From: Escherichia phage vB_EcoM_G2540
Sequence record: MK327936.1
Direction: 5' to 3' (one strand)
Length of the DNA stretch: 64,000 nt
In this document: one piece after another, positions 1 to 64,000 of the stretch
Layout of the letters: each line of letters begins with the position of its first letter
Numbering within the stretch: position 1 is the first letter of the stretch
Notes under the pieces: model-generated
What the model was told of the DNA's origin: nothing
The model's input: the letters and a program-made list of their open reading frames with translations, nothing else
The model's database searches: none
Translations under genes and position numbers: made by a program

Positions 1-2
1 CT

Positions 3-809
3 AGATTTCAGATTAATAAATGGCAAACCGCGGTTAAATCTCGTAAACTTAAAACTGGTATCACAGTTGAATTAGCGCAAGATTTAGAAGCAAATGGATT
101 CGATGCTCCTAATTTCTTGGAAGATTTGCTTGCAACTGAAATGGCAGATGAAATCAATAAAGACATTCTGCAGTCTTTGATTACAGTGTCAAAACGCTAT
201 AAAGTTACAGGAATTACTGATAGTGGATTCATCGATTTGAGTTATGCATCTGCTCCTGAAGCTGGTCGTTCATTATACCGAATGGTATGTGAAATGGTTT
301 CGCATATCCAAAAAGAATCAACTTATACAGCAACGTTCTGTGTTGCTTCAGCTCGTGCCGCTGCGATTCTTGCTGCATCAGGTTGGTTAAAACATAAACC
401 AGAAGATGATAAATATCTTTCACAAAATGCCTATGGGTTCTTAGCTAATGGTTTACCGCTTTATTGCGATACTAACAGCCCATTAGATTATGTAATCGTT
501 GGCGTAGTAGAAAATATCGGTGAAAAAGAAATTGTTGGATCAATTTTCTATGCTCCGTATACAGAAGGTCTCGACTTAGATGACCCTGAACATGTAGGTG
601 CATTTAAAGTTGTGGTTGATCCAGAAAGCTTACAACCGTCTATCGGTTTATTAGTTAGATATGCTTTATCTGCAAATCCTTACACCGTAGCAAAAGATGA
701 AAAAGAAGCAAGAATAATTGACGGTGGAGACATGGATAAAATGGCGGGTCGTTCAGATTTGTCTGTTTTATTAGGTGTTAAATTACCAAAAATTATTATT
801 GATGAATAA
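3..809 (+). CDS. 24: Head vertex protein gp24, C-terminal portion (5' end lies outside window)
   Basis: Frame is open from the window edge to the stop at 809 (ORF-track start at 117 is a TTG inside the same frame); capsid-family C-terminus; followed by hairpin terminator; sits upstream of rnlB as in T4. Confidence 0.55.
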   Translation, partial: RFQINKWQTAVKSRKLKTGITVELAQDLEANGFDAPNFLEDLLATEMADEINKDILQSLITVSKRYKVTGITDSGFIDLSYASAPEAGRSLYRMVCEMVSHIQKESTYTATFCVASARAAAILAASGWLKHKPEDDKYLSQNAYGFLANGLPLYCDTNSPLDYVIVGVVENIGEKEIVGSIFYAPYTEGLDLDDPEHVGAFKVVVDPESLQPSIGLLVRYALSANPYTVAKDEKEARIIDGGDMDKMAGRSDLSVLLGVKLPKIIIDE

Positions 810-810
810 A

Positions 811-838
811 GCAAAGGGACCGAAAGGTCCCTTTTTAT
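811..838. terminator. Rho-independent terminator shared by convergent genes 24 and rnlB
   Basis: GGGACC-GAAA-GGTCCC hairpin flanked by A-run upstream and TTTTTATTT downstream. Confidence 0.7.
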
Positions 839-1843
839 TTAGCTCACCAACTCAATCCAAGCTGGACGAAGTACATCTTGTACCATTTTAACTAATTCCT
901 TTTTAATCAAAGAAGGATTATCTGCTTGAGTTAGAGTAATACCTTCACGAGAAGTTTCTTCCAAAATATCTTGAACAGTTAGCCCCATCACCTTTCCAAA
1001 ATCTTTAGGACCAATTTCGCCAATTTTAGAAATAACGTTATTTACTCGGTTCAGTGTAACGTAACAAGCTAAAATTCCCACCAATTTGTTATCAGCTTCT
1101 GATAGCTCAACTTTAGCTTTAATAGGCTTATCAGACTTTTTCTTTTCACTAAATTTGGAATTCTTGCATTTAATTGCTACACGATTTCCATTACGAAGCC
1201 AAGAAGGATAACAAGGTTTCAATACATATCCTTCAGCGGTAAATACTTCGCCTTTTGCTTCGGCATTCCAAACGCATTTATTTGCATCAACTAATCCAGC
1301 ATGGTCTACTGTAAAATTATAATCTTGGACGACAGAATCTAAATCATTTGGCAATTTAATAAGCTCTTCAAATTTACCGCGACCTAAAAGTTGAGCCATT
1401 TTAAATTTAAATGTATTGCAGAATGATTCCATCATATAATCGTCGACATAAGTCACATCACCACTTTCTGTAGTGACAATAATGTCAAATACATAAAAAT
1501 CTTTATCGCCATAATCGACATTCTTCTGAATGCCAGGTCCAGCGAATTCGCCAAAGACTTGATAAGATACAACCGCTGAAGTTTCCATAATATCTTGCAC
1601 TGCTTTAATGGAATCAGCGTAATTCTTTAGAATAATTTCATACCCAAAGAAATCTTCAGCAGGAAGAATAGGACCAGTACGTTTAGCGCAAGTCACTTTA
1701 TCACGCTCAATAATCAACGAGAAATTTGTGCCGTGAATCTTTTCACGAGCTACCCATTCGCCGCCAGTCAATCCCAAGCTGTAAAGTTTTTCAATAAATT
1801 TAGAGTTGTAATGATTTTCAAGACTGCTATACTTTTTAAACAT
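839..1843 (-). CDS. rnlB: RNA ligase 2 (Rnl2)
   Basis: 334 aa, same length as T4 Rnl2; N-terminal nucleotidyltransferase lysine motif EKIHGTNF (KxHG); synteny after gene 24. Confidence 0.85.
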
Positions 1844-1852
1844 AATTAATCC

Positions 1853-2131
1853 TCAAAATGTAATTTCTAACCAATCACCATCACGCTGATCACTATTGAC
1901 TTTAAAGCTAAATCCTTCTTTTCTAAGCCAATCACCAATTTCTTCAGTAATCAATTTATCGCGAGCAGTACAATAATAACTAAAATGTGTTTTACCTTGT
2001 TCAGCTGCTTTATTAGCAAGTTCCGAAAAATCTTTAATAAAACACTCTAGCTTAAACTGTTTACTTTTAAGTGCTTTTTCGCGTAATTGATTAGCAAAAG
2101 ATTCATTTTCATAAAGATCATACTGTTCCAT
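1853..2131 (-). CDS. Hypothetical protein (24.2-like position)
   Basis: 92-aa ORF tightly packed between rnlB and hoc on the coding strand. Confidence 0.45.
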   Translation of the reverse strand: MEQYDLYENESFANQLREKALKSKQFKLECFIKDFSELANKAAEQGKTHFSYYCTARDKLITEEIGDWLRKEGFSFKVNSDQRDGDWLEITF

Positions 2132-2333
2132 TTTTCACCTTTTTATTGATATGTCTTTTTCTATAGACAACTTTTTCTCGAGTTTCAAACTTATTCTTAG
2201 CAGTCATAGCTCGAGCCCATAATACAGCTACTTCTTTCGCCTGTAAGTTTAATTCACGAGCAATTTCAATGAATGACTTTCCAGACTCATGAAGAGTAAA
2301 CACCACAACCTCAGTTCTCATAATCAATCTCAT
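2118..2333 (-). CDS. Hypothetical protein (24.3-like position)
   Basis: 71-aa ORF, overlaps downstream ORF by 14 nt in typical T4 fashion. Confidence 0.4.
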   Translation of the reverse strand: MRLIMRTEVVVFTLHESGKSFIEIARELNLQAKEVAVLWARAMTAKNKFETREKVVYRKRHINKKVKNGTV

Positions 2334-2388
2334 GTTATCGAGTTGGTGCCATTATATACATCATTTTCTGAGTGTGTTTTGTGTGCTT

Positions 2389-2417
2389 TCAAAATGAAGA
2401 AAGGGGGCCGAAGCCCC
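2389..2417 (-). terminator. Rho-independent terminator downstream of hoc
   Basis: GGGGC-CGAA-GCCCC hairpin (2404-2417) followed on minus strand by T-rich tract. Confidence 0.6.
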
Positions 2418-2423
2418 TTATGA

Positions 2424-3842
2424 TTATGGATAGGTATAGATAATACCAGTTTCTAAAGCAGTTTTATGAATGATGTATCCATTACGTGATTCTTGGACAT
2501 CAACTTCTGGATAGTCTTTCATCATCTTCTGAAGAGTGTAACGATGCAGGTAGTATTTACTATCTGGATCTTCAGTTTTCCAATCTTTACCTTCTTCAGT
2601 CATTTTTTGGATTTCATCCATGACCCACCAACCGCACCAGATGTAAGCTGAGCTACGGTGTGGAAGAGGATGAACATAAGGTAATTCACCTTCTGGTTCT
2701 GGAGCAACTTTATCAGTCACTTGAACTTGACCTTCTGCCGTAATAGTTTTGCTATCATAATCAGCAGCAGTAACAGTCGCAGTAACTTCAATAGTTTGAC
2801 TTCCAATAGATGAGGTATCAACGGTATATACATTAGTTGACCCTTCTACAGGAGAAGAATCTTTCTTCCATGAATACTCAATTTGCGCTTCTTCTGGAGC
2901 ATCAGTAACATTAGCAGTAAATGTAGCCGAAGCATCTTGTTGAACGTTAATAGAAGGAGGAGTCAATGTAACCTGTGGATTCATTGTCTTCTTATTAACT
3001 GTTAATGATACTTCATTAGAAGTAACTTCCTTTTCATTGTAATTTTCAGCAGTTACTTGGGCTACGCATTTAATTCTTTTTACTCCACTTGTAGTTGGAG
3101 TATAGCTAAATGTAGAGTTAGTTTCTCCACCAACTTGTGAATCATCTACATACCACTGATACGTAGCAGATGCTCCATCAGGTTGAGAAACTAAAGTAGC
3201 GGTAAATTCAACAGCTGTTCCGATTACTCCAGCTGAAGGACTATCGGGAGTTACTGCCAAGGTAGTTGTCTGTGTCTTTTTATTAACAGTCAGTGACACT
3301 TCATTAGAAGTAACTTCTTTTGCATCATAATCTGTCGCGGTTACTTGAGCCACACACTTAATTGTTTTAACTCCGCTTGTGGTAGGAGTGTAATTGAATG
3401 TAGCAGAAGTTGCTTCGCCCACAGGAGAACCGTCAACGTGCCATTGATACGTAGCAGATGCACCTGGTGGCTGCGAAGCTAAAGCGGCAGTAAATTCAAT
3501 AGCTGTTCCGATTACTCCAGCGTCAGGGCTATTAGGAGTTACAGCTAAGGTGGTCGTTTGTGTCTTATTTTGAACTGTGATAGTTGTAGTAGCTTCTGCT
3601 GTTTCAGCTTCAGCTTCTGGAACTGTATTTGTTGCAACTACTTTAATAGTCTTTTGACCGGCAGGTCCTTTTAATACATAACTAAAAGTTGCTTCAGCTC
3701 CATCTTGTGGAACATCATCTACAGTCCAAGCATAGGTAATAGGTCCATCTCCAGTTTGACCACTGGGTGTAGCAGTAAACTGCTGAGTCTGATCTATAAC
3801 TCCAGTAGGTGTTTTAGGAGTTATATCAACTGTAAAAGCCAT
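2424..3842 (-). CDS. hoc: Highly immunogenic outer capsid protein Hoc, with four Ig-like domains
   Basis: 472 aa; repeated Ig-like modules (e.g. ...KTQTTTLAVTP...TSGVK.IKCVAQVTA...); conserved C-terminal capsid-binding region (EPEGELPYVHPLPHRSSAYIWCGWW); synteny. Confidence 0.85.
   Translation of the reverse strand: MAFTVDITPKTPTGVIDQTQQFTATPSGQTGDGPITYAWTVDDVPQDGAEATFSYVLKGPAGQKTIKVVATNTVPEAEAETAEATTTITVQNKTQTTTLAVTPNSPDAGVIGTAIEFTAALASQPPGASATYQWHVDGSPVGEATSATFNYTPTTSGVKTIKCVAQVTATDYDAKEVTSNEVSLTVNKKTQTTTLAVTPDSPSAGVIGTAVEFTATLVSQPDGASATYQWYVDDSQVGGETNSTFSYTPTTSGVKRIKCVAQVTAENYNEKEVTSNEVSLTVNKKTMNPQVTLTPPSINVQQDASATFTANVTDAPEEAQIEYSWKKDSSPVEGSTNVYTVDTSSIGSQTIEVTATVTAADYDSKTITAEGQVQVTDKVAPEPEGELPYVHPLPHRSSAYIWCGWWVMDEIQKMTEEGKDWKTEDPDSKYYLHRYTLQKMMKDYPEVDVQESRNGYIIHKTALETGIIYTYP
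2993..3565. repeat. Tandem direct repeat (2 x ~288 bp) inside hoc encoding two near-identical Ig-like domains
   Basis: Units ~2993-3277 and ~3278-3565 align base for base with high identity; protein units of 96 aa. Confidence 0.7.
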
Positions 3843-3851
3843 AAGTTATCC

Positions 3852-4532
3852 TTATTTTAATGTTACGAAAGAAGAATTGCGTGTTTCACGAATTAAAACT
3901 GATCCGTCGCGGTTAATGTAATAAATTAAGCTAAATAAAGTTTGGTGTGCTGACGCATGTTCAAAACTAGTTGGGTGAGATTTCCAATCCGGAGTTTCAG
4001 CAATCCATTGATAAATCCACCAAGGAACAGTACAGAATCCTGGATTTTTTCCAATCAGCTGAAGATTCGGACTAAAGTTTTCCGGAAGAGTAAATACAGA
4101 CGGCTTTTCAGATTCAACAATCTCAGCTACAGCCTGTTCGAATTTTTCTTCAACAAAAGGAGTATCTTCAATCAAAACTGAGGTATTTTCAGGAATTTTA
4201 TCCGTTTCTACTACTTCAATTTTAATGTCAGATTTAACCGGAGAATCAATCAGAAGTGCTGCTTCTGGATTGACTTCTTCATCGTCATATTTTAATCCCT
4301 CTGCGGCATCAGCAGCATCAATTAGGTCTTTAATAGATAACCCATCAGTCTCTGGCATAGGTTCACTAGCGAGCTTCTGGAGGGCTTCTTCAATATCAAC
4401 AACGATATTATCAAAAGATTTATTCTTTTTGACCTTTATACCAAACTGTTCAGCATATTCAGCTAATTTAGCTTTAGCTTCTTTGTTATCATCAAGAGCC
4501 TTCAGCTCTGCAATATAATCTTTATCTATCAT
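3852..4532 (-). CDS. inh: Inh-like protein (inhibitor of prohead protease), acidic
   Basis: 226 aa; position between hoc and uvsW as in T4; assignment by synteny and size only. Confidence 0.5.
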   Translation of the reverse strand: MIDKDYIAELKALDDNKEAKAKLAEYAEQFGIKVKKNKSFDNIVVDIEEALQKLASEPMPETDGLSIKDLIDAADAAEGLKYDDEEVNPEAALLIDSPVKSDIKIEVVETDKIPENTSVLIEDTPFVEEKFEQAVAEIVESEKPSVFTLPENFSPNLQLIGKNPGFCTVPWWIYQWIAETPDWKSHPTSFEHASAHQTLFSLIYYINRDGSVLIRETRNSSFVTLK

Positions 4533-4546
4533 AATATTTCCTCAGT

Positions 4547-4554
4547 ATAAATAT
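4547..4554 (+). promoter_or_regulatory. T4 late promoter (TATAAATA) for uvsW
   Basis: Exact TATAAATA 29 nt upstream of uvsW ATG. Confidence 0.6.
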
Positions 4555-4582
4555 AGATATATTTATTACATGGTATTTAGAC

Positions 4583-6094
4583 ATGACTGACATTAAAGTA
4601 CATTTTTATGATTTTAGTCACGTGAGAATTGACTGTGAAGAAAGTACATTTCATGAACTCCGTGATTTCTTTAGCTTTGAAGCTGATGGGTATCGTTTTA
4701 ATCCGAAATACAAATATGGCCACTGGGATGGACGAATCCGTCTTTTAGATTATAATCGTCTTCTTCCATTCGGCTTAGTCGGGCAAATTAAAAAGTTCTG
4801 TGATAACTTTGGCTATAAAGCCTGGATTGACCCACAAATTAACGAAAAAGAAGAATTATCAAGAAAAGATTTTGATGAATGGCTTTCTAAATTAGAAATC
4901 TATTCAGGAAATAAAAGAATTGAACCACACTGGTATCAAAAAGATGCAGTGTTCGAAGGATTAGTTAATCGTCGTAGAATTCTTAATCTTCCAACATCTG
5001 CAGGTAAATCTTTAATTCAAGCTTTGCTTGCGCGGTATTATTTGGAAAATTATGAAGGTAAAATTCTTATCATTGTTCCAACAACTGCTCTGACAACTCA
5101 GATGGCTGATGACTTCGTCGACTATCGTTTATTCAGCCATGCAATGATAAAGAAAATTGGTGGCGGAGCATCAAAAGATGATAAATATAAAAATGATGCA
5201 CCAGTCGTTGTTGGTACATGGCAAACTGTAGTTAAACAACCAAAAGAATGGTTCTCACAGTTTGGAATGATGATGAATGATGAATGCCATCTTGCTACAG
5301 GAAAAAGTATTTCATCTATCATATCAGGTTTAAATAACTGTATGTTTAAATTTGGTCTATCTGGTTCATTACGTGATGGCAAAGCCAATATCATGCAGTA
5401 TGTTGGAATGTTTGGTGAAATATTTAAGCCAGTAACGACTTCTAAGTTAATGGAAGATGGACAAGTAACTGAGCTAAAAATTAATAGTATTTTTCTTCGC
5501 TATCCCGATGAGTTCACTACTAAATTAAAGGGAAAAACTTATCAAGAAGAAATAAAAATTATTACTGGGCTTAGTAAAAGAAATAAATGGATCGCTAAAT
5601 TAGCTATTAAGCTTGCGCAAAAAGATGAAAACGCTTTTGTCATGTTTAAACATGTATCACATGGTAAAGCTATTTTCGATTTAATTAAAAATGAATACGA
5701 TAAAGTTTATTACGTATCAGGGGAAGTTGATACCGAAACCCGCAATATAATGAAAACCTTAGCTGAAAATGGTAAAGGAATAATTATAGTAGCTAGTTAT
5801 GGTGTATTTTCTACTGGTATTTCAGTTAAAAATCTGCATCATGTTGTTTTAGCGCACGGTGTTAAATCAAAAATCATTGTATTACAAACAATCGGTCGTG
5901 TATTACGTAAGCATGGTTCTAAGACAATAGCAACCGTCTGGGACCTCATAGATGATTGTGGCGTTAAGCCAAAATCTGCTAATACGAAAAAGAAATATGT
6001 TCATTTGAACTATCTTTTAAAACACGGCATTGATCGTATTCAGCGCTACGCAGATGAAAAATTTAATTACGTAATGAAAACAGTTAATTTATAA
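4583..6094 (+). CDS. uvsW: UvsW DNA/RNA helicase
   Basis: 503 aa; Walker A PTSAGKS and DExH box MNDECH; synteny. Confidence 0.9.
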   Translation: MTDIKVHFYDFSHVRIDCEESTFHELRDFFSFEADGYRFNPKYKYGHWDGRIRLLDYNRLLPFGLVGQIKKFCDNFGYKAWIDPQINEKEELSRKDFDEWLSKLEIYSGNKRIEPHWYQKDAVFEGLVNRRRILNLPTSAGKSLIQALLARYYLENYEGKILIIVPTTALTTQMADDFVDYRLFSHAMIKKIGGGASKDDKYKNDAPVVVGTWQTVVKQPKEWFSQFGMMMNDECHLATGKSISSIISGLNNCMFKFGLSGSLRDGKANIMQYVGMFGEIFKPVTTSKLMEDGQVTELKINSIFLRYPDEFTTKLKGKTYQEEIKIITGLSKRNKWIAKLAIKLAQKDENAFVMFKHVSHGKAIFDLIKNEYDKVYYVSGEVDTETRNIMKTLAENGKGIIIVASYGVFSTGISVKNLHHVVLAHGVKSKIIVLQTIGRVLRKHGSKTIATVWDLIDDCGVKPKSANTKKKYVHLNYLLKHGIDRIQRYADEKFNYVMKTVNL

Positions 6095-6119
6095 GGGCTT
6101 CGGCCCTTTGGAGAAAAAG

Positions 6120-6350
6120 ATGTTACTAGAATTTAAACAATTTCTTTATGAAGCTTCTATTGATGAATTTATGGGTAAAATTGCCTCTTGTCAAACATTA
6201 GAAGGTTTAGAAGAACTTGAAGCTTATTATAAGAAAAGAGTTAAAGAAACTGAATTAAAAGATACTGATGACATCTCTGTGAGAGATGCTTTGGCAGGAA
6301 AAAGAGCTGAATTAGAAGATTCAGATGATGAAGTAGAAGAAAGCTTTTAA
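6120..6350 (+). CDS. uvsW.1: UvsW.1 small acidic protein
   Basis: 76 aa from ATG at 6120 with GGAG SD 7 nt upstream (ORF-track start at 6108 is TTG); directly downstream of uvsW. Confidence 0.55.
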   Translation: MLLEFKQFLYEASIDEFMGKIASCQTLEGLEELEAYYKKRVKETELKDTDDISVRDALAGKRAELEDSDDEVEESF

Positions 6351-6365
6351 ATTAAAAAAGGCCCA

Positions 6366-6392
6366 ACCAAAAAGGAAGGGCCAAAACTATAG
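6366..6392 (-). terminator. Putative terminator downstream of uvsY.-2-like ORF
   Basis: GGCCC...GGGCC hairpin with long loop, followed on minus strand by TTTTTTAATTT. Confidence 0.4.
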
Positions 6393-6405
6393 ACTAAAGG
6401 TCACA

Positions 6406-6573
6406 CTATAGCAAAAGTTGTGTTTCATTTAATTGTTCTTCCGAACTTTCTGAAACTGGTAGTTCTTTAATGTAATTATAGCAAGGCCCAGGATGTACAG
6501 GACCTTTGTCTGTTTCAACAACCAATGCAGAATCGATTGGAGTTTTACAGACAACACAAATCTTATCTGACAT
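6406..6573 (-). CDS. Small Cys-containing protein (uvsY.-2-like), 55 aa
   Basis: ATG at 6573 with GAGGAG SD; MSDKICVVCKTP...; below ORF-track cutoff; own late promoter. Confidence 0.45.
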   Translation of the reverse strand: MSDKICVVCKTPIDSALVVETDKGPVHPGPCYNYIKELPVSESSEEQLNETQLLL

Positions 6574-6598
6574 GATTGTCTCCTCTGAATTATATATC

Positions 6599-6606
6599 TA
6601 TTTATA
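6599..6606 (-). promoter_or_regulatory. T4 late promoter (TATAAATA) for uvsY.-2-like ORF
   Basis: Reverse complement of 6599-6606 is TATAAATA, 26 nt upstream of the ATG at 6573. Confidence 0.5.
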
Positions 6607-6826
6607 CAACTCTCATATGCATATCAATGCCCATATCTTTAGAATAAAAATATTCATCAAGATATCCGGCAAATTTTCCTTTAATATAAAGGACATCTTC
6701 ACCACACGGGTGGTCGGCCAGGATACGAATATCCTGACGCTTAAGATTATGCTTTTTCATTAAGAATTGAATTTCCGTTTCAAATTCTTCTTCATAATTA
6801 AAAGCATCATCAATGCTATATCTCAT
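6602..6826 (-). CDS. Hypothetical protein (uvsY.-1-like)
   Basis: 74-aa ORF immediately downstream of uvsY, stop/start overlap. Confidence 0.5.
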   Translation of the reverse strand: MRYSIDDAFNYEEEFETEIQFLMKKHNLKRQDIRILADHPCGEDVLYIKGKFAGYLDEYFYSKDMGIDMHMRVV

Positions 6827-7239
6827 TATTTTCCAGCCTCAAAAGCCCGCATGTCTTGAATATGCTTAATAGCAAATCCGCGTGATTTGATAGCATCAAG
6901 AGCTCCGCTACAGAAATCTAATAAAATTCCCCAATATTGTAATGAAGTATCAACCTTTAAAACATCCTTATCAGCTGATAGAACTGTCTTCATTTCTGAT
7001 TTCTCGTAACGATCCATACTAAATTCATCACCATCTCCTCGTCCCGAGTAGTAGTCTAATTTAGCTTTAAGAGCAACTTTCTTTTGCGCGTCAATTCTAA
7101 GCATTTCCTTTTTAATACTTGAATGCTTATTAAGCCATTTACTATATAACATCACATTATTAGCTGCTTCATACTGTAATTTAGTCGAATCTATAAACAC
7201 ATCTTTCTTCAATTCTTCTTGAAGATCTTCTAATCTCAT
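6826..7239 (-). CDS. uvsY: UvsY recombination mediator
   Basis: 137 aa, same as T4 UvsY; preceded by canonical middle promoter; synteny. Confidence 0.9.
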   Translation of the reverse strand: MRLEDLQEELKKDVFIDSTKLQYEAANNVMLYSKWLNKHSSIKKEMLRIDAQKKVALKAKLDYYSGRGDGDEFSMDRYEKSEMKTVLSADKDVLKVDTSLQYWGILLDFCSGALDAIKSRGFAIKHIQDMRAFEAGK

Positions 7240-7279
7240 ATTGTTCTCTATTCAATTGTTATTGGATGGACTTAGATTC

Positions 7280-7307
7280 ATTATACCACGTTTTAACGTG
7301 AAGCATT
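7280..7307 (-). promoter_or_regulatory. MotA-dependent middle promoter for uvsY
   Basis: MotA box AATGCTTCA (rc of 7299-7307), 13 bp spacer, -10 TATAAT (rc of 7280-7285). Confidence 0.6.
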
Positions 7308-7704
7308 ATACTCTATTACTAGAAGCCAGTTGCAGTTTTATCTGCTCAATATCATCAGGGTTATCGATGACCGAAAAACGTATTTCTACTATCAGAGTAT
7401 AATCATCATAAACGGGTATCACATTAACTGCTAATTTATCAATACGTGGCTCATAGTTTCTTACTGCGCTTTCGATATTACGCTCAACTGTGTCAGCAGT
7501 AAGAGGAGTCATATTTTCAAAAAGCTGGTCTGATAAATCACATCCAAATTCAGGGTCAAACGGTCTTGAACCTTTTCTTGTTGTAATAATTCCCAAAAGA
7601 CTGTTTTTAATTGACCTTAATCCAAGTGATCTGGAAACGTCTTTGTTCCAATCCATTTTCATTTCCGGGTCAATGTCAGAATAAAGCTTATTAATATTTG
7701 ACAT
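7306..7704 (-). CDS. 25: Baseplate wedge protein gp25
   Basis: 132 aa as T4 gp25; synteny uvsY-25-26. Confidence 0.85.
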   Translation of the reverse strand: MSNINKLYSDIDPEMKMDWNKDVSRSLGLRSIKNSLLGIITTRKGSRPFDPEFGCDLSDQLFENMTPLTADTVERNIESAVRNYEPRIDKLAVNVIPVYDDYTLIVEIRFSVIDNPDDIEQIKLQLASSNRV

Positions 7705-8330
7705 TATAGTAACTCAAAGAACTCTTTGAGGCCTCTTATTACGTGAGCATGGGTTTTTCCACACTCTGGACACTTAATTGGAACAGCCAAATAAACAGTA
7801 GGCTTTAAAAGCATATCTTTTATAGCTACAATATCTGACTCTGTGATGATAGAATATAAATCTTCCAGTTCTTTTTCATTTAAGTCTTCAACTGGAATGC
7901 TTTCCCCGTTAGCATGAATCGTTTCTATACATGATACTATCATGTGGGCTATATTTTTATCATCAAAAATTTTAGGGTATCGGAATTTAATTTTAATGTC
8001 ACCCAGTGTATACCAGAGGTCTTCTGGTGCATCTATTTGTGTATGTAATAGATTTATATGGGTTGGTATTTCAGTTCCACAGGTGCACTTCCAGGAGTTT
8101 TCGTGATTAACTTCACCGAGAGAATGTGCCCATAAATGAATCAACAATAGTTCTGATTCTTGGCGGTTTAAATCTTTTGCATTTGTGCAGTCTTTGATTA
8201 GCTTTTTAACAATTACTTCTACGGAACCATTATTTTTGGCAGTAATAAGTTCTAGATATTCTTTAAGCGTGAATGCGCGACAATTGATTATTTTAGAACC
8301 AACTCTCACATCAAATTTGTATTCATACAT
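7704..8330 (-). CDS. 26: Baseplate hub protein gp26
   Basis: 208 aa as T4 gp26; divergent from gene 51. Confidence 0.8.
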
Positions 8331-8351
8331 ATTTAGCTCCTTTATTTATCA

Positions 8352-8363
8352 TATTTATAAATA
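8352..8363. promoter_or_regulatory. Palindromic pair of overlapping late promoters (TATTTATAAATA) serving divergent genes 26 and 51
   Basis: TATAAATA reads on the plus strand at 8356-8363 and on the minus strand at 8352-8359. Confidence 0.6.
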
Positions 8364-8380
8364 GAATAAAAGGAGCATCT

Positions 8381-9130
8381 ATGGCAAACATTATTCGTTG
8401 TAAATTACCAGATGGTGTTCATCGTTTTAAACCATTTACGGTAGAAGATTATCGAGATTTTTTGTTAGTTCGAAACGATATAGAACATCGGTCACCGCAA
8501 GAACAAAAAGAAATAATTACTGATTTAATTGATGATTATTTTGGAGACTATCCGAAGACTTGGCAACCATTTATATTTTTGCAGGTATTTGTAGGGTCAA
8601 TAGGTAAAACAAAAGTACCGGTCACATTTGTATGTCCAAAATGTAAAAAAGAAAAGACAGTTCCATTTGAAATATATCAAAAAGAATTAAAGGAACCTGT
8701 TTTTGATGTAGCTAATGTTAAAATTAAATTAAAGTTTCCTTCTGAGTTTTATGAAAATAAAGCAAAGATGATTACTGAAAATATTCATTCTGTTCAAGTA
8801 GATGAAATATGGTATGATTGGAAGGAAATTAGTGAATCCAGTCAAATAGAACTTGTTGATGCCATCGAGATAGAAACATTAGAAAAAATTCTCGATGCAA
8901 TGAATCCTATTAATTTAACTCTACATATGTCATGCTGTAATAAGTACATTAAAAAATACACTGATATAGTAGACGTGTTTAAGCTATTAGTTAACCCAGA
9001 TGAGATATTTACTTTTTATCAAATTAATCACACACTCGTAAAAAGTAATTATAGCTTAAATTCAATAATGAAAATGATTCCTGCTGAGCGCGGATTCGTA
9101 TTAAAACTGATTGAGAAGGATAAACAATAA
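8381..9130 (+). CDS. 51: Baseplate hub assembly protein gp51
   Basis: 249 aa as T4 gp51; AAGGAG SD; first gene of the plus-strand hub operon. Confidence 0.8.
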
Positions 9131-10305
9131 TGAGTATGTTGCAACGCCCCGGATATCCAAATCTCAGCGTTAAATTATTTGATAGCTACGACGCTTGGAG
9201 TAATAATAGATTTGTTGAATTAGCTGCTACTATTACCACATTAACTATGCGGGATTCTCTTTATGGACGAAATGAAGGAATGCTGCAGTTTTATGATTCT
9301 AAAAACATCCATACAAAAATGGATGGAAATGAAATAATTCAGATTTCTGTAGCTAATGCAAACGATATTAATAATGTTAAAACACGAATTTATGGATGTA
9401 AGCATTTTTCCGTGTCAGTAGATTCAAAAGGTGATAACATCATTGCTATTGAATTGGGAACTATTCATTCTATAGAAAATCTTAAATTTGGCCGACCATT
9501 TTTCCCTGATGCAGGTGAATCTATAAAAGAAATGCTTGGCGTCATTTATCAAGACCGCACATTATTAACTCCAGCAATAAATGCTATAAATGCTTATGTT
9601 CCTGATATTCCATGGACTAGTACATTTGAAAATTATTTGTCATATGTAAGAGAAGTTGCTCTAGCTGTAGGAAGCGACAAATTTGTATTTGTATGGCAAG
9701 ACATCATGGGAGTTAACATGATGGACTATGATATGATGATAAATCAAGAACCATATCCAATGATTGTCGGTGAGCCATCTTTAATAGGTCAATTTGTCCA
9801 AGAATTAAAATATCCATTAGCATATGATTTTGTTTGGTTGACTAAATCGAATCCTCACAAACGTGACCCAATGAAAAATGCTACTATCTATGCGCATTCA
9901 TTTTTAGATTCTTCACTGCCAATGATTACTACAGGAAAGGGCGAAAACTCTATTGTAGTGTCAAGATCAGGTGCTTATTCTGAAATGACTTATAGGAATG
10001 GATATGAAGAAGCTATTCGTCTTCAAACTATGGCACAATATGACGGCTATGCTAAATGTTCTACTGTCGGTAATTTTAACTTGACTCCTGGCGTTAAAAT
10101 TATTTTTAATGATAGTAAAAACCAATTTAAAACAGAATTTTACGTTGATGAAGTTATCCATGAATTATCAAATAATAATTCAGTAACTCATCTATATATG
10201 TTCACTAATGCAACGAAACTGGAAACAATAGACCCAGTTAAGGTTAAAAATGAATTTAAATCTGATACTACCACTGAAGAAAGTAGTTCTTCCAATAAGC
10301 AATAA
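9130..10305 (+). CDS. 27: Baseplate hub protein gp27
   Basis: 391 aa as T4 gp27; TAATG stop-start overlap with gene 51. Confidence 0.85.
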
Positions 10306-10783
10306 AGAAGTTTCTATTCCTAAAATGGGTCTTAAACATTATAACATTTTAAAAGATGTTAAAGGTCCTGATGAAAATTTAAAACTTCTTATTGATTCTA
10401 TTTGTCCGAATTTATCACCGGCAGAAGTTGATTTCGTTTCTATTCATTTATTGGAATTTAATAGAAAGATTAAATCTCGTAAAGAAATAGATGGCTATAC
10501 TTATGACATTAATGATGTTTATGTGTGCCAAAGATTAGAATTTCAATACCAAGGAAATACATTTTATTTTAGACCTCCTGGAAAATTTGAACAATTTTTA
10601 ACGGTGAGCGATATGTTGTCTAAATGCTTGCTTAGGGTCAACGATGAAGTTAAAGAAATTAATTTTCTTGAGATGCCAGCATTCGTTTTAAAATGGGCAA
10701 ATGATATTTTTACAACTTTAGCAATTCCTGGCCCTAATGGTCCAATAACTGGAATTGGCAATATTATTGGATTATTTGAATGA
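10250..10783 (+). CDS. 28: Baseplate hub distal subunit gp28
   Basis: 177 aa as T4 gp28; ATG at 10250 overlaps the 3' end of gene 27. Confidence 0.7.
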
Positions 10784-12552
10784 AAAAGCCACAAGAAATG
10801 CAAACGATGCGTAGAAAAGTTATTTCAGATAATAAACCAACACAAGAAGCGGCTAAATCCGCTTCTAACACTTTATCTGGACTTAATGATATATCTACGA
10901 AATTGGATGATGCTCAAGCTGCTTCTGAATTAATAGCTCAAACTGTCGAAGAAAAATCGAATGAAATAGTTGGAGCAATTGGTAACGTAGAAAGCGCAGT
11001 GAGTGATACTACTGCCGGTTCTGAGTTAATTGCTGAAACTGTCGAAATTGGCAACAATATTAATAAAGAAATCGGTGAATCACTCGGAAGCAAATTAGAT
11101 AAATTAACAAGTTTACTAGAGCAAAAAATCCAGACAGCTGGAATTCAACAGACTGGAACTAGTTTAGCCACTGTTGAAAGCGCTATTCCTGTTAAAGTCG
11201 TTGAGGATGATACTGCCGAATCTGTGGGTCCTTTATTACCAGCTCCCGAAGCAGTTAATAATGATCCTGACGCTGATTTTTTCCCTACCCCTCAGCCAGT
11301 TGAACCCAAACAAGAATCGCCAGAAGAAAAACAGAAAAAAGAAGCATTTAACTTAAAATTATCTCAAGCTTTAGATAAATTAACGAAGACTGTTGATTTC
11401 GGATTTAAAAAATCCATTTCAATTACTGATAAAATATCAAGCATGTTATTTAAGTACACCATCAGTGCTGCTATTGAAGCTGCTAAAATGACTGCAATGA
11501 TATTGGCTGTTGTTGTTGGAATAGACCTGTTGATGGTTCATTTTAAATACTGGTCAGATAAATTTTCAAAAGCCTGGGATTTATTTAATACTGACTTTAC
11601 TAAATTCTCTAGCGAAACCGGAACATGGGGTCCTTTATTACAGAGCATCTTTGATTCTATTGATAAAATTAAACAACTTTGGGAAGCGGGAGATTGGGGT
11701 GGATTGACAGCAGCTATTGTTGAAGGACTCGGAAGTGTTCTTTTTAATTTAGGTGAACTTATTCAATTAGGTATGGCTAAATTATCTGCAGCAATTCTTC
11801 GAGTCATTCCTGGTATGAAGGATACTGCTGATGAAGTAGAAGGAAGAGCATTAGAAAATTTCCAAAATTCTACTGGAGCATCTCTCAATAAAGAAGACCA
11901 GGAAAAAGTTGCAAATTATCAAGATAAACGAATGAACGGAGACCTTGGTCCGATAGCAAAAGGATTAGATAAAATTGCTAATTGGAAAACTCGTGCATCT
12001 AATTGGATTCGTGGGGTTGATAATAAAGAAGCACTAACGACTGATGAAGAGAGAGCAGAGGAAGAAGAAAAATTAAAGCAACTTTCACCTGAAGAAAGAA
12101 AAAATGCTTTAATGAAGGCTAATGAAGCCCGTGCCGCAATGATTCGCTTTGAAAAATATGCTGATTCAGCTGATATGAGTAAAGACTCAACAGTTAAATC
12201 AGTTGAATCTGCCTATGAAGACCTTAAAAAACGGATGGATGACCCGGATTTAAATAATTCACCGGCAGTTAAAAAAGAACTTGCTGCTAGATTTTCTAAA
12301 ATTGATGCTACTTATCAAGAGCTCAAGAAAAATCAGCCTAATGCCAAACCTGAAACTTCTGCTAAATCGCCAGAAGCAAAACAAGTCCAGGTAATAGAAA
12401 AGAACAAAGCACAGCAAGCTCCTGTTCAACAAGCATCTCCTTCAATCAACAATACTAATAATGTTATTAAGAAAAATACTGTCGTTCATAATATGACACC
12501 TGTCACAAGCACAACTGCTCCTGGTGTATTTGATGCGACTGGAGTTAATTAA
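10780..12552 (+). CDS. 29: Baseplate hub / tail-tube length determinator gp29
   Basis: 590 aa as T4 gp29; ATGA overlap with gene 28. Confidence 0.85.
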   Translation: MKKPQEMQTMRRKVISDNKPTQEAAKSASNTLSGLNDISTKLDDAQAASELIAQTVEEKSNEIVGAIGNVESAVSDTTAGSELIAETVEIGNNINKEIGESLGSKLDKLTSLLEQKIQTAGIQQTGTSLATVESAIPVKVVEDDTAESVGPLLPAPEAVNNDPDADFFPTPQPVEPKQESPEEKQKKEAFNLKLSQALDKLTKTVDFGFKKSISITDKISSMLFKYTISAAIEAAKMTAMILAVVVGIDLLMVHFKYWSDKFSKAWDLFNTDFTKFSSETGTWGPLLQSIFDSIDKIKQLWEAGDWGGLTAAIVEGLGSVLFNLGELIQLGMAKLSAAILRVIPGMKDTADEVEGRALENFQNSTGASLNKEDQEKVANYQDKRMNGDLGPIAKGLDKIANWKTRASNWIRGVDNKEALTTDEERAEEEEKLKQLSPEERKNALMKANEARAAMIRFEKYADSADMSKDSTVKSVESAYEDLKKRMDDPDLNNSPAVKKELAARFSKIDATYQELKKNQPNAKPETSAKSPEAKQVQVIEKNKAQQAPVQQASPSINNTNNVIKKNTVVHNMTPVTSTTAPGVFDATGVN

Positions 12553-12560
12553 GGAATAAT

Positions 12561-13655
12561 ATGGCAATTGTTAAAGAAATAACTGCTGATTTAATTAAAA
12601 AGTCCGGTGAGAAAATTTCAGCCGGACAGAGTACTAAATCAGAAGTAGGAACTAAAACATACACAGCCCAGTTTCCAACTGGGCGTGCTAGTGGTAATGA
12701 CACTACAGGGGACTTCCAGGTAACAGATCTGTATAAGAATGGATTATTATTTACTGCATACAATATGTCATCTAGGGATTCTGGAAGTCTTAGATCGATG
12801 AGATCTAACTACTCTTCTTCATCTTCGAGTATTTTACGTACAGCCAGAAACACTATTAGTAGTACAGTATCAAAACTATCAAATGGATTAATATCAAATA
12901 ATAATTCAGGAACAATAAGTAAAGCTCCTATCGCAAACATTCTTTTACCGAGATCTAAATCTGATGTTGATACATCATCACATAGATTTAATGATGTTCA
13001 AGAAAGCCTTATCAGTAGAGGCGGAGGTACTGCTACTGGAGTGCTAAGTAATATTGCTTCAACCGCAGTATTTGGGGCACTGGAAAGTATAACACAAGGT
13101 ATAATGGCTGATAATAATGAACAGATTTATACGACAGCCAGAAGTATGTATGGTGGTGCTGAAAATAGAACTAAAGTGTTTACATGGGATTTGACTCCAC
13201 GTTCAACAGAAGATTTAATGGCTATTATTAATATCTATCAATATTTTAACTATTTTTCTTACGGTGAAACGGGTAAATCTCAATATGCTGCTGAAATAAA
13301 GGGGTATTTAGATGATTGGTATCGTTCTACGTTAATTGAACCTTTATCTCCGGAAGATGCAGCTAAAAATAAAACACTATTTGAGAAAATGACATCGAGT
13401 TTAACTAACGTTCTAGTAGTTTCAAACCCGACAATTTGGATGGTGAAAAACTTTGGTGCAACATCTAAGTTTGATGGAAAAACGGAAATATTTGGTCCAT
13501 GTCAAATCCAGAGTATCAGATTTGATAAAACACCTAATGGTAACTTTAACGGATTAGCTATTGCTCCAAACCTCCCTAGTACATTTACTCTCGAGATTAC
13601 TATGAGAGAAATTATCACGTTAAACCGTGCTTCTTTATATGCGGGGGCTTTTTAA
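12561..13655 (+). CDS. 48: Baseplate tail-tube junction protein gp48
   Basis: 364 aa as T4 gp48; AAGGA SD. Confidence 0.85.
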   Translation: MAIVKEITADLIKKSGEKISAGQSTKSEVGTKTYTAQFPTGRASGNDTTGDFQVTDLYKNGLLFTAYNMSSRDSGSLRSMRSNYSSSSSSILRTARNTISSTVSKLSNGLISNNNSGTISKAPIANILLPRSKSDVDTSSHRFNDVQESLISRGGGTATGVLSNIASTAVFGALESITQGIMADNNEQIYTTARSMYGGAENRTKVFTWDLTPRSTEDLMAIINIYQYFNYFSYGETGKSQYAAEIKGYLDDWYRSTLIEPLSPEDAAKNKTLFEKMTSSLTNVLVVSNPTIWMVKNFGATSKFDGKTEIFGPCQIQSIRFDKTPNGNFNGLAIAPNLPSTFTLEITMREIITLNRASLYAGAF

Positions 13656-14620
13656 TGTATTCTTTAGAGGAATTTAATAATCAAGCAATAAACGCAGATT
13701 TCCAACGTAATAATATGTTTAGCTGCGTTTTTGCAACAACTCCATCAACTAAAAGCTCTTCGTTGATAAGTTCAATTAGCAACTTTTCTTATAATAACTT
13801 GGGCCTAAATTCAGATTGGCTAGGATTAACTCAAGGTGATATTAATCAGGGAATTACCACGCTAATTACAGCTGGCACACAAAAACTGATAAGAAAATCA
13901 GGGGTTAGTAAATATCTTATTGGTGCCATGAGTCAACGTACAGTTCAAAGTTTATTAGGCTCATTTACAGTTGGTACATATTTAATTGACTTCTTTAACA
14001 TGGCATATAACTCATCTGGATTGATGATATACTCTGTAAAAATGCCAGAGAATAGATTATCCTATGAAACTGACTGGAACTACAACTCTCCTAATATTCG
14101 TATAACTGGGAGAGAATTAGACCCTTTGGTTATTTCATTTAGAATGGATTCAGAAGCTTGTAACTATCGTGCAATGCAAGACTGGGTTAACGCTGTTCAA
14201 GACCCAGTAACTGGACTGCGTGCTTTGCCACAAGATGTCGAGGCAGATATTCAGGTTAATCTTCATTCTCGCAATGGATTACCTCATACTGCGGTAATGT
14301 TCACCGGATGCATTCCAATGTCAGTGAGCGCTCCTGAATTATCATATGATGGAGATAACCAAATAACTACATTTGATGTTACTTTTGCGTATAGAGTCAT
14401 GCAGGCTGGAGCAGTTGATAGGCAAGCTGCGCTTGAATGGCTTGAATCTGCTGCTATAAATGGTATTCAAAGCGTTCTCGGAAATAGTGGAGGTGTTACT
14501 GGACTATCTAATTCGCTTTCACGACTCAGTAGATTAGGTGGAACTGCAGGAAGCATTTCAAACATTAATACTATGACAGGAATTGTCAATTCGCAAAGTA
14601 AAATATTAGGAGCAATATAA
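13655..14620 (+). CDS. 54: Baseplate tail-tube initiator gp54
   Basis: 321 aa (T4 gp54 320 aa); TAATG overlap with gene 48. Confidence 0.85.
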   Translation: MYSLEEFNNQAINADFQRNNMFSCVFATTPSTKSSSLISSISNFSYNNLGLNSDWLGLTQGDINQGITTLITAGTQKLIRKSGVSKYLIGAMSQRTVQSLLGSFTVGTYLIDFFNMAYNSSGLMIYSVKMPENRLSYETDWNYNSPNIRITGRELDPLVISFRMDSEACNYRAMQDWVNAVQDPVTGLRALPQDVEADIQVNLHSRNGLPHTAVMFTGCIPMSVSAPELSYDGDNQITTFDVTFAYRVMQAGAVDRQAALEWLESAAINGIQSVLGNSGGVTGLSNSLSRLSRLGGTAGSISNINTMTGIVNSQSKILGAI

Positions 14621-14624
14621 CAAT

Positions 14625-14654
14625 GGGGACCTTTCGGTCCCCATATTTTTATTT
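14625..14654 (+). terminator. Rho-independent terminator after gene 54
   Basis: GGGGACC-TTTC-GGTCCCC hairpin followed by ATATTTTTATTT. Confidence 0.7.
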
Positions 14655-14939
14655 ACGGAATGAAATGAAAGCAGCAACTGAAGCAACTAAACTGTCTTCA
14701 ATATAAACTTCAATTTTTACCGGAGCTTCTGACTCAAATTTACCTGTTACTACACCCTGAAAAATACTTTCAGTCTGTTCTGGCTTTGAAAAATTTTCAG
14801 AAGGAAAAATTCCGAACTTTTTATCTGTTCCAAAAATTTTAATAAATTCATCGTAAACTGCTTCATTAAAAGCGTTATCAGCAGGAATAACGCCTTCAAC
14901 TACAAGTTCTTGACCTAAAAAGCGCAAAGAAGATTTCAT
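14649..14939 (-). CDS. Hypothetical early protein, 96 aa
   Basis: ORF with GAGGAA SD, directly downstream of an early promoter. Confidence 0.5.
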   Translation of the reverse strand: MKSSLRFLGQELVVEGVIPADNAFNEAVYDEFIKIFGTDKKFGIFPSENFSKPEQTESIFQGVVTGKFESEAPVKIEVYIEDSLVASVAAFISFRK

Positions 14940-14970
14940 TTTGTGTTCCTCATGTTATGTCAGTAAGACT

Positions 14971-14999
14971 ACTATAACACAACATAAGGAACTTGTAAA
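14971..14999 (-). promoter_or_regulatory. T4 early (sigma70-type) promoter
   Basis: minus strand: -35 TTTACA, 17 bp spacer, TGT-TATAGT extended -10; nearly identical copy upstream of alc. Confidence 0.55.
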
Positions 15000-17057
15000 C
15001 TACATTTTGAACTTTTTAGACATTCCGTTGATGTTAACCAAAGAAGCTAATATTTGAGAAACTTCGTTTTCCTCTTCTTTTGATTCTTCTACAAGGAATT
15101 GATTAAATCCAGCCATTGGACGAACTTCACCAGTTTCCATTAAATGGTCGCCATCATATACTGATTCTTCTAATTGTTCAGAAGGAGGAACGATTGTACC
15201 TTCGATTAGATACTTGTTATAAGCAGTTTCTTTCATAAAGTACGTACTTACTTTATTAATCTTTAGTAAAATTCCGCGCGGTAGAATAACTTCAGCTTCT
15301 GATGGAAATCCTGATAAATGACCTGGAACGATAACTTTGATTCGCTCAGCTCCTTTAATTACCATACCCACGCTAGTTTCAGCATCTTCATTAGCATATG
15401 TAGAATGACTACCCATATGCATCAAATCTTCTGCATCAACGGAATCTTCTCCTTCACCAGAAAATACTGCGCCGGAATCATCTAGAGCCATATAGTTTTT
15501 ACCATGCTCACCGAAGATATTTGGTTTAAGCGATGTGGATACGAAGTTCTTGAAATAAAACATTTTATTTTCAATGTTATGACGCAAAGTTTTAAAGGTA
15601 ACTTCTTGTCCACGGTAAAGCGTAGTTCCTGGAGGAAGAACTGAACCTTTAGCGAATGCAGAATCCAACGTCTCGATGTGCTTAATAGCACGTTCCATAT
15701 ATTCTTCACGGGTAGAATCTGGTTTACCCAAAAGGAACGAGTTCATTTCAACATATGAATCAGCACAATAATCTTCAATTACGTCAGATTCAGCCTGAGT
15801 TAATCCTTTTGGAGTTACTTCGGTGCTTGCGTATTCATACGCCTGGGCGGCAGATTCATTAATCAATTTATAAATGCCATTCATGACGAATTGAATAATA
15901 GCTGTCTTTTCATCTGGCGTGGCTTTAGAACCTTTAACTAAATCATTAATAATTTTCTTAATAACATCAAAGCTATTAGAAATATTAATGTCAGCAAGAT
16001 CGCTTAAAATTTTATCAGTTTTATAATCAAAGAATTCTTTATTCTTTAAATATTCTTGAGAACCTTGATATGTTATATCGCTCTGCAGCTTGATAGATGG
16101 ATCACGTAAACGCGCATGGGCCAATGCGATATGATTTCGGAAGTTTTCTAGTTCATAATCGCTAGATTTAAAACGAGAAGCACTCCTCATACCACCAATA
16201 GCTCCTTTGCTGAAGTTTGAACCAATCTGAATAACGCCAGAGTTCATTGGTCCTTCTGCTTTATACACCGGAACTTTAAATTCAAACTCTTGATATTTCT
16301 TAGCAGCGAAGCTATCACCCTGAAGTGAAGCATCGACAGTAGAATATTGAGCTTGTGCTGCTAATCGACGACTGATTTTAGTTTTCTGAATAACAGCTTG
16401 GTCCGTGCGTTTATCATTTTCTAAAGCAATAGAAGCAGCAACAGCGACAGCTTTAGGAACAGCATTTCCTGTTTTAACGTCTACATAAACATCACCGACC
16501 TTTGATTCAACTTTTGTGAATAACTCAGTTGAAATAGGAGGTACACCTGGAATGTCTTCTAAATTGGCATTTTTACGGTAAACCATAATATATGCGTACT
16601 TTTTATCGTAATCCCAGATTTCCTTTAAAAGAACATATCGACCTGCTCCTTTAGTACGTACTAAACGGTCAGCAATAACTTGCATTTGACGAGCAGCGCC
16701 ATTTGTTTTACTCTTTAGTACGCGAAATAAGCATGCATCAATTTTATACTGTTTCATTGTTTGAAGAGCAGTATCAAAAACAGCATTAATGACGCCAATT
16801 GGATTTCCACCCAAGTTTTTAAGCTTAACTAACGATAATTTCTCGTTGACACCTATCATTACGATATGCATCATTTTATCGCCTGGCTTAACGTTTTTAT
16901 TCGTATCACCGCCAGAGGTGTATGTACAAAATCTAAATCCAGGAAGCACGCTTTCTTCACCGGCTTGAATAGCAAAAATTTGTGGTATTTTATGCTTAGG
17001 ATTTAAGTTAACAACCGGCGCCGAAGCGCCGTCAAATAATTCTGTAATAAGTTCCAT
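15000..17057 (-). CDS. Alt-like ADP-ribosyltransferase, second paralog
   Basis: 685 aa; N-terminus MELITELFD shared with adjacent alt; R-S-E motifs (TLYRGQ, FVSTSL, EAEVILPRG). Confidence 0.8.
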   Translation of the reverse strand: MELITELFDGASAPVVNLNPKHKIPQIFAIQAGEESVLPGFRFCTYTSGGDTNKNVKPGDKMMHIVMIGVNEKLSLVKLKNLGGNPIGVINAVFDTALQTMKQYKIDACLFRVLKSKTNGAARQMQVIADRLVRTKGAGRYVLLKEIWDYDKKYAYIMVYRKNANLEDIPGVPPISTELFTKVESKVGDVYVDVKTGNAVPKAVAVAASIALENDKRTDQAVIQKTKISRRLAAQAQYSTVDASLQGDSFAAKKYQEFEFKVPVYKAEGPMNSGVIQIGSNFSKGAIGGMRSASRFKSSDYELENFRNHIALAHARLRDPSIKLQSDITYQGSQEYLKNKEFFDYKTDKILSDLADINISNSFDVIKKIINDLVKGSKATPDEKTAIIQFVMNGIYKLINESAAQAYEYASTEVTPKGLTQAESDVIEDYCADSYVEMNSFLLGKPDSTREEYMERAIKHIETLDSAFAKGSVLPPGTTLYRGQEVTFKTLRHNIENKMFYFKNFVSTSLKPNIFGEHGKNYMALDDSGAVFSGEGEDSVDAEDLMHMGSHSTYANEDAETSVGMVIKGAERIKVIVPGHLSGFPSEAEVILPRGILLKINKVSTYFMKETAYNKYLIEGTIVPPSEQLEESVYDGDHLMETGEVRPMAGFNQFLVEESKEEENEVSQILASLVNINGMSKKFKM

Positions 17058-17060
17058 GAT

Positions 17061-19154
17061 TTATCCTTGAACGAACTTGTAAGGCATGTTTGTAATATCT
17101 ATGCAAGACGCAATAATTCCAAGAGATGATTCTACTTTCTGTTTAACGTTTGATGAAACAAATGATGCAAAGTCAACTCTGTCTTCTATTTCAATATCAC
17201 CTGTCATTGCAACCAATTCACCAGTTTCCATTAAATGGTCTCCATCATAGATTACCGATTCGGTGAGCTCTTCCGTGGTCATAACTTCAGCTTGAATGAG
17301 TTTTGTATTATTAGATGTTGTTCCGTCATTATTAGAAGCATCAGTTATTTTATTAACTTTGACCATCAATCCACGCGGTAGAATAACTTCAGCTTCTGTT
17401 GCTATTCCGAGACTTCCTGGATATACAACATTAACTTTATGAGCTCCATCAATTGCCCATCCTATTTGAACTTTAACGTATTCAGGATTTTCTTTATACG
17501 CTCTTATTTCGTTTGGATTAATAGTTATTCCTTCTTCATTTTTATCAACTGTTAATTCATTGCGAGCTTCTGGTTCTAAAAGACCAATACCAGCATGTGT
17601 AATTCCAAAACGTCCAAAAATGATAGGAGTTAAAGAAGTAGATACAAAATTTCTGAAGTAGAACACTTTATTTTTAACTAACGCTTCATATATAGGAGCA
17701 GTCATACTTTGAGCACGATAAACTGTAATGCCTTCTGGTATACGGTCACCATTTTCAAAAGCTGAATCTAAGTTATTTATAGCAGATTCAATTTCTTTTT
17801 CACTCATTACATCATATCGTTCTGGATTGTAACGACCTAAAAGAAGATTATTGATGTCAGTATATCCTGAACCGCAATATTCTCTAATGCCACGCTTTTG
17901 TGATGGAGTATATTTAGAACCATCGCGGGCAATAGTAATATCAATCATTGGACCAGCACCAATTCCAGAAAAACTGTAAATCATTCGTTTGAGGAATTTA
18001 GTTTTTGCTGCGTTCCAGGAATTTTTAGTTATTTCTTCCCAGACTTCATCTGGTTGTCCTTTACGATTTTTATTATGATTAGCAAGCCATTTATCTTTAT
18101 AATCTTCAAAGAATTGATTTACAGCTGCTGCGTATTTCTCTAAACATTTTATTGAAGTAGTTGGTTCATTTTTAATTGCATTAAAAATTACTTCTTTAAT
18201 TTTTTCTGAAACTTCACCGACTTGACTCATTGGAAAGAATTTATAATCATAGTGAAGTTCATCTGCCGTTCCTTCAGCAATAATTTTTGCTGCCTTTGTT
18301 TTAGAAGCTAATGAATTAATTCCAATTTTCATTTCTTCTGCTTCGGGAATTAAAGGTGCAGTAGCTGGTTTATTAAAATTAGCTGCTGTAGATTCATACT
18401 TCTGGAATAATTCACTTTCAAATCTAGAAGATTCCAATGACTGACTTTGTGCAATTGCTCTACGGGAAATTTTAACTTTAACGATTACGGCTTGGTCAGA
18501 ACGTTTATCATTTTCTTGTGCAATTGATGCTGCAATTGCCTCATTTTTAGTTACTTGGGCTCCAGTATCTTTATTGATATAAACATCACCAACCTTCGAT
18601 TCAACCTTAGTAAAGAGTTCAGTACTAATTTCTGGAACTCCTGGAATGTCTTCTAGTGATACGTTTTTACGATGTATAAGAATATATGCATACTTTTTAT
18701 CGTAATCCCAGAGTTCCTTAAGAAGGACGTATCTGCCACCTGAACGACTACGGATAAGTCTATCAGCAATAAGTTGAATTTGTCGAGCTTGACCGGCGGT
18801 TTTAGACTTAAGAATGCGTAGCATACATGCATCAATTTTATACTGTTTCATTGTTTGCATTGCTACGGTAAATACTGAATTGATGTAATTAATAGGACTC
18901 GGTCCAAGACCCTTTAATTTAGCAATTGACCCCTTTGCAGTTAATGTAAAAGGAACGATATGCATCATTTTATCGCCCATTTTTAAATCGCGATTAGTAT
19001 CACCTCCAGATGTATAGGTACATAAACGAAAGCCTGGTTGTTCAATTGCATCATCAACATGAACTGAAAAAATTTGTGGTATTTTCTTCTTTGGATTTAA
19101 GTTTGTAATCGGAAGAGTAGTATCTTCGTCAAATAATTCTGTAATGAGTTCCAT
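17061..19154 (-). CDS. alt: Alt ADP-ribosyltransferase
   Basis: 697 aa from second Met (MELITELFD...); R-S-E motifs (TVYRAQ, FVSTSL, EAEVILPRG); late promoter immediately upstream. Confidence 0.85.
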   Translation of the reverse strand: MELITELFDEDTTLPITNLNPKKKIPQIFSVHVDDAIEQPGFRLCTYTSGGDTNRDLKMGDKMMHIVPFTLTAKGSIAKLKGLGPSPINYINSVFTVAMQTMKQYKIDACMLRILKSKTAGQARQIQLIADRLIRSRSGGRYVLLKELWDYDKKYAYILIHRKNVSLEDIPGVPEISTELFTKVESKVGDVYINKDTGAQVTKNEAIAASIAQENDKRSDQAVIVKVKISRRAIAQSQSLESSRFESELFQKYESTAANFNKPATAPLIPEAEEMKIGINSLASKTKAAKIIAEGTADELHYDYKFFPMSQVGEVSEKIKEVIFNAIKNEPTTSIKCLEKYAAAVNQFFEDYKDKWLANHNKNRKGQPDEVWEEITKNSWNAAKTKFLKRMIYSFSGIGAGPMIDITIARDGSKYTPSQKRGIREYCGSGYTDINNLLLGRYNPERYDVMSEKEIESAINNLDSAFENGDRIPEGITVYRAQSMTAPIYEALVKNKVFYFRNFVSTSLTPIIFGRFGITHAGIGLLEPEARNELTVDKNEEGITINPNEIRAYKENPEYVKVQIGWAIDGAHKVNVVYPGSLGIATEAEVILPRGLMVKVNKITDASNNDGTTSNNTKLIQAEVMTTEELTESVIYDGDHLMETGELVAMTGDIEIEDRVDFASFVSSNVKQKVESSLGIIASCIDITNMPYKFVQG

Positions 19155-19179
19155 CATATCCTCTCTAGTGTTTATTCTA

Positions 19180-19187
19180 TTTATAAA
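19180..19187 (-). promoter_or_regulatory. T4 late promoter (TATAAATA) for alt
   Basis: rc of 19180-19187 is TATAAATA, 26 nt upstream of the alt ATG. Confidence 0.6.
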
Positions 19188-19206
19188 ATTAAAGGCCCGA
19201 AGGCCT

Positions 19207-19395
19207 TTAATAATCTATTGGTAAGAGAGTACGATATATTTCAAACTTTGGACCTTTTTCATAGGCATCAAATGTTTCTGTGAATTTATTATAAGCATAT
19301 GCATCTATAAATTCAATCATGATTTGTGATACAGAAGTAGAAACATCTCCACCTTCTTTTTGAGCCACGACAATTGTTTCTAAGTAAGCTTTCAT
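19207..19395 (-). CDS. Hypothetical protein, 62 aa
   Basis: ORF overlapping the ligase stop; followed by GGCC-CGAA-GGCC hairpin. Confidence 0.4.
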   Translation of the reverse strand: MKAYLETIVVAQKEGGDVSTSVSQIMIEFIDAYAYNKFTETFDAYEKGPKFEIYRTLLPIDY

Positions 19396-20855
19396 AAACC
19401 AGTTACCTCATGAAAATCACCAAATACATCCTCGAATGTATTAGCTTTAGTTTTATCTTCACGTAAACGAATCGCAATCGGAAGAAATAATTTAACGTAA
19501 TCAGTGCGGCCATCAGATTTTAACCAACCGTTGCATTCGCACTCTAGAATTTTTCCAATATAATAATTTTGATTTTCCATAATGCGAGTACGATCAAGTT
19601 CATGCGATTTTACACCGGCTTTATCTTTTAAGCCTGAACCAGCATTTACTTTAATTTTTCCACACTCTGATTCAAGAATGAAACCACCTGCTTTAGTAGG
19701 GTCTTTACGGTGAGGATAAATTCCTACAATTTTTAAATCAACATCAATTACTTCTTTAAATTTATAAAGATTTTTTGAACGAGCATTTTCCCATAATCCA
19801 TCGATATTTTTGAGAATAATACCTTCAAGACCTTGGTCAATATACTTTTTGTAAATTACCTTAGCTTCATCTAGGTTATTTACTACTTGGTTTTCAATTA
19901 AAATTACTTTATCATAGCCTGATGTCATTTGTTCTAGTTTAGAAAAACGTACATCATATTTTAAACGAAATGCTGGAAGACCATATATTTCTACTAATGG
20001 AACATAATCCCAGACCTGAAACTTCATGCATTGTGCTTCTTTTTCAGAAATGGTTCCCTTTAAAGATTTATTGGCGATGCCATTAGATGCAGTACGTGAT
20101 TCAGCTACTTCGGCGAATTCTTTAGCTTTACTAATTTCAGGATAAGCATCAAAAAGAAAATCTAGGCCTTCTGGTTCCTTTTCAACTTGCTCATGGTATA
20201 CCAATTCGCCATCAATTAACACACCTTCTGGATGAATCTGGCGGGCTTCAGCAGTCATTTTGATTAACTCTTCCTTAAGAAGATCTAATCCTAGATATTC
20301 ATTGCCAGCTCGTGATAAAAGACGAACATCATCTAATTCATCACCTCTGACTTCGGCAAAGCACCGAGCTCCATCAGCTTTTAACTGGGCAAAGGCTGGA
20401 AATTTGATATTCTTATTAATGCCTTTTTCATCATAAGAACTTGCAAGCATTTGAGGTTGTTCAGGAATTAAACCTGGCCAAACTTTGTTCGCAATAGATA
20501 CTGAAGCGCCACATTCAAGGTCTCGCATCATCACTCGACGCAAAACTTCAACATCATCTTTTTTACCATCGGTGATGTATCCAATTAATTCCTCAATCGC
20601 CGCATTTCCAGTCAATTTCCGAGTAGCTAACGTGAATTCAATGAAGTCAAGCATATCGGTAAGAGTCAACATTCCAAAACTCTGGGTAGCAATACCAGGT
20701 TTAGGCCATTTCTTGATATAATACTGTAACCCACGAGAATAAGTCAGACGATATACTCGTTTAAGCAATTCATTATCTTTATTCTTTTCAAGAATTGCTT
20801 GCTTCTGCTTAGTTGAACCAATAGATGCTATTTCGTTCAGAATTTTAAGAATCAT
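19392..20855 (-). CDS. 30: ATP-dependent DNA ligase gp30
   Basis: 487 aa as T4 gp30; adenylation motif KADGARC (KxDG). Confidence 0.9.
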   Translation of the reverse strand: MILKILNEIASIGSTKQKQAILEKNKDNELLKRVYRLTYSRGLQYYIKKWPKPGIATQSFGMLTLTDMLDFIEFTLATRKLTGNAAIEELIGYITDGKKDDVEVLRRVMMRDLECGASVSIANKVWPGLIPEQPQMLASSYDEKGINKNIKFPAFAQLKADGARCFAEVRGDELDDVRLLSRAGNEYLGLDLLKEELIKMTAEARQIHPEGVLIDGELVYHEQVEKEPEGLDFLFDAYPEISKAKEFAEVAESRTASNGIANKSLKGTISEKEAQCMKFQVWDYVPLVEIYGLPAFRLKYDVRFSKLEQMTSGYDKVILIENQVVNNLDEAKVIYKKYIDQGLEGIILKNIDGLWENARSKNLYKFKEVIDVDLKIVGIYPHRKDPTKAGGFILESECGKIKVNAGSGLKDKAGVKSHELDRTRIMENQNYYIGKILECECNGWLKSDGRTDYVKLFLPIAIRLREDKTKANTFEDVFGDFHEVTGL

Positions 20856-21121
20856 TGTTCATCCTTTAGAGTTTGGTTTACAGCTCTATTATAAATCAAT
20901 TCATCATTAAGCTCAGTCAAAGACCTGTGGTACGTTGTTCTAACTTTATTTCCTTGCATCCAGTGCTTGACGTAAATGAAACCTTGCTCTACACATTTTT
21001 TAAAAATTCGTTCGTCTTTTTGAGCTCGGAATTCTGGATTGCATCTAAAAAATTGATTTACGTGACCGTAATCACGTGTAGTATTACCTTCATTTTCATA
21101 AATAGTGTGAACGACAAACAT
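20852..21121 (-). CDS. Hypothetical protein, 89 aa (30.1-like position)
   Basis: ORF with stop/start overlaps on both sides. Confidence 0.4.
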   Translation of the reverse strand: MFVVHTIYENEGNTTRDYGHVNQFFRCNPEFRAQKDERIFKKCVEQGFIYVKHWMQGNKVRTTYHRSLTELNDELIYNRAVNQTLKDEQ

Positions 21122-21975
21122 TAGAATGCTCCTTGGAAAATATTATCACCACTACCACTAGTAAGTCTATTAAAATACCCTGCATCGCCAGGCTTAATAT
21201 AACTCCACGTATGGAATGGATGCATCTGGTGTGAGTGCGTATAATATGGATGATATGGATTATAAGGATTAAATCCAGGAGTTCTCCAGGTAGTGTTCCA
21301 AGGAAAAGAATCGTTTTTGATCATCTTCTCGATTGCATCTTTTATAGCTTTTTCACTATCAAAACTTTCTTTATTTTCCTTCGGTGAAAAAAGCTTATTC
21401 TCTACATCATTCCATGTATAAACTCGCTGAGCAGTTTTTGGAATACTGTCACGCTCCCCTCGAGCCATCCAATAAACAGGAACACTTAATATTTCACTCG
21501 CATGATCGCAGTGGTGAGCGAGATCGTCGATATAACAAATTACGTTATATTTCTCTTTTGCCTTTTTGAACAACTCTTCTTTTGAAGAATCATGACCACA
21601 CATCAATACTTCTGAGAAGGCACCAGGAAAAAGAGCATTCAAATTAAATTGACGATTCAACAAAGCATCAATAGAATCACCCAATGCTGTAACAGCTACA
21701 AAATTATAATCTTCTTTTAATTTGTTAATTACACACAGGGCATCTTTATATGGAGACAAATAGCGAATAAAATCTGAACGATTATACTTTTCGATTAATT
21801 TAACACCGAGTTCTTCATCGCAATTAAAGAGCTTACCAGGAGAAATAAATTTTTCGTCCTGAATCATTTTTAAAATATGTTCTAATGGAAGATTATATTT
21901 TTGGGCAAAATAAGGAAGACCTGATTGCCAGCTTAAACATACTCCATCAATATCAGTTAAAATAGTAGGCTTCAT
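21121..21975 (-). CDS. HAD-superfamily hydrolase-like protein (30.2-like)
   Basis: 284 aa; N-terminal DxDGV motif (LTDIDGVCL) typical of HAD phosphatases. Confidence 0.5.
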   Translation of the reverse strand: MKPTILTDIDGVCLSWQSGLPYFAQKYNLPLEHILKMIQDEKFISPGKLFNCDEELGVKLIEKYNRSDFIRYLSPYKDALCVINKLKEDYNFVAVTALGDSIDALLNRQFNLNALFPGAFSEVLMCGHDSSKEELFKKAKEKYNVICYIDDLAHHCDHASEILSVPVYWMARGERDSIPKTAQRVYTWNDVENKLFSPKENKESFDSEKAIKDAIEKMIKNDSFPWNTTWRTPGFNPYNPYHPYYTHSHQMHPFHTWSYIKPGDAGYFNRLTSGSGDNIFQGAF

Positions 21976-22436
21976 AGAGAGTCTCTTAATAGGTTTAACA
22001 CATCAATAAATTCAGCTTCGGTTAGTATTGTATCATCTTTTGTTAGACCACTAGCCATGCTGTGCTTCAAAACTTTTCCTTTCGAGGCTTGTAATGCATC
22101 GCGAAAGCCCCTATTTTGGATCGCTGCTTCAAAATATGCATTTGTGTATAATTCTTTCCACGCTGGGGAGTATCTTGAAAATGGAACTCCAAGCCAGAAG
22201 AGGGTCCCACGGTCCTGAGCTCTAGCATAAGACCTTCCAGCTTGTTGGGCGGCAAGCCCAGATAACCCAAATATACGACGTTGTTGTTCAACGTTTTTCA
22301 CCTTGCATCCTTGGAGGAATCCTTCAAGACCTCCAAATTGAATACCATCCATAACGAAAGGCCAATGGGCGAAATTACTTAATGCGCATGATGGCCACCT
22401 AAAATTGCTTCTAATCTCTAACTCAGACATTTTCAA
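21972..22436 (-). CDS. NADAR/YbiA-like (DUF1768) domain protein (30.3-like)
   Basis: 154 aa; motif SNFAHWPF...DG..F...E.FLQ..K resembles the NADAR signature. Confidence 0.5.
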   Translation of the reverse strand: MKMSELEIRSNFRWPSCALSNFAHWPFVMDGIQFGGLEGFLQGCKVKNVEQQRRIFGLSGLAAQQAGRSYARAQDRGTLFWLGVPFSRYSPAWKELYTNAYFEAAIQNRGFRDALQASKGKVLKHSMASGLTKDDTILTEAEFIDVLNLLRDSL

Positions 22437-22437
22437 T

Positions 22438-22611
22438 GCTTATAATTTCAACATCAGCCCAATGACCATAGCAAGGAAGACGAAATTCAACTGGCCATCT
22501 AATATAATAGACTCAACTTGTGGTTCTTCGTGTTCATCAGTATACGGATTTTTATCTGTTACTTTATATGTGACCTTAATGTACTGAATTCCAAAAATCT
22601 TATTAATTATA
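22438..22611 (-). CDS. Small hypothetical protein with C-terminal hydrophobic segment (~57 aa)
   Basis: ATG-initiated ORF filling the gap between neighbouring genes; below ORF-track cutoff. Confidence 0.3.
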
Positions 22612-22612
22612 T

Positions 22613-22810
22613 TCATACTAATTCCTTTAATCCGTAGATAGGAGATAATTCATCGCCCATATGAAGGTCTTCATTTCCATCTACCCAAGAAACAATATAA
22701 GCCTCTTTTACTTGAACGTCTCCCAATTTAAATGCGGGTAAAACCTTAGAAATTAATCCAGGTATACCAACTCCCTTTAATTCAACAGTTTGACCTAAAA
22801 AGAATTTCAT
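22613..22810 (-). CDS. Hypothetical protein, 65 aa
   Basis: ORF in 30.x block. Confidence 0.35.
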   Translation of the reverse strand: MKFFLGQTVELKGVGIPGLISKVLPAFKLGDVQVKEAYIVSWVDGNEDLHMGDELSPIYGLKELV

Positions 22811-23097
22811 TAAAACCTCATCTGAAAACCGTGCGATTTAACATTACCGCCATTAATATCAGAACTATTAATTTCACGTGCAATTGAGGGATCAATGTCA
22901 ATTTCGCGATTGAGTTTAGTGATAGCTAAAGTATCGCGCCCATTTACAGTACGGAACTCTAAAGGGCAGACTACATTAACGTAGTTTTTAATCGATTCAC
23001 TGGTAGGTTGCAAATGTGCAGGAAGGTCTTTAGGCGCCTTTGAGAAAACTACTTCGCAGAAGTTTTTACGGGTATCAAAATAAGTAGTCATAAACAT
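22810..23097 (-). CDS. Hypothetical protein, 95 aa
   Basis: ORF in 30.x block, preceded by intercistronic hairpin. Confidence 0.4.
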   Translation of the reverse strand: MFMTTYFDTRKNFCEVVFSKAPKDLPAHLQPTSESIKNYVNVVCPLEFRTVNGRDTLAITKLNREIDIDPSIAREINSSDINGGNVKSHGFQMRF

Positions 23098-23136
23098 AAC
23101 ATTTCCTCAGTAAGGGGCCAAAGCCCCTCATTTATT

Positions 23137-23514
23137 TTAAATATCAAATTCGTTAAGAACTACATCAAAGATTGCTTCAAGATGCTCAGGTTTAGCTCTG
23201 TTACTCAGAATATGACGAATCCAAGTTTTAACCAAAAGCTTGCGATTAACGCCATTCCAGCAAGGATGAGTCCCTAAATCGCGTTCACGGAAATCATCAT
23301 CCAGAGCGATTTTAAAGTTGGAACCTTCCATCGTGATTGAAACCGTGATACCGTTTTCAAATCGCATATAAACGTAATTAGGAGTCATATACTGCTCAAT
23401 TTCGCATACTGATCCATTTTGATGTTTCCAAAGGCAAATAGTATCAATAGAACCTGCAATACCATTAGAAACATATTTACGTTCAAAGTTGATGTAGTTC
23501 ATTTTATTCTCCAA
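23137..23514 (-). CDS. Hypothetical protein, 125 aa
   Basis: ORF directly downstream of an early promoter. Confidence 0.45.
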   Translation of the reverse strand: MENKMNYINFERKYVSNGIAGSIDTICLWKHQNGSVCEIEQYMTPNYVYMRFENGITVSITMEGSNFKIALDDDFRERDLGTHPCWNGVNRKLLVKTWIRHILSNRAKPEHLEAIFDVVLNEFDI

Positions 23515-23535
23515 GATGTTTAATTGCGGTACAGG

Positions 23536-23567
23536 TATATAATATCATATCCTGTACCAAAGTAAAC
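23536..23567 (-). promoter_or_regulatory. T4 early promoter
   Basis: minus strand: TTTACT -35 then TG-extended A/T-rich -10 (TATTAT). Confidence 0.45.
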
Positions 23568-23569
23568 AA

Positions 23570-23902
23570 TTATTTTACTACTTTCCAATGCTGCATGTCA
23601 AGTTTACCAACTTTTTTCATCTTCTCAATTAAGCGTTCGGCACGTTGGCGAGCTGTAACATAATACCATTCACCTAATTCATTTTGTTCAATTTTTCCAA
23701 CGATTACTGTATTCAATTCATAAATCCAACCAGTAAAGAAATTATGAACTTGAATTGTAAAGGTGAAATCTGTTCCCATACCTTCTGTTGTTTCTACTTC
23801 AATAATATCACCTTCAACTGCCATTAAGAACCACATAGTTTCATCATATTTACCATTGAAGCATTTAGTTTTAACTGCAGCGTTCAGATTAATCGTTTTC
23901 AT
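23570..23902 (-). CDS. Hypothetical protein, 110 aa
   Basis: ORF directly downstream of an early promoter. Confidence 0.45.
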   Translation of the reverse strand: MKTINLNAAVKTKCFNGKYDETMWFLMAVEGDIIEVETTEGMGTDFTFTIQVHNFFTGWIYELNTVIVGKIEQNELGEWYYVTARQRAERLIEKMKKVGKLDMQHWKVVK

Positions 23903-23929
23903 TTTATTCTCCTTTGTTTGTGTAAGATA

Positions 23930-23958
23930 ATACTATCACAAAGGAACCATACTGTAAA
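23930..23958 (-). promoter_or_regulatory. T4 early promoter
   Basis: minus strand: TTTACA -35, 17 bp spacer, TGA-TAGTAT extended -10. Confidence 0.5.
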
Positions 23959-23978
23959 CAACTTTATGCAATCTTTGG

Positions 23979-24007
23979 AAAATAAAAAAGGACTCCCGAA
24001 GGAGTCC
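23979..24007 (-). terminator. Rho-independent terminator
   Basis: GGACTCC-CGAA-GGAGTCC hairpin followed on minus strand by TTTTTTATTTT. Confidence 0.65.
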
Positions 24008-24012
24008 TCAAC

Positions 24013-24189
24013 TTATGCTTTCTGCTTACCAAAACGAGAAGCATCATCTCGAAGAACCGCACGTGCTCGGCGCATGATCTTCTCAACAGTTTGATTGATA
24101 CGAGAGTTCGACCCACGCTTGTAGCCAGCGCGTTTAGAATCACCAACTTTCTTTTCAACTGCTTTCTTTGCTTTAGCTTGTTTTGCCAT
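24013..24189 (-). CDS. Small basic Lys/Arg-rich protein, 58 aa
   Basis: Likely starts at internal ATG 24189 (MAKQAKAKK...); ORF-track version extends to 24231. Confidence 0.4.
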   Translation of the reverse strand: MAKQAKAKKAVEKKVGDSKRAGYKRGSNSRINQTVEKIMRRARAVLRDDASRFGKQKA

Positions 24190-24433
24190 TATAAATTCTC
24201 TTTTAAATGAAAATGCAGGACTTATTGGCATTGCCTGCGCAAGCCCTCAAGGGGAACATAGGTTTTTGGATATTTAACGACCAGGATAACCATAAACCCG
24301 TCATCATTCACATTCAAGAGGTACACCGTAAAACTGCCGGGGTCTTAAAACTATAATGATTCGCAAATCATTAATCAGACAGTTCGACGGCTCCTCGATT
24401 TAGCTCACACTAAGGCAGTGAATCTCCAATAAA

Positions 24434-24682
24434 TTACTTCAATGTTACCACAAAGTGACGAACTGCTTTTCGCGCAGCAGAAGCCAAAGGCTTAGCATAT
24501 TTAAGTTCATCTTTTTCCTGAAGCTCAGCAGCTAATGCAGTTTGAGCAGGATTCAGATGTTTGAAATAACGCAGGATTTCAAGAGCTTCGGCTTCAACAT
24601 CAATAGATGCGCCATAGTTTTCGTGACCATTATTCCATGCGTTTCGTTGCAGTTCAAGAGCGTGTTGTAATTGTTTAATCAT
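24434..24682 (-). CDS. rIII: rIII lysis-inhibition accessory protein (tentative)
   Basis: 82 aa; position immediately downstream of gene 31 as in T4. Confidence 0.5.
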   Translation of the reverse strand: MIKQLQHALELQRNAWNNGHENYGASIDVEAEALEILRYFKHLNPAQTALAAELQEKDELKYAKPLASAARKAVRHFVVTLK

Positions 24683-24821
24683 TTAAAAATTCTCGTTAGA
24701 GATTAAAACTCGGTAGTCACGTTCTTCTGAATTTCATCTTCTTTCGACAGATCTCTCAGTTGTAGACTACCACATAGAATTGTTCGGTTAACTTATTATT
24801 CCGACACCCAATTCATATTAT

Positions 24822-24829
24822 TATTTATA
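24822..24829 (-). promoter_or_regulatory. T4 late promoter (TATAAATA) upstream of rIII
   Basis: rc of 24822-24829 is TATAAATA, immediately after the gene 31 stop. Confidence 0.45.
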
Positions 24830-25165
24830 TCACTTATAAAGACACGGAATAGCTTTATAGTGACAAGTAACGAATTTTTGTTTAATTTCTTTTGGCTGCT
24901 TAAGACCCAGAGCTACAAAAGGATGCGGAACATTTCGAATTTGACCAACTGGAAGAGAAGTCAAATCACCAACTTCGCAGAAACCTTCAGGAACATCAGG
25001 ACCGACAGAGTGAACTACACACAGTTCAGGAACTTCACCTTGAACACGTTTACCGATAATAAGTCCTGATTCTGTAACTTCTTCATCACCGGCTTGTGCA
25101 GGTTCAGAAACTAAAATAACATATTCACCGACAGCACGAATTGGTAGCTGTTGTACTTCAGACAT
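24830..25165 (-). CDS. 31: Co-chaperonin gp31 (GroES-like)
   Basis: 111 aa as T4 gp31; middle promoter upstream. Confidence 0.9.
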
Positions 25166-25195
25166 CGTTTTTCCTTTTTGTTAACAGATGAATTA

Positions 25196-25222
25196 ATAAT
25201 AACAAATAATTCTTAAAGCATT
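25196..25222 (-). promoter_or_regulatory. MotA-dependent middle promoter for gene 31
   Basis: MotA box AATGCTTTA, 12 bp spacer, -10 TATTAT on minus strand. Confidence 0.5.
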
Positions 25223-25530
25223 TATTTACCAATAAATTGGAGCAAATGCTCAACTTTCATACCATTAACGGAAATCAATTTGTCAATAGAAAAACCTCGC
25301 CATGCACCAAGTTCAACATCAAATACTGGAATCATATCAGTAGATTCTTTCCGAGTAGATTCAGTCAATTTACCAGTTTGCATGGTTGGCATAAAGTCAG
25401 CATCGCGAGTACCTTTCATAACACGAATAGTACCATCAGACTTTTCAAAAACTACGTTTGAAACACCCATGGACAATTTAGTTTTCAAAATTTCACGAAT
25501 TGCTACTTTTTGTTCAGTCGTCAGTTTCAT
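25222..25530 (-). CDS. Hypothetical protein (31.1-like)
   Basis: 102-aa ORF between cd and 31. Confidence 0.5.
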   Translation of the reverse strand: MKLTTEQKVAIREILKTKLSMGVSNVVFEKSDGTIRVMKGTRDADFMPTMQTGKLTESTRKESTDMIPVFDVELGAWRGFSIDKLISVNGMKVEHLLQFIGK

Positions 25531-25767
25531 TTATTTACCTATTACAGTTTTAATATGAGTTGTTCCACGTTCTTTAAGAGTGGAAAGTAATTTTTGGCAT
25601 TTTTCTAAATCAGATTTCCAACTATGTGGTCTATCAATACAAACCCAGTTTGACTTATAATACTGCTTCCATTTAGAGAAAAAATACTTCTTATACTCTA
25701 CAGCAAATGAAATGTTCTCGTTGGAATAAGAACTAATTGCTGTGAGCTGTACCAAACGAAATTTCAT
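25531..25767 (-). CDS. Hypothetical protein (31.2-like)
   Basis: 78-aa ORF overlapping the cd stop. Confidence 0.45.
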   Translation of the reverse strand: MKFRLVQLTAISSYSNENISFAVEYKKYFFSKWKQYYKSNWVCIDRPHSWKSDLEKCQKLLSTLKERGTTHIKTVIGK

Positions 25768-26348
25768 TATTCACCACAGAATTCGTTGATATTTTCCCAG
25801 TTTAACTTATTTAAGTTTTTCTTAGGAACATTAAACACTTCAATACCTGCATTTCGCAGAATATCATCCCAGCCAGGTTTATTTTTATCGTATGTTTCAC
25901 AATAAACCAGCTTTTTAATTCCAGATTGAGCTATTGCTTTTGCACAATCTGGGCAAGGAGAAAGTGTTACATACATAGTAGCACCTTCAATTGAAGAACC
26001 GTTTCGTGCAGCAAACAAAATCGCATTTAGTTCAGCATGAATTTCATTTTTAGACGACCATTCAGAGTGCGCGCTACGATGTTCTTTCGCCAATACAAAA
26101 CGATCAGTTGAACCAAACGATACACATTCAGGCTTATGACCTTGAATGATAGTATGTTTAGGCTTATTCAGCAACCAACCTTGCTCAGCAGCATAATCAC
26201 AGCAGTTCACACCACCTGCAGGTGAACCATTATATCCAGTAGAAATAATACGTCCATTCTTTTCAATTACTGCTCCTACTTTCCAGGAGCAACATTTTGA
26301 TTCTTGTGATACTAAATATGCAATTTGAAGTACTGTACTCGCTTTCAT
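25767..26348 (-). CDS. cd: dCMP deaminase
   Basis: 193 aa as T4 Cd; zinc-binding deaminase motifs HAELNAI and PCPDCAKAI. Confidence 0.9.
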   Translation of the reverse strand: MKASTVLQIAYLVSQESKCCSWKVGAVIEKNGRIISTGYNGSPAGGVNCCDYAAEQGWLLNKPKHTIIQGHKPECVSFGSTDRFVLAKEHRSAHSEWSSKNEIHAELNAILFAARNGSSIEGATMYVTLSPCPDCAKAIAQSGIKKLVYCETYDKNKPGWDDILRNAGIEVFNVPKKNLNKLNWENINEFCGE

Positions 26349-26683
26349 TTCATAATCACCAGATAAGCAGATTTAGCAGTTTCAACACGATAAATTTCGT
26401 GACGAAGTTTAGTTATACTTTTAATAACAGAACTAATTATATTCTGCCCATCTTTAAAGCGGTTTTTCTTATCAATAAAAATTGCGCCAACCATCTTTTT
26501 GTGAAGCTCAACCGGATACTTCGTCACAATAATAGCATCATACACAGAAGGATGAATACTATTCACCAGAGTATCATTCATTAAAGTTATTCTAATGAAC
26601 TTTGCTGTTTCAGAGTCAAGCGCTCTATGATCGCCAGTATCATTTTCAAGACAATTATCAATTATATCAGTTAAATTCATCAT
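26345..26683 (-). CDS. Hypothetical protein, 112 aa
   Basis: ORF in cd-pseT ORFan block. Confidence 0.45.
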   Translation of the reverse strand: MMNLTDIIDNCLENDTGDHRALDSETAKFIRITLMNDTLVNSIHPSVYDAIIVTKYPVELHKKMVGAIFIDKKNRFKDGQNIISSVIKSITKLRHEIYRVETAKSAYLVIMK

Positions 26684-26916
26684 AGTACGCCATACACCCT
26701 TTGTGCTTCAACTAATCCATCAAAATCCAATTTGAGATGTGTTATTTGGTCACCATCACCTGGATTCACAATTACTAATACCGAACGAGGAGTTTCGGTA
26801 ATAACACGAACCGACGTTTCAGGAAATCGTTCAGAAACCTTATTTACCAATTCTTGAGCAAATAGTTTAACTTTTTCTTGGAATTCTTTAACAGTAATTG
26901 GTTTTTCGCTTAGCAT
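26680..26916 (-). CDS. Hypothetical protein, 78 aa
   Basis: ORF in cd-pseT ORFan block. Confidence 0.45.
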   Translation of the reverse strand: MLSEKPITVKEFQEKVKLFAQELVNKVSERFPETSVRVITETPRSVLVIVNPGDGDQITHLKLDFDGLVEAQRVYGVL

Positions 26917-27437
26917 GTTGATCCTAGCTCCTTACTTTCAACATTTTTAACTAATTTGACAGAAACTAATTCAGCATCTTGGGTAATCATTACCGGACCT
27001 TCTTCATGCTCTTCAAGATATTCTAGAGCTTTCTTTTTAGCTTCTTCCTTCGTATCAGTTTGAGCATAGATATAGAACATACAACCAGTAATACCTACTA
27101 CTTTCCACTTAATTTCTTTATCAGTTTTAATTTCAAATTTACTTACAGAATCATCTTTTTGAACTTCTTCGAAAAAAGAATATTCTAACATATAAGCAAT
27201 TGAAAATAACGGGCTAACTTTATAGGATTCACCCATTACATCAACAGCTTTATACCAACAATCATCAATTTCACGTTTAATGCTAATAACATTTTTCGCA
27301 GGATCTATTTTTACTTTAAATGAATTTTCCCCAATAAACTGGGCAATTCGTTTATTAGCCCCGCAAGTTTCATTAAAAATATCTTTATACCCAGTTTTAA
27401 AGCGATAAACCTTATCTTCTTCAAACCATTCGCTCAT
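26910..27437 (-). CDS. Hypothetical protein, 175 aa
   Basis: ORF directly downstream of an early promoter. Confidence 0.5.
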   Translation of the reverse strand: MSEWFEEDKVYRFKTGYKDIFNETCGANKRIAQFIGENSFKVKIDPAKNVISIKREIDDCWYKAVDVMGESYKVSPLFSIAYMLEYSFFEEVQKDDSVSKFEIKTDKEIKWKVVGITGCMFYIYAQTDTKEEAKKKALEYLEEHEEGPVMITQDAELVSVKLVKNVESKELGSTC

Positions 27438-27467
27438 TTCAATTTCCTCGTTTGTTTTGGTAGAGCT

Positions 27468-27496
27468 ATAATATCACAACTCTACCGTAAAGTAAA
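27468..27496 (-). promoter_or_regulatory. T4 early promoter
   Basis: minus strand: TTTACT -35, 17 bp spacer, TGA-TATTAT extended -10. Confidence 0.5.
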
Positions 27497-27498
27497 CT

Positions 27499-27774
27499 TT
27501 AAATTGCTTTGAATTCTGATGTCTGTGATTCAAAGCGAATATCGCCTTTGATGACTAGCTCAGCATCAAGACCGAATACGACAATGATATGCGCGGAACC
27601 TGGATACAACGTGATGGCAACAGAATCCACCTGGTCTGGAAGCAAAGTGTTCAATACATGAGTCACTTGAGCATGGATTCGAAGCTCAGCTGCGTTATCA
27701 AGTTTTTCAAACATATTATTAGCGATAATTTGGCTAAACACTACTTCTACGATTTTAGAGTAAGTCGGAAACAT
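27499..27774 (-). CDS. Hypothetical protein, 91 aa
   Basis: ORF in cd-pseT block. Confidence 0.45.
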   Translation of the reverse strand: MFPTYSKIVEVVFSQIIANNMFEKLDNAAELRIHAQVTHVLNTLLPDQVDSVAITLYPGSAHIIVVFGLDAELVIKGDIRFESQTSEFKAI

Positions 27775-27776
27775 AT

Positions 27777-27969
27777 TTACCTCACATAATTTTCTTCAAG
27801 CCAATCAATAACATCCAAAGCGTTATCAAAAGTTGCGCCATCTACTTTGTCTTCTGTTTCATAATCAAGAACATCTAGGCCTACTCTTCCGTCAACAATA
27901 GGCCATAGACAAAATAGATATTTCTTTTCTTTTTCAATTTTATCACAAAGACGATAAATCTTTTCTAGG

Positions 27970-27977
<8 letters not shown>
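27777..27977 (-). CDS. Hypothetical protein, 66 aa
   Basis: ORF in cd-pseT block. Confidence 0.4.
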
Positions 27978-29385
<1,408 letters not shown>

Positions 29386-29389
<4 letters not shown>

Positions 29390-29616
29390 TTATTTTTCTC
29401 AACTAATGATTGAATATAATCATGCAGGTCTTTAGATGCTTTACCCCACTTATTTTGATATTCATTTTTGAGATTAGCACGGGATTGAGCTAATAAAACA
29501 TCATTAGTTGGAGGTAAAGATTCTAACCGCTGAATCTGGCGTCCATAAATCATTGCAGCCATCTCGGATTCATAAATCAATCCTTTGAGATGTTCAAATT
29601 GATGCCATGAAATCAT
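29386..29616 (-). CDS. Hypothetical protein, 76 aa
   Basis: ORF between pseT and spanin pair. Confidence 0.45.
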
Positions 29617-29912
29617 TTACATTTATCCTCTTTTAACTCTTGACGATAATAACATATCATAGTTTTTTGGTCATGTACATATCGTTTTACATCATTAAGC
29701 CAAATACGAAATTCCTGGGAATCTTCAAATGGCATACCGACCCAAGCTTTACCATCAATAACTTTAACTTGCCAAGATAGTTTAGCTTCATCATATGACT
29801 TTATCTGTACAGGCCAATTAGGATGAACTGTTTCTTTCTTTACTTCTAGAGGCTTTGTCGAACAACCAGCTAGAAGACCGATAGATAATATTACTGCTGA
29901 TAGTCTAATCAT
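29613..29912 (-). CDS. Outer-membrane spanin candidate (lipoprotein)
   Basis: 99 aa; signal peptide with lipobox LLAGC; directly downstream of TM + coiled-coil partner. Confidence 0.55.
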   Translation of the reverse strand: MIRLSAVILSIGLLAGCSTKPLEVKKETVHPNWPVQIKSYDEAKLSWQVKVIDGKAWVGMPFEDSQEFRIWLNDVKRYVHDQKTMICYYRQELKEDKCK

Positions 29913-30262
29913 TTAGAAAGGTCCTGGATGTCTTCTGCGAACTTGTTGAAGGAGTTGTTGATTTGTTTTTCAACCAATCCTGGCTTACGAGCCACCACAT
30001 CTGCCTTCTTTGCATCTTTGCGCAGTTTTTCATTTTCACGCTCAATAGCAGCAATCGCCTCACGATTTTTATTATTCATCGCATCAATATAATTATACTG
30101 AATTCGCAAATTATTTAATGCTAAGGCGTTTTCATTGGCCGTTTTTGTAATTTCTACAACAGACGTTTCTAATCTTTCAATTTTATTTTTTAAAATTAAA
30201 GAAGTTCCGCCTAATGCAATTACAATTAATAGCAAACCTGCTGTCGTATTACTTAATTGCAT
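29909..30262 (-). CDS. Inner-membrane spanin candidate
   Basis: 117 aa; N-terminal TM helix (AGLLLIVIALGG) then charged coiled-coil-like periplasmic region; ATGA coupling to the lipoprotein gene. Confidence 0.55.
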   Translation of the reverse strand: MQLSNTTAGLLLIVIALGGTSLILKNKIERLETSVVEITKTANENALALNNLRIQYNYIDAMNNKNREAIAAIERENEKLRKDAKKADVVARKPGLVEKQINNSFNKFAEDIQDLSK

Positions 30263-30759
30263 AAAGTTTTAATAACCTCTATAATATCGTCTTGAGAAAG
30301 ACCGTTAATTAAAATATGATGTTCAGCCGGAGATTTAGAAATTTTAAAGCATGCCTCAACATCTTCTGCCATATCCGATGCGCTACGATTTGGATTACTA
30401 ATTCCAAGACGATGTTTTCCCGTTAAAGGATTAACGATGATATAGCATTTACAGTTGTTAATATGAACATTAGGTTGAGTCTGATTAATGAACACATCGC
30501 AATCATATTTCGCAAGCTGATTTTCTAAAAAGACTTTCATCTCCTCAACCGCATCAGGAAGCATATCACGGGCTTGCTCAAGACGACGATTTCGATATTC
30601 TTTAATGGTCGTTTTCCGCTTGACTTGCTTAGCTAAATCTTTCTTAAGATCGGTGATATATCCAACTCGACGATTTCCTTTAAATACAGAAATCCCATCT
30701 GTAGTATCACCGTATGCTTCAACGACCATTTCAGTAGTAATAAGCTGCAAATCCATCAT
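30253..30759 (-). CDS. alc: Alc, inhibitor of host transcription
   Basis: 168 aa (T4 Alc 167 aa); early promoter directly upstream; synteny pseT-alc-rnlA. Confidence 0.75.
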   Translation of the reverse strand: MMDLQLITTEMVVEAYGDTTDGISVFKGNRRVGYITDLKKDLAKQVKRKTTIKEYRNRRLEQARDMLPDAVEEMKVFLENQLAKYDCDVFINQTQPNVHINNCKCYIIVNPLTGKHRLGISNPNRSASDMAEDVEACFKISKSPAEHHILINGLSQDDIIEVIKTLCN

Positions 30760-30787
30760 AAAGTCCTCATGTTATGTCAGTAAGACT

Positions 30788-30816
30788 ACTATAACACAAC
30801 ACGAGGGACTTGTAAA
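30788..30816 (-). promoter_or_regulatory. T4 early promoter for alc
   Basis: minus strand: TTTACA -35, 17 bp spacer, TATAGT -10; ~50 bp nearly identical to the 14947-14999 copy. Confidence 0.55.
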
Positions 30817-30820
30817 CAGC

Positions 30821-32408
<1,588 letters not shown>

Positions 32409-32416
32409 AATAAAAT

Positions 32417-32446
32417 GGGCCTTGCGGCCCACTCCTTAAAAATATT
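32417..32446 (-). promoter_or_regulatory. Hairpin between the denA Shine-Dalgarno and start codon (possible split RBS or nrdB terminator)
   Basis: AAGGAG at 32432-32437 (minus), then GGGCC-GCAA-GGCCC hairpin, then ATTTTATT and the ATG at 32408. Confidence 0.4.
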
Positions 32447-33614
32447 TTTTAAAACTCATCATAACTTTATCATCAACGTCATTATCAATCTGTGCTACAA
32501 GATAAGATGACAGTTCTACTTCTTGTGGCGCGGATTGAACATTATCAGAATTAAGATATTCACGAATCCAAGGATATGGATGTTTAACAGGAGCATCGGT
32601 AATTGGGCATGGAAGACCGCACTGTTTCATACGAGATACAGTTAAGTAATCAATAAAGCTCCACATGCTATTTGTATTTAATCCAGGAACATCGCCATCT
32701 TTAAATAAATGAACTGCCCAATCTTTTTCTTGGCGATTAACTTCCATGAAAATATCAACTGCTTCTTGTTCACACTCTTGAGCAATTTTAACCCATTCAT
32801 CGCCATCAGTGCCAAGTTGAAGTTGACGAATAATATATTGGGTGCCTTTAAGGTGAAGCTGTTCATCGCGTGCAATGAACTTCATAATCTTGGCATTACC
32901 TTCCATGATTTCCATGTTCTTATGGAAGTTAAAGGTACATGCGAAAGATACATAAAAACGAATAGCTTCCAATGCGTTGATTACATGCAAACAGAGGTAA
33001 AGAGATTTCATTAGCTCACGCTTCCAATATGTCTCATGCTCAATAGCATCTTCAATAACGTCTTCGTCTGCATTAATTTCTTTTTGGTATTCGATATCAG
33101 CTTTAGCGTTTTCCCAATAACGAGTTTTAATCAGAACATCATCATAATAACGTCCAATGGATTCAGCACGTTTCATAATAGCTTCATCTAATACAATTTC
33201 ATCAAATACCTTCGATGGATCAGTATAAAGATTTCGCATGATATGTGTATATGAACGGCTGTGAATAGTTTCACTAAAAGTCCACGTAGCAACCCATGTA
33301 TCAAGGCTTGGGTCTGAAATTAATGACATAAGTACAGCAGACGGCGCACGACCCTGAATGCTATCCAAAAGTGATTGATACTTCAGGTTATTAGTAAAAA
33401 TATTTTGCTGGTACTGAGGAAGCTTATTAAACTGTGCAGCATCCATCATTAAGTTTACTTCTTCAGGACGCCAAAAAAATGATAAAGATTTCTCAATAAG
33501 TTCTTCAAATACTCTATGTCGTTGAATATCATATCGAGCTAAACCCAATCCAGAACCAAAAAACATCGGCTCAGTCAAAATATTAACAGGGGATGTATTA
33601 AAAACTGTACTCAT
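32436..33614 (-). CDS. nrdB: Ribonucleotide reductase small subunit, intronless
   Basis: 392 aa continuous ORF; size and synteny match T4 NrdB. Confidence 0.9.
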   Translation of the reverse strand: MSTVFNTSPVNILTEPMFFGSGLGLARYDIQRHRVFEELIEKSLSFFWRPEEVNLMMDAAQFNKLPQYQQNIFTNNLKYQSLLDSIQGRAPSAVLMSLISDPSLDTWVATWTFSETIHSRSYTHIMRNLYTDPSKVFDEIVLDEAIMKRAESIGRYYDDVLIKTRYWENAKADIEYQKEINADEDVIEDAIEHETYWKRELMKSLYLCLHVINALEAIRFYVSFACTFNFHKNMEIMEGNAKIMKFIARDEQLHLKGTQYIIRQLQLGTDGDEWVKIAQECEQEAVDIFMEVNRQEKDWAVHLFKDGDVPGLNTNSMWSFIDYLTVSRMKQCGLPCPITDAPVKHPYPWIREYLNSDNVQSAPQEVELSSYLVAQIDNDVDDKVMMSFKKYF

Positions 33615-34252
33615 TTAGAATCCTTAAATTTACATTTATCATAATGCCATCTTAAAGCATTGCCTTTATTAACTTTCTTGCCACAATGCGGACAAGGCGG
33701 ATACTCTGTACCTTGCTTAGTTCTCAAAGAAATCAAATCACGGGTTTCTTTAGTATGAGGAACATCTCTTGTCGGAGAGATTGTACCATACATCGGATTA
33801 AGCACGCCGACTTTAGCAGCAGCTATATTCTTTTTAGCTTCTTCGGTTTTAGGTTTTCTCATGCGAGCTAAATGCTCTTTGGTAAATTTCCTTCCTTTAA
33901 GGGCTCTACTTATCTTTTCTCTGGTTTCCATAGAAACTTCACGTCCTATAGCAGCTTCAGATAAACGTCGTCTACCTAATTCGTACAGTTGAGAAGAAAT
34001 TTTATATGAGCGATTTTTACCAGTCAAGCACATTAAACCAAAAGCTTTCTTTAATCCTGGGGTGTCATATATTTTACATAAAAGCCAATGAGCTATAAAA
34101 TGTTCTCTGGCTGTTAATTCAACTAAATTTTCCTTATCATCAGAACCTCCCATACATTTAGGGATTATATGATGTGTCTCTTTATATTCTAGTAAAGATT
34201 CCCGAGCCTGAGCTCGGGAAATTAGGTCGTTATAGATTTTTTGATAATTCAT
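33611..34252 (-). CDS. mobE: Free-standing HNH homing endonuclease (MobE-like)
   Basis: 213 aa; HNH motif HHIIPKCMGGSDDKENLVELTAREHFIAH; C-terminal CPHCG...C zinc finger; TAATG coupled to nrdA. Confidence 0.75.
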   Translation of the reverse strand: MNYQKIYNDLISRAQARESLLEYKETHHIIPKCMGGSDDKENLVELTAREHFIAHWLLCKIYDTPGLKKAFGLMCLTGKNRSYKISSQLYELGRRRLSEAAIGREVSMETREKISRALKGRKFTKEHLARMRKPKTEEAKKNIAAAKVGVLNPMYGTISPTRDVPHTKETRDLISLRTKQGTEYPPCPHCGKKVNKGNALRWHYDKCKFKDSK

Positions 34253-36516
34253 TACAATTTACACGCTGCGCAATCATCGGCTTTTGGAGTTTCTATTTCA
34301 TAATCATCAGTACCGGAACCATCACGAGTATTATGATAATAGAAATTTTTTCCGCCAAAATACCAGAAATACAAAAGGTCATCAATCATTATTGACATTG
34401 GAACCTTTCCTTTTGGAAAAATCTGCGGGTCATAGTATGTATTTGCTGAAGCTGATTGACATACCCATTTCAACATAATAGCTACCTGCGTAAGATAAGG
34501 TTTATTACCTTTCTTAGCTAATTTCCACGTATAATCATATAAGTCTATGTTATGCTCAATATTGGGCACGACTTGATTAAAGGAACCCTCTTTTGATTCT
34601 TTAACAGAGACTGGTCCACGTGGAGGCTCGATACCGTTTGTACTGTTAGAAACTTGGGAAGATGACTCACATGGCATAAGTGCTGATAATGTGCTATTAC
34701 GGATGCCAAAGAGCTTAAGGTCTTCCCGCAGCGACGACCAGTCACAAACGTATTTTGGAGCTGCGATTTGGTCAATCTTTTTATTGTACCAGTCGATAGG
34801 TAATTCGCCTCGAGACCAACGAGTGTCTGAATAATATTCGCAAGGTCCTTTTTCTTTGGCGAGCTTAATGGATGCTTTAATGAGTCCATACTGTAATCTC
34901 TCAAATAGTTCATGTGTTAAATCGTTAGCATCTTCATAAGAAGCAAAGTTACTTGCCAGCCAAGCCGCATAGTTAGTAACACCTACACCGAGGTTACGAC
35001 GCTTTTTAGCTTTTTCTGCTTCAGGAACTGGATATCCTTGGTAATCCAAAAGATTATCAAGAGCACGAACTTGAACTTCTGCCAATTCATTAATTTTATC
35101 TTGGTCTTGCCAGTCAAAATTATCTAATACGAATGCAGAGAGAGTACACAATCCAATTTCAGCATCAGGACTATTCACATCATTTGTTGGAATAGCAATT
35201 TCACAGCACAAGTTACTCTGACGAATAGGTGCCTTTTCACGAATAAACGGAGTGTAGTTATTCGTATTATCAATGAACTGCACATAAATCCTTGCTGTTC
35301 CTGAACGTTCAGTCATGAGCAATTCAAATAGTTCACGGGCTTTAATACGCTTTTTACGAATATTAGGGTCTTTTTCTGCTGCTTCGTATAATTCACGGAA
35401 ACGGTCTTGGTCTTTAAAATAAGAATAATAAAGCTCGCCACCCATTTCATGCGGACTGAACAAAGTAATGTAATCGTTCTTTCCAAAACGTTCCATCATT
35501 AGGTCATTCAGTTGAACACCATAATCCATATGACGAATGCGGTTTTCTTCTACGCCTTTGTTATTTTTCAAAACGAGAAGATTTTCAACTTCCAAATGCC
35601 AAATAGGATAATAAGCAGTAGCAGCGCCGCCACGAATTCCACCCTGTGAACATGATTTAACTGCAGTCTGAAAATGTTTCCAAAAAGGAATAACACCAGT
35701 ATGGCGTACTTCACCCATGCCAATCTTAGAACCTTCAGCACGAATCATACCAACGTTAATACCAATTCCAGCGCGTTTAGAGATATATTCAACAATTGAA
35801 GCGGAAGCCTTATTGATAGACTTCAATGAATCTCCTGCCTCAATAACAACACATGAACTAAACTGTCGAGTCGGAGTACGGCAACCAGCCATAATAGGAG
35901 TTGGCAATGAAATCTGTCGAGTAGATACTGCTTCATAAAAACGGATAACATGTTTTAATCTATCAACAGGTTCATCTTGATGCAATGCCATTCCAATAGC
36001 CATAAATGCAAACTGTGGAGTTTCATAAATTTGACCAGTGGTTTTATCTTTAACTAGATATTTTTCTTTTAATTGCATCGCCCCGGAATAAGTAAATTCC
36101 ATATCCCGTTCGTGCTTAATTTTTGATTCTAAAAATGTAATTTCTTCTGCTGAATATTTTGACAATAATTCAGGGTCATATTTACCTTCATTTACGCAGT
36201 AAGAAATATGGTCAATAAATGAACGTGGTTCATACTGCCCATAAACATGCTTACGAAGAGCAAACATTAAACAGCGGGCAGCTACATATTGGTAATCAGG
36301 CTCTTCAACCGAAATAGAATTCGCAGCAGCCTTAATGACAATAGTCTGAATATCATCAGTTGTCATTCCATCACGGAGATAAGATTTAATGTTTTCATAT
36401 AATTCATAAGGATCTACTGATGTTCCTTCAGCTGCCCAAGATAAAACTTTAATAATTTTTTGTGGGTCAAAGCTCTGAGAAACACCACTACTTTTGATAA
36501 CATTAATTAATTGCAT
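34252..36516 (-). CDS. nrdA: Ribonucleotide reductase large subunit
   Basis: 754 aa as T4 NrdA; active-site motif SNLCCEI. Confidence 0.9.
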   Translation of the reverse strand: MQLINVIKSSGVSQSFDPQKIIKVLSWAAEGTSVDPYELYENIKSYLRDGMTTDDIQTIVIKAAANSISVEEPDYQYVAARCLMFALRKHVYGQYEPRSFIDHISYCVNEGKYDPELLSKYSAEEITFLESKIKHERDMEFTYSGAMQLKEKYLVKDKTTGQIYETPQFAFMAIGMALHQDEPVDRLKHVIRFYEAVSTRQISLPTPIMAGCRTPTRQFSSCVVIEAGDSLKSINKASASIVEYISKRAGIGINVGMIRAEGSKIGMGEVRHTGVIPFWKHFQTAVKSCSQGGIRGGAATAYYPIWHLEVENLLVLKNNKGVEENRIRHMDYGVQLNDLMMERFGKNDYITLFSPHEMGGELYYSYFKDQDRFRELYEAAEKDPNIRKKRIKARELFELLMTERSGTARIYVQFIDNTNNYTPFIREKAPIRQSNLCCEIAIPTNDVNSPDAEIGLCTLSAFVLDNFDWQDQDKINELAEVQVRALDNLLDYQGYPVPEAEKAKKRRNLGVGVTNYAAWLASNFASYEDANDLTHELFERLQYGLIKASIKLAKEKGPCEYYSDTRWSRGELPIDWYNKKIDQIAAPKYVCDWSSLREDLKLFGIRNSTLSALMPCESSSQVSNSTNGIEPPRGPVSVKESKEGSFNQVVPNIEHNIDLYDYTWKLAKKGNKPYLTQVAIMLKWVCQSASANTYYDPQIFPKGKVPMSIMIDDLLYFWYFGGKNFYYHNTRDGSGTDDYEIETPKADDCAACKL

Positions 36517-36833
36517 AAGTCCTCAACTTGAAAATCGTCTTTAAACAATCGGTTAACTATATGAGCTATTATATCACCATGACACGGCTTTGGTTTACAT
36601 GTGCATCCTAGCCTCATTCCACGTAAAGGCTCTAAATGTGCTTTAGTTATTTCTCCGGATTTAATTCGACGTATAAAATCTTTTTTGAATAATTCAATGG
36701 CAGCCTCCCGGCTGCCAGCATCTTTACCGACGTAATTTCCCCAAAATGTACCGCGGTGAATATTAACATCAAAGTCGGATTTGTATTTATTCACTACCCG
36801 GCATAGACGGCCCGGTTGGTAATAATTCTTCAT
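36507..36833 (-). CDS. Hypothetical protein (nrdA.1-like), Cys/His-rich
   Basis: 108-aa ORF between td and nrdA. Confidence 0.45.
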
Positions 36834-37062
36834 ATTGTTTTTCCGTTAAAACAGTAATATCGTAGTAACAGTCAGAAGAAGTTTTAACTGTGGAAATTTT
36901 ATTATCAAAATACTCACGAGTCATTTTATGAGTATAATATTTTTTGCCATAAATGATAATAGGCTGATTTGGTCCTGGAACTTCTAACTCGCTTGGGTTA
37001 GGAAGTGTAAAAAGAACAACGTCAGAAGTATCTTTAAATCGTAAAATCATAAATCCTCGCAA
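36787..37062 (-). CDS. Hypothetical protein (nrdA.2-like)
   Basis: 91-aa ORF between td and nrdA. Confidence 0.45.
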
Positions 37063-37070
37063 TAATAAAA

Positions 37071-37382
37071 TTATACCGCCATCTTTCCTTTAATTGGCGG
37101 GTGAGATACATAGTCGTTAAGAACAAAATTATGCGGCTTTGCGAATTGACTCAACCAAAATACCTGTGATTCTGTGTCCCATTCATCAAATTCATCTGGG
37201 AATTTTAATTGTAATTCGCATAAATCCATAGGTTCACGACGCAAAATTTCTTTACATTGTTCTACGTGATTCATATAGATATGAGTATTACCGCCAGAAA
37301 ATATCAAATCTCCCGGAATAAGATTACATATCTTAGCTACAATATGAACTAACGTAGCATATGATGCAATATTAAACGGTAG
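37071..37382 (-). CDS. td: Thymidylate synthase, exon 2
   Basis: Encodes [13 protein letters not shown]...; the ATG at 37385-37383 is the intron 3' end (...CATAATG). Confidence 0.85.
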
Positions 37383-38398
37383 CATTATGTTCAGATAAGG
37401 TCGTTAATCTTACCCCGGAATTATATCCAGCTACATGTCACCATGCAGAGCAGACTATATCTCCAACTTGTTAAAGCAAGTTGTCTATCGTTTCGAGTCA
37501 CTTGACCCTACTCCCCAAAGGGATAGTCGTTAGGCATTTATGTAGAACCAATTCCATTTATCAGATTTTACACGATAAGTAACTAATCCAGACGAAATTT
37601 TAAAATGTCTAGCTGCATCTGCTGCACATTCAAAAATAACCCCATCACATGAAATCTTTTTAATATTACTAGGCTTTTTACCTTTCATCTTTTCTGATAT
37701 TTTAGATTTAGTTATGTCTGAATGCTTATGATTAAAGAATGAATTATTTTCACCTGAACGATTTCTGCATTTACTACAAGTATAAGCAGAAGTTTGTATG
37801 CGAACACCGCACTTACAAAACTTATGGGTTTCTGGATTCCAACGCCCATTTTTACTTCCGGGTTTACTGTAAAGAGCTTTCCGACCATCAGGTCCAAGTT
37901 TAAGCATCTTAGCTTTAACAGTTTCAGAACGTTTCTTAATAATTTCTTCTTTTAATGGATGCGTAGAACATGTATCACCAAACGTTGCATCAGCAATATT
38001 GTATCCATTAATTTTAGAATTAAGCTCTTTAATCCAAAAATTTTCTCGTTCAATAATCAAATCTTTCTCATATGGAATTTCTTCCAAAATAGAACATTCA
38101 AACACATTACCATGTTTGTTAAAAGACCTCTGAAGTTTTATAGAAGAATGGCATCCTTTTTCTAAATCTTTAAAATGCCTCTTCCATCTCTTTTCAAAAT
38201 CTTTAGCACTTCCTACATATACTTTATTGTTTAAAGTATTTTTAATCTGATAAATTCCGCTTTTCATAAATACCTCTTTGAATATAGAAGTATTTATTAA
38301 AGGGCAGTCCTACAATTTAGCACGGGATTGTCTACTAGAGAGTTTCCCCGTTTAGATAGATTACAAGTATAAGTCACCTTATACTCAGGCCTCAATTA
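37383..38398 (-). mobile_element. Group I self-splicing intron in td, carrying I-TevI
   Basis: 1016 nt; 5' end TAATTGAGGCCTGAGTATAAGGTGACTTATACTTG... and 3' end ...CTGAACATAATG match the T4 td intron as I recall it. Confidence 0.85.
37530..38267 (-). CDS. I-TevI: Intron-encoded GIY-YIG homing endonuclease I-TevI
   Basis: 245 aa; N-terminal GIY-YIG (SGIYQIKN...KVYVGSA); zinc finger and C-terminal DNA-binding region; inside the td intron. Confidence 0.9.
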   Translation of the reverse strand: MKSGIYQIKNTLNNKVYVGSAKDFEKRWKRHFKDLEKGCHSSIKLQRSFNKHGNVFECSILEEIPYEKDLIIERENFWIKELNSKINGYNIADATFGDTCSTHPLKEEIIKKRSETVKAKMLKLGPDGRKALYSKPGSKNGRWNPETHKFCKCGVRIQTSAYTCSKCRNRSGENNSFFNHKHSDITKSKISEKMKGKKPSNIKKISCDGVIFECAADAARHFKISSGLVTYRVKSDKWNWFYINA

Positions 38399-38947
38399 AC
38401 CCAAGAAAACATCTACCGAACGTTGATACCACTGAAGGTCAAGGTATCCATTACGAACATTAAATTGATAGAACATATGACAAGGAGGTAATGCCATATA
38501 TTTAAGTTCAGCTGGATTCCATGCTGAAACAATTTGACGCCTATCATTTGGCAGTTTTTTAATACGATCAATAACTTCTATAATTTGGTCTACACCACCA
38601 AAATCACGCCACTGTTTTCCATAAATTGGACCAAGTTCACCGCTATGGTATCCTAAATCTTTTGCTTGATTTTCGTAATTTTCATCCCAAACTGTTTTGC
38701 CTTGGATTAACGAATCATGTTGAATTAATCGCAAATCATTGACATTTGTGCTTCCCGATAAAAACCATAGAAGCTCAGCAATACATGCATTCCACGCAAG
38801 CTTCTTAGTTGTTACCGCAGGAAAACCTTTAGTTAAATCCCAGCGTAATTTAGTACCGAACAAAGCAATTGTTCCTGTGCCTGTTCGGTCATCGGTTTCA
38901 TAGCCATTTTCAAAAATGTCTTTAATTAAATCTTGGTATTGTTTCAT
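38399..38947 (-). CDS. td: Thymidylate synthase, exon 1
   Basis: 183 codons ending ...QRSVDVFLG, then intron; exon1+exon2 = 286 aa. Confidence 0.85.
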
Positions 38948-38991
38948 TTAGTACCTTATATAAATTATAATACATTTTATGAAGCTAATAA

Positions 38992-39339
38992 TCAATACGG
39001 TTTAGCATCAAATTTTCTTTCAATTTCAGGCGTAAAATACAATTCTTTACCACGCTTGGAAAAGCGACCAATAATATGATAATTATTCTCATCAAACGTG
39101 ATATTGCCGATATCCATAGCTTTCAACCAAATATCGATATTTCTGTCAAGCTTTATATCAAAATTCCAATACGGAGAACTATTACCGAAAATACTGCAAG
39201 CGGATTCAGTGAAACAACTGCTATAAATTTTGTCTTTAGGAACTACTAATTGATAGACGCCTTTAATAAACTGAGGACCCTGCCATTTTGGTTGTTTCGC
39301 GTCTTTTTCTAATAGAATAGGGTAATAATTAAAATTCAT
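38992..39339 (-). CDS. Hypothetical protein, 115 aa, inserted between frd and td
   Basis: ATG-initiated ORF with its own weak SD; no motif I recognise. Confidence 0.5.
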   Translation of the reverse strand: MNFNYYPILLEKDAKQPKWQGPQFIKGVYQLVVPKDKIYSSCFTESACSIFGNSSPYWNFDIKLDRNIDIWLKAMDIGNITFDENNYHIIGRFSKRGKELYFTPEIERKFDAKPY

Positions 39340-39358
39340 ATTTTCCGCCAGTGTTATT

Positions 39359-40188
<830 letters not shown>

Positions 40189-40199
40189 ATTATCTCCTA

Positions 40200-40532
40200 T
40201 TAAAAAGGATCAGGAACATATCCACTAGCTTTAATCATTTTAACTAATGTTACCATTCCTTTGTTAACTGCTTGTGAGATTTCATCAAAAACTTCATCAT
40301 TAAAAAGTTCTAGCACACCCTTCTGAACTTTTAATTTACAGCCAACAATTTCGTCATCGCCTATAGTAAATTCATTACCGCCAATTCCACCGAAAAACTT
40401 AATTACACCAGTTAACTGTCTTCCACGAGAATATGGGTCATGTGATAAAGTAATATGAGTCACCCCAGGTACAGTTTTAAATTGACAGCGAATGTTTACT
40501 TGAGAAATTCCAGTTACATGAATGTCAGACAT
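40200..40532 (-). CDS. Hypothetical protein, 110 aa
   Basis: ORF in 32-frd interval. Confidence 0.45.
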   Translation of the reverse strand: MSDIHVTGISQVNIRCQFKTVPGVTHITLSHDPYSRGRQLTGVIKFFGGIGGNEFTIGDDEIVGCKLKVQKGVLELFNDEVFDEISQAVNKGMVTLVKMIKASGYVPDPF

Positions 40533-40542
40533 AATATTTTCC

Positions 40543-40785
40543 TCAAACAGACTTTTTCACAGTTTTCCAATCAGCTTTAAACTGCTCGACGTCAGAATGG
40601 TAAATCCAGAATCCTGCGCTTTCTCCGTCTTCATAAAGAGGACATCCATCGCATTCATCTTCCCATCCCATATCACGTAAAAGATGTTCAGCTTTTTCAA
40701 CAAGTTCAGAATCTTTACCGATGATATTAAAATACCATTTACCTCTAACTTCTGAATCTTTGATGCTCTGGCGTTGTAATCTCAT
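40543..40785 (-). CDS. Hypothetical protein, 80 aa
   Basis: ORF directly downstream of an early promoter. Confidence 0.45.
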   Translation of the reverse strand: MRLQRQSIKDSEVRGKWYFNIIGKDSELVEKAEHLLRDMGWEDECDGCPLYEDGESAGFWIYHSDVEQFKADWKTVKKSV

Positions 40786-40810
40786 TTTATTCTCCTTAAT
40801 TGATAGGGTA

Positions 40811-40839
40811 ATAGTATCACGCTACTACCCTTCTGTAAA
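40811..40839 (-). promoter_or_regulatory. T4 early promoter
   Basis: minus strand: TTTACA -35, 17 bp spacer, -10 TACTAT. Confidence 0.5.
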
Positions 40840-41049
40840 CTACTTTTTAAAAGTTTTTCGCAAAAGTTCAATGATTTCATCTACATTGTTTTCGTCAACA
40901 ATGCAGTGAATTTTTGTTACGCCAGAAACCGGGTCTTTGACTTCATCTTTTTCAGAAGTCGGTTCTTTATACTCACGAAAACAATGAAATTCGTCTTCGC
41001 AAATTTCTAAAAGTCTATCTTTGAGGTAAAATGTTTTCCATTTGCGCAT
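40840..41049 (-). CDS. Hypothetical protein, 69 aa
   Basis: ORF; 5' end overlaps upstream ORF by 43 nt. Confidence 0.35.
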   Translation of the reverse strand: MRKWKTFYLKDRLLEICEDEFHCFREYKEPTSEKDEVKDPVSGVTKIHCIVDENNVDEIIELLRKTFKK

Positions 41050-41219
41050 TCAATGTGTTTTACTGCTTTATATCCATTAGCGACGGAAACTTCTTTAACT
41101 TCAAACCATCCGCCATTCTCTCGAATGGCTTTAACTATTGATGAATTAGAACGTGGGCTATAATTAATAAATGTATCAATAAGTCTTGGAACAAGTTCAT
41201 ACTTTTTACCGGTATACAT
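41007..41219 (-). CDS. Hypothetical protein, 70 aa
   Basis: ORF; 3' end overlaps downstream ORF by 43 nt. Confidence 0.35.
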   Translation of the reverse strand: MYTGKKYELVPRLIDTFINYSPRSNSSIVKAIRENGGWFEVKEVSVANGYKAVKHIECANGKHFTSKIDF

Positions 41220-41263
41220 TACGGTTTCCTCATTTTAACGGGGCGGTAATAGCCCCTTGATAA

Positions 41264-41491
41264 TTATTGTTCAATCAGTCCCATGTAAAATTCTGCGTCT
41301 TCAGAATCCATGTCATCACAATATTCATTAGCCATAAAGAGGGTGAGGTCTTCAAGAGGACCTTTAATAACGATTTGAATACTCCAAAACTTAGAATCTT
41401 GCACGCTTGTGATACTAAGTTCAGGATAACGATTACGAATAATCTCTTCAATATATTCAAAATCAACGATGTCAATATCAACTTTAGCCAT
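41264..41491 (-). CDS. Hypothetical acidic protein, 75 aa
   Basis: Start at internal ATG 41491 (MAKVDIDIV...) with AGAGGA SD; promoter at 41535-41563 sits upstream of this start. Confidence 0.45.
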
Positions 41492-41534
41492 ATTATTTTC
41501 CTCTTTAATCATCAGCAGTATTGCCGATAGTTGT

Positions 41535-41563
41535 ATAGTACCATGGAAGGACAAGGATGTAAA
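41535..41563 (-). promoter_or_regulatory. T4 early promoter
   Basis: minus strand: TTTACA -35, 17 bp spacer, -10 TACTAT; member of the GTTGATAGTTGTATAGTACC repeat family. Confidence 0.55.
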
Positions 41564-41588
41564 CAGCTTTGTGAAAAATTTTTGAAAT

Positions 41589-41615
41589 AAAAAAAAGGGG
41601 ACCTCTAGGGTCCCC
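41589..41615 (-). terminator. Rho-independent terminator downstream of gene 32
   Basis: GGGGACC-TCTA-GGGTCCCC hairpin followed on minus strand by T8. Confidence 0.75.
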
Positions 41616-41639
41616 AATTAATTAGTATAATATAATCTG

Positions 41640-42545
41640 TTAAAGGTCATTCAAAAGGTCATCCAGGTCCGTGTCATCAGCACTAGATGAACTGCCAGAG
41701 CTTGAGCTCATAAAATCATCTTCAGTTTTTGTTTTGAAGTCATCAACATTGAATGCATCCAAATCATCAGCAACTTTATCAGCTTTCTTAGCGGCAGTTG
41801 CTGCGGCACCGCCCATCACAGCAGTTCCCATGACTTGACCGAATTTAGTGCTCAGTTCTTCAAATGATTTGAATTTATCTTTAGAAGTCATTTCAGAAAG
41901 GTCAACCATTTGTTCGAACAGTTCTTTCTGGAAAGATTCATCATCAATGTTTGGAATCGCAGATTGATTCAGGAATTTAGATTCGTCGTAGTTACTAAAT
42001 CCAGAAACCTGTTTAACTTTCAGTACAAAGTTAGCACCTTCCCACGGACAAGTTACATCAACTGGAGTTTCACCCATTTCAACATCAACCGCAATCATTG
42101 CATTGATTTTATCCCAGATTTTCTTACCAAAACGGTATTTAAATACTTTACCTTCATTTTCTGGAGCAGCTGGGTCTTTTACAACAAGAATGTTAGCCCA
42201 GTAAGAAGTTTTACGTTTAACAAGACTGTACTCTTTATTGTCAGTGTTGTACAGATCATTTTTACTGATGTATTGACATACTGGGCAAGAATCGTAATCA
42301 CCATGGGTAGATGAACATGTTTCAATATACCATTTACCATTTTTCTTGAAACCGTGATTTACAAGAATTGCGAATGGTGCTTGTTCATCATTTTTAGACG
42401 GAAGAAAACGAATTACTGCTTGACCGTTACCCGCATTATCGAGTTTCAGTTTCCACTCGCCTTTATCTTCAGAAGAAAAACCTTTATTGCCATTCAGTTT
42501 AGCCATTTGTGCAGCAAGTTCAGCAGTAGATTTACGTTTAAACAT
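41640..42545 (-). CDS. 32: Single-stranded DNA-binding protein gp32
   Basis: 301 aa as T4 gp32; zinc motif [14 protein letters not shown]; acidic Ser/Asp-rich C-terminal tail. Confidence 0.95.
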
Positions 42546-42595
42546 TTTTATTTCCTTTTTAATTTAATTAACAGTTGGTGCTATGACACTTTACC

Positions 42596-43228
42596 TCATA
42601 GCTGGCATAATTCGCAATACTCTGGGTCTTCGAGAGGTATCCAACCCGAGTTGAAATACTTTACCATCGATTTAGCAGTTGTATCAGTTATATTTATATT
42701 ACCTTTAACTCTTCGCCATCCAGGAGTTTTACCGTACAGATTAGAGGATAATAATAACACATAATTCTCGTAAGCAATATGAGATAATTTCCAAGACTCT
42801 ATATTAGCTCGTGATGTTTTCCAAGGTCTGAAATCGTCACGGTTCATATAATTAGCCAATCTCATATGCTCTCTAACTTCCGGGTCTTTAGCTGGGTGAG
42901 TTTCACCACTCACACCAAATCCGCCGCCAGCATATACCAGATTAAAATAGTCTGGATTATCTCTGGCATTTACTTCAAGTTGGTATTTTCGCTCTGCTTC
43001 AATAACATCCAAATCATCATCAATTTGAATTATTTTAACGCTCGGTTTTTGAAGCATTACCGCATTTAAAAATCTTTTTTGTTTACACGAACTCCAGTAT
43101 TCCTTTCCGGAAGAGTCATATATTATTCCGTTCTCAAATGAGCAATTTAATTTACTACCGATATAGTAGTATGGCGGAGTCTTATTTTTGACACGGTCTT
43201 CAAATGTAAACCAATATACTATATTCAT
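42596..43228 (-). CDS. segG: GIY-YIG homing endonuclease-like protein (SegG-like)
   Basis: 210 aa; N-terminal VYWFTF...YYYIGSK resembles GIY-YIG; located between 59 and 32. Confidence 0.55.
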   Translation of the reverse strand: MNIVYWFTFEDRVKNKTPPYYYIGSKLNCSFENGIIYDSSGKEYWSSCKQKRFLNAVMLQKPSVKIIQIDDDLDVIEAERKYQLEVNARDNPDYFNLVYAGGGFGVSGETHPAKDPEVREHMRLANYMNRDDFRPWKTSRANIESWKLSHIAYENYVLLLSSNLYGKTPGWRRVKGNINITDTTAKSMVKYFNSGWIPLEDPEYCELCQL

Positions 43229-43229
43229 A

Positions 43230-43883
43230 TCAATACTTGCAAGATTTCACAGTTTCAATGAAAACACTTTTAGCTTTCTGCGAATCAATATTTAAAATTT
43301 TTCTATAAGCCTTTAACTTTATAGAATAATTATTCCAGACTAAATTATCAGTCTGTTCATCATGTTTATCGATTATATTTAAAAACGAATCAAGCAAGAT
43401 AAACGTCTCAAACGAAATTATATTCGATTGAAGTAGTTTAAAAATATAACTTGATTGAACTTTTGGATTATATTCAAAAATTTCTTTAAAAGCAGAAACT
43501 TCAACTTTTTTACTAAAATAATAAATGTTGCGAATATCTTCTTCAAACTTAAATTTAATTTGCTTTAAGCGTCCGATATATTCACGATAAAACACAAGTG
43601 CATCAGCGTCAGAGATGTCACCAATCCAAGCATCTTGGTTAGCAACAAGATTGCTTATAAAGATTAAAGCAAGTTCCTTTAATTTATATTTTTCTGATAA
43701 CTTCTGGAAAAAATACTTATCCCTTCGCTTTTGATAAGCGGCATCAGACACCCGCATGCACCAATTGTACTTAATAACATCATATTTTCCATTCATATGT
43801 TGTTTTATCATTAAGTATAATTTATAAACTGATTTACCATCAATGTATCTTTCACCACCAGCAGGCATGCGGAGTTTAATCAT
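43230..43883 (-). CDS. 59: Helicase loader gp59
   Basis: 217 aa as T4 gp59; synteny 33-59-32. Confidence 0.85.
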   Translation of the reverse strand: MIKLRMPAGGERYIDGKSVYKLYLMIKQHMNGKYDVIKYNWCMRVSDAAYQKRRDKYFFQKLSEKYKLKELALIFISNLVANQDAWIGDISDADALVFYREYIGRLKQIKFKFEEDIRNIYYFSKKVEVSAFKEIFEYNPKVQSSYIFKLLQSNIISFETFILLDSFLNIIDKHDEQTDNLVWNNYSIKLKAYRKILNIDSQKAKSVFIETVKSCKY

Positions 43884-44218
43884 AGTAGAAAATCTAATGT
43901 ATTAGTTTTTTCACAACGAACAACAGAAGGACGTAAAAGATTTTCGTCAATAGCTTCTGACTGAATTTTTTCAATTATACCCGAAGGAATAAATTTAGCA
44001 AATTGAGTTTCAGGAATAGAATTTTCTTCCAAGAATGCTGTCGTAGCTTCAAGATAACTCATTCCAAACTCTTCTACCATTTTTTCAATAATAAATCCGT
44101 TTTCTTGACGATCAAGAAGCTTTGCTATTTCATCCTTTTCTTTCTTAATTGAAAGTTCTTTTTCTGAAAGACCGGTCTCATCGACCGGACGAATATCATT
44201 TAGAGAAAACTGTGTCAT
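43880..44218 (-). CDS. 33: Late transcription co-activator gp33
   Basis: 112 aa from ATG 44218 (MTQFSLNDI...); synteny. Confidence 0.75.
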   Translation of the reverse strand: MTQFSLNDIRPVDETGLSEKELSIKKEKDEIAKLLDRQENGFIIEKMVEEFGMSYLEATTAFLEENSIPETQFAKFIPSGIIEKIQSEAIDENLLRPSVVRCEKTNTLDFLL

Positions 44219-44465
44219 AAAGTTCAACTACCTCTTCAGTTTCAGCTTCAAACACATCACGGTTATCTTTATGATACAAAGCTAATAGACGATTAAACAT
44301 CTTACCATCAACGCCAAGTTCATCTTTGGCACGAATTCGAATATCTTTAATCAGTTCATTATAACCGGAAATTTTCAGTTTATGATCAGATGCTTCTTTA
44401 ATAAATTTAGCCAAGTCTTCGCCATGGATAGCTTCATCAAATTCAACCATTTCTTTTTTAGCCAT
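44196..44465 (-). CDS. dsbA: dsDNA-binding protein DsbA
   Basis: 89 aa as T4 DsbA; synteny rnh-dsbA-33. Confidence 0.75.
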   Translation of the reverse strand: MAKKEMVEFDEAIHGEDLAKFIKEASDHKLKISGYNELIKDIRIRAKDELGVDGKMFNRLLALYHKDNRDVFEAETEEVVELYDTVFSK

Positions 44466-44473
44466 TATTCACC

Positions 44474-45391
44474 TCAAAATTCATTAATGCTATTAGTTAA
44501 TTTAGAAAGACCCGCTTTTACAAAATATGAATAAATTTTGCCACGCGGTGGTAATTTATATGAATTATAGTAATTCACAATGTTTGAAGCAATATTATCA
44601 GGAATATAATCAAAATCAATTAGAACTAAATTTTCTTTATAACGATTATATTCAGATTCTGTGAGAAGCACCTTAGCTTGCTCACGGTCATTAGCAATAG
44701 CTTCAACGATTGAAGTTTTCATTGAAGGAGTTCGTTCACCTTCAACTTTGGTAAACCAAAAGTCAGATCGTACTTTAACTGAAGCAACGTTATCCTTTTT
44801 GTCGCCTTTAAGGATTTTAGTCATACAGTCAATTTCAGCAGAACCGCTTTTAATTTTAACCCATTTCTTGTGCATCGGTGACCATTGCTTAACATTTGGA
44901 TATTTGTGAAGTTGAGTAAAGTCACCGTCCGATGAAATGATTAAAATCTTATGTCCTTCTAAAGAGAACTTTTTAACAAGAACAGCAATGTGGTCATCTG
45001 CTTCATACTTATCAATATCCATAACAATGTATGGCATATAAGCTTTCAATTCATCTATAACTTTATGACTGGATTCAAAATAACCTTCCCAGTCCCAAGT
45101 AGATTCTTCTCGTGCTTTTCCACGGTTTTTCTTGTAATAATACGCGAAATCACGACGCCAATATCCAGATTTCGCGTTATCAATACACAGTACAATTTTA
45201 GTGTATCCAAGCGTTTTTGCTTTTTTGACATTAAACTTAATTGAGTTCAATATCAAATGACGAACCATCGATAAATTAATTTTTTCTTTATCTGGGAAGT
45301 TTACCAGAGCAGTTGAAAGAGCAATTTGACTAAAGTCAATAAAGCAAATTCCTTCTTTGTAATCTTCATCCAGCATCATTTCTAAATCCAT
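44474..45391 (-). CDS. rnh: RNase H / FEN-type 5'-3' exonuclease
   Basis: 305 aa from ATG 45391 (MDLEMM...) with GAGG SD; ORF-track start 45406 is TTG. Confidence 0.85.
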   Translation of the reverse strand: MDLEMMLDEDYKEGICFIDFSQIALSTALVNFPDKEKINLSMVRHLILNSIKFNVKKAKTLGYTKIVLCIDNAKSGYWRRDFAYYYKKNRGKAREESTWDWEGYFESSHKVIDELKAYMPYIVMDIDKYEADDHIAVLVKKFSLEGHKILIISSDGDFTQLHKYPNVKQWSPMHKKWVKIKSGSAEIDCMTKILKGDKKDNVASVKVRSDFWFTKVEGERTPSMKTSIVEAIANDREQAKVLLTESEYNRYKENLVLIDFDYIPDNIASNIVNYYNSYKLPPRGKIYSYFVKAGLSKLTNSINEF

Positions 45392-45420
45392 ATGAACCTC
45401 GTTCAATTAGTGAGATTTCT

Positions 45421-45449
45421 ATTATATACTATCTAAATCTTAAAGTAAA
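45421..45449 (-). promoter_or_regulatory. T4 early promoter for rnh
   Basis: minus strand: TTTACT -35, 17 bp spacer, -10 TATAAT. Confidence 0.55.
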
Positions 45450-45453
45450 CAGG

Positions 45454-45461
45454 TATAAATA
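45454..45461 (+). promoter_or_regulatory. T4 late promoter (TATAAATA) for gene 34
   Basis: Exact TATAAATA 35 nt upstream of the gene 34 ATG. Confidence 0.65.
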
Positions 45462-45495
45462 CTTATTATTGAAAACACAATAGGAGCCCGGGAGA

Positions 45496-48400
45496 ATGGC
45501 CGAGATTAAAAGAAAGTTCAGAGCAGAAGATGGTCTGGACGCAGGTGGCGATAAAATAATCAACGTAGCTTTAGCTGACCGTACCGTAGGAACTGACGGT
45601 GTTAACGTTGATTACTTAATTCAAGAAAACACAGTTCAGCAATATGATCCAACTCGTGGATATTTAAAAGATTTTGTAATCATTTATAATAATCGTTTTT
45701 GGGCAGCAACGGATAATATTCCAAAACCTGCTGGAAATTTTAATAGAATTCGTTGGAAAGCATTACGTACTGATGCCGTATATACAACCGTATCATCTGG
45801 ACCATATCAATTAAAATCCGGAGAAGCAATTTCAGTAGATACATCAGTTGGCAATGACATTGAGTTTACTTTACCACCTTCTCCGCTTGATGGAGAAACC
45901 GTAATAATTCAAGATATCGGTGGAAAACCTGGCATAAATCAGGTTAAAATAAATTCTTCAAATCAGAGTATTGTCAATTTTAGAGGTGAACAGGTACGTT
46001 CAGTTTTAATGACTCATCCAAAGTCACAGATGATATTCATTTTTAATAATCGTTTGTGGCAAATGTATGTTGCTGATTATAGCAGAGAAGCTGCGATTGT
46101 TACTCCATCGACTGCGTATCAAGCACAATCTAATGATTTTATCGTACGTAGATTTACTTCTGCTGCACCAATTAATGTTAAACTTCCGAGATTTGCTAAT
46201 CATGGCGATATTATTAATTTCGTTGATTTAGATAAACTGAATCCACTTTATCATACAATTGTTACTACATACGATGAAACGACTTCAGTACAAGAAGTTG
46301 GAACTCATTCCATTGAAGGCCGTACATCGATTGACGGTTTCTTGATGTTTGACGATAATGAGAAATTGTGGAGATTGTTTGACGGGGATAGTAAAGCACG
46401 TTTACGCATTATAACAACTAATTCAAATATTCGTCCAAATGAAGAAGTCATGGTATTTGGCGCGAATAATGGAACAACCCAAACAATTGAACTTCAGCTT
46501 CCGACTGATATTTCTGTTGGTGATACTGTTAAAATTTCCATGAATTACATGAGAAAAGGACAAACAGTTAAAATCAAAGCTGCTGGTGAAGATAAAATTG
46601 CTTCTTCAGTTCAATTGCTGCAATTCCCAAAACGTTCAGAATATCCGCCTGAAGCTGAATGGGTAACAGTTCAAGAATTAGTTTTTAATGGTGAAACTAA
46701 TTATGTACCAGTTTTGCAACTTGCTTATATAGAAGATTCTGATGGAAAATACTGGGTTGTACAGCAAAACGTTCCAACAGTTGAAAGAGTCGATTCTTTA
46801 AATAATTCTACTAGAGCAAGATTAGGCGTAATTGCTTTAGCTACACAAGCTCAAGCAAATGCTGATTTAGAAAATTCTCCACAAAAAGAATTAGCAATTA
46901 CTCCAGAAACGTTAGCTAATCGTACTGCTACTGAAACTCGCAGAGGTATTGCAAGAATAGCAACTACTGCTCAAGTAAATCAGAACACCACATTCTCTTT
47001 TGCAGATGACCTTATCATCACTCCTAAAAAGCTGAATGAAAGAACTGCTACAGAAACTCGTAGAGGTGTTGCTGAAATTGCTACGCAGCAGGAAACTAAT
47101 ACAGGTATCGATGATACTACAATCATCACTCCTAAAAAGCTTCAAGCTCGTCAAGGTTCTGAAACATTATCGGGTATTGTAACTTTTGTATCTACTGCAG
47201 GAGCTACTCCAGCTTCTAGTCGTGAATTAAATGGTACAAATGTTTATAATAAAAACACTAATAATTTAGTTGTTTCACCTAAAGCTTTGGATCAGTATAA
47301 AGCTACTCCAACGCAACAAGGCGCAGTAATTTTAGCAGTTGAAAGTGAAGTAATTGCTGGACAAAGCCAAGAAGGATGGGCAAATGCGGTTGTAACACCA
47401 GAAACGTTACATAAAAAGACATCAACTGATGGAAGAATTGGTTTAATTGAAATTGCTACGCAAAGCGAAGTTAATACAGGAACTGATTATACTCGCGCAG
47501 TCACTCCTAAAACTTTAAATGACCGTAGAGCAACTGAAAGTTTAAGTGGTATAGCTGAAATTGCTACGCAAGTTGAATTCGACGCAGGCGTCGACGATAC
47601 TCGTATCTCTACACCATTAAAAATTAAAACCAGATTTAATAGTACTGATCGTACTTCTGTTGTTGCTCTATCTGGATTAGTTGAATCAGGAACTCTCTGG
47701 GACCATTATACCCTTAATATTCTTGAAGCAAATGAGACACAGCGTGGTACACTTCGTGTAGCTACACAAGTTGAAGCTGCTGCAGGAACATTGGATAATG
47801 TTCTAATAACTCCTAAAAAGCTTTTAGGTACTAAATCTACTGAAGCACAGGAAGGCGTTATTAAAGTTGCAACTCGGTCTGAAACTGTAGCTGGAACGTC
47901 AGCAAATACTGCTGTATCTCCAAAAAATTTAAAATGGATTGTGCAGAGTGAACCTACTTGGGCAGCGACTACTGCGATAAGAGGTTTTGTTAAAACTTCG
48001 TCTGGTTCAATTACATTCGTTGGTAATGATACAGCTGGTTCAACACAGCCATTAGAATCATATGAGAAAAATGGTTATGCAGTATCACCATATGAATTAA
48101 ATCGCGTATTAGCAAATTATTTGCCATTAAAAGCAAAAGCCGTAGATAGTAATTTATTAGATGGTCTAGATTCGCTCCAGTTCATTCGTAGGGACATTGC
48201 ACAAACAGTTAATGGTTCACTAACCTTAACCCAACAAACGAATCTGAGTGCCCCTCTTGTATCATCTAGTACTGCTACATTCGGTGGATCAGTTTCAGCA
48301 AATAGTACATTAACTATTTCTAATACTGGAACGGCAACTCGTCTGATTTTTGAGAAAGGACCTCAAACTGGAACAAACCCGGCTCAAACGATGACAGTCA

Positions 48401-49365
48401 GAGTGTGGGGAAATCAATTTAGCGGGGAATCAGACACAACACGTTCTACCGTATTTGAAGTTAGTGATGAAACGTCTAGTCATTTTTATTCTCAGCGTAA
48501 TAAAGCTGGAAATATAACATTTAATATCAACGGTACAGTAACACCGATAAATGTTAATGCTTCAGGAACATTGAATGCAAATGGTGTAGCAACATTTGGT
48601 AATTCAGTCACTGCAACTGGTGAAATTATTTCTCGAAGCGCAAATGCTTTCCGTGCTATTAACGGAAATTATGGTTTCATTGTTCGCAATGATGGATCAG
48701 TAACGAATTTTATGCTTACTGCATCGGGTGATCAGACTGGTGGATTTAATGGATTACGTCCAGTATCAATTAATAATCAATCTGGTCAGGTTACAATTGG
48801 TGAAAGCTTAATCATTGCAAAAGGTGCTACTATAAGTTCAGGCGGTTTAACTGTTAACTCGAGAATTCGTTCTCAAGGTACTAAAACTTCTGATTTATAC
48901 ACTCGCGCACCAACATCTGATACAGTAGGATTCTGGTCAATTGATATTAATGATTCAGCCACTTATAATCAATTCCCTGGTTATTTTAAAATGGTTGAAA
49001 AAACTAATGAAGTGACTGGTCTTCCATATTTAGAACGTGGCGAAGAAGTTAAATCTCCTGGTACATTGACTCAGTTTGGTAACACACTTGATTCACTTTA
49101 CCAAGATTGGATTACTTATCCAACGACCCCAGAAGCACGTACCACTCGCTGGACACGTACATGGCAGAAAACCAAAAACTCTTGGTCAAGTTTTGTTCAG
49201 GTATTTGACGGAGGTAACCCTCCTCAACCTTCAGATATAGGAGCGATCCCATCTGATAATGGAATAATAGGTAATCTTACTATTCGCGATTTCTTGCGAA
49301 TTGGTAATGTTCGCATTATTCCTGACCCAGTGAATAAAACTGTTAAATTTGAGTGGATTGAATAA
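45496..49365 (+). CDS. 34: Long tail fibre proximal subunit gp34
   Basis: 1289 aa as T4 gp34; internal ITP(K/E)xL...ATQ repeats; first gene of the fibre operon. Confidence 0.9.
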   Translation: MAEIKRKFRAEDGLDAGGDKIINVALADRTVGTDGVNVDYLIQENTVQQYDPTRGYLKDFVIIYNNRFWAATDNIPKPAGNFNRIRWKALRTDAVYTTVSSGPYQLKSGEAISVDTSVGNDIEFTLPPSPLDGETVIIQDIGGKPGINQVKINSSNQSIVNFRGEQVRSVLMTHPKSQMIFIFNNRLWQMYVADYSREAAIVTPSTAYQAQSNDFIVRRFTSAAPINVKLPRFANHGDIINFVDLDKLNPLYHTIVTTYDETTSVQEVGTHSIEGRTSIDGFLMFDDNEKLWRLFDGDSKARLRIITTNSNIRPNEEVMVFGANNGTTQTIELQLPTDISVGDTVKISMNYMRKGQTVKIKAAGEDKIASSVQLLQFPKRSEYPPEAEWVTVQELVFNGETNYVPVLQLAYIEDSDGKYWVVQQNVPTVERVDSLNNSTRARLGVIALATQAQANADLENSPQKELAITPETLANRTATETRRGIARIATTAQVNQNTTFSFADDLIITPKKLNERTATETRRGVAEIATQQETNTGIDDTTIITPKKLQARQGSETLSGIVTFVSTAGATPASSRELNGTNVYNKNTNNLVVSPKALDQYKATPTQQGAVILAVESEVIAGQSQEGWANAVVTPETLHKKTSTDGRIGLIEIATQSEVNTGTDYTRAVTPKTLNDRRATESLSGIAEIATQVEFDAGVDDTRISTPLKIKTRFNSTDRTSVVALSGLVESGTLWDHYTLNILEANETQRGTLRVATQVEAAAGTLDNVLITPKKLLGTKSTEAQEGVIKVATRSETVAGTSANTAVSPKNLKWIVQSEPTWAATTAIRGFVKTSSGSITFVGNDTAGSTQPLESYEKNGYAVSPYELNRVLANYLPLKAKAVDSNLLDGLDSLQFIRRDIAQTVNGSLTLTQQTNLSAPLVSSSTATFGGSVSANSTLTISNTGTATRLIFEKGPQTGTNPAQTMTVRVWGNQFSGESDTTRSTVFEVSDETSSHFYSQRNKAGNITFNINGTVTPINVNASGTLNANGVATFGNSVTATGEIISRSANAFRAINGNYGFIVRNDGSVTNFMLTASGDQTGGFNGLRPVSINNQSGQVTIGESLIIAKGATISSGGLTVNSRIRSQGTKTSDLYTRAPTSDTVGFWSIDINDSATYNQFPGYFKMVEKTNEVTGLPYLERGEEVKSPGTLTQFGNTLDSLYQDWITYPTTPEARTTRWTRTWQKTKNSWSSFVQVFDGGNPPQPSDIGAIPSDNGIIGNLTIRDFLRIGNVRIIPDPVNKTVKFEWIE

Positions 49366-49373
49366 GAGGTATT

Positions 49374-50489
49374 ATGGAAAAATTTATGGCAGAGTTTGGA
49401 CAAGGATATGTCCAAACGCCATTTTTATCGGAAAGCAATTCAGTAAGATATAAAATAAGCATAGCGGGTTCTTGCCCGCTTTCTACTGCGGGGCCATATG
49501 TTAAATTTCAGGATAATCCCGTTGGAAATCAAACATTTAGTGCAGGTCTTCATTTAAGAGTTTTTGACCCTTCTACGGGAGCATTAGTTGATAGCAAGTC
49601 ATATGCTTTTTCTGCTTCAAACAATACAACATCTGCCGCTTTTGTTAGTTTCATGAATTCTTTGTCAAACAATAGACTTGTTGCTATATTAACTAGCGGA
49701 AAGGTTAATTTTCCTCCTGAAGTGGTATCTTGGTTAAGGGGAGCAGGAACTTCAGTTTTTCCATCAGATTCAGTATTGTCAAGATTTGACGTATCATATG
49801 CTGCTTTTTATACTTCTTCTAAAAGAGCTATTGCATTAGAGCATGTTAAACTAAGTAATAGAAAAAGCACAGATGATTATCAAACTATTTTAGATGTTGT
49901 ATTTGATAGTTTAGAAGACGTCGGAGCGACAGGATTTCCAAAAAGAACTTATGAAAGTGTCGAGCAATTCATGTCAGCAGTTGGTGGAACTAATAACGAA
50001 ATTGCGCGATTGCCAACTTCAGCTGCTATAAGTAAACTTTCTGACTATAATTTAATTCCTGGTGATGTTCTTTATCTTAAAGCACAGTTATATGCTGATG
50101 CTGATTTACTTGATCTTGGAACTACAAACATATCCATTCGTTTTTATGATGCATCAAATGGATATATTTCCTCGACCCAAGCTGAGTTTACTGGGCAAGC
50201 TGGGTCTTGGGAATTAAAAGAAGACTATGTAGTTGTTCCAGAAAACGCCGTAGGATTTACGATATATGCACAAAGAACTGCTCAAGCAGGTCAAGGCGGC
50301 ATGAGAAATTTAAGTTTTTCTGAAGTATCAAGAAATGGCGGCATTTCAAAACCTGCCGAATTTGGCGTCAACGGTATTCGCGTTAATTATGTCTGTGAAT
50401 CGGCTTCACCTCCAGATATAATGGTACTTCCTACACAAGCCTCTTCTAAAACTGGCAAAGTGTTTGGACAGGAATTTAGAGAAGTTTAA
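49374..50489 (+). CDS. 35: Long tail fibre hinge connector gp35
   Basis: 371 aa (T4 gp35 372 aa); synteny. Confidence 0.85.
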   Translation: MEKFMAEFGQGYVQTPFLSESNSVRYKISIAGSCPLSTAGPYVKFQDNPVGNQTFSAGLHLRVFDPSTGALVDSKSYAFSASNNTTSAAFVSFMNSLSNNRLVAILTSGKVNFPPEVVSWLRGAGTSVFPSDSVLSRFDVSYAAFYTSSKRAIALEHVKLSNRKSTDDYQTILDVVFDSLEDVGATGFPKRTYESVEQFMSAVGGTNNEIARLPTSAAISKLSDYNLIPGDVLYLKAQLYADADLLDLGTTNISIRFYDASNGYISSTQAEFTGQAGSWELKEDYVVVPENAVGFTIYAQRTAQAGQGGMRNLSFSEVSRNGGISKPAEFGVNGIRVNYVCESASPPDIMVLPTQASSKTGKVFGQEFREV

Positions 50490-50494
50490 ACTGA

Positions 50495-50520
50495 GGGAGC
50501 CTTCGGGTTCCCTTTTTCTT
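50495..50520 (+). terminator. Rho-independent terminator/attenuator after gene 35
   Basis: GGGAGCC-TTCG-GGTTCCC hairpin followed by TTTTTCTT. Confidence 0.6.
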
Positions 50521-50528
50521 TATAAATA
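50521..50528 (+). promoter_or_regulatory. T4 late promoter (TATAAATA) for gene 36
   Basis: Exact TATAAATA 24 nt upstream of the gene 36 ATG. Confidence 0.65.
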
Positions 50529-50551
50529 ATATTAAAATAAAGGGGCATATA

Positions 50552-51202
50552 ATGGCTGATTTAAAAGTAGGTTCAACTGTAGGTGGATCTGTCATTTGGC
50601 ATCAAGGAAATTTTCCATTGAATTCAGCCGGTGACGATGTACTCTACAAATCATTTAAAATATATTCAGAATATAATAAACCGCAGGCAGCTGATAACGA
50701 TTTCGTTTCTAAAGCTAATGGTGGTACTTACACCGGTCCAATTACTATTAATTACGGGGTAAATAGTTATCTTCAATTAAGTAATAATGAAACCCCCATC
50801 CGAATTCGTTCTGGTGGCGGCACTGGTAATACTCTTGTAGTTGGTGGCTCTTCTGGCGGTATTAGTTTTAGACCAGCAGGTAGTGAAATCACTACTGGAC
50901 AAATTACTATTACGCCAGAAGGTTTGACAACATTTACCAAAGCTGTAACGGCTCCATCTGTAACTGTTACATCTACTCCTTCCGCAGCATCTGATGTTAC
51001 TCGCAAAGATTATGTTGATGGAGCAATAAATACTGTTACAGCAAATGCAAACTCTAGGGTATTACGCTCTGGAGACACTATGACAGGAAATTTAACTGCG
51101 CCAAACCTTTTTTCACAGAATCCTGCATCTCAACCTTCACACGTTCCACGATTTGACCAAATCGTAATTAAGGATTCTGTTCAAGATTTCGGCTATTATT
51201 AA
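50552..51202 (+). CDS. 36: Long tail fibre distal connector gp36
   Basis: 216 aa (T4 gp36 221 aa); synteny. Confidence 0.85.
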
Positions 51203-51210
51203 GAGGACTT

Positions 51211-54159
51211 ATGGCTACTTTAAAACAAATACAATTTAAAAGAAGCAAAACTGCAGGTCAACGTCCTGCTGCTTCAGTATTAGCCGAAGGTGAATTGGCT
51301 ATAAACTTAAAAGATAAAACAATTTTCACAAAAGATGACTCAGGCAGTGTTATAGAATTAGGTTTAAAATATGGAGGAACAATTGATGGTTCTTTAACTG
51401 TTAATGGAAATATAATTGGAAATTTAACAGGTAACGCTGCAACTGCAACGAAATTAAAAACAGCACGAAAAATTAATGGTATATCCTTTGATGGGTCAAA
51501 AGATATCACGCTAACTCCATCTGACATAAATGTCAATAGCACAACGTTTATAAAAAATAATGGCGAATTACCTGTTGATGCTAATTTAGATACGTATGGG
51601 CCTGTTGAAGAATATCTTGGAGTTTGGTCGAAAGCAACTTCAACCAACGCTCAACCAGCAAATAAATTTCCAGAAGAAAATGCTGTAGGTGTGCTAGAAG
51701 TATTTGTGGCCGGTCAATTTGCTGGTACTCAGAGATATACAACTAGATACGGAAATGTTTATATTCGTTCCTTGACTGCTACATGGAACGGAGTAAATGG
51801 TCCGTGGAGTGTGTGGCGAAATATTCAATCCGGTACTCGTCCACTGTCAACAACAATTGATCTTAATGATCTAGGAGGCGCTGAACACTTTGGTTTGTGG
51901 CGAAATAGTTCAAATTCCATTGCTACCTTTGACAGAAATTTCCCAGAAGAGGGGTCGTCAGCTCAAGGTCTTTTGGAAGTATATGAAGGTGGAAACTATT
52001 CTCGTACACAAAGATATACAACCAGATTTGGTGTTGTATATACTCGTTGTCTTGCTGCCGCGTGGGATGCTTCCGCGCCTAAATGGGGACCGTGGCAACA
52101 AGTCGGTAATGTCACACCAGCGACTTTCTATGACGGAGATCTGAATGATTTTAAAACCCCTGGGTTATATAATATTTTAGGCACTGATGCCGTTATTAAC
52201 TGTCCTACAGGTGAAGGTTTGCCGACTGTTATTGTTGGTTTGCTGGAAGTTAAACAACGTGCTTCTGGCGGTGCTATTTTCCAAAAATTTACTACTGCCG
52301 GAACGGGTGCAACTACTCGCGATCGTATTTTTGAGCGTGCATATACTGGTGGTGTGTGGGGTGCATGGAACGAAGTATATACATCTTACTCTCTGCCAAT
52401 TACTTTAGGTATGGGTGGTATTAAAACTCAATTAGCGGAGCTAGATTGGCAAACATTTGATTTTGTTCCTGGTAGTATGTTTAGCGTTCCTTTGAACAAA
52501 ATAAAGAACATGCCAGCTAATATGAATTGGGGCACGATTGACGGAAACTTAATTATGTTTTCTGTTGGTCCTAGCGAGCACACCAGCACAGGACGTACTG
52601 TTCAGGTTTGGCGTGGAACTGTATCCCAGACAAACTATCGTTATTTTGTCGTTCGTGTGTTCGGTAATTCTGGAAATAGAACTTGCACAGTTCGCCGTGT
52701 TGTTCTTGAAGATGGATCACATACTTGGACTGCTCAACAAAACTTTAGGGGATTGTTGAATATCACTGCTGCTGTTAATCTTGGTGCTAATCAGAAAATT
52801 TCACTTGCTCCAGGAGCATATATTCAAGCCCCTGCTAGCGGTTCTGGTTCTAATACTTACGCGAATCAGAATACTACCATTGCACCATTATATCAGGCCA
52901 TTGACGATTCAAATAAAAACCAGTTTGCGCCAATTGTTAAACAGAAAAACACTGTAACAAATATTACTATGGCTTCTGGTATGGATATTGCTAGTTCAGA
53001 ATATCGTATCGTTGCTCAGGGTGATTTATCCGCTACTGGAACTACAGCCACTAAATTAGCTACATGGCGTTTCTTGCCGTCTGGCCGATTCATGTCACAA
53101 AGCCGAGTTTATGCTGGCGCAGCATTCTTGAACACTGATGGTAACATTGCTGGTTCAATCTGGAAGAAATACAACGATGCAACCAATTTAGATGCTGCCT
53201 TGAATACTCGCCTAGGTAAAGGCGGTGATACGATGACAGGTCGGTTAACAATCAATGCACCTAATGATTCTATCGTATTATCAACAACTGCTAGTAATTC
53301 TTTGCATATTCGCGGTGACATAGACGGGACTGGTAACTGGTATATTGGCAAGGGTGGTGCTGATAATTCGCTAGCATTTTATAGCTATGCTACTCAGGCG
53401 GCAGTACATATCACAAACAATGGTGAGATTTCGCTAAATCCACAAAATATCGCAATGGTTAACGTTAACCGCGATCGTGTACACATTAACGGTTCTGGAT
53501 GGATTGCTAGACAACCGGGTGATTGGGGCAACCAATGGCGAGTAGAAGCTCCATTATTCGTCGATCATGGTTATGTTTCACAGGATTGTTATTATCCAAT
53601 TATTAAAGGAAGAAGTGTAATCACCAATCAAGGGTTTGTAACTGCCGTCGATCTTGGTATTCGTCGTGTCCCTAACAATTGGGGGCAAGCAATTATTCGT
53701 GTTGGATCTGCAGAGGCATCGCCAGCGGCTGAACACCCTAACGCGGTATTTGAATTTCATTACGACGGTACTTTCTATTCTCCTGGTAATGGTAACTTTA
53801 ACGATGTGTATATTCGTTCCGATGGTCGTCTTAAGATTAATAAAAAAGAGCTAGAAAACGGAGCACTTGAAAAAGTATGTCGACTGAAAGTTTATATTTA
53901 CGATAAAGTTAAGTCTATTAAAGACCGTAGTGTTATTAAACGTGAAGTTGGTATTATTGCTCAGGACCTTGAAAAGGAATTACCGGAAGCTGTATCTAAA
54001 GTTGAAGTTGATGGATCTGATGTTCTGACAATTTCTAACTCTGCTGTGAATGCTCTTTTAATTAAGGCTATTCAGGAAATGAGTGAAGAAATTAAAGAAT
54101 TGAAAACGCCTCTCTTTACTAAAATTGCTCGCAAAATTAGTAAATATTTTAAATTCTAA
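51211..54159 (+). CDS. 37: Long tail fibre distal subunit gp37 (T2-type, with C-terminal chaperone-like segment)
   Basis: 982 aa (T4 gp37 is 1026 aa); conserved N-terminus; C-terminus ...[13 protein letters not shown]...[14 protein letters not shown]... resembles intramolecular chaperone domains. Confidence 0.85.
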
Positions 54160-54164
54160 CAACA

Positions 54165-54185
54165 AGGGGGAAATGCCCCCTTTGG
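54165..54185 (+). terminator. Weak hairpin after gene 37 (possible attenuator)
   Basis: GGGGG-AAATG-CCCCC hairpin followed by TTTGG. Confidence 0.3.
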
Positions 54186-54195
54186 AGTATAAATT

Positions 54196-54975
54196 ATGGC
54201 AGTAGTTGGTGTTCCTGGTTGGATTGGAAGTTCAGCCGCAAATGAAACAGGACAGCGCTGGATGAGTCAAGCGGCTGGTCAATTAAGATTGGGTGTTCCT
54301 TGCTGGATGAGTCAATTTGCAGGTCGCTCACGAGAAATTATTCACACGCTTGGAGCAGACCATAACTTCAATGGTCAATGGTTCCGAGATAGATGTTTTG
54401 AGGCAGGTAGTGCACCTATAGTGTTTAATATCACCGGAAATTTAGTATCATATAGTAAAGATGTTCCTTTATTCTTTATGTACGGCGATACGCCAAATGA
54501 ATATGTTACTTTGAATATTCATGGTGGAGTTCATATGTGGGGACGAGGTGGTAACGGTACTGTAAACGGAAACCCAGGCACAAATGGCGGCGATGTAATC
54601 CAAAATGATATCGGCGGAAGACTTCGTATTTGGAACTATGGCGTTATTGCATCAGGCGGTGGCGGTGGCGGTGCAGTGTCATTACAGAATAGCTGGGCGC
54701 CAAATGCTACAGCAGGTGGCGGCGGTGGTAGACCATTTGGCATCGGCGGTGGCGGCGTTAATTGGCCAGGTGGTAATGCTAGTTATGACGCGCCTGGTGG
54801 TGCCGGTTACACTTCCCAATTCGGCGGTGGTAATGGTGGCGATGCTGGGGGTCGGGGCGGAGATGGATGGGGTAATCACTTATCTAGATCTGGCGGTGGT
54901 GCTCCTGGCAGAGCAGTATTCGGAAGTTCACCGTCATGGGGTGCTACAGGCACAATCTACGGCTCCTGGATTTAA
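54196..54975 (+). CDS. 38: Receptor-recognising adhesin gp38, T2/T6 type with glycine-rich motifs
   Basis: 259 aa; N-terminus [14 protein letters not shown]...; polyglycine motifs (GGGGGG, GGGGG, GIGGGG) separating variable segments. Confidence 0.85.
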
Positions 54976-54994
54976 ACGATAATACCCTCTCAAT

Positions 54995-55002
54995 TATAAA
55001 TA
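54995..55002 (+). promoter_or_regulatory. T4 late promoter (TATAAATA) for holin t
   Basis: Exact TATAAATA 20 nt upstream of the t ATG. Confidence 0.6.
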
Positions 55003-55021
55003 TTGATAAATGGGAGGTAAT

Positions 55022-55681
55022 ATGGCAGCACCAAAAGTATCATTTTCGCCTAGTGATATTTTATTTGGGTTGCTAGACCGCATTTTCAAAGATAACGCCT
55101 CTGGAAATATTCTTATTTCCAGAGTTGCTGTTGTAGTTCTTTTGTTCCTAATGGCACTAATATGGTACAAAGGGAATATTTTTATGGATTATTACGTGAG
55201 GTCGAAATATGATACTTACACAGAAGTAATTCAAAAAGAAAGAAATACACGATTTGAATCTGCGGCTTTAGAACAACTACAAATAGTCCACGTCACATCA
55301 AGGGCGGATTTTAGTTCGGTGTATTCTTTCAGACCTAAAAATCTAAATTATTTCGTCGACCTTATTGCGTATGAAGGTAAGTTACCTAGCACAGTAACTG
55401 AAAAATCTATGGGAGGATTTCCTGTCGATAAAACGACAGCAGAATATTCGGTCCATTTAAGTGGACTTCACTTTACTTCTAAAACAGATTTTGCTTTCTT
55501 ACCTACCAAAACAAAAACTCCGGAACTGGCATATATGTATAGTTGTCCTTACTTCAATTTGGATAACATATATGCTGGAACTGTTTCTATGTATTGGTAT
55601 AAGGGGTCGGATGTGTTAAATGAAGAACGCTTGGTTGCAATATGCAACCAAGCTGCAAGGATATTAGGGCGGGCTAAATAA
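55022..55681 (+). CDS. t: Holin T
   Basis: 219 aa from ATG 55022 (GGGAGG SD); single N-terminal TM helix and large periplasmic domain; follows gene 38. Confidence 0.85.
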   Translation: MAAPKVSFSPSDILFGLLDRIFKDNASGNILISRVAVVVLLFLMALIWYKGNIFMDYYVRSKYDTYTEVIQKERNTRFESAALEQLQIVHVTSRADFSSVYSFRPKNLNYFVDLIAYEGKLPSTVTEKSMGGFPVDKTTAEYSVHLSGLHFTSKTDFAFLPTKTKTPELAYMYSCPYFNLDNIYAGTVSMYWYKGSDVLNEERLVAICNQAARILGRAK

Positions 55682-55954
55682 TTAGTTGTTAGAATACATC
55701 GTCAAATGGCGATAAATATTTTCAAAACCTTCATTGAATTCACTAATCAGTGTTTTCTTTTCTTCGGCAGTTAAATTTGTAATTAGTTTTCTGAACGAAT
55801 TCTGATTTAGCTGTCGACCATCTTTTTTAATTCCAATCTCATTCAAGAATCCGATGAAATTTGCTCGGTCTTCAACAATATCTTCCCTCGAGAATTTAAT
55901 CAAAATAGAAGCAACAGTAATAATTTCACGTACAATTTCAATATCTTTATTCAT
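55682..55954 (-). CDS. asiA: Anti-sigma70 factor AsiA
   Basis: 90 aa as T4 AsiA; early promoter directly upstream. Confidence 0.85.
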   Translation of the reverse strand: MNKDIEIVREIITVASILIKFSREDIVEDRANFIGFLNEIGIKKDGRQLNQNSFRKLITNLTAEEKKTLISEFNEGFENIYRHLTMYSNN

Positions 55955-55988
55955 AACGTTTTATTCATTCCATTTGGTTGATACGAGT

Positions 55989-56017
55989 ATAGTACCATTA
56001 TCAGTGTTGATTGTAAA
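55989..56017 (-). promoter_or_regulatory. T4 early promoter for asiA
   Basis: minus strand: TTTACA -35, 17 bp spacer, -10 TACTAT. Confidence 0.55.
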
Positions 56018-56162
56018 CAGCTTTTTCTACACTTTTAACGTAATCAGTGTAGTCTTCCTGTTCATACGAGTGTAAGGCCAAGAACGCGGCTAATAGTTCA
56101 TTATAGACTAAAGCCTCGCGCTCACGTTCTGCCTCTACTACGTTCTGAAGATTATGGCTCAT
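56001..56162 (-). CDS. Hypothetical protein, 53 aa
   Basis: Start at ATG 56162 (MSHNLQ...) with AAGGA SD; ORF-track version extends to 56216. Confidence 0.35.
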   Translation of the reverse strand: MSHNLQNVVEAEREREALVYNELLAAFLALHSYEQEDYTDYVKSVEKAVYNQH

Positions 56163-56163
56163 A

Positions 56164-56451
56164 TCATTCCTTATAACTATCAATGTAGTCCTGTATGTCA
56201 AAGAATGACATTTCATATTCTAGGACATTAAGAGCCCGTTCTTCAGTATAGTCAGAACCAAATACGATAGTGATTTCACCAGGCTTCATATGATTGAAAT
56301 CGACACTAAAAGGAATACGAGAACATACTTCGTCTGCCATATCCGCAACAACACTACGATATACTTCTCGGTTAACCTGATAAAGCTCTGCAAGTTCTTC
56401 ACAACGAATAACAAGTTCAGTGGCAGGATTTTCTTTTATTTTAGTAAGCAT
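56164..56451 (-). CDS. Acidic small protein, possibly Arn-like
   Basis: 95 aa, strongly acidic; sits in the asiA-motA interval where T4 encodes Arn; assignment tentative. Confidence 0.35.
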   Translation of the reverse strand: MLTKIKENPATELVIRCEELAELYQVNREVYRSVVADMADEVCSRIPFSVDFNHMKPGEITIVFGSDYTEERALNVLEYEMSFFDIQDYIDSYKE

Positions 56452-56525
56452 AGTCTTTACCCTTATGTTTTTGTTTACGTTTAGATTGAAGTTCTGATTT
56501 CTTCTTGTCCTTATGGACAGAAGCC

Positions 56526-56753
56526 TTATTGAAATCGTGTTTTGCTACAAGATTGTTCATAATGATTTATAACCTCATTTAAACATTTATCGGTAAAAGA
56601 AAACTTTTTAGCCACAGAACATTCGATAATGTGTTCTTTCAAATCTTTAGAGTCAGTATAACCCATCTCAGTAATAAAGTGGCGAATTAAAGCTTTATTC
56701 TTATCATTAACAGAATTAAAATAATCTGCTTTAGAATCAATTATTCTCATCAT
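56526..56753 (-). CDS. Hypothetical protein, 75 aa
   Basis: ORF in asiA-motA block. Confidence 0.4.
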   Translation of the reverse strand: MMRIIDSKADYFNSVNDKNKALIRHFITEMGYTDSKDLKEHIIECSVAKKFSFTDKCLNEVINHYEQSCSKTRFQ

Positions 56754-57018
56754 CTAATTTCCTTAATTGATATTGCAACGAGCTAATAATTTCTTCGTTC
56801 ATTTTAATATACATGTCACGCAAGAAAGGTTTTAACCCTTCACGAATAATTGCTAACGTATCACCTTTACATAGATTGACCAAATAAGGATGGTCTAAAG
56901 CATCCCAACCCGGCTGATTAGCATACATACCATAGTTTTCTTCCATCATATGATTAAGACGTTTGATATCTTGGATACGTGATTCAATAGCATCTTTCTG
57001 GAGTTGTTTAATATTCAT
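56737..57018 (-). CDS. Hypothetical protein, 93 aa
   Basis: ORF in asiA-motA block. Confidence 0.4.
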   Translation of the reverse strand: MNIKQLQKDAIESRIQDIKRLNHMMEENYGMYANQPGWDALDHPYLVNLCKGDTLAIIREGLKPFLRDMYIKMNEEIISSLQYQLRKLDDENN

Positions 57019-57479
57019 TAGTAAAGGTCCTCAGAGTAAAGTTCTTTTTCACTACCACCACGTTCAATACGTACTTGTCCAGCGTAAGTTGCAATAATCA
57101 TTGCTTCTTCACGTGTCCAATAATTACTATATTGGTCAATAAACCCTTGGTCATCATCACAAACTTGCTGAGTAACTAATTGAGGTTTAACTACATCTAA
57201 AACTTCTGCCATGTCTTTAGAATAATGACGAGCACCTGGAATAATAAGAGTTCGTCCATCTTTTAATTTAAAACGGTTGGCTGCACAGACAATTCGTCGT
57301 TGATACTTTTGATTTTCATCCCAGTACGCAGTCTGCCAACAAATTTCAGGAACTTCTTTCAGAATATCTTCTTCTGTGCATTTATAACCATGTGCTTTAA
57401 ACTTTTGAACAAGACTTTCTGGAGTTTCACGAGATAAAGGAACATTCAGCATTTTTAAACGATTAATAAATGGGTTCAT
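57018..57479 (-). CDS. Hypothetical protein, 153 aa
   Basis: ORF in asiA-motA block; ATGA coupling. Confidence 0.45.
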
Positions 57480-57805
57480 TTAAACCATCCTTTAATACGT
57501 TGCCACAAAGTTTTCTGCTGAGCTTTGTTAACGCCAATTGAGCGAATAACCGGTTGAGATTCCTGGAATTCTTTATAATCAGCAAGGTAAATTTCGTAAG
57601 CTGTATCAGTAAATGAACTTATCGCTGCCATGAAATTATTGCGAATACCTACTGGAGCATCTTTACTTTCACGAATAATCATGTATTTACCAGTCTTAAT
57701 CTTTACGATAGTTCCAAGATAAGCTCCATGATACCAGATGTCCCAACCCTCTTGAGTAGGTTCTGCACAGCGACGAAGTTCATTAACAATTTCTAACTTG
57801 TTCAT
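57476..57805 (-). CDS. Hypothetical protein, 109 aa
   Basis: ORF immediately downstream of motA. Confidence 0.45.
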
Positions 57806-57815
57806 TATTTATTCC

Positions 57816-58451
57816 TCACAGTTCAGATGCTACAGTGATTACTGCTTCAATGTTTTCTGCCGAACGTTTAATGTCAAGATACACATTACCGTTTTTAGCG
57901 ATTTTACATGACATTCCGATGTCAGTAAATTTCTGAATATGATGTTCCATCATTTTGTATCCAAAAATTCGCATGTTTCCATTGTTGTTAATTTCAAAAT
58001 TACGAATTCCGTGAGTGCGTTTTTCTAAAATAGCGAGATAGTTACTGCGATAAGTTTCAACCTTTTTAAGAACAAATCCATTTTCATCTAAAAGTTTTAA
58101 CATGAGGTCTTTATCTTCTTCCATATCGGAAGTAATCTCACGAGCTTTACGAGTTGCTCGTTTTTTCAGCAGTTCCGGAGCATTTTCCTGTGCGTATAAA
58201 GTTGCTGCATTTGAAATAATATCCTGAGCTTCACCTGTAATAATTAATCCATCACCAGATTTCTCCACCAGGCCTTTTTTAATCAATACCCCAATATTAC
58301 TATTAACTACTGCGTTACCTAAATCTGGATGCACCTCACGAACTTCCGCAGCTGTAATGAAATCTTTCTTAGCAATGGTAATTAAAATCGCAGCAGTTTT
58401 TTCATTCAGAACATCGTTAGAAGCTTTGATGATGTAAGTTACTTTAGACAT
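57816..58451 (-). CDS. motA: Middle-transcription activator MotA
   Basis: 211 aa as T4 MotA; early promoter upstream. Confidence 0.9.
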   Translation of the reverse strand: MSKVTYIIKASNDVLNEKTAAILITIAKKDFITAAEVREVHPDLGNAVVNSNIGVLIKKGLVEKSGDGLIITGEAQDIISNAATLYAQENAPELLKKRATRKAREITSDMEEDKDLMLKLLDENGFVLKKVETYRSNYLAILEKRTHGIRNFEINNNGNMRIFGYKMMEHHIQKFTDIGMSCKIAKNGNVYLDIKRSAENIEAVITVASEL

Positions 58452-58492
58452 TTTCTAATCTCCGTAATTCTGTATCAGTAGTTGATAGTTGT

Positions 58493-58521
58493 ATAGTACC
58501 ACAGTATGCTTTGGTTGTAAA
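58493..58521 (-). promoter_or_regulatory. T4 early promoter for motA
   Basis: minus strand: TTTACA -35, 17 bp spacer, TGG-TACTAT extended -10. Confidence 0.6.
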
Positions 58522-58543
58522 CCGTTTTGTGAAAAAATTTTAA

Positions 58544-58570
58544 AATAAAAAAGGAGAGCCGAGGCTCTCC
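58544..58570 (-). terminator. Rho-independent terminator
   Basis: GGAGAGCC-GAG-GCTCTCC hairpin followed on minus strand by TTTTTTATTTTA. Confidence 0.65.
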
Positions 58571-58576
58571 CTAAAA

Positions 58577-58726
58577 TTACTGCATGACAGTTATCACAGT
58601 CATGATAACACGTTGAATTCCGAACGCAAGAAGACCTCCTGCTACGGCTGGAACAACGCCTAACCCTGCCAGTAAAACGCTACCAGATACTAATGCAGCG
58701 CTTGTAATACCAATGAATGGACTCAT
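58577..58726 (-). CDS. Small hydrophobic membrane peptide, 49 aa
   Basis: MSPFIGITSAALVSGSVLLAGLGVVPAVAGGLLAFG...; start overlaps the gene 52 stop; below ORF-track cutoff. Confidence 0.4.
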   Translation of the reverse strand: MSPFIGITSAALVSGSVLLAGLGVVPAVAGGLLAFGIQRVIMTVITVMQ

Positions 58727-60051
58727 TTGATTTCCTCTAAATCTTTGGTGTATTCAGTAACTACATCAGTAGTTTTCCAATATTCGTTTTCTTCTTTTTT
58801 AGCTTTAGCTTCTTCAGCAAGTTTCTTCGCTTCATCGGAAGTCATATGAAAAATATTCATTCCAACTAGTTTATCAACATAAGAAGAATACATATCGATT
58901 TTCGAAAGTTCTTCGGTCAGTTCTTTACGAGTTTTACCCTGTACAACAATTTCACCTGAAATTACTTTCTTAATGAAATGTGCCTTGGCAAAGGCTAAAC
59001 GAAAAGCTGACTCAGTTTCTTTGATTTTGTTATCAATTCGTTTTTGGACATAAGTTTTACGAACTTCAACGAAGTCTTTGATTAAATCAACTACGTTATC
59101 GTAAACTTGTAGCTTTCCTTTCTCATTAATGACGGTAATATTCTGAGAACGACGCTCAATCAACCCGAAGTCTTTCATAATTTTTGCATGGCGTTCTTCT
59201 TCGTTATCGCTCAAAGAGTATTCTTTGCGGAATTTAACTTTGAAGCCAAAGCCATGCTCACCACAAGCATCATCCCATGTAATGAAGCCTTTATCTTCAA
59301 GCGGGTCTAAGATTTTACTCACATAAGTTTCACGATCATACTTATACGGAATCTCAGTGATATGCATTTGAGTTCGTGAAGTAAACTTGTACGTTCCACG
59401 AATTTCATATTGACCGTCAATCTCAACGACTTCACCACGAAATTCTGGGAATTCTACCTTCGGTTTAGTTACTTTCTTTCCTTGAATAGCTTGCAGTACA
59501 GCTTTCTTGACAGAAGAAACACTATGAGGAAGAATGTAAGTTGCATAACCAGTTGCAATACCGGAAACGCCATTAAGAAGAACAGTAGGAATAATAGGCA
59601 AATAGAAAGCAGGCGGAATGTGTTCTTTATCTTGATGTACCGGAGCATATTCAGTATCTTTATACACGTTATAGAAATTTTTACTTATACGAGCAAAAAT
59701 ATAACGACTCGCCGCTGCCTTTTGAACGGTACGAGAACCAAAGTTTCCTTGACCATCTAACAGAGGAAAGTTATTATTCCAAGTGTTAGCCATCAAAGCT
59801 CCCGCATCTTGCGCAGAGTTTTCGCCATGGTGATATCCAAGGTCCGCTACACCACCTGCGATAGAAGCGAGCTTATGAAACTTATCTTTATTTCCTCGTG
59901 CCAAATCAAGAGCTCGAGCAATAACAAATCGTTGAACTGGCTTAAATCCATCAATCATATTTGGGATAGCACGATTTTCAACCGTGTACATAGCATAAGC
60001 CAATGCTTCATTATCAATGATACTTTTTAAATCGCGATTATTCAGTTGCAT
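58723..60051 (-). CDS. 52: DNA topoisomerase II medium subunit gp52
   Basis: 442 aa as T4 gp52; synteny motA-52. Confidence 0.9.
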   Translation of the reverse strand: MQLNNRDLKSIIDNEALAYAMYTVENRAIPNMIDGFKPVQRFVIARALDLARGNKDKFHKLASIAGGVADLGYHHGENSAQDAGALMANTWNNNFPLLDGQGNFGSRTVQKAAASRYIFARISKNFYNVYKDTEYAPVHQDKEHIPPAFYLPIIPTVLLNGVSGIATGYATYILPHSVSSVKKAVLQAIQGKKVTKPKVEFPEFRGEVVEIDGQYEIRGTYKFTSRTQMHITEIPYKYDRETYVSKILDPLEDKGFITWDDACGEHGFGFKVKFRKEYSLSDNEEERHAKIMKDFGLIERRSQNITVINEKGKLQVYDNVVDLIKDFVEVRKTYVQKRIDNKIKETESAFRLAFAKAHFIKKVISGEIVVQGKTRKELTEELSKIDMYSSYVDKLVGMNIFHMTSDEAKKLAEEAKAKKEENEYWKTTDVVTEYTKDLEEIK

Positions 60052-60055
60052 AAAT

Positions 60056-60196
60056 TTACCATACTAGTGAATGTAGTGCCATAATAACATCAGAAATGAA
60101 AAGCACGACTTGAATTAATCCGAACATTACTCCATAATATAGTGCTACTAATAAAGTAGCAAGGGCTAATGAATAGCCCAAGATTTTCTTAATCAT
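60056..60196 (-). CDS. Small hydrophobic membrane peptide, 46 aa (52.1-like position)
   Basis: MIKKILGYSLALATLLVALYYGVMFG...; below ORF-track cutoff. Confidence 0.35.
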   Translation of the reverse strand: MIKKILGYSLALATLLVALYYGVMFGLIQVVLFISDVIMALHSLVW

Positions 60197-60347
60197 TAGT
60201 AGATAACAACACAAATGTTAAATATGCACACATACCCTGAGCTAAAGCTTGTGAAAACACGCTGCTGGCATCAATACAGATAGTTAAAACACATGCTACT
60301 ATCCAACAAATAAATGAAATAACTCCTAATAATTTTGCAATATTCAT
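60189..60347 (-). CDS. ac: Small membrane protein, 52 aa (Ac-like position)
   Basis: MNIAKLLGVISFICWIVACVLTIC...; position between stp and 52; T4 Ac is ~51 aa. Confidence 0.4.
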   Translation of the reverse strand: MNIAKLLGVISFICWIVACVLTICIDASSVFSQALAQGMCAYLTFVLLSTND

Positions 60348-60354
60348 ATTTTCC

Positions 60355-60435
60355 TCACTGGCGTCCGAAGACGCCTTTAGTTTTAAGATTATTACGATAG
60401 AACTGCATCACGTGTTCGTTGTGGAAATTACTCAT
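60355..60435 (-). CDS. stp: Stp peptide (26 aa)
   Basis: Translates to [26 protein letters not shown], matching T4 Stp as I recall it; TAATG overlap with ndd stop; missed by ORF track. Confidence 0.7.
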
Positions 60436-60893
60436 TAATATGCCTGCAAAACGAATTTAAAATTATCAGCCAACATACGGTTCATTTCTTCAAGTGTTTG
60501 ATACTCAGAATGATGATTACGAGTAAACGCTAAAGCTAACTGTCCTTTTCCAAATCCCGTCGTCAGAGGTTTCATCTTAGAAGCAGGCAGATAAAATACT
60601 GTGTATGGAACATTGTTATTTGCAATAGTACGTGCAAGCTGAGACCGACGTTGACGAATATGACTTAGAACTGCACTGAATCCTTGCTTAGAACGCTGAT
60701 TACCTACATAAAATCGTGCTGACACACATGGATTACTAAATGGACGACCATCTAATTTACTTACTAAAAAGTAAAATCCAGGTTTAGATAAAATATCTTT
60801 ATGCGGGGTTCCCAAAAACCATTCACCACCCTTGATTGTACCAATAACAGTAGCGCCTGCGTTGTTCAGATCAGTAACAGTCATGTATTTCAT
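60435..60893 (-). CDS. ndd: Nucleoid disruption protein Ndd
   Basis: 152 aa from ATG 60893 ([11 protein letters not shown]...) with GAGGA SD; ORF-track start 60947 is an upstream extension. Confidence 0.8.
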
Positions 60894-60951
60894 ATTAATT
60901 TCCTCTAAATTATTTTCTACTCCATGGCCGCATGAATACACGGCCATTAAA

Positions 60952-61167
60952 TTAATCGTCGCAGTCGACGCTCAATTCCCAAAACTCTTCTACGGTATAA
61001 GTTTCAGTATCATTTTCAATACAGAAACGTTCATTACTGTTATTTACTAAAGTAGCGTTAACTGTCATTTTCTCGCTGGTGCTCTTAAGAGGCGAAATAC
61101 GAATTAACTGATCACCGTTATCTAAACAGAAAATTTCGCCAACTTTTACATCTTTAAAACTTTTCAT
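60952..61167 (-). CDS. Hypothetical protein, 71 aa
   Basis: ORF upstream of ndd. Confidence 0.4.
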
Positions 61168-61282
61168 AATTCACCTCAAAGAGTATAAAATCCAAACGCA
61201 GTTGTTGACCATCCCATCCAATATGGAAAATTTGCACCAATGTAAAACATAAGAATATAAAACCAACCGCTCAGCAAATTCA

Positions 61283-61480
61283 TCATTTTACACCATTCCA
61301 AATTGTTTCAACCACGGATTTTAAACCATTTTGATGAATATCCATTCCGACTACTGCCATCAAATAGATTCCAACTACAACTGAACCTAAGGCAAAAATC
61401 AGCATGAAAATGAATAAAGCCGGAAAAATATTATCGAAAAACCATTCAATAAATGTAAAAGCACTGCGTTTACGCTTCAT
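61283..61480 (-). CDS. Small membrane protein, 65 aa
   Basis: Start at ATG 61480 with GAGGAA SD; strongly hydrophobic core. Confidence 0.4.
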   Translation of the reverse strand: MKRKRSAFTFIEWFFDNIFPALFIFMLIFALGSVVVGIYLMAVVGMDIHQNGLKSVVETIWNGVK

Positions 61481-61487
61481 ATTTTCC

Positions 61488-61601
61488 TCACATAAATCCA
61501 AAGTAAACGTTTAATACATCAATCATTAAAACGATTGGGAATATACTCAAAACTATTAGTATTATAACTACATTCCATATAGCTTTAACAATCTTTTTCA
61601 T
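61488..61601 (-). CDS. Small membrane peptide, 37 aa
   Basis: Start at ATG 61601 with GGAGGAA SD directly downstream of early promoter; MKKIVKAIWNVVIILIVLSIFPIVLMI... Confidence 0.4.
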   Translation of the reverse strand: MKKIVKAIWNVVIILIVLSIFPIVLMIDVLNVYFGFM

Positions 61602-61629
61602 TTTCTGTTCCTCCGTAGTTGATAGGGTA

Positions 61630-61658
61630 ATAGTACCACGGAAGAACAGTCTTGTAAA
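61630..61658 (-). promoter_or_regulatory. T4 early promoter
   Basis: minus strand: TTTACA -35, 17 bp spacer, -10 TACTAT. Confidence 0.5.
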
Positions 61659-61843
61659 CAACTTTTTAAAAATATTCGTAATAAATGTGAATACCAACTA
61701 CTACCGCTGAAACTTGCACAACCCACCACGCACAAGCAATAAGTACAGAATTCAAAATTTTCATAATAACCTCATTACAAAAGTAAATGTTAAACAAATT
61801 ACTGGAATACTAATTAACCAAACAAAACACCACCACAGTGAAC

Positions 61844-62107
61844 TCATAGTTCAATCTCAGCGATTTTCATTTCATTATTGTTAATAGCATTTTTAAGACT
61901 ATCCGAAAGAATTACATTCCAGTGGTCATTCATATGACCATTAACTAAGCGTGTAATTTCTTCGGGAGTTGAAAAATAAGGCGTATCAGACTCCCAATGC
62001 GATAATCCTAAGCGAGTATAAATCATACCTTCATCATCGCTAGAATATTCAACTGACACAAACTCATCAGTTATTTTATGCTTAGCATAATAAAATTTAA
62101 ATTTCAT
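61844..62107 (-). CDS. Hypothetical protein, 87 aa
   Basis: Start at ATG 62107 (MKFKFYYAK...) with GGAGAG SD downstream of early promoter. Confidence 0.45.
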   Translation of the reverse strand: MKFKFYYAKHKITDEFVSVEYSSDDEGMIYTRLGLSHWESDTPYFSTPEEITRLVNGHMNDHWNVILSDSLKNAINNNEMKIAEIEL

Positions 62108-62141
62108 TTTACTCTCCAAATCAGTATCAGTTGATAGTTGT

Positions 62142-62170
62142 ATAGTACCACGGTCCTTGTGGTATGTAAA
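62142..62170 (-). promoter_or_regulatory. T4 early promoter
   Basis: minus strand: TTTACA -35, 17 bp spacer, -10 TACTAT; repeat-family member. Confidence 0.55.
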
Positions 62171-62187
62171 CTGTTTTGTGAAATTTT

Positions 62188-62745
62188 TTAAATGGAAAGA
62201 TACCATCCGTTGTAGTTGCTTTTTCTTACAACCTTACGAAGGTCTTCTCTGTCACCGATGAACTTCGGAGTGTACTGGATGACACCTGGATGAATTTCTT
62301 TAGTGTTGAATATAATTATACAGTCAGCGACTTGATGATTTAGAATGGGCCCTAGATTTATTCCAGAACCGTATGGATACTCTCCGCTGCATCCTGTTGT
62401 TACAGAAATCCAACGTGAGTCAGTTTGATGTGTCTTAACTTCTACACGAAGCCCGCAGTATTTTGGATGCGCCAATACATCCCATGCATATGTGTACGGA
62501 TCATCGACATCTTCTTGGCCTTTATTGACATATCCGCTTAGCCAATCTGCCACAAAAAACTCTGCGTACACAGCGATACGGCATCTTTCGATAACTTCTG
62601 CCTTATCCTGATTTGGGTTTTGTTTTAAAGAGTATCTTGCAGTATCAGCAATTTTGACCTTCATTTCATTGGTTAAATCGCTGTTCGATAGAGTAAATGT
62701 CGGAATCTGAAATAGTCTCTGTAACCCAGGATTCGTTTTCTGCAT
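62188..62745 (-). CDS. denB: Endonuclease IV
   Basis: 185 aa as T4 DenB; synteny rIIB-denB-ndd. Confidence 0.8.
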   Translation of the reverse strand: MQKTNPGLQRLFQIPTFTLSNSDLTNEMKVKIADTARYSLKQNPNQDKAEVIERCRIAVYAEFFVADWLSGYVNKGQEDVDDPYTYAWDVLAHPKYCGLRVEVKTHQTDSRWISVTTGCSGEYPYGSGINLGPILNHQVADCIIIFNTKEIHPGVIQYTPKFIGDREDLRKVVRKSNYNGWYLSI

Positions 62746-62801
62746 TTAAACTTTCCTTTATGTCGGAATCACTGATATTCATATAAATCATAATTTCTCT
62801 T

Positions 62802-62824
62802 AAAACAAAAGGGCCGAAGCCCTT
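62802..62824 (-). terminator. Rho-independent terminator
   Basis: GGGC-CGAA-GCCC hairpin flanked by A/T runs on both sides. Confidence 0.5.
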
Positions 62825-62827
62825 ATT

Positions 62828-63022
62828 TTATTTGAATTGTGCAATTCTTTTCTCTAAACAGTCAGCATAAGATTTCATTGAGATAAACTGCGAAAGTAAT
62901 AGTTCTTGCTCAACTGCGTTAACTGTTAGAAATTTTGCGCTTTCTAAAAATTTACTCAGTGCATTAATTTTGAGCATTAATTGATCGTATTCTTCTTTTA
63001 CTCGTGCTTGATAACCTAACAT
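62828..63022 (-). CDS. Hypothetical protein, 64 aa (denB.1-like)
   Basis: ORF between rIIB and denB. Confidence 0.4.
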   Translation of the reverse strand: MLGYQARVKEEYDQLMLKINALSKFLESAKFLTVNAVEQELLLSQFISMKSYADCLEKRIAQFK

Positions 63023-63050
63023 AATTTTCCTTAGTTAAGGGCCGAAGTCC

Positions 63051-63989
63051 TTATTTAAATTGTTCAGTAACGTCTTCAACTACTTCGTATTGGCAGGTAC
63101 GCATTTTAGCATCGTTGTAATCAATCGGAATTGATACTACATCGCGAGGATGAACTTTAACTTTTACAACTCGGCTGGTTGAACTGCCAAAGTGACGAAT
63201 ATAAGATTTAGAACACACATGCAGACCGCGAGAACAAGTCTGTGTATCATCGTCATTCACACGAGTACGTGGCATTTTAACTACTTTACCGGGACTGTTA
63301 TCAAAAGTATTTGAGTGGCAGTCAAAGTAATTGCTGCGAACTACTTTCCAAGCATAGAAGTAACCATCTTCTGTAATTTCAATATCGTTTGCTACCAAGA
63401 AATCAAAGAGTCGAGATACCGCTTTTTGGCTTGGGTTTTCCAGCAGATTTTCCAAGAACGGAAAATAAAATTCAAAGTTTTCACCTTTTTCCATCGAGTC
63501 AAGAATACGATCAACCAAACCAGACCGCAATTCAATATTTTGATAGAACAAGCTTCCACCTTCAATTCGAACATCACCGGAAATATATTTTTCAACAGCG
63601 CGACGAACATTAATTTTTTGTGCCGCTTCTTCTAACTTATCTGCTACGAGCAGATTAAGAATTTCCTGGAAGTTTGAATGAGTATTAGGAGTTGCATTAT
63701 AAGTTACACCGTCAACAGTAATTGAAATGAATTTTTTAGATGCATTCCAAATAATGTCAGATTTAGCAACTGGAGCAATAACTTCATCGCTATTAACTTT
63801 AACTGTAATATCACCGCTAATAGTAACTTTAGGGCGTTTAGCTTCTTCAGCATTTTTCAAAACACGACGGATTGTGTCAACCGATACACCTTGCCAATCA
63901 GCCAATTCCTGTTGGGTGTAATTACCACTTGAATACAGCTTAACAATTTCAGCTTGTTCGTTTTTGGTCAGGCATTTAATATTGTACAT
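63051..63989 (-). CDS. rIIB: rIIB rapid-lysis protein
   Basis: 312 aa as T4 rIIB; last complete gene before window end. Confidence 0.85.
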   Translation of the reverse strand: MYNIKCLTKNEQAEIVKLYSSGNYTQQELADWQGVSVDTIRRVLKNAEEAKRPKVTISGDITVKVNSDEVIAPVAKSDIIWNASKKFISITVDGVTYNATPNTHSNFQEILNLLVADKLEEAAQKINVRRAVEKYISGDVRIEGGSLFYQNIELRSGLVDRILDSMEKGENFEFYFPFLENLLENPSQKAVSRLFDFLVANDIEITEDGYFYAWKVVRSNYFDCHSNTFDNSPGKVVKMPRTRVNDDDTQTCSRGLHVCSKSYIRHFGSSTSRVVKVKVHPRDVVSIPIDYNDAKMRTCQYEVVEDVTEQFK

Positions 63990-64000
63990 AATTTTCCTTA

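Follow-up and report, generated by a model that had tools for sequence, protein, structure and literature searches.

Tandem domain 2-type modules in the Hoc protein of Escherichia phage vB_EcoM_G2540 and their variable copy number in Tequatrovirus

One of the questions raised by the hoc locus of Escherichia phage vB_EcoM_G2540 concerns why the outer capsid protein that it encodes is 472 amino acids long, when the Hoc of phage T4 is made of 376. In T4-type phages a single Hoc monomer occupies the middle of every gp23* hexamer, with 155 copies per capsid, and the protein is dispensable for growth. Where does the extra length come from, how old is it, and is it peculiar to this phage? The initial annotation, which was made from the sequence alone, attributed the extra residues to one additional Ig-like module created by a near-identical tandem repeat of about 288 bp, and saw in this a domain gain that marks an active recombination site. 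The DNA under study, referred to here as the window, is a stretch of 64,000 nt from sequence record MK327936.1.

The hoc gene and the architecture of its product

The hoc coding sequence occupies positions 2424..3842 of the window on the minus strand, stop codon included, and both lengths given by the initial annotation hold, the 472 aa of this ORF being taken from the ORF list and the 376 aa of T4 Hoc from PDB entry 5vf3_Z and from the T4 record, where hoc measures 1131 nt. The encoded protein (accession QBO63417.1) matches T4 Hoc (5vf3_Z) in phmmer with an E-value of 4.9e-226, and the comparison with PDB sequences identifies it as the highly immunogenic outer capsid protein, a head decoration fibre. 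The order of the surrounding ORFs, namely rnlB (839-1843), 24.2 (1853-2131), 24.3 (2118-2333), hoc, inh (3852-4532) and uvsW (4583-6094), matches phage FL08 and the T4 annotation, such that hoc is found in its established position. The gene and its inh/24.3 locus are shared with T4 (PDB 5vf3, 8t1x), whereas the length of the protein differs (376 against 472 aa), as does the neighbourhood of inh, which adjoins segE in T4 but not in the G2540 window, where segE is absent. The genome is that of a Tequatrovirus, the first 24 kb of the window being about 97% identical to PhiZZ30, vB_Eco_Solly and others. The late-promoter motif TATAAATA occurs in the window at a chance-level count, and none is present directly upstream of hoc on the hoc strand.

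The alignment to T4 Hoc reveals where the additional residues lie. Query residues 1-127 align with T4 residues 1-127 and query residues 189-472 with T4 residues 93-376, so that T4 residues 93-127 are aligned twice, in two collinear pieces, the mark of a domain 2 that has been duplicated. The G2540 protein is built as D1 - D2(A) - D2(B) - D3 - capsid-binding domain, whereas T4 Hoc has the architecture D1 - D2 - D3 - capsid-binding domain, the difference between the two being one D2-type module. On the minus strand, Ig-like domain 1 (aa 1-92; 3567..3842) aligns with T4 Hoc 1-92 and is modelled as a beta-sandwich with a pLDDT of about 81-94. It is followed by the two copies of the tandem repeat, module A as the first D2-type Ig-like copy (aa 93-188; 3279..3566, minus strand) and module B as the second (aa 189-284; 2991..3278, minus strand). 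Next comes Ig-like domain 3 (aa 285-380; 2703..2990, minus strand), which aligns with T4 Hoc 189-284 and is modelled with a pLDDT mostly of about 90 or above (84-94 per 10-residue block). The capsid-binding domain at the C terminus (aa 381-472; 2427..2702, minus strand) is near-identical to T4 Hoc 285-376 and invariant among 64 aligned homologues; given this near-identity to T4, the G2540 Hoc monomer would be expected to take the same place at the centre of the gp23* hexamer. Both hallmarks of a Hoc are present, in the form of homology to the T4 capsid-binding domain (residues ~281-376) and of an N-terminal string of Ig-like (PKD/Ig) domains.

Structural modelling gives a corresponding picture. 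An AlphaFold2 model built from a 64-sequence alignment has a mean pLDDT of 85.6 and contains four beta-sandwich domains across residues 1-380, most of the 10-residue blocks reaching a pLDDT of at least 90, together with a C-terminal alpha/beta domain that is modelled at low confidence (pLDDT 43-68 per 10-residue block). When the model is compared with the PDB by Foldseek, the top matches are four-Ig ectodomains, those of ICAM-5 D1-D4, Dscam Ig1-4 and Sidekick Ig1-4, and the search also retrieves the Hoc of RB49 (3shs) and 8t1x_X, the latter with 89% identity and a target-normalised TM-score of 0.75. In Pfam, the cutoffs are exceeded by PKD, PKD_3 and BiPBP_C and narrowly missed by Ig_3 and I-set, whose matches fall at aa 289-373, within domain 3. 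The phmmer alignment and the four-domain model thus bear out the view that the extra length is one Ig-like module, a tandem copy of domain 2 of 96 aa.

Divergence, distribution and kinship of the modules

The repeat is readily detected within the DNA. A repeat finder reports a direct, head-to-tail repeat at 2985-3272 and 3273-3560, with a period of 288 nt and 77% identity, and TRF reports 2985-3566 with the same period, 2.0 copies, 78% matches and a score of 705, which makes it the sole tandem repeat with a score of at least 60 across the 64-kb window. A sliding self-comparison of the coding sequence at an offset of 288, the check that had been proposed with the repeat, rises from a background of about 30% to an identity of 60-87% only at CDS nt ~256-585. 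In codon register the units are module A at 3279-3566 and module B at 2991-3278, within 1-2 nt of the limits first given, and the period of 288 nt equates to 96 aa, or one Ig-like module, so that the repeat is in frame and of the size of a domain. An inverted repeat at 3118-3194 (71% complementary) was also considered and judged to be a side effect of the composition of the repeat.

The repeat is real, but it is not near-identical. Modules A and B differ at 67 of 288 nt (76.7% DNA identity) and share 77 of 96 residues (80%), with the first and second codon positions each 87.5% identical and the third only 55%, and by the Nei-Gojobori method dS is 1.19, dN 0.12 and omega (dN/dS) 0.10. Copies of this kind are not those of a recent duplication or of an unstable repeat; the near-saturated dS and the omega of 0.10 point to an old duplication with purifying selection on both copies. 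By comparison, orthologous parts of hoc in the window and in slur14 or Sfk20 (domain 3 left out) have a dS of 0.15-0.5, and the modules therefore predate by far the splitting of the alleles that were sampled. A candidate for the junction of the founding duplication is found in the boundary sequences, where the hexamer AAGACA, encoding Lys-Thr, is present on the minus strand at the start of module A (3561..3566), of module B (3273-3278) and of domain 3 (2985-2990), and could plausibly have served as microhomology.

Is the two-module gene particular to this phage? Matches to hoc are present in 655 phage records, the best being EC128 at 97.8%, where identity to the window is 99-100% in D1, A and B but drops to 95% over D3 and the capsid-binding C terminus. 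When 60 records were taken evenly across the full-gene matches, approximately 19-22 of about 55 Tequatrovirus records, or about a third, were found to have at least two modules (one aligned piece of 1419 nt), including RB27, AR1 and pSs-1, while the 1131-nt form is that of T4, T2, RB14 and RB51. At the protein level, 77 of the best 120 clusters are Hocs of 376 aa, 29 are of 472 aa and 7 of 568 aa, with a few others off by 1-4 residues. Longer forms include the 568-aa Hoc of UGKSEcP1 and the 664-aa Hocs of slur14 and Sfk20, the latter with four D2-type modules, and these 568- and 664-aa Tequatrovirus proteins have grown by that very D2-type module of 96 aa, with only the copy number differing. 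Alleles with 1, 2, 3 and 4 modules thus have 376, 472, 568 and 664 aa, a polymorphism in steps of one unit. The 472-aa Hocs of EC128, slur02/04, RB27, AR1 and RB30 share the G2540 architecture D1-A-B-D3-C at 89-100% protein identity. The G2540 protein itself recurs without change on 5 contigs of various origin, and its 90% identity cluster of 167 members includes the RB30 entry AAM52483.1, an "outer capsid protein Hoc" of 472 aa. A recent domain gain in this phage is not sustained, given the dS of 1.19 and an A-B architecture that occurs in about a third of the sampled records and in 29 of the 120 best clusters.

Some further observations relate to these surveys. Database names for the 472-aa class vary, from PKD domain protein to capsid and scaffold protein, capsid whiskers protein and Hoc-like head decoration. 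A query of 100 nt spanning the A|B junction was unusable as a count, since half-matches of single-module genes were joined into one full-coverage place; records with 4-5 such places did point to the 664-aa alleles. A scan of IMG/VR with hoc DNA returned 21 loci, mostly from a diverged clade with Hoc lengths of 282, 377 and 471-472 aa. On two of these contigs (L006 and L007) the duplicated unit is a D3-type module, unlike the D2-type unit of G2540 and Tequatrovirus, the two copies on L007 having 72 of 90 residues in common. The D3-type duplication within this diverged clade indicates that tandem duplication of a domain-sized unit recurs in Hoc.

The relationships among individual modules are more intricate than those of a simple doubled domain. 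The single domain 2 of T4 is nearer to module B (88.9% DNA, 87.5% aa) than to module A (77.8% DNA, 82.3% aa). Module A is 100% identical in amino acids to the sole domain 2 of some 376-aa Hocs (P0119, P0082) and 85-88% identical in DNA to the module that leads the array in slur14 and Sfk20, whose alleles have four, and module B is 97% identical in amino acids to the sole domain 2 of P0077 and P0091. Position in the array also matters, as first modules across alleles have a mean amino acid identity of 0.89 to each other and of 0.78-0.79 to second modules, and the last modules in three-module arrays are a separate type. Within a protein, no two modules are more than 85% identical in amino acids in any of the 30 multi-module Hocs examined. 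Window-by-window sequence painting resolves both the modules of the G2540 gene and the single domain 2 of T4 into mosaics of the four types present in slur14 and Sfk20, so that the T4 domain is itself composed of module types that are found in tandem elsewhere. The 472-aa form may accordingly be read either as a gain relative to T4 or the 376-aa form of T4 as a contraction.

Unequal crossover between hoc alleles

The clearest view of how module number changes comes from phage FL08 (PP400785.1), whose hoc is 1131 nt long and agrees with the window at every position over the 276 nt ahead of its module and the 567 nt that follow it. The single module of FL08 carries 23 informative sites of A type followed by 44 of B type, and removal of 288 bp (3174-3461) from the window hoc reproduces the FL08 gene at 1131 of 1131 nt. 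The switch from A to B in FL08 occurs at a 17-nt stretch, GCATCTGCTACGTATCA, which is the site of unequal crossover in module A (3445..3461, minus strand) and has an identical partner in module B (3157..3173, minus strand). Apart from the 288-bp indel, the two phages are identical across 2230-5034 (2.8 kb), beyond which the flanks fall to about 97.5%, so that the chimeric unit lies between alleles that are otherwise the same. The exact reconstruction of FL08 and its clean transition from A to B lead to the conclusion that one unequal crossover separates the two alleles, and the chimera is most simply read as the contraction of an A-B array. The deletion in FL08 could in principle stem from laboratory propagation or from the FL08 assembly; judged by its sequence, the FL08 gene is a real crossover product all the same.

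Other allele pairs tell a similar story at the protein level. The 568-aa P0006 can be aligned with the 664-aa Hoc of Sfk20 with 1 mismatch and a crossover at aa 299-305. P0053 (376 aa) pairs with P0025 (472 aa) with 2 mismatches and a crossover at aa 129-134, while P0033 (472 aa) pairs with two 376-aa proteins, P0067 (crossover at aa 92-103) and P0107 (aa 129-134), each with 2 mismatches. For P0016 (472 aa) and P0007 (568 aa) the figures are 5 mismatches and aa 272-286. The crossover intervals fall on conserved sequences at the start (KTQTTTLAVTP), middle (GASATYQW) and end (VTSNEVSLTVNKK) of the module. The suggestion of an active recombination site therefore holds at the population level, in FL08 and in the other allele pairs, but not by way of near-identity, as the crossovers use short conserved stretches.

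Origin of the array and its meaning for the capsid fibre

How, then, did the two-module gene come about? It is highly probable that the D2-type modules are old and in tandem, in an array of one to four copies that changes by unequal recombination; G2540 has the common two-module state. On this reading modules A and B are old tandem paralogues, or else module types of similar age, and purifying selection keeps both of them. Within Tequatrovirus the array of D2-type modules is in frame and ranges from 1 to 4 copies. Its length very probably shifts time and again when modules pair out of register and undergo unequal homologous recombination, with crossovers in the short conserved sequences that lie at the start, in the middle and at the end of a module, and exchange among module types very probably turns the modules into patchworks. 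Homologous recombination in T4 is very active. A different route to the same gene, possible although rather doubtful, is that a single unequal (illegitimate) crossover during co-infection joined diverged A-type and B-type single-module alleles in tandem. The components for such a merger exist, in that the 376-aa single-module Hocs comprise A-like (19), B-like (43) and intermediate (15) forms, some of them carrying a module with 100% (A) or 97% (B) amino acid identity to its counterpart in the window, and hoc is mosaic between phages, as with the 99-100% identity of EC128 in D1, A and B against 95% in D3 and the C-terminal domain; the AAGACA hexamer at all three domain boundaries could act as the microhomology. 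However, A- and B-type single-module alleles are equally well explained as contractions of an array, with crossovers at aa 174-190 and aa 92-103, and the fixed order of the four module types in slur14 and Sfk20, along with the similarity of modules by position, fits an old array. The near-saturated dS could in part be due to a module brought in from a diverged allele and not to long residence in tandem. Duplication followed by divergence, on the one hand, and allelic merger, on the other, are not mutually exclusive, and both may have occurred.

Much further down the scale of probability is a recent duplication, private to G2540 and present as a currently unstable, near-identical repeat. The exact period of 288 nt, in frame and in two copies, is what such an event would leave behind, but it is refuted by the divergence of the copies (67 of 288 nt, dS 1.19) and by their distribution across records, with the two-module class occurring in hundreds of them, RB27, AR1 and RB30 included; the 85% ceiling on amino acid identity among the 30 multi-module Hocs argues likewise. 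Least probable of all, to the point of being negligible, is a spurious expansion of the repeat during assembly, for which nothing speaks beyond the general risk that repeats pose in assemblies. Copies that are 23% diverged cannot arise or collapse through read mis-assembly, the ORF is intact with both copies under purifying selection, and the same protein recurs on 5 contigs and within a 90% identity cluster of 167. With 67 sites of difference between the copies, and with many independent assemblies showing this architecture, an artefact is excluded.

What would an additional D2-type module do to the fibre? The Hoc fibre of T4 has a length of 180 A and the protein an acidic character, and around 650 Hoc homologues combine a conserved capsid-binding domain with a variable number of Ig-like domains, which reaches 10 in Muldoon (Fokine et al. 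2023, PMC10385173). The Hoc of that Serratia phage, at 1174 aa, likewise joins its string of Ig-like domains to the conserved part that binds the capsid (PMC10385173). On this scale, each of the approximately 155 fibres of G2540 is estimated to be one Ig domain longer, or roughly 40-45 A in addition to the 180 A of T4. Module B has a charge of -4.2 and the full G2540 Hoc a pI of about 4.45, and each fibre would be predicted to carry around 4 more negative charges. In phage PNJ-9, whose Hoc is without domain 3, residues S183/L184/T185 (Ser-Leu-Thr) of domain 2 are necessary for binding to MUC2, with MUC2 fucose involved (Fu et al., PMC11853027). The same SLT motif is present in G2540 Hoc at aa 183-185 and again at aa 279-281, and each fibre would probably display the D2 surface twice, motif included. 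With this surface presented twice, the avidity with which glycans or cell surfaces are bound could change, as could the antigenic surface of the capsid.

Arrays of this type have parallels elsewhere. The tandem Ig, PKD and BIg arrays of bacterial and eukaryotic adhesins, which change in length by unequal crossing-over, share with hoc the in-frame domain repeats, the copy-number polymorphism between close relatives and the chimeric units at crossovers, and many of the bacterial arrays are near-identical. Hoc differs from them in that it is a viral capsid decoration protein, with repeats that are about 20-25% diverged in DNA. A more speculative extension, considered unlikely at present, is that the D2 array is a copy-number-variable locus that tunes fibre length and glycan-binding valency, where selection maintains a divergence of about 20-25% between adjacent modules, largely synonymous, against collapse by T4 recombination, and where a nearby target site of the homing endonuclease SegE between inh and uvsW promotes the exchange of hoc alleles in mixed infections. 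If this were true, the pair formed by the window and FL08 would provide natural isogenic material for the bacteriophage-adherence-to-mucus model.

A four-Ig Hoc is already known as a common, deposited length variant with an old duplication behind it; variation in Ig number has likewise been published, and unequal crossover is the textbook mechanism for domain arrays. The literature searched gave no explicit account of tandem D2 modules in Tequatrovirus, of the RB30 Hoc or of unequal crossover between modules. The addition made here is a modest one and consists of sequence-level evidence, from the comparison of the window with FL08, for a change in module number via unequal crossover at short conserved stretches, together with the observation that the canonical domain 2 of T4 is itself a mosaic of module types. 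Hoc is the proposed mucus and cell-surface adhesin of the T4-type phages, and it acts as the display scaffold in T4 vaccine and vector platforms. It is because of these adhesin and display roles that natural alleles with 3, 4, 5 and 6 Ig domains matter for the choice of strains in phage therapy, for serology and for display engineering.

Module number and type among Hoc proteins

The hoc genes of the phages slur14 (positions 1287-3281 of its extracted locus, L023) and Sfk20 (positions 711-2705 of L024) are both 1995 nt in length, encode a protein of 664 aa and carry four D2-type modules, thereby giving Hoc six Ig-like domains. DNA identity between these modules ranges from 74 to 84%. A parallel length series is present in a diverged Hoc clade from IMG/VR contigs (loci L006, L007, L008 and L012), characterised by the N-terminus MAYTV..., where the proteins are 282, 377 and 471-472 aa in length. 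Here, the extra unit in the L007 protein is a tandem copy of a D3-type module, with 72 of 90 residues common to both copies, and the L012 protein is without domain 2.

The single domain 2 of T4 hoc (positions 201-1331 of L025) is itself a mosaic. Over a core of about 130 nt it does not differ at all from module B, one of the two tandem D2-type modules of the window. A 3' piece corresponds to the type of module that comes first in slur14 and Sfk20, and the 5' part is mixed. The reference 376-aa T4 Hoc may itself be a recombinant or a contraction product.

Across public records the annotation of hoc matches varies from record to record, and includes capsid and scaffold protein, PKD domain protein, capsid whiskers protein, capsid vertex protein, endonuclease and hypothetical protein. 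For several Hoc entries the assigned organism is a bacterium (E. coli, Shigella sonnei or Salmonella), and these presumably come from phage contigs within bacterial assemblies.

The tract common to the window and FL08

Window 2230-5034 and the corresponding region of phage FL08 (PP400785.1, L001) form a 2.8-kb tract that is identical except for the 288-bp module indel, and which extends from within 24.3 through hoc and inh into the beginning of uvsW. The flanks outside this tract are ~97.5% identical, a difference in sequence that points to a segment recently shared or exchanged.

The inh-uvsW gap and SegE

In T4, segE, which encodes a GIY-YIG homing endonuclease, is annotated between inh and uvsW, whereas the window is segE-less at the same place since the intergenic gap (4533-4582) between inh (3852-4532) and uvsW (4583-6094) is only 50 nt. 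In relatives without segE, RB30 among them, the inh-uvsW region is cleaved by SegE, which drives co-conversion of flanking markers. As the start of hoc lies 0.7 kb from this gap, SegE-driven co-conversion could contribute to hoc mosaicism.

What the first reader, a model, noticed from the sequence alone, without database searches (positions are those of the whole stretch)
15000..19187. Tandem pair of Alt-like ADP-ribosyltransferase paralogs under one late promoter
Two large ORFs (697 and 685 aa) separated by 3 nt share the MELITELFD N-terminus, a conserved first ~200 residues and C-terminal R-S-E motifs, but diverge in the middle. As far as I recall T4 has a single alt. A shared N-terminus suggests both could be packaged into the capsid and injected; divergent central regions suggest different host targets.
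Basis: partly seen in the sequence, partly recalled or inferred. Interest (0 to 1): 0.55.

Follow-up and report, generated by a model that had tools for sequence, protein, structure and literature searches.

The report
Known alt/alt.-2 ADP-ribosyltransferase gene pair
The window carries the two adjacent Alt-type ADP-ribosyltransferase genes (alt and full-length alt.-2) already annotated in T2, T6, RB14 and about 400 other T4-like phages; T4 is the exception, keeping only a broken remnant of the second gene, whose function has never been tested.

Summary
Two minus-strand ORFs, 17061-19154 (697 aa) and 15000-17057 (685 aa), lie 3 nt apart. Both begin MELITELFD. They are 68% identical over residues 1-238, 21% in the middle and 35% in the catalytic domain. 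Both keep the Arg / Ser-Thr-Ser / Glu-x-Glu catalytic motifs. A TATAAATA late promoter sits just upstream of the first gene.

The pair is not new. The same 697+685 aa pair is annotated in T2, T6 and RB14 (as alt and alt.-2), and 401 phage records hold the second gene at 95% identity or more. T4 carries a decayed remnant, annotated alt.-1/alt.-2, left by a frameshift and a 1.69-kb deletion.

The second gene is under strong purifying selection (dN/dS 0.03-0.05). It keeps both prohead-protease cleavage motifs mapped by experiment in T4 Alt (ITE-6; LEE-631, aligned with T4 LTE-619). Natural hybrids such as Yersinia phage PST join the Alt N-terminus to the alt.-2 body.

It is therefore most likely a second arginine-specific ADP-ribosyltransferase that is packed in the capsid and injected. 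Its targets are unknown; I found no functional or proteomic study. Verdict: real, ordinary, already annotated, low-to-moderate interest.

The parts
19178..19185 (-). T4-type late promoter motif TATAAATA upstream of alt
   Evidence: Conserved in T4, T2, T6, RB14 and SH7. alt is a late gene in T4 (PMC9697503). Promoter use here is inferred.
19191..19208 (-). GC-rich hairpin AAAGGCC-TTCG-GGCCTTT at the end of alt.1, immediately before the late promoter
   Evidence: Read directly from the sequence. Invariant in six phages. Function as a terminator is not tested.
17061..19154 (-). alt: Alt ADP-ribosyltransferase, 697 aa (an alternative ATG at 19157 gives 698 aa)
   Evidence: It is 100% identical to RB14 Alt in the alignment summary and 72% to T4 Alt. 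PF03496 129.9 bits; phrog_802 E = 2.8e-273.
17058..17060 (-). 3-nt spacer (ATC) between the alt stop codon and the paralog start codon; AAGGA Shine-Dalgarno lies inside the end of alt
15000..17057 (-). Full-length alt.-2 (second Alt paralog), 685 aa
   Evidence: PF03496 72 bits; phrog_802 E = 2.2e-256; dN/dS 0.03-0.05; AF2 model pLDDT 76 with a C3/Vis-like ART domain.
17715..17717 (-). alt catalytic Arg480 codon (VYR)
   Evidence: Aligned with the YR of CdtA and iota toxin Ia; invariant column. Coordinates computed from the ORF start.
17634..17642 (-). alt S-T-S motif, residues 505-507
17388..17396 (-). alt E-x-E motif, E587-A-E589
15612..15614 (-). alt.-2 catalytic Arg482 codon (LYR)
   Evidence: present in 29 of 29 family members.
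15531..15539 (-). alt.-2 S-T-S motif, residues 507-509
15291..15299 (-). alt.-2 E-x-E motif, E587-A-E589
19137..19145 (-). alt N-terminal gp21 cleavage motif I-T-E (residues 4-6)
   Evidence: The site is mapped in T4 Alt (PMC5694885). The sequence here is identical.
17259..17267 (-). alt C-terminal gp21 cleavage motif L-T-E (residues 630-632), equivalent to T4 LTE-619
   Evidence: Predicted mature protein 70.1 kDa.
17040..17048 (-). alt.-2 N-terminal I-T-E motif (residues 4-6)
15165..15173 (-). alt.-2 L-E-E motif (residues 629-631), aligned with the C-terminal cleavage site of T4 Alt
   Evidence: It lies next to the disordered segment 628-645 of the model. Predicted mature protein 69.3 kDa. 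Cleavage is inferred.
15020..16709 (-). Segment of alt.-2 that is deleted in T4 (and in AV119)
   Evidence: blastn mapping; junction at 9-nt near-repeats CTAAA(G/A)AGT; the same junction in AV119.
17774..17781 (-). Second TATAAATA, inside alt (nt 1374 of the CDS), about 720 nt upstream of alt.-2
   Evidence: Present in RB14, T2 and T6 but absent from the T4-type alt. May be chance.
19207..19395 (-). Flanking gene alt.1 (62 aa; PF24647 Phage_blade)
14649..14939 (-). Flanking gene alt.-3 (96 aa; PF17602 DUF5498)

Best explanation
This is the conserved alt / alt.-2 tandem of T-even phages.

Shown or directly read:
- Two ancient paralogs sit between alt.1 and alt.-3.
- Both have the same four-part build: an N-terminal alpha/beta domain of about 235 aa (Pfam PF26846, Tevenvirinae_ADPRT), a variable helical middle, a C3/Vis/VIP2-type R-S-E ADP-ribosyltransferase domain with E-x-E, and an acidic C-terminal tail.
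- Both are intact and under purifying selection.
- T4 lost most of the second copy through a frameshift and a 1.69-kb deletion.

Inferred:
- Both are transcribed late from the TATAAATA upstream of alt. The second is translated from its own Shine-Dalgarno 3 nt after the alt stop codon.
- Both enter the prohead core as pro-proteins. The gp21 protease trims them after ITE-6 and after L-x-E at about residue 631. Both are injected with the DNA.
- There they act as arginine-specific mono-ADP-ribosyltransferases. The upstream copy acts on RNA polymerase alpha Arg265 and other proteins, as T4 Alt does.
- The downstream copy acts on a target set that probably differs at least in part, because its middle region and catalytic-domain loops are only 11-39% identical to Alt.

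My estimates: functional late ART gene about 0.9; packaged and injected about 0.65; target set distinct from Alt about 0.5.
For: - Homology and motifs.
- Selection: dN/dS 0.026-0.046 for alt.-2 among the window, RB14, T2 and T6, with dS 0.11-0.22.
- Prevalence: 401 phage records hold the alt.-2-specific region at 95% identity or more. The 90%-identity cluster has 772 member sequences. The same 697+685 aa pair is in T2 and T6.
- Age: a positional ortholog at 49% identity sits in Dhakavirus WG01, which has three tandem copies.
- Packaging signals: T4 Alt is cut at ITE-6 and LTE-619 to give 68.2 kDa (PMC5694885). My calculation reproduces that mass. The aligned motifs ITE-6 and LEE-631 are present in alt.-2, and (L/I/M)-x-E occurs at both positions in 29 of 29 family members.
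- The model is disordered at 628-645, next to the predicted C-terminal site.
- Natural hybrids of the Alt N-terminus with the alt.-2 body, with three different crossover points, occur in the isolate PST and in two metagenomic contigs. This shows the N-terminal modules are interchangeable.
- Late expression: TATAAATA is conserved and T4 alt is late (PMC9697503).
- T4 remnant.
Against: - There is no direct evidence that alt.-2 protein is made, packaged, cleaved or active. I found no proteomic or biochemical paper, though the searchable library lacks most subscription journals.
- The gene has been lost or fused in several lineages (T4, AV119, PST), so it is dispensable at least on laboratory hosts.
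- The divergent substrate surface is inferred from sequence only. The two enzymes could still share RNA polymerase alpha as their main target.
- Promoter assignment rests on a motif that is not enriched in the window.
Confidence: 0.7

Rival explanations
1. Redundant duplicate. alt.-2 is packaged and active but modifies the same targets as Alt (RNA polymerase alpha Arg265 and others), acting only as extra dose or backup.
For: Both are in the same family, both are E-x-E (arginine-type) enzymes, and they share delivery modules. T4, AV119 and PST each manage with one catalytic body. T4 already has overlapping ARTs: Alt and ModA both hit alpha Arg265 (PMC2988021).
Against: The catalytic domains are only 35% identical, with 11% in the segment between the STS motif and the E-x-E strand, and the middle region is 21% identical. 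The duplication predates the Tequatrovirus/Dhakavirus split, and each copy is separately conserved. Simple redundancy is rarely kept that long under dN/dS of about 0.04.
Confidence: 0.25
2. alt.-2 is made late but not packaged. It acts inside the producing cell, for example on host or phage proteins late in infection, as the non-packaged ModA and ModB act early.
For: Late expression places it in the cell during assembly. No virion proteomics were found.
Against: Both gp21 processing motifs and the 68%-identical N-terminal domain shared with the packaged Alt are retained. In PST, the single hybrid gene at this locus has the alt.-2 body behind the Alt N-terminal ~105 residues.
Confidence: 0.12
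3. alt.-2 is a decaying or catalytically dead copy, as in T4.
For: T4 and AV119 carry only a truncated remnant. The Pfam score is lower than for Alt (72 against 130 bits).
Against: The 685-aa frame is uninterrupted in the window, RB14, T2, T6 and SH7. dN/dS is 0.03-0.05. R, STS and ExE are invariant. The model shows a confident ART fold.
Confidence: 0.03

Closest known systems
T4 Alt (gpAlt), the capsid-packaged, injected arginine-specific mono-ADP-ribosyltransferase
   Same: The upstream gene is its ortholog: same position, same promoter region, N-terminal 238 aa 99% identical, C-terminal 65 aa 97% identical, same R-S-E motifs and the same gp21 sites.
   Different: The central and catalytic region is a different allele: 32% identity over 239-412 and 67% over 413-632, and only 45.9% to T4 by tblastn over residues 239-600. 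The window type is closer to Dhakavirus WG01 ORF200 (67% overall) than T4 Alt is to that ORF (47%).
alt.-2 of RB14, T6 and T2 (annotated 'Alt-like RNA polymerase ADP-ribosyltransferase', 'apparent insertion in alt.-2; also similar to alt', or 'hypothetical protein')
   Same: The downstream gene is this gene: same length (685 aa), same position, 95-100% identity across 401 records.
   Different: Nothing material. No function has been assigned in any record or paper I could find.
T4 ORFs alt.-1 and alt.-2 (61 and 67 aa)
   Same: They are the 5' end of the same gene. The first 54 codons encode MELITELFDGASAPVV... as here. Their PHROG families (23015, 15247) match the window paralog at 2e-40 and 3e-38.
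   Different: In T4 a 1-nt deletion shifts the frame after about codon 54, and a 1.69-kb deletion removes codons from about 117 to the end. The T4 record calls them a partial duplication of alt; the comparison shows they are the remnant of a full-length gene.
T4 ModA and ModB
   Same: R-S-E clade ARTs of the same phage group. ModA also targets alpha Arg265 (PMC2988021; PMC5512222).
   Different: Per those two reviews, Mod proteins are early products that are not packaged. They are shorter and lack the long N-terminal region (my own knowledge).
Bacterial C3 / Vis / VIP2 / iota Ia / CdtA exotoxin ARTs (Pfam PF03496)
   Same: The same catalytic fold and motifs.
   Different: The delivery modules differ (B-component binding or secretion signals, from my own knowledge, against phage capsid packaging). 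The Alt N-terminal domain has no specific solved homolog.

Membership tests
R-S-E clade ADP-ribosyltransferases (Pfam PF03496, Alt/VIP2 family) | Domain match above the curated threshold | tested here: met
   Alt 129.9 bits and alt.-2 72 bits against a gathering score of 23.4.
R-S-E clade ADP-ribosyltransferases (Pfam PF03496, Alt/VIP2 family) | Catalytic Arg (aromatic-R), S-T-S motif and E-x-E motif in that order | tested here: met
   VYR480 / STS505-507 / E587-x-E589 in Alt; LYR482 / STS507-509 / E587-x-E589 in alt.-2. The Arg, both Ser and both Glu are present in all 29 aligned family members, and the Alt YR and ExE align with those of CdtA.
R-S-E clade ADP-ribosyltransferases (Pfam PF03496, Alt/VIP2 family) | ART fold | tested here: met
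   [not shown]
R-S-E clade ADP-ribosyltransferases (Pfam PF03496, Alt/VIP2 family) | NAD-dependent ADP-ribosylation of arginine | not testable with these tools
   Needs an enzyme assay.
T4 Alt-type capsid-packaged, injected head proteins | Late-gene expression (TATAAATA promoter) | tested here: inconclusive
   The motif is present and conserved upstream of alt, and alt.-2 follows after 3 nt with no terminator-like site on the minus strand within or between the two genes. No transcript data.
T4 Alt-type capsid-packaged, injected head proteins | N-terminal propeptide ending in the gp21 motif (I/L)-x-E (ITE-6 in T4 Alt) | tested here: met
   MELITE is identical in both proteins. The site is mapped in T4 (PMC5694885).
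T4 Alt-type capsid-packaged, injected head proteins | C-terminal propeptide cut at L-x-E (LTE-619 in T4 Alt) | tested here: met
   LTE-632 in Alt and LEE-631 in alt.-2 fall in the aligned column, with Glu in 29 of 29 and L/I/M at position -2 in 29 of 29. Only the motif was tested, not cleavage.
T4 Alt-type capsid-packaged, injected head proteins | Shared N-terminal domain (PF26846 Tevenvirinae_ADPRT) | tested here: met
   68% identity over residues 1-238. PF26846 is precomputed on homologs of both types. The local Pfam copy lacks this model.
T4 Alt-type capsid-packaged, injected head proteins | Physical presence in the virion and ejection into the host | not testable with these tools
   No proteomic report found for alt.-2.

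The most novel reading that the evidence does not exclude
Most T-even phages inject two different ADP-ribosyltransferases, not one. The second (alt.-2) would have its own host target or would counter a host defence. It has been overlooked for fifty years because the model phage T4 is a natural null for it. T2 and T6, or T4 with the gene restored, would then show an ADP-ribosylation event immediately after infection that is absent from the T4 literature.
Probability: 0.4. Interest if true: 0.5.

Novelty: already known. Interest (0 to 1): 0.25.

Why it matters
As a genomic feature it does not matter much. The pair is annotated in hundreds of genomes, and alt paralogs were noted in 2006.

The useful point is practical. 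Work on phage ADP-ribosylation has centred on T4, which lacks this gene, whereas T2, T6 and about 400 sequenced relatives keep it under strong purifying selection with its packaging signals intact. That gives a cheap, well-posed experiment: virion proteomics and ADP-ribosylome analysis of T2 or T6 with and without alt.-2.

The locus also offers natural variants that act as ready-made domain swaps and knock-outs: one to three copies, hybrids, and two very different alt alleles.

Tried and rejected
1. **Functional or proteomic literature on full-length alt.-2.** Searches found only Nolan 2006 (paralogs noted) and papers on the neighbouring gene alt.-3. The T4 genome review (PMC150520) is not held.
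2. **Solved structures by sequence.** alt.-2 has no match at E <= 0.01. Alt has only weak CdtA/iota matches. No Alt structure is in the PDB copy.
3. **NCBIfam.** No family for either protein.
5. **Are the metagenomic chimeric proteins P0003-P0006 assembly artefacts?** The exact L007 junction has no close match among isolates (best 88-92%). The isolate Yersinia phage PST has the same kind of single hybrid gene with another crossover point, so the phenomenon is real even if individual contigs remain unverified.
6. **Enrichment of TATAAATA.** Not above chance in the window.


Full report
**What is there**

The window comes from a close relative of phage T4 (genus Tequatrovirus). The region lies between the tail-tube genes gp48 and gp54 on the plus strand (12561-14620) and DNA ligase gp30 on the minus strand (19392-20855).

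The minus strand reads, in order:
- gp30
- a 62-aa ORF (alt.1, PF24647)
- a 697-aa ORF (17061-19154; an upstream in-frame ATG at 19157 would give 698 aa)
- a 685-aa ORF (15000-17057)
- a 96-aa ORF (alt.-3, PF17602)

The two large ORFs are separated by TAA-ATC-ATG, a 3-nt spacer. Both start MELITELFD. BLASTP gives 41% identity, E = 5e-158. By segment, identity is 68% over residues 1-238, 21% over 239-412, 35% over the catalytic domain 413-632 and 42% in the tail.

**Both are intact ADP-ribosyltransferases**

Both proteins match Pfam PF03496 well above threshold and PHROG 802, 'Alt-like RNA polymerase ADP-ribosyltransferase'. The three catalytic elements of the R-S-E clade are present in both:
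- Arg: VYR480 in Alt, LYR482 in the paralog
- S-T-S: 505-507 and 507-509
- E-x-E: 587/589 in both

The catalytic Arg, both Ser and both Glu are present in all 29 aligned family members. The Alt Arg and E-x-E align with those of CdtA.

**The pair is already known**

Megablast of 14600-19450 finds 544 phage records. In 365 of them one match covers at least 80% of the query, and many annotate 'Alt-like RNA polymerase ADP-ribosyltransferase (x2)'.
- RB14 names the two genes alt and alt.-2.
- T6 and T2 carry the same 2094-nt + 2058-nt pair. The T6 record notes 'apparent insertion in alt.-2; also similar to alt'.
- A tblastn with only the paralog-specific part (residues 236-640) finds 401 records at 95% identity or more.
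- The 90%-identity protein cluster has 772 member sequences.
- Nolan et al. 2006 already listed alt paralogs in T4-like phages: partial copies (RB49, 44RR and T4 alt.-1/alt.-2) and a full-length duplication in 44RR (PMC1524935).

**What T4 has**

T4 has one intact alt (682 aa). It is followed by two small ORFs, alt.-1 and alt.-2, which the record describes as a duplication of the first part of alt.

Translating that stretch gives MELITELFDGASAPVV..., the N-terminus of the window's second paralog rather than of Alt. The PHROG families built on those fragments match the paralog better than Alt (2e-40 against 1e-21).

Alignment shows two lesions in T4. One is a 1-nt deletion in an A-run after about codon 54. 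The other is a 1.69-kb deletion corresponding to window 15020-16709, between 9-nt near-repeats CTAAA(G/A)AGT.

Phage AV119 has the same deletion junction but a different inactivating point mutation (Glu6 to stop). The deletion allele is therefore natural and shared, not a laboratory artefact. Phage SH7 combines a T4-type alt with an intact second gene, the likely ancestral state of T4.

The conclusion that the pair is unusual is not.

**The second gene is functional and old**

Pairwise Nei-Gojobori estimates among the window, RB14, T2 and T6 give dN/dS of 0.026-0.046 for the paralog (dS 0.11-0.22) and 0.03-0.08 for alt.

Dhakavirus WG01 has three tandem Alt-like genes at this locus. The one next to alt.-3 is the positional ortholog of the paralog (49% identity), so the duplication predates the split of these genera.

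**How it most likely works**

In T4, alt is a late gene (PMC9697503). Its product is built into the prohead core at about 40 copies and injected with the DNA. [quoted passage not shown]

Mass spectrometry showed that gp21 cuts T4 Alt after ITE-6 and after LTE-619, giving a 68.2-kDa mature protein (PMC5694885). My calculation from the T4 sequence reproduces both the site and the mass.

In the window, Alt has ITE-6 and LTE-632 (mature 70.1 kDa). The paralog has ITE-6 and LEE-631 in the aligned column (mature 69.3 kDa). Across 29 family members the Glu is invariant at both sites and position -2 is L, I or M. The model is disordered at 628-645, next to the predicted C-terminal site.

Upstream of alt, a conserved hairpin is followed by TATAAATA (19178-19185) and a GAGG Shine-Dalgarno. 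The scan found no terminator-like site on the minus strand within or between the two genes.

I therefore infer the following. Both genes are made late, at least partly from one transcript. Both are incorporated as pro-proteins, trimmed at both ends and injected.

The divergent middle region and the loops between the STS motif and the E-x-E strand (11% identity over 521-565) make different substrate preferences plausible. This step is pure inference.

**Natural hybrids support a shared delivery module**

Among the closest database proteins, several had an Alt-type N-terminus joined to the paralog body at different points. One ENA contig shows a single such gene between alt.1 and alt.-3. A shorter Logan contig shows the same kind of gene downstream of alt.1 but ends at the gene.

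The isolate Yersinia phage PST also has a single 686-aa 'alt'. It is 100% Alt-like over about 100 residues and 97-100% paralog-like from about residue 120 onward.

These look like products of unequal crossing-over between the tandem copies. They show that the N-terminal modules are interchangeable, and that a phage can keep the paralog's catalytic body as its only one.

**What remains unknown**

I found no paper or record that tests expression, packaging, activity or targets of full-length alt.-2. The searchable library lacks most subscription journals.

The second TATAAATA inside alt (17774-17781) may or may not be a promoter. The motif is not enriched in the window.

**Verdict**

This is a real, correctly described feature that is ordinary for T-even phages and already annotated. 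T4 is the exception, through gene decay. Novelty: already known. Interest: 0.25. The residual interest is that a conserved, probably injected enzyme has escaped study because the model phage lacks it.

Noticed in passing
window 17355-18440 (alt residues 239-600); L001 (T4); L005 (WG01): alt itself is dimorphic among Tequatroviruses. The N-terminal 238 aa and C-terminal 65 aa are 97-99% identical between the window and T4, but the middle is 32% and the catalytic domain 67% identical. By tblastn about 318 records hold the window-type allele at 90% identity or more, and T4-type phages score about 46%. The window-type Alt is closer to Dhakavirus WG01 ORF200 (67%) than T4 Alt is to that ORF (47%). 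This suggests cassette exchange inside the gene.
   Followed up: partly
L009 3552-5612 (Yersinia phage PST); L007 4001-6061; L008 4001-6061: Single hybrid genes (Alt N-terminus plus alt.-2 body) with three different crossover points (about residues 50, 105 and 225). In PST and L007 the hybrid replaces the tandem pair, between alt.1 and alt.-3; the L008 contig ends at the gene, so its downstream context is not seen. Probably unequal crossing-over. PST annotates the hybrid simply as Alt.
   Followed up: yes
L005 298-6410 (Dhakavirus WG01): Three tandem Alt-like genes (631, 693 and 707 aa) at the same locus, all with YR / S-T-S / E-x-E and an L-N-E motif near the N-terminus.
   Followed up: partly
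window 15020-16709; L001 7034-7454 (T4); L010 4836-5262 (AV119): The T4 alt.-1/alt.-2 ORFs are a pseudogene remnant. They carry a 1-nt frameshift plus a 1.69-kb deletion between 9-nt near-repeats. AV119 shares the deletion junction but has a different inactivating mutation (Glu6 to stop). The T4 record's wording, 'old duplication of the first part of alt', is better read as decay of a full-length paralog.
   Followed up: yes
window 14649-14939 (-), with a promoter-like site at 14971-14999 (-): alt.-3 (96 aa, DUF5498) has its own sigma-70/T4-early-like promoter: TTTACA, 17 nt, TG-TATAGT (10 of 12 matches), starting right after the alt.-2 stop codon. In T4, C-terminal extension mutants of Alt.-3 escape the CmdTAC defence system (PMC11618068).
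   Followed up: partly
window 17774-17781 (-): A second exact TATAAATA inside alt (nt 1374 of the CDS). It is conserved in RB14, T2 and T6 but absent from the T4-type allele. It could be an internal late promoter for alt.-2, or chance.
   Followed up: no
window 14623-14644: A perfect 9-bp-stem hairpin (ATGGGGACC-TTTC-GGTCCCCAT) between the convergent genes gp54 and alt.-3. It scores as a terminator on both strands, though the T-run is good only on the plus strand.
   Followed up: no
[not shown]
   Followed up: yes

Follow-up and report, generated by a model that had tools for sequence, protein, structure and literature searches.

[quoted passage not shown] In vitro, G-ADPr is hydrolysed by T4 AdfN, and T-ADPr and C-ADPr are not (PMC11125620; PMC12945103). 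In the published T4 HIDEN-SEQ screen with DarTG1, insertions in 30.3 undergo a 150-fold drop (log2FC -7.25, padj 0), while in the published T4 transposon data obtained without DarTG1 the gene is non-essential, with insertions at 27 of its 28 sites. DarT1 toxicity in uninfected cells is not rescued by T4 AdfN, and non-T-even phages are rescued weakly (PMC11125620, PMC11825919); hydrolase activity alone is therefore not a full account of the effect in vivo, and a T-even factor potentiating AdfN in vivo has been postulated (PMC11825919).

The window, by which the whole analysed stretch of 64 kb is meant, is collinear with positions 107798-153999 of T4, and its source genome is T4-like (Tequatrovirus). 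On the minus strand an open reading frame extends from a TTG at 22436 or an ATG at 22430 to the stop at 21972. The in-frame TTG adds two residues and yields the 154-aa version given in the ORF list, and translation probably begins at the ATG at 22430, with a product of 152 aa, as in the T4 annotation and the published residue numbering. Judged by its sequence and place, this ORF is orthologous to T4 gene 30.3, adfN (21972..22430, minus strand), and encodes a predicted 152-aa DNA ADP-ribosylglycohydrolase of the NADAR fold. Its product is identical to T4 gp30.3 at 149 of 152 positions (98%), without gaps and with a common stop codon, and the gene has 30.4 and 30.2 as its neighbours and precedes the ligase gene, in the order 30.4-30.3-30.2-30.1-30-alt.1-alt, which is that of T4. 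The substitutions relative to T4 AdfN (Q22H, K107R and I125M) are all conservative, and the three sites vary among the homologs of the 9-sequence alignment. The original prediction, that an ORF resembling the NADAR/YbiA family reverses guanine ADP-ribosylation by DarT-type toxins, describes what has been experimentally established for the 98%-identical T4 protein, and was right in its core interpretation, yet the finding is not new: AdfN function in T-even phages has already been published (2023-2026, with T4 gp30.3 described as AdfN in 2024-2026), and no new biology comes from the ORF here.

By sequence, AdfN belongs to the family PF08010 (Phage_30_3), a sister of PF08719 (NADAR) and outside it. 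In the direct Pfam scan, PF08010 matched with E = 1.7e-69 and a score of 232.4 bits (cutoff 36), residues 13-152 spanning profile positions 1-138 of 138, and PF08719 gave no match to AdfN even at E up to 1; sub-threshold matches to PF08719 appeared in 7 of 71 longer gp30.3-type relatives, the best of them at E = 1.2e-6. The single-protein searches of Pfam, NCBIfam and PDB with AdfN gave no link to NADAR, the matches being confined to PF08010 and a PHROG of unknown function, with the phmmer matches in PDB amounting to noise. Since the link lacks plain Pfam support, structure, or intermediate sequences or a family profile, is needed to see it. With a profile of 9 AdfN-family sequences, E. coli YbiA (2b3w) came at the top of 177,635 PDB sequences, with a marginal E = 0.057; the alignment covers the motif segment that had been quoted in favour of a NADAR resemblance (aligned stretch FSNFAAWPIKVDGKTWPTSEHYFQAQK), and the SEHYFQAQK segment of YbiA falls on the E36/K43 region of AdfN. 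The AlphaFold model of AdfN (pLDDT 81, pTM 0.81) shows the alpha+beta YbiA/NADAR fold, a helical core flanked by small beta-sheets. The NADAR assignment was reproduced by the fold search and became unambiguous by structure comparison, YbiA being the best structural match of the model as well as the best sequence match. Within the NADAR superfamily, AdfN is a minimal protein consisting of the core alone. The Pfam search that had been proposed as a check returned a phage family, PF08010, and not the expected PF08719, so that rejecting the NADAR idea on the lack of a NADAR profile match would be wrong. As for the breadth of the family, an exhaustive profile search collected 1,455 representatives and tblastn 1,510 phage records; its apparent confinement to close T-even relatives in a word-indexed search (22 matches) was a sensitivity artefact.

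The ORF carries the motif, exactly as it had been quoted, on the minus strand as LSNFAHWPFVMDGIQFGGLEGFLQGCK, which by alignment to the YbiA motif is the active-site segment, residues 17-43 (22302..22382), and includes the codons of the catalytic E36 (22323-22325) and K43 (22302-22304), residues being numbered from the ATG (numbers from the TTG are higher by 2, so that H123 is H125). Both residues of the E-x-F-x-Q-x-x-K helix are invariant in the 9-sequence (A1) and the 71-sequence (A3) alignments, and the activity of T4 AdfN has been shown to be reduced by E36A and K43A (PMC11825919). The third catalytic position, H123 (codon 22062..22064, minus strand), stands in the last beta-strand (LKHS), modelled at 122-126, and shows no variation in A1 and hardly any in A3. 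The C-terminal helix, the last 15 residues 138-152 (21975..22019, minus strand; modelled at 140-153 in TTG numbering), is intact in the alignment to the T4 stop. In the DarTG1-sensitive RB69 this helix is lost by a frameshift at nt 411 of adfN, and C-terminal truncation of AdfN lowers its activity (PMC11825919). The adfN here is without the RB69-type frameshift, its frame being open to the T4 stop codon, and by analogy with T4 AdfN the allele would have the same activity.

Taken together with the published work, the ORF is very probably an AdfN ortholog, that is, a NADAR enzyme that reverses the DarT1 guanine ADP-ribosylation of phage DNA. In the proposed sequence of events, the infection would be sensed by a DarTG1 host, the DarT1 toxin would ADP-ribosylate guanines of the phage DNA, and replication would be blocked; AdfN would then cleave the N-glycosidic bond between ADP-ribose and guanine by means of E36/K43/H123, with the release of ADP-ribose and the return of the DNA to a replicable state. 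The position of YbiA at the top of both the structural and the sequence matches might instead suggest a YbiA-like housekeeping N-glycosidase whose substrates would be small molecules, either intermediates of the riboflavin pathway or soluble immune signals derived from ADPr, and not DNA adducts. However, the removal of G-ADPr from DNA by T4 AdfN has been demonstrated by direct biochemistry and genetics (PMC11825919, PMC11125620, PMC12945103), the third catalytic residue of AdfN is His against Glu in YbiA-type enzymes, and the T4 NADAR cluster lies nearest to DarG1 in the published phylogeny (PMC11825919), so that this housekeeping role is extremely improbable.

The two ADP-ribosyltransferase genes that had been noticed within a few kb of adfN exist and are full-length, but both are tandem Alt paralogs and not DarT-like enzymes. 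The gene alt (17061..19157, minus strand) encodes the Alt ADP-ribosyltransferase, 71% identical to T4 Alt overall and mosaic relative to it, with nearly identical ends and a divergent middle; the second full-length paralog (15000..17057, minus strand), 41% identical to T4 Alt over the full length, occupies the place of the vestigial alt.-1 and alt.-2 of T4. By what is established for T4 Alt, enzymes of this type, including the two paralogs here, are packaged in the virion and modify host proteins, and they are not DNA-modifying relatives of DarT. Their location raises the question of whether AdfN mainly reverses or tunes the ADP-ribosylation or RNAylation made by the phage itself (Alt paralogs, ModA/ModB), or cleans ADP-ribosylated RNA, with the anti-DarT action being secondary. 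As is well established, the targets of Alt and ModA/ModB are protein arginines and not guanine N-glycosidic adducts; ModB also attaches RNA to proteins. The T4-like NADARs are early genes co-expressed with ADP-ribosyltransferases (PMC9503650), RNA G-ADPr removal has been reported for NADARs, including a phage NADAR (PMC12945103), and in Aeromonas and Ralstonia phages the adfN homolog lies within tRNA gene clusters, all of which would suit such a role. However, 30.3 is dispensable without DarTG1 and conditionally essential specifically with it, and alt insertions were neutral in the same DarTG1 screen (log2FC -0.01), which makes a main function in the phage's own ADP-ribosylation or in RNA cleaning highly unlikely.

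Directly downstream of adfN lies gene 30.2 (21121..21975, minus strand), whose start overlaps the adfN stop by 4 nt (ATGA) and whose product, a 284-aa HAD-superfamily protein, is 93% identical to T4 gp30.2. The HAD-motif neighbour of the original prediction is borne out, since all four motifs are present (D8xD10, T96, K132 and D150-D151), and among 29 homologs D8, D10, K132, D150 and D151 never vary, with T96 kept in at least 90% of them. The model has a core of residues 1-196 with pLDDT above 90 and a variable, disordered C-terminal tail below 50. Foldseek against PDB gave 93 matches with E up to 1e-3, the 50 matches listed being all of the HAD fold, and the best target-normalised TM-scores (0.63-0.70) belonged to deoxyribonucleotidases. 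Modelling thus indicates that gp30.2 is a real HAD-fold protein with a core closest to the 5'(3')-deoxyribonucleotidase (NT5C) enzymes. The Pfam scan placed gp30.2 in no family above threshold; weak matches among the 29 homologs were to PF00702 (9 of 29) and PF06941 (NT5C, 5 of 29), and the gp30.2 profile matched 2jao with E = 0.0086. With the NT5C family (PF06941; for example PDB 2jao, 2i7d, 3bwv), gp30.2 has in common the N-terminal motif DxDGVL..W/F.SGL, and it differs by an additional tail of 90 residues, variable and disordered, in which His, Pro and Tyr are abundant. When T4 was screened by HIDEN-SEQ with DarTG1, 71 insertion sites in 30.2 were neutral (log2FC -0.12, p = 0.61), and gp30.2 is a conserved neighbour outside the anti-DarTG1 mechanism, which the phage does not need in order to overcome DarTG1 in E. 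coli K-12. The HAD and ADP-ribosyltransferase context that had been taken as support for counter-defence does not serve as such, as both 30.2 and alt are neutral under DarTG1.

Genes for a NADAR and a HAD protein repeatedly occur as a pair: they overlap in Tequatroviruses and Vibrio Schizotequatroviruses, and certain metagenomic proteins are fusions of the two. One may ask whether AdfN and gp30.2 constitute a two-enzyme module, in which the NADAR would free ADP-ribose or another ribosyl adduct and the NT5C-like phosphatase would act on what is released or on some related phosphorylated compound, in which case gp30.2 would be the postulated T-even potentiator of AdfN. Besides the gene overlap, this is favoured by the retention of the pair at 58% AdfN identity, by the near-identical genus distributions of gp30.3 and gp30.2 (1,510 and 1,438 phage records), by the Vibrio phage Va3, in which, amid other neighbouring genes, the gene of a PF08010 NADAR overlaps one for a canonical NT5C protein (PF06941), and by the fusion of NADAR and NT5C in one polypeptide (P0132, P0140 and P0247), whose NT5C partners are linked to gp30.2 by hhalign (Prob 84-88%, E ~1e-5); phosphatases coupled to enzymes that deconjugate ADPr have, moreover, been described as a theme (PMC9503650). 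However, insertions in 30.2 are neutral where those in 30.3 are lost, no HAD gene adjoins the NADAR gene in the loci of Aeromonas 44RR2.8t.2 and Ralstonia RSP15, the HAD motifs are degenerate in 2 of the 3 fusions, and the conservation of T4-like synteny can be passive. The HAD domains of the NADAR fusions are canonical NT5C, with a remote kinship to gp30.2 by hhalign, and a hmmsearch with the gp30.2 profile gave zero matches among the gp30.3-type representatives. The two-enzyme module is, accordingly, rather doubtful, and gp30.2 as the postulated potentiating factor is rejected for DarTG1 by the neutral insertions. As 30.2 is unneeded against DarTG1, any joint function of the two proteins would lie elsewhere; that the gp30.3-type NADAR and the NT5C-like HAD phosphatase are a conserved two-component module cooperating in some other context seems unlikely on balance, the candidates for a joint function being other guanine-ADP-ribosylating toxins, RNA adducts, and the removal or reuse of the ADP-ribose set free.

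Directly upstream of adfN lies gene 30.4 (22440..22616, minus strand), a 58-aa ORF identified by similarity to T4 gp30.4, with 40 of 45 residues identical over the N-terminus and a different C-terminus. In the T4 HIDEN-SEQ data with DarTG1, 30.4 was the sole other significantly depleted gene (log2FC -1.79, padj 0.014), which probably reflects a polar effect on adfN. On the other side of 30.2 follow gene 30.1 (20852..21121, minus strand; DUF3045, PF11243 with E = 2.9e-64) and gene 30 (19392..20855, minus strand), the ATP-dependent DNA ligase, collinear with T4 gene 30, so that the proximity of a ligase was correctly noticed. A sigma-70-type promoter-like site (TTGACA-18-TAAAAT, 11/12 near-consensus) upstream of 30.7 (23572..23601, minus strand) may serve as an early promoter of the run of genes from 30.7 to 30 that includes adfN, and adfN would probably be expressed early within this transcription unit. 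In the promoter and terminator scan of the region, the site counts, those of promoter-like sites included, were at chance level, which leaves this site no more than a candidate; scanning the window for tRNA genes and Rfam families gave no matches. The Pfam scan of six ORFs neighbouring adfN found no DarT-type domain, and on the contig of the most distant homolog no DarT-like partner was found, a weak DSP-PTPase-like ORF being all that turned up there.

Thus, adfN accounts for the plaquing of T-even phages on DarTG1-carrying hosts and is a textbook orphan antitoxin-like enzyme of a lytic phage. The assignment is of value for annotation, as among the matches listed of the 1,510 phage records all are named 'hypothetical protein' or something equally uninformative, and the NADAR link is also hidden from a routine Pfam scan of AdfN. 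In comparison with the known systems, the protein here shares E36/K43/H123, the C-terminal helix and the gene neighbourhood with T4 AdfN (gp30.3; Johannesman et al., Nat Commun 2025, PMC11825919), the differences being the three substitutions and the end of 30.4, which overlaps adfN in T4 and stops short of it here. YbiA (PDB 2b3w), the founding NADAR/DUF1768 member, belongs to PF08719, to which AdfN has no significant match, and is a riboflavin-linked housekeeping N-glycosidase that gives no DarT1 protection in vivo (PMC11125620, PMC11825919). The third catalytic residue is His in the phage gp30.3-type proteins, Glu in the YbiA-type and Asp in the DarG1-type ones (PMC11125620, PMC12945103). 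DarG1, the NADAR antitoxin of DarTG1 (for example Geobacter lovleyi NADAR, PDB 8bat), is toxin-linked and has an N-terminal extension, and its role in uninfected cells is not replaceable by T4 AdfN, whereas AdfN here is a core-only protein of 152 aa (PMC11825919, PMC12945103), with its gene flanked by 30.4 and 30.2 instead of a DarT1 toxin gene.

The open reading frame predicted as NADAR-like is located on the minus strand of the window at 21972..22436 and encodes 154 aa from a TTG; an ATG at 22430, two codons 3' of the TTG, gives a protein of 152 aa, is the start annotated in T4 and is consistent with the N-termini of the homologs. The motif behind the original prediction, LSNFAHWPFVMDGIQFGGLEGFLQGCK, was found in this ORF, and the other elements described around it, a HAD neighbour, a nearby ligase and two ADP-ribosyltransferase genes, are all present as ORFs. 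The gene is adfN (gene 30.3 of T4), and its product is identical to T4 gp30.3 at 149/152 positions, without gaps and with a common stop, the three substitutions (Q22H, K107R, I125M) all falling at positions variable among homologs.

In the proposed Pfam check for NADAR/DUF1768, the canonical NADAR model PF08719 gave no match to the product, even at E up to 1; PF08010 (Phage_30_3) matched over the full length (E = 1.7e-69), and YbiA was reached with the family profile. In the search of all PDB sequences with the profile of 9 sequences, E. coli YbiA (2b3w) is the top match, though a marginal one (E = 0.057), with an alignment that covers precisely the motif. NCBIfam returned nothing for the product, and PHROGs placed it in a family of unknown function (phrog_652). 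When 1.84 billion representatives were searched exhaustively with a profile, 1,455 gp30.3-type proteins were found, and the families PF08010 and PF08719 are bridged, because 7/71 of the longer ones match PF08719 as well (best E = 1.2e-6). All the catalytic residues are kept, namely E36 and K43 of the E-G-F-L-Q-x-x-K helix and H123 of the last strand, and a His at the third catalytic position is what distinguishes the phage gp30.3 branch (PMC11125620). Four independent lines, including the profile match, the bridging proteins and the catalytic residues, agree that the adfN product belongs to NADAR.

Several gp30.3-type representatives of about 290 aa (P0123, P0125, P0126, P0138) align with the NADAR profile over two segments, and the phrog_652 profile has 296 positions, of which the T4-type proteins cover only 126-272, which suggests that part of the family is extended at the N-terminus or carries a NADAR copy that is tandem or degenerate. 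The T4 construct is given as 'residues 1-208' in PMC11125620, inconsistent with the 152-aa gene. A protein 100% identical to that of the window was found by tblastn in PV654520.1, 'Pseudomonas phage vB_PSGBLB0006' (142 kb, host P. aeruginosa); this host label is odd, as the sequence looks like Tequatrovirus. The 30.3' annotated in T4 ('internal translation in a different reading frame') is matched by a 74-aa out-of-frame ORF within adfN (22067-22291, minus strand), its conservation in the window being that of an open reading frame only.

The 1.9-kb region around adfN is matched by 684 phage records, nearly all of Escherichia/Shigella T4-like phages, with vB_EcoM_G2133 the best (99.3%). The window 1-48686 is collinear with T4 107798-153999, and the local minus-strand order is that of T4: alt, alt.1, 30 (ligase, 19392..20855), 30.1, 30.2, 30.3, 30.4 through 30.9, rIII and 31. 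The mobile elements differ from those of T4 (window positions 4569-4589, 32938-32941, 33863-34066 and 38396-38947): segE is lacking, the region of mobE has been replaced, and nrdB has no group I intron with I-TevIII, the alignment to T4 showing a clean gap of 600 bp. The td gene is seemingly still split, with a 183-aa exon-1 ORF in a part that is collinear with the intron region of T4, although the Rfam gathering scan of the window reported no group I intron. Minus-strand ORFs without a T4 counterpart at their position encode 175 aa between cd.2 and cd.3 (26910-27437), 106 aa between pseT and pseT.1 (29069-29389) and 115 aa between td and frd (38992-39339); two more, of 81 aa and 110 aa, the latter only partly unmatched, lie between frd and frd.1 in a T4-unmatched stretch (39943-40532, minus strand).

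The function of the T4 gene, renamed adfN ('anti-DarT factor NADAR') by Johannesman et al. (PMC11825919), has been established in that work. Recombination of RB69 with T2/T4 placed the resistance to the defence system DarTG1 at the 3' end of 30.3; RB69 is DarTG1-sensitive, a frameshift in its 30.3 deleting the last 15 residues, and is rescued by plasmid-borne adfN, while T4 and T2 with adfN deleted no longer plaque on DarTG1 cells. AdfN is weakened by E36A, by K43A and by C-terminal truncation; the purified protein strips ADP-ribose from DarT1-modified DNA and does not bind DarT1 (PMC11825919). In vitro, the T4 NADAR hydrolyses ADP-ribosylated guanine and not thymine (PMC11125620), nor cytosine (PMC12945103). 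According to the genome-wide T4 transposon screen HIDEN-SEQ (preprint, 10.1101/2025.11.20.689424), 30.3 is non-essential on plain K-12 (27/28 sites hit) and fully depleted under DarTG1 (log2FC -7.25, padj 0). In this mechanism, ADP-ribosylation of phage-DNA guanine by DarT1 stalls replication, and AdfN cuts the guanine adduct and frees the ADP-ribose. The window allele, 98% identical, should be a functional AdfN, because its C-terminal helix is complete and the three catalytic residues are intact.

The sole other significant gene under DarTG1 in the screen was 30.4 (log2FC -1.79, padj 0.014; 10.1101/2025.11.20.689424), which is the gene immediately 5' of adfN and overlaps the adfN start in T4, the simplest reading being that the T4 depletion is probably a polar effect on adfN. 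In the window, 30.4 (22440-22616, minus strand) encodes 58 aa vs 68 aa in T4, departs from the T4 sequence after about residue 40 and has no overlap with the adfN start.

In uninfected E. coli, DarT1 is not neutralised by T4 AdfN, which also rescues non-T-even phages only weakly; the authors therefore postulate an additional T-even factor (PMC11825919). The neighbouring gene 30.2 (21121..21975, minus strand, 284 aa), which starts within the adfN stop codon with an ATGA overlap of 4 nt, was considered as functionally tied to AdfN, since it could have accounted for this factor. Its product, 93% identical to T4 gp30.2, has no Pfam match, and no mention of gp30.2 was found in the searchable literature. 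In the alignment of 29 diverse homologs the four HAD motifs are kept (D8xD10, K132 and D150-D151 invariant, T96 at least 90%), and beyond residue ~196 the homologs vary, with this part often missing; the predicted model has a core pLDDT above 90 and a disordered tail. Foldseek against PDB returned HAD-fold proteins, with the top target-normalised TM-scores (0.63-0.70) to 5'(3')-deoxyribonucleotidase-type proteins, and the deoxyribonucleotidase 2jao is the sole meaningful PDB sequence match of the family profile (E = 0.0086). The label 'HAD-like hydrolase' is correct because of these motifs, the predicted fold and the 2jao match.

The pairing persists at 58% AdfN identity, and tblastn found AdfN in 1,510 and gp30.2 in 1,438 phage records, with nearly the same genus counts (Aeromonas 77/77, Acinetobacter 69/69, Yersinia 33/33, Klebsiella 272/279). 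In Vibrio phage Va3 (Schizotequatrovirus; locus L007, 2507-3458), the gene of a PF08010 NADAR shares 14 nt with that of a canonical PF06941 NT5C, the pair adjoining the gp47/46 exonuclease genes and not ligase, and the metagenomic representatives P0132, P0140 and P0247 combine a gp30.3-type NADAR and an NT5C-like domain in a single polypeptide; hhalign links gp30.2 to these NT5C proteins as a remote relative (E about 1e-5). However, only P0132 has the complete HAD catalytic set, the motifs of P0140 and P0247 being degenerate; in Aeromonas 44RR2.8t.2 (L009, 2501-2950) and Ralstonia RSP15 (L008, 2495-3013) the NADAR gene lies inside a tRNA gene cluster with no HAD gene adjacent; and 30.2 insertions were neutral under DarTG1 (71 sites, log2FC -0.12, p = 0.61; HIDEN-SEQ, 10.1101/2025.11.20.689424). 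The conclusion is that gp30.2 does not belong to the anti-DarTG1 mechanism; the NADAR-HAD pairing itself is recurrent and real.

In RSP15, the PF08010 NADAR gene is followed by a 76-aa ORF and a DUF2828/DUF7788/vWA protein annotated as RNA-binding, which, with the tRNA-cluster setting, is a hint that the role of some members of the family is related to RNA. Among the homologs examined, the most distant one (40% identity; metagenomic locus L005, 615-1738) has a non-T4 context (RuvC, DUF4286, Spi protease-inhibitor domain) and comes right after a 206-aa ORF with weak DSP-PTPase-type matches, below threshold (E about 4e-4); a gp30.3-type NADAR would here have a phosphatase of a second type, unrelated to the HAD one, as its neighbour.

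The 'two ADP-ribosyltransferases' are tandem, full-length Alt paralogs on the minus strand (15000-19157). The 698-aa protein (17061..19157) is a mosaic, 71% identical overall to T4 Alt, with ends about 99% identical and a divergent catalytic middle; the 685-aa copy (15000..17057), 41% identical over the full length, occupies the position of the T4 vestigial fragments alt.-1 and alt.-2. In T4, Alt proteins are packaged and act as ADP-ribosyltransferases on proteins of the host; they are not known to modify DNA as DarT does. Since Alt targets proteins and not DNA, the nearby Alt genes lend no mechanistic support to a counter-defence role; alt insertions, too, were neutral under DarTG1 (log2FC -0.01; HIDEN-SEQ, 10.1101/2025.11.20.689424). 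The argument from the HAD and ADP-ribosyltransferase context is thus not supported. The predicted reversal of guanine ADP-ribosylation and anti-DarT function, in turn, is already known, as published for the T4 AdfN (PMC11825919, PMC11125620, PMC12945103).

Follow-up and report, generated by a model that had tools for sequence, protein, structure and literature searches.

Escherichia phage vB_EcoM_G2540 (MK327936.1) carries a separate ORF of 115 aa between frd, encoding dihydrofolate reductase, and td, encoding thymidylate synthase. In phage T4 no gene separates the two. The locus raises the question of whether this ORF is a recent insertion into a nucleotide-metabolism operon, as an earlier note on this DNA proposed, or a resident gene that T4 has lost, and also that of what its product might do.

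Layout of the frd-td interval and coding status of the ORF

The stretch of DNA analyzed (the window, 64,000 nucleotides) is a segment of a Tequatrovirus (T4-like) genome with its early genes on the minus strand. The gene order on that strand is gene 32 (41640..42545, from the ORF list), frd.3, frd.2, frd.1, frd, the 115-aa ORF, td exon 1, an intron with I-TevI and td exon 2. The ORF spans 38992..39339 (minus strand), from ATG to TGA, and encodes a protein that begins MNFNYYPILLEKDAKQPKWQGPQF and ends in DAKPY. Both the ORF list and the sequence bear out the earlier description of a distinct reading frame between the two genes.

Its upstream neighbour, frd, lies at 39359..39940 (minus strand), with the start (MIKLVF...) assigned by homology to T4 Frd. 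Mechanical ORF listing carries this frame to an upstream ATG at 39970 (203 aa), but the start at 39940 is favoured by the T4 homology and lies next to 39943, where the frd.1 homologue stops. Also, a patch of about 100 nt within frd (approximately 39540-39640) is only 55-62% identical to T6 or Ge15, as compared to 82-88% in the adjacent 100 nt and mostly 93-99% elsewhere outside the patch, which suggests a mosaic or hypervariable segment within the DHFR sequence. Downstream, td exon 1 occupies about 38399..38947 (minus strand), its end being placed by homology to T4, and its reading frame closes at a TAA where the intron begins. The intron (37386-38398) contains an ORF for a 245-aa I-TevI-like GIY-YIG endonuclease (37530-38267, minus strand), as in T4; in T2 and T2H, td is uninterrupted beside the same 115-aa gene. 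A search of positions 36500-40500 with Rfam at the gathering threshold returned no match, including none to a group I intron.

The TGA of frd and the ATG of the ORF are separated by 19 nt (39340..39358, minus strand), containing the purine-rich, Shine-Dalgarno-like motif GGCGGA (39344-39349) 4 nt before the start codon. A second spacer of 44 nt (38948..38991, minus strand) separates the TGA of the ORF from the td ATG (38945-38947) and contains AAGG (38954-38957), 6 nt upstream of that ATG, in agreement with the td-specific Shine-Dalgarno sequence reported earlier. This second spacer exists in a long form of 44 nt (window, T6) and a short form of 15 nt (Ge15 and Mosigvirus SF). The additional 29 nt or so of the long form carry GCTTCA-N12-TAATTT (38962-38985, minus strand), which we take to fit the pattern of MotA-dependent middle promoters of T4, as a match to the consensus only. 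The window contains 21 matches to a loose version of the MotA-box pattern, 38962-38985 included, as against 9.5 +/- 3.4 expected, and most of them lie on the strand of the early genes. If real, this putative site would give td a middle promoter of its own that T4 lacks. The predicted RNA fold of the same spacer revealed no significant structure (z=0.12). The first spacer, of about 20 nt in Tequatrovirus, is missing in Mosigvirus SF, whose ORF starts with an ATG that overlaps the TGA of frd; overlaps of 1-23 nt between the two genes are also seen in most of the other genera examined.

The 115-aa protein is 100% identical to proteins of T2, RB14, AR1, PP01 and RB3. Its gene is named td.1 ("td.1, hypothetical protein Td.1") in the T2H record AY262132.2 (protein ABI48932.1), the name used hereafter, and appears elsewhere as RB32ORF229c (RB14 and RB51 records), Shfl2p237 and ar1_242 (AR1). 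The absence of a recognisable motif, claimed earlier from the sequence, was confirmed by scans with Pfam (no family at E<=1), NCBIfam and PADLOC (no match in either), the sole match being to PHROG 1928, of "unknown function" (E=8.4e-36, residues 4-111 aligned to positions 2-125 of the 126 in the profile). At E<=10, the Pfam, NCBIfam and PADLOC scans of 23 family members likewise gave no consistent match, and a profile search of PDB sequences returned nothing below E=0.04. In the literature searched for td.1, RB32ORF229c, phrog_1928 and frd-td, no paper or experiment on function was found; neither an accessory-gene screen (PMC12373910) nor a review of T4 mobile elements (PMC2988022) mentions td.1. 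In these respects, td.1 is an already annotated, widely distributed and ordinary hypothetical gene.

About three open stretches of at least 115 codons are expected by chance in the six frames of a window with 36% GC, and ORF length alone is weak evidence for coding. This expectation, together with the T2 record AY310907.2, in which td.1 is present and left unannotated, could be taken to favour a non-coding spacer that lies open by chance. Yet td.1 differs from its T6 and Ge15 counterparts by 16 and 17 synonymous changes, respectively, and by no non-synonymous change in either case. Even against Mosigvirus SF, 29 synonymous changes accompany only 9 non-synonymous ones (dN/dS 0.046, as compared to about 0.2 for frd and 0.04-0.09 for td). 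Maintenance of the protein family across genera and a confident AF2 fold (pLDDT 92) also argue against a chance frame, a reading that the selection and homology data refute, leaving it a practically negligible probability, and that was dropped. Thus td.1 is a genuine protein-coding gene under very strong purifying selection, a status settled by selection and homology and not by length. In two IMG/VR Tequatrovirus contigs (loci L013 and L014), a 2-nt difference near the stop codon gives the protein a slightly longer end in place of ...AKPY; the final residues are therefore not under constraint.

Distribution of td.1 and origin of the T4 junction

Matches to the Td.1 protein were recovered by tblastn in 580 phage records, 362 of them at 90% amino acid identity or more, including T2, T6, RB14, RB51, RB3 and AR1. 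Among the Tequatrovirus records that match this junction, td.1 is present in about 358 of 536, and is the majority state of the genus. Outside the genus, at least seven Tevenvirinae genera or lineages, namely Kanagawavirus (Entb_45, PEi26), Jiaodavirus, Roskildevirus, Moonvirus, Winklervirus, Gelderlandvirus and a Slopek-like Klebsiella phage, have a homologue of 26-47% identity immediately downstream of frd, and an uncultured phage contig has a 63% identical copy in the same position. The same-strand order frd, td.1, td is found in the window and in loci L003-L010 and L025-L031; no td.1 paralogue was found elsewhere in the window. Between genera, identity to the window proteins is 32-47% for Td.1, 46-55% for Frd and 77-86% for Td, the divergence of Td.1 roughly tracking that of Frd. 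Taken together, sequence comparisons point to td.1 as an old resident of the frd-td-nrdA nucleotide-synthesis cluster of the Tevenvirinae.

In T4 itself (locus L001), frd occupies 1745..2326 and td starts at 1748, which gives the two genes a 4-nt overlap, ATGA; the earlier note had correctly stated that they overlap. When the whole T4 genome was searched in six frames with profiles, no homologue of td.1 or of its paralogue described below was recovered, either at the junction or anywhere else (best E=0.12). In the window, a 9-nt direct repeat, TAAATGAAA, occurs once across the frd stop codon (39357..39365, minus strand) and once across the td start codon (38942..38950, minus strand), the latter copy being present in all inspected Tequatrovirus junctions of the td.1 type. 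Once the 415 bp separating these copies are removed, what remains is exactly the T4 junction, GTATATAAATGAAACAATACC. A 37-mer query, built so that only an intact T4-type frd/td junction could seed a match, found this junction in only 32 records, 31 of them without mismatch. About half of these are T4 itself, and the others are RB55, RB59, T4T, vB_EcoM_112, HY03, SG1, G28, F1, FN, JEP6, FL12, FL18 and G2133. In every one of the 32 the junction is the same, which indicates a single derived event.

Since td.1 stands at the same spot in most relatives of T4, it is T4 that lost the gene and not the window phage that gained it. In the T4 lineage, td.1 and its flanking spacers were lost through one 415-bp deletion between the 9-nt direct repeats, which joined the stop of frd directly to the start of td as ATGA. 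A deletion in T4 is supported by the frequency of the junction, the outgroups, the dS values, the composition and signals of the segment and the geometry of the repeats. Repeats of this kind are also compatible with insertion by microhomology, and the direction of the event is decided only by the outgroup and divergence data. Alignment of the junction with T4 and the other T-even phages upheld the earlier note in that T4 lacks the ORF, but the T4 state is a deletion rather than the ancestral arrangement.

The recent insertion first proposed would have placed a moron in an ancestral T4-like frd/td overlap, the 9-nt repeats being a target-site duplication. The repeats do flank the segment, direct frd/td junctions occur both in T4 and in most Mosigvirus genomes, and at the very border between frd and the ORF of Mosigvirus SF nucleotide identity jumps sharply, from about 60% to about 90%, indicating that this lineage acquired the gene laterally. 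Against an insertion in Tequatrovirus stand the homologues at the same position in at least eight other Tevenvirinae lineages, diverged in parallel with Frd, and a synonymous divergence from T6 that equals that of the flanking genes (dS of 0.31 for td.1, 0.27 for frd and 0.29 for td). In addition, the GC content of td.1 (0.328) falls inside the 5-95% range of the window, and a scan for sigma-70 promoters and terminators stayed at background level, with none framing td.1. The near-uniform junction of the 32 T4-type records also speaks for a derived state in T4. Own promoter and terminator, atypical composition and patchy presence, the usual marks of a moron, are lacking in td.1, which at least nine genera carry at one and the same site. 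Recent insertion is largely refuted for Tequatrovirus and is considered highly improbable, whereas the identity and history of td.1 given here, including its loss from T4, are held with high confidence.

A polymorphic slot between frd and td

The interval is nevertheless variable, and on this point the earlier suggestion of a cargo location was partly right: the slot is polymorphic and td.1 has been exchanged into some Mosigvirus genomes, although the gene does not have the properties of a moron. In Tequatrovirus, about two thirds of the records carry td.1, about a quarter an unrelated ORF of 68 aa and about 6% nothing. The 68-aa ORF (MSNKLKVKDVPNAMALFICRQMHQG...) takes the place of td.1 in approximately 135 Tequatrovirus records; in Escherichia phage AUBRB02 (locus L002, 1748-1954) it overlaps the stop and start codons of both neighbours, and the window has no copy. 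Kanagawavirus and Slopek-like phages have it as well, there beside td.1, and Phapecoctavirus has a version with about 43% identity; Pfam and NCBIfam give no match for it.

Most genera other than Tequatrovirus harbor a tandem paralogue of td.1 in the frd-td gap (paralogue B, 115-144 aa; loci L004-L010 and L031), absent from the window and from Tequatrovirus. Its carriers include Moonvirus, Winklervirus, Gelderlandvirus, Kanagawavirus, Roskildevirus and Slopek-like phages (e.g. CPT_Moon253 of Moon and ORF-252 of PEi26). The paralogy of td.1 and B is supported by profile comparison (hhalign probability 99.5%, E=2e-22) and by a structural match in BFVD. In phage Cronus the order is reversed, with paralogue B preceding the td.1 homologue.

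Most Mosigvirus genomes have a direct frd-td junction and no td.1. Two of them, SF (locus L025, 1509-1856) and NHEP29 (locus L027), carry a td.1 that is 94% identical in amino acids and 89% in nucleotides to that of Tequatrovirus, next to a frd gene with only about 60% identity, the step in identity falling exactly at the frd/td.1 border. Consistently, dS with respect to Mosigvirus SF is 0.70 for td.1 as compared to 1.4-2.2 for its flanks. This pattern indicates that td.1 moved by recombination between genera, probably from Tequatrovirus, into a minority of Mosigvirus genomes, and td.1 is best described as an old gene that is exchangeable by homologous recombination.

Family, fold and possible role of Td.1

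In order to gain insight into the family, an exhaustive, filter-free profile search of 1.8 billion representatives was examined. It gave 22 hits, about 20 of them true members of 95-119 aa; the two long hits (P0021 and P0023) proved to be repeat artefacts. A combined profile of td.1 and paralogue B retrieved only single-domain "hypothetical" proteins, with no fusion and no Pfam domain. In an alignment of 23 sequences, Q16, W19, G27, G91, K95 and G97 are invariant and L9, Y29, N79, F93 and F102 nearly so, defining the motifs Q-x-K-W, (K/H)G(I/V)Y-x-L and G-R-F-x-K-x-G. The family is mildly basic (pI 6.8-9.4), and its alignment holds no conserved acidic or His catalytic set. This suggests that the td.1 product may be a binding protein rather than an enzyme.

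The second of these motifs recalls the name of a nuclease family, and Td.1 could be imagined to be what is left, in degenerate form, of a GIY-YIG homing endonuclease that once stood free. Genes of the seg and mob type abound in T-even genomes, the locus adjoins intron-encoded I-TevI, and a "GIY"-like tripeptide (HGIYxL) is conserved in the family. Also, a homologue from a Klebsiella phage is labelled "putative homing endonuclease" in OR271596.1. That label is unsupported: none of the 23 members has a GIY-YIG or endonuclease match in Pfam, even at E<=10, BLASTP against the I-TevI of the same window gives E=2.7, and the Arg/Glu catalytic pair is not conserved. The strong purifying selection is unlike that of a decaying remnant, and the modelled beta-rich barrel has no GIY-YIG protein among its structural matches. 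Descent from such a nuclease is effectively refuted and carries only a very slight probability.

The AF2 model, computed from the 23-sequence alignment, is beta-rich (pLDDT 92, pTM 0.84), with elements in the order strand-strand-strand-helix-strand-strand. Strand 6-12 is followed by a long loop bearing Q16, K18 and W19, then by strand 27-34, short strands, a helix at 68-76 and a C-terminal hairpin (86-96/99-104) that carries GRFxKxG. Comparison with solved structures gave no significant match, the weak hits being mostly OB folds, and a search of BFVD found only uncharacterised proteins of T4-like phages. OB proteins dominate these weak hit lists, and nucleic-acid-binding domains with an OB fold (S1/cold-shock, SSB/RPA, telomere-end OB and HIN) resemble the model in predicted strand order, with a helix between the third and fourth main strands. 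Also, the conserved aromatic and basic residues of Td.1, W, Y, F, K and R, map to the loop after strand 1, to strand 2 and to the last hairpin, which correspond to the OB ligand face. With low confidence, Td.1 may be seen as an OB-like ligand-binding barrel, a lead rather than a classification.

On this basis, Td.1 would be a small soluble non-enzymatic protein with an OB-like beta-barrel, made along with DHFR from the same early/middle transcript, its start overlapping the frd stop in most genera. A face formed by Q16, K18, W19, Y29, (R92)-F93, K95 and G97 would bind a nucleic-acid or nucleotide-type ligand or a conserved partner protein, and Td.1 would act as a dispensable accessory factor of the deoxynucleotide-supply and replication machinery of the phage. 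This proposal stems from the OB-like order, the invariant position behind frd and the co-transcription with genes for dNTP synthesis. Start/stop overlaps with the upstream gene are common throughout T4-like genomes, and the overlap with frd thus says little about a specific link to DHFR. Because T4 and most Mosigvirus genomes lack td.1, any role in nucleotide synthesis would be non-essential. The mechanism, in which ligand, partner and physiological role are all inferred, is tentative, while the explanation as a whole, gene identity and history blended with mechanism, is considered reasonably probable.

Dispensability, a polymorphic slot and horizontal exchange would fit a host-interaction or anti-defence role equally well. 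Td.1 could be a counter-defence or host-takeover protein whose position beside frd is incidental, for instance one that sequesters a signalling or defence-related nucleotide or blocks a conserved host protein. Its small size, restriction to phages and dispensability in the laboratory, as seen in T4, are in line with such a role, as are the alternative cargo of the slot and the exchange of td.1 between genera. Conserved aromatic and basic residues with no catalytic ones, and extreme purifying selection, would likewise suit a protein whose target, be it a small molecule or a host protein, does not vary. However, Td.1 has no structural similarity to solved proteins, anti-defence proteins included, nor any match to known defence-system proteins, and literature support was not found. 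Direct inhibitors of variable defence proteins typically show accelerated evolution, which td.1 does not, and its synteny within a metabolic operon is stable across genera. A counter-defence or host-directed binder is an unlikely candidate in itself, though nearly as likely as the accessory-binder mechanism.

A broader and equally doubtful possibility is that Td.1 and its paralogue represent a small beta-barrel fold that is confined to phages and has no relative of solved structure, which would bind an invariant cellular or phage ligand and either adjust the supply of deoxynucleotides or counteract a host defence based on nucleotides. Candidate ligands would include nucleotides, folate-type cofactors, RNA and replication proteins. 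If so, T2, T6 and most field Tequatrovirus would possess a function that T4 does not. The remaining interest of td.1 lies in this tightly constrained orphan fold, absent from the model phage yet carried by T2, T6 and roughly two in three of the sequenced Tequatrovirus records, and constrained within the genus as tightly as thymidylate synthase. T4 is the reference for this phage group, and genes that it has lost are consequently under-studied in a systematic way, td.1 being one of them. Should Td.1 act on nucleotide metabolism or host defence, part of the phenotypic difference between T4 and other T-even phages would be explained. For genome scanning, the lesson is that a gene that is extra relative to T4 has not necessarily been inserted.

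In comparison with known systems, the T4 ATGA junction has the same flanking genes as the window but, unlike the window, has neither td.1 nor the two spacers, and with them neither the Shine-Dalgarno-like motif specific to td nor the MotA-box-like site. Paralogue B shares with Td.1 the slot and the motifs QKKW, HG(I/L)Y and GRFxKxGxxxxF, and differs in an insert of about 20 residues after QKKW (ALVIDGxxPTIExYKRNPxKY) that Td.1 does not have. The closest counterpart is Td.1 of T2H, with its family PHROG 1928, which corresponds to the same gene, in the same position between frd and td and of the same length, with no material difference.

Follow-up and report, generated by a model that had tools for sequence, protein, structure and literature searches.

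A probable inter-genus mosaic at the tail-fibre tip of Escherichia phage vB_EcoM_G2540, with a predicted OmpF-type gp38 adhesin on a Mosigvirus-like block

The distal tail-fibre genes of Escherichia phage vB_EcoM_G2540 (record MK327936.1; the window is the whole 64,000-nt stretch of DNA analysed here) are best explained together as those of a T2/T6-like Tequatrovirus fibre tip, with a self-cleaving gp37 and an OmpF-type gp38 adhesin on a Mosigvirus-derived block. We put the probability of this joint explanation at roughly 85%. gp37 and the attachment domain of gp38 would be of the G2540-3/T6 type, and the gp38 head, the holin gene t, asiA and four early genes would come from Mosigvirus-like phages (Table 1). 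The head would then have moved, alongside lysis and early regulatory genes, between two genera that modify their DNA differently, with glucosyl-HMC in Tequatrovirus and arabinosyl-HMC in Mosigvirus (PMC8594841).

How would such a tip be assembled? Trimer formation of gp37 would be aided by its own C-terminal S74 intramolecular chaperone (IMC), which, by homology to S16 and T2, would then be removed by autoproteolysis between R869 and S870. Removal of the chaperone would expose the docking face for gp38, and one gp38 monomer may dock on the exposed tip via its N-terminal domain and residues W9, W22 and W37, as deduced from S16 and T2. The polyglycine-sandwich head would present four hypervariable loops and bind an outer-membrane porin.

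Table 1. Features of the fibre-tip locus (positions in the window)
Feature	Position	Strand	Remarks
Late promoter 5' of gene 36	50521..50528	+	T4-type, TATAAATA; same arrangement annotated in fPS-2
Gene 36	50552..51202	+	Distal hinge connector, 216 aa; Pfam Phage_T4_gp36
Gene 37	51211-54159	+	ORF, 982 aa
Gene 37, predicted mature distal half-fibre	51211..53817	+	aa 1-869, ending DVYIR; T6/G2540-3-type
Gene 37, C-terminal intramolecular chaperone	53818..54159	+	aa 870-982, 113 aa; Pfam PF13884 Peptidase_S74, E 5e-11; match to S16 gp37 6f45_A
Left junction interval	54027..54486		
GC hairpin	54167..54180		GGGGAAATGCCCCC; in the 36-nt spacer of genes 37/38; putative
Gene 38	54196-54975	+	ORF, 259 aa; tail-fibre tip adhesin, predicted monomeric
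Mosigvirus-like block	54486..57006		~2.5 kb
(GGCGGT)x3	54655..54672	+	Codes G154-G159; only true tandem repeat of gene 38; length kept in 63/66 homologues
Late promoter 5' of holin gene t	54995..55002	+	TATAAATA; equivalent site annotated in fPS-2
Holin t	55022..55681	+	Mosigvirus-type; 99-100% identity to RB69 and Bas46
asiA	55682..55954	-	Anti-sigma-70 factor; within Mosigvirus-type block
Four small early ORFs	56001..57018	-	Within block: 56001-56216, 56164-56451 (arn homologue), 56526-56753 (arn.1), 56737-57018 (arn.2)
Right junction	57006..57075		arn.2/arn.3 boundary

The sequence of gp38 places it, over its full length, in the T2/T6/S16 adhesin family. Its 259 aa fall in the range expected for the family (~250-270), and it is encoded 36 nt 3' of gene 37. 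Pfam GP38 (PF05268) matches aa 47-259 over the entire profile (1-218 of 218, E 3.8e-83), and Gp38_N (PF21721) matches aa 1-42. Sequence matches in the PDB are gp38 of PP01 (E 3e-73) and of S16 (E 2e-47). The AlphaFold2 model (pLDDT 86) superposes on the PP01 receptor-binding domain (9V85; target-normalised TM 0.92, rmsd 1.7 Å) and also on S16 gp38 (6F45_D); no other fold was matched. With the S16 tip complex (6F45) and PP01 gp38, the present tip shares the fold, a gp37 that carries an IMC, a gp38 predicted to be monomeric and the polyglycine-II sandwich (TM 0.8-0.92), but both of those phages bind OmpC, their gp38 proteins are 45% (S16) and 61-64% (PP01) identical to this one, and the loops differ. 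The chain begins with the N-terminal attachment domain, in which W9, W22 and W37 are invariant across a 12-sequence alignment; the role of these tryptophans in docking on the gp37 tip is known from the S16 structure (PMC7917993). A conserved segment (aa 49-115) follows, and then the polyglycine-sandwich C-terminal part; four hypervariable loops (~aa 160-173, 188-200, 201-209 and 223-232) are parted by glycine-rich motifs. The initial annotation, which had read gp38 as a T2/T6-type adhesin and not the ~183-aa T4 chaperone, was thus right.

The partner protein belongs to the same length class as its relatives, with 994 aa in T6 and 982 aa in G2540-3 (99.7% identity), so that the earlier description of a 'shortened' gp37 does not hold. 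Identity to T6 gp37 is 90% over aa 1-524 and 81% over aa 677-982. G2540-3, JB75 and T6 also share the gp38 attachment domain, but their gp38 heads are only ~40-50% identical from aa 110 on and their t and asiA are of the other type (~73%). The chaperone-like C-terminal segment noticed earlier was confirmed by Pfam as an S74 IMC, the Peptidase_S74 match covering aa 870-928. A cleavage motif, DVYIR^SDGRLK, lies at aa 865-875, and the cut is predicted at DVYIR869^S870; this motif has been aligned among S16 and fPS phages (PMC7917993). Against T4 gp37, identity is 79% over the N-terminal 66 aa, a central stretch aligns weakly (28%) and the rest does not align. Within gp37, a domain of ~75-95 aa is tandemly duplicated (aa 133-205 and 224-298), which BLASTP self-comparison missed and Smith-Waterman alignment with shuffling revealed.

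Where does the exchanged block begin and end? The mosaic was mapped by a 100-nt identity profile, runs of informative sites and block identities. Up to ~54027 the window is 99.4% G2540-3-like. The block itself, which contains the gp38 head, t, asiA and the four small ORFs, is 97.4-98.1% identical to Bas46, RB69, Bas47 and SQ17 and 71-78% to T4, T6, G2540-3 and fPS-2, whereas in its flanks the Mosigviruses are at ~73-81% and ordinary Tequatroviruses at 97-99%, a two-sided switch when the inside is taken as 54486-57040. On the left, 106 informative sites of G2540-3 type end at 54027 and 62 of Mosigvirus type begin at 54486, with 16 sites of mixed signal in between; this junction is resolvable only to that interval because the parental types are near-identical there. 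The interval takes in the last part of gene 37 and the first 97 codons of gene 38, a stretch conserved in all T6-type alleles. On the right, homology to G10400-type Tequatroviruses begins at ~57007. The block most likely came from RB69-like Mosigvirus phages, with homologous recombination in conserved sequence joining it at either end; for the gp38 head the direction of transfer is ambiguous, an OmpF-type head being present in both genera. The mosaic module that had been proposed for 51211-54975 is real as to the locus, but its extent was misjudged, the inter-genus block (~54486-57006) running on over t and asiA as far as the arn region. Two Tequatroviruses offer partial parallels. Bas38 (AugustSocin) has the same Mosigvirus-type t-asiA-arn block and the same right junction, but its Mosigvirus-like sequence reaches left through another gp38 N-terminus and a 1082-aa gp37. 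fPS-2 has the same chimeric gp38 (95.6% nucleotide identity), but the similarity does not continue past the gene 38 stop codon. The locus is a clean natural case of modular exchange.

Which receptor would this tip recognise? From residue 50 to residue 259, gp38 has the same sequence as RB69 gp38; RB51 has this head too, and 257 of the 259 residues are shared with Bas46. Bas46 uses OmpF and the LPS deep core (PMC8594841 supplement), and RB69 and RB51 are OmpF-dependent (PMC3157838; bioRxiv 10.64898/2026.04.02.716166). From the head identity to RB69 and the near-identity to Bas46, OmpF is therefore predicted as the primary receptor, unlike T6, whose receptor is Tsx. The same head type occurs in fPS-2, FL33 and Bas47, all OmpF users. 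Glycine motifs, hypervariable loops and the glutamine at the OmpF/OmpW switch are likewise shared with RB69, RB51 and Bas46: Q208 aligns with RB51 Q206, where replacement by L redirects binding to OmpW, and a single gp38 loop substitution (RB68 Q206L) can switch the porin (both bioRxiv 10.64898/2026.04.02.716166). The differences from these three phages are that the N-terminal 48 aa of the present gp38 are of the T6/G2540-3 type and that the partner gp37 has 982 aa here and 1073-1103 aa there. At the DNA level their gene 38 is 94.7-96.4% identical to this one, with almost all differences silent; the codons differing from Bas46 are 26 synonymous and 2 non-synonymous, therefore indicating strong purifying selection. 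OmpF may be only part of the receptor requirement, since such loop substitutions can change the porin and FhuA and LPS-core dependence has also been described for RB69 and RB51 (Trojet et al., PMC3157838). That specificity is set by the variable segments of gp38, as claimed at the outset, agrees with published work. Being able to name OmpF from sequence as the predicted primary receptor, perhaps together with a need for the LPS core, is useful for cocktail design and for anticipating resistance.

Several other explanations have to be weighed. Could gp38 act chiefly as a chaperone of gp37 assembly, as its T4 counterpart does, with specificity residing in gp37? Several database records label close homologues 'long tail fiber assembly catalyst/chaperone', but the idea is scarcely credible: the full-length alignment to T4 gp38 that the initial annotation named as its own refuting test was not obtained, BLASTP giving no similarity (best E = 2.1 over 12 residues), and gp37 brings an IMC chaperone of its own. 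Moreover, the C-terminal needle tip of T4 gp37 was not found in gp37, whose sole matching PDB chain is S16 gp37 (6f45_A) and which closely resembles the T4 protein only in its N-terminal 66 aa, and the S16 and PP01 gp38 structures together with gp38 swaps show that the porin is set by the adhesin. A different objection is that the mosaic is an assembly artefact, in which reads from a Tequatrovirus and a Mosigvirus present together were merged across conserved stretches. Both junctions do lie in stretches that are near-identical between the two lineages, the exact combination occurs in no phage-collection record (the best matches cover just 88% of 51211-54975), and the gene-position index has no entry for this exact gp38 product. 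Such a misjoin is nevertheless very unlikely, since Bas38, a plaque-purified Tequatrovirus, changes from Mosigvirus-type to Tequatrovirus-type at this right junction too (57036-57075), a T6-type gp38 N-terminus is likewise fused to an OmpF-type head in two cultured Tequatroviruses (fPS-2 and FL33), every reading frame is intact, and the block is ~2% different from all Mosigvirus records and hence no copy of a known genome.

What, then, of the glycine codons? Glycine makes up 65 of the 259 residues of gp38 (35% within aa 110-259), 53 of the 65 glycine codons are GGT or GGC, and local GC in gene 38 reaches 52% on a background of ~35%. On this composition the initial annotation was correct, but not in taking the glycine codon runs (54650-54900) for likely sites of slippage, nor in placing recombination there, the junction lying upstream of them. 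A stronger version, in which the GGC/GGT runs are themselves active hotspots where recombination or slippage made this allele and drives host-range change, is unlikely. In its favour, recombination at or near conserved glycine-rich motifs has been proposed in print (Tetart 1998, as cited in PMC3157838 and PMC12032242), one engineered swap replaced gp38 only from HVS2 on, and across eight OmpF-type alleles glycine codons carry an excess of silent changes (30/52 polymorphic vs 10/33 of the other four-fold codons; Fisher p = 0.016), with short silent haplotype patches that vary between phages (codons 153-160 as in Bas47, codons 209-223 as in Bas46). However, that enrichment is modest and fits plain neutrality at unconstrained third positions, the junction interval sits 5' of the first glycine motif (~54541), and exchanges favour the conserved flanks of the specificity domain (Trojet et al., PMC3157838). 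Poly-Gly run lengths are the same in 63-65 of 66 homologues while length varies in each of the four hypervariable segments; indels among the 66 fall in these segments, leaving slippage unsupported as a source of length diversity, and close relatives show a single indel, a duplicated SR in one hypervariable loop of SQ17, outside the glycine runs. A tandem-repeat search of gene 38 returned only the 18-nt (GGCGGT)3, its one microsatellite, and a 15-nt chance repeat; apparent direct-repeat families proved to be merely GGY-rich motifs, 66-88% alike. It is also conceivable, if rather improbable, that ~54486-57006 is a host-adaptation cassette exchanged recurrently between the genera (adhesin head, holin, anti-sigma factor and arn anti-restriction region), with the right crossover fixed, as in Bas38, and the left one variable within the conserved first third of gene 38. 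In that case the surplus of silent GGC/GGT changes within poly-Gly runs could have been left by frequent short-patch conversion accompanying the exchanges.

The preferred reading, a T2/T6-like tip with an OmpF-type head, leaves the T-even host-range picture unchanged, an adhesin-type tip being textbook biology. It had been implied that a T2-type gp38 is odd in a T4-like backbone, which is not the case: the adhesin type is the predominant form in T4-type phages (Trojet et al. 2011, PMC3157838), and gene 38 is matched by 429 phage records. The representative of the gp38 cluster, P0001, sits at one end of a contig with gene sizes like those of Bas46/RB69 (e.g. a 210-aa MotA) and adds nothing on the junctions.

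Genes 37 and 38 are flanked by 34, 35 and 36 on the upstream side and by t and asiA on the downstream side. A terminator-like hairpin (50493-50514) precedes the gene 36 late promoter, which is likely the start of a 36-37-38 late transcript. The ribosome-binding site of gene 38, GGAG, comes after the hairpin in the 37/38 spacer. An Rfam scan of the entire window gave 0 matches. Two ORFs overlapping gene 38 (54605-54982, plus strand; 54682-54879, minus strand) were dismissed as artefacts of stop-poor, G-rich sequence. For holin t, the listed ORF begins at 55010, but the ATG at 55022 (MAAPK..., with GGAGG before it), giving 219 aa, is probably the true start.

On sequence comparison, the fibre locus reads as some 2.5 kb of Mosigvirus-type sequence set as a block in a Tequatrovirus resembling G2540-3 and G10400. 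The rest of the window shows 95-97% identity to many T2/T6-group Tequatroviruses and about 92% to T4 over genes 34-36, and a nucleotide search returned 58 phage records with 80% coverage or more of the 37-38 region. The mosaic was mapped with a 100-nt identity profile against eight relatives and with informative-site analyses. The window is of G2540-3 type up to ~54027 (106 consecutive informative sites; 99.4% identity over 49000-54339), follows the Mosigviruses Bas46, RB69, Bas47 and SQ17 from 54486 (97.4-98.1% over 54486-57040) and returns to Tequatrovirus type between 57006 and 57075, to the right of which its identity is 96.8% with T6 as with fPS-2; with G10400, starting at ~57007, it is 98.5%. 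Ordinary Tequatroviruses (T4, T6, G2540-3, fPS-2) drop to 71-78% identity within the block, and Mosigviruses to 73-81% to the left of the block and ~73% to its right. The block carries the receptor-binding two-thirds of gene 38, the holin gene t, asiA and four small early ORFs including an arn homologue, and so reaches ~2 kb past the host-range module that the initial annotation had drawn at 51211-54975. Its t and asiA are 99-100% identical to those of Mosigvirus relatives, and the nearest records to 55022-56450 are all RB69/PhAPEC2-type phages, FL31 being the closest (99.2%). The left junction resolves to 54027-54486, an interval covering the last part of gene 37 and the first 97 codons of gene 38, and no finer because the parental types are nearly identical there. 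Could the mosaic be an assembly chimera? This is unlikely, as the right junction recurs in a plaque-purified isolate, the Tequatrovirus Bas38, whose own change of type falls at 57036-57075, and the gp38 of two further cultured Tequatroviruses, fPS-2 and FL33, likewise joins a T6-type N-terminus to a head of OmpF type, the C-terminal receptor-binding part as in RB69 and Bas46. A search of the phage collection did not turn up this exact combination, so the locus counts as a new recombinant of known type.

The distal-fibre cluster has the canonical T-even arrangement in the ORF list, which agrees exactly with the coordinates and lengths first assigned to genes 37 and 38; holin t (+ strand) and asiA (- strand) follow downstream. 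From the positions of the T4-type late promoters, genes 36-37-38 probably form one late transcript and t probably has its own promoter. The holin ORF as mechanically listed spans 55010-55681 (223 aa), and its start is probably the ATG 12 nt further on, at 55022, which is preceded by GGAGG and yields the 219-aa product (MAAPK...) annotated in Bas46 and Bas38. Genes 37 and 38 are separated by a 36-nt spacer with a GC hairpin, GGGGAAATGCCCCC, at 54167-54180, immediately 5' of the gene 38 ribosome-binding site, and the stretch bearing it (54100-54199) is 100% identical in G2540-3 and in Bas46. An Rfam scan of the whole 64-kb window gave zero families at gathering score. Search matches place td, nrdA and nrdB within the window, and no group I intron was detected in the 64 kb.

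Genes and late promoters of the distal-fibre cluster (window positions)
Feature	Position	Strand	Product or motif
gene 34	45496-49365	+	1289 aa
gene 35	49374-50489	+	371 aa
gene 36	50552-51202	+	216 aa
gene 37	51211-54159	+	982 aa
gene 38	54196-54975	+	259 aa
T4-type late promoter	45454		TATAAATA
T4-type late promoter	50521		TATAAATA
T4-type late promoter	54995		TATAAATA

What kind of protein is gp38? It fully covers the Pfam GP38 adhesin profile (E 3.8e-83), also matches Gp38_N, and has sequence matches to the two gp38 adhesins of solved structure, S16 6F45_D (E 2e-47) and the receptor-binding domain of PP01, 9V85 (E 3e-73); BLASTP against T4 gp38 found no similarity (E = 2.1). An AlphaFold2 model built with 66 homologues as input (mean pLDDT 86.3, pTM 0.80) superposes on 9V85 with a target-normalised TM of 0.92 (rmsd 1.7 Å) and on 6F45_D with a TM of about 0.8, and a structure search with it reached significance only for these gp38 adhesin folds. 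The T2-type adhesin seen by the initial annotation is thus confirmed. Its presence on a T4-like backbone, the headline there, is the normal condition, since 429 phage records match gene 38 and the adhesin type predominates in the T4 superfamily, with T4 the exception (Trojet et al., PMC3157838). In the alignment of 66 gp38 sequences, identity over the N-terminal 48 aa is uncoupled from that of the loops: N-termini that are 100% identical occur with loops of 0-30% identity in some homologues, and N-termini of 54% identity with loops of 79-100% in others. The pattern is that of the known modular design, in which the attachment domain tracks the gp37 tip and the head tracks the receptor. Bp7 gp38 (P0006) is 100% identical to that of the window through aa 222 and 0-11% identical in the last loop and C-terminus; it could be a chimera with a glycine-motif breakpoint, or the record could hold a frameshift. 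The initial annotation was accurate in observation and essentially right in kind in an interpretation that is well-established biology, except for a shortened gp37 and glycine-run hotspots; the present analysis adds the recombinant structure, a predicted OmpF specificity and a predicted gp37 processing site.

The prediction of OmpF as the best-supported receptor comes from the near-identity of gp38 to that of Bas46 (257/259 residues) and its identity to RB69 gp38 over residues 50-259, together with OmpF use by relatives. For Bas46 the primary receptor is given as OmpF and the terminal one as the LPS deep core (PMC8594841 supplement), and Bas47 is dependent on OmpF. OmpF and LPS are used by fPS-2 and fPS-90 (PMC7917993), dependence on OmpF, with TolC having a minor effect, is reported for FL33 and FL34 (PMC12032242), and RB69 and RB51 need OmpF, also FhuA and a full-length LPS core (Trojet et al., PMC3157838). 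In the OmpF-specific RB51 the single change Q206L gives OmpW specificity (bioRxiv 10.64898/2026.04.02.716166); the aligned position in the window's gp38 is Q208. Codon differences from Bas46 gp38 are 26 synonymous and 2 non-synonymous, which places the head under strong purifying selection.

Are the glycine-codon runs hotspots of recombination or slippage, as had been proposed? An existing hypothesis places recombination at or near glycine-rich motifs (Tetart et al. 1998, as cited in PMC3157838 and PMC12032242). The 259-aa gp38 has 65 glycines and is 35% Gly over residues 110-259, which explains the rise in GC content from ~35% to 52% across 54500-55000; GGT and GGC together account for 53 of the 65 codons. 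The left junction, however, lies upstream of the first glycine motif (~54541), in agreement with the preference of exchanges for conserved sequences flanking the specificity domain (Trojet et al., PMC3157838). The sole tandem repeat in gene 38 is an 18-nt (GGCGGT)x3 at 54655-54672. Length is kept in SGGGGGG in 63/66 homologues, in GGGGG in 65/66 and in the 210-222 segment in 64/66, whereas the lengths of the four hypervariable segments run from 7-9 residues at the shortest to 15-17 at the longest. Among close OmpF-type alleles the only length change is that of SQ17 gp38 (record L012, 4501-5286), whose last hypervariable loop has SRSR in place of SR through a 6-nt duplication. Nearly invariant runs and an indel confined to a loop argue that length-changing slippage is no visible source of diversity and that the runs are structurally constrained. 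So the hotspot proposal was not borne out. Silent variation is enriched in glycine codons: among eight OmpF-type alleles 30/52 are polymorphic against 10/33 other four-fold codons (Fisher p = 0.016), glycine accounts for 12 of the 16 head codons differing from Bas46, and the codon pattern of the (GGY)6 run differs in almost every phage. Short-patch conversion would fit this excess, the silent GGC/GGT haplotype patches in the eight near-identical heads being short and phage-specific (54655-54900, codons 153-223), but plain neutrality at unconstrained sites fits equally well, and the enrichment is therefore not decisive.

The C-terminus of gp37 aligns with S16 gp37 (6F45_A) and contains a Peptidase_S74 intramolecular chaperone (aa 870-928). 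Its motif DVYIR869^S870DGRLK is the one aligned to the S16 cleavage site by Salem et al. (PMC7917993), and processing is predicted to give a mature subunit of 869 aa and a discarded 113-aa chaperone. Likeness to T4 gp37 is limited to the N-terminal 66 aa (79%) and a weakly similar central stretch, and neither that comparison nor a PDB sequence search found a T4-type needle tip. The protein is not shortened: G2540-3 gp37, 99.7% identical, also has 982 aa, and T6 gp37 has 994 aa and is 90% identical across aa 1-524 and 81% identical across aa 677-982. Lengths elsewhere are 1026 aa (T4), 1341 aa (T2), 1103 aa (RB51 and RB69) and 1073 aa (Bas46). Within gp37, a domain of ~75-95 aa is tandemly duplicated (aa 133-205 and 224-298; window 51607-52104); BLASTP of gp37 against itself did not pick it up, but its Smith-Waterman score of 159 stands at z = 26.7 against shuffles, and a third, degenerate copy is possible at aa 341-389 (z = 3).
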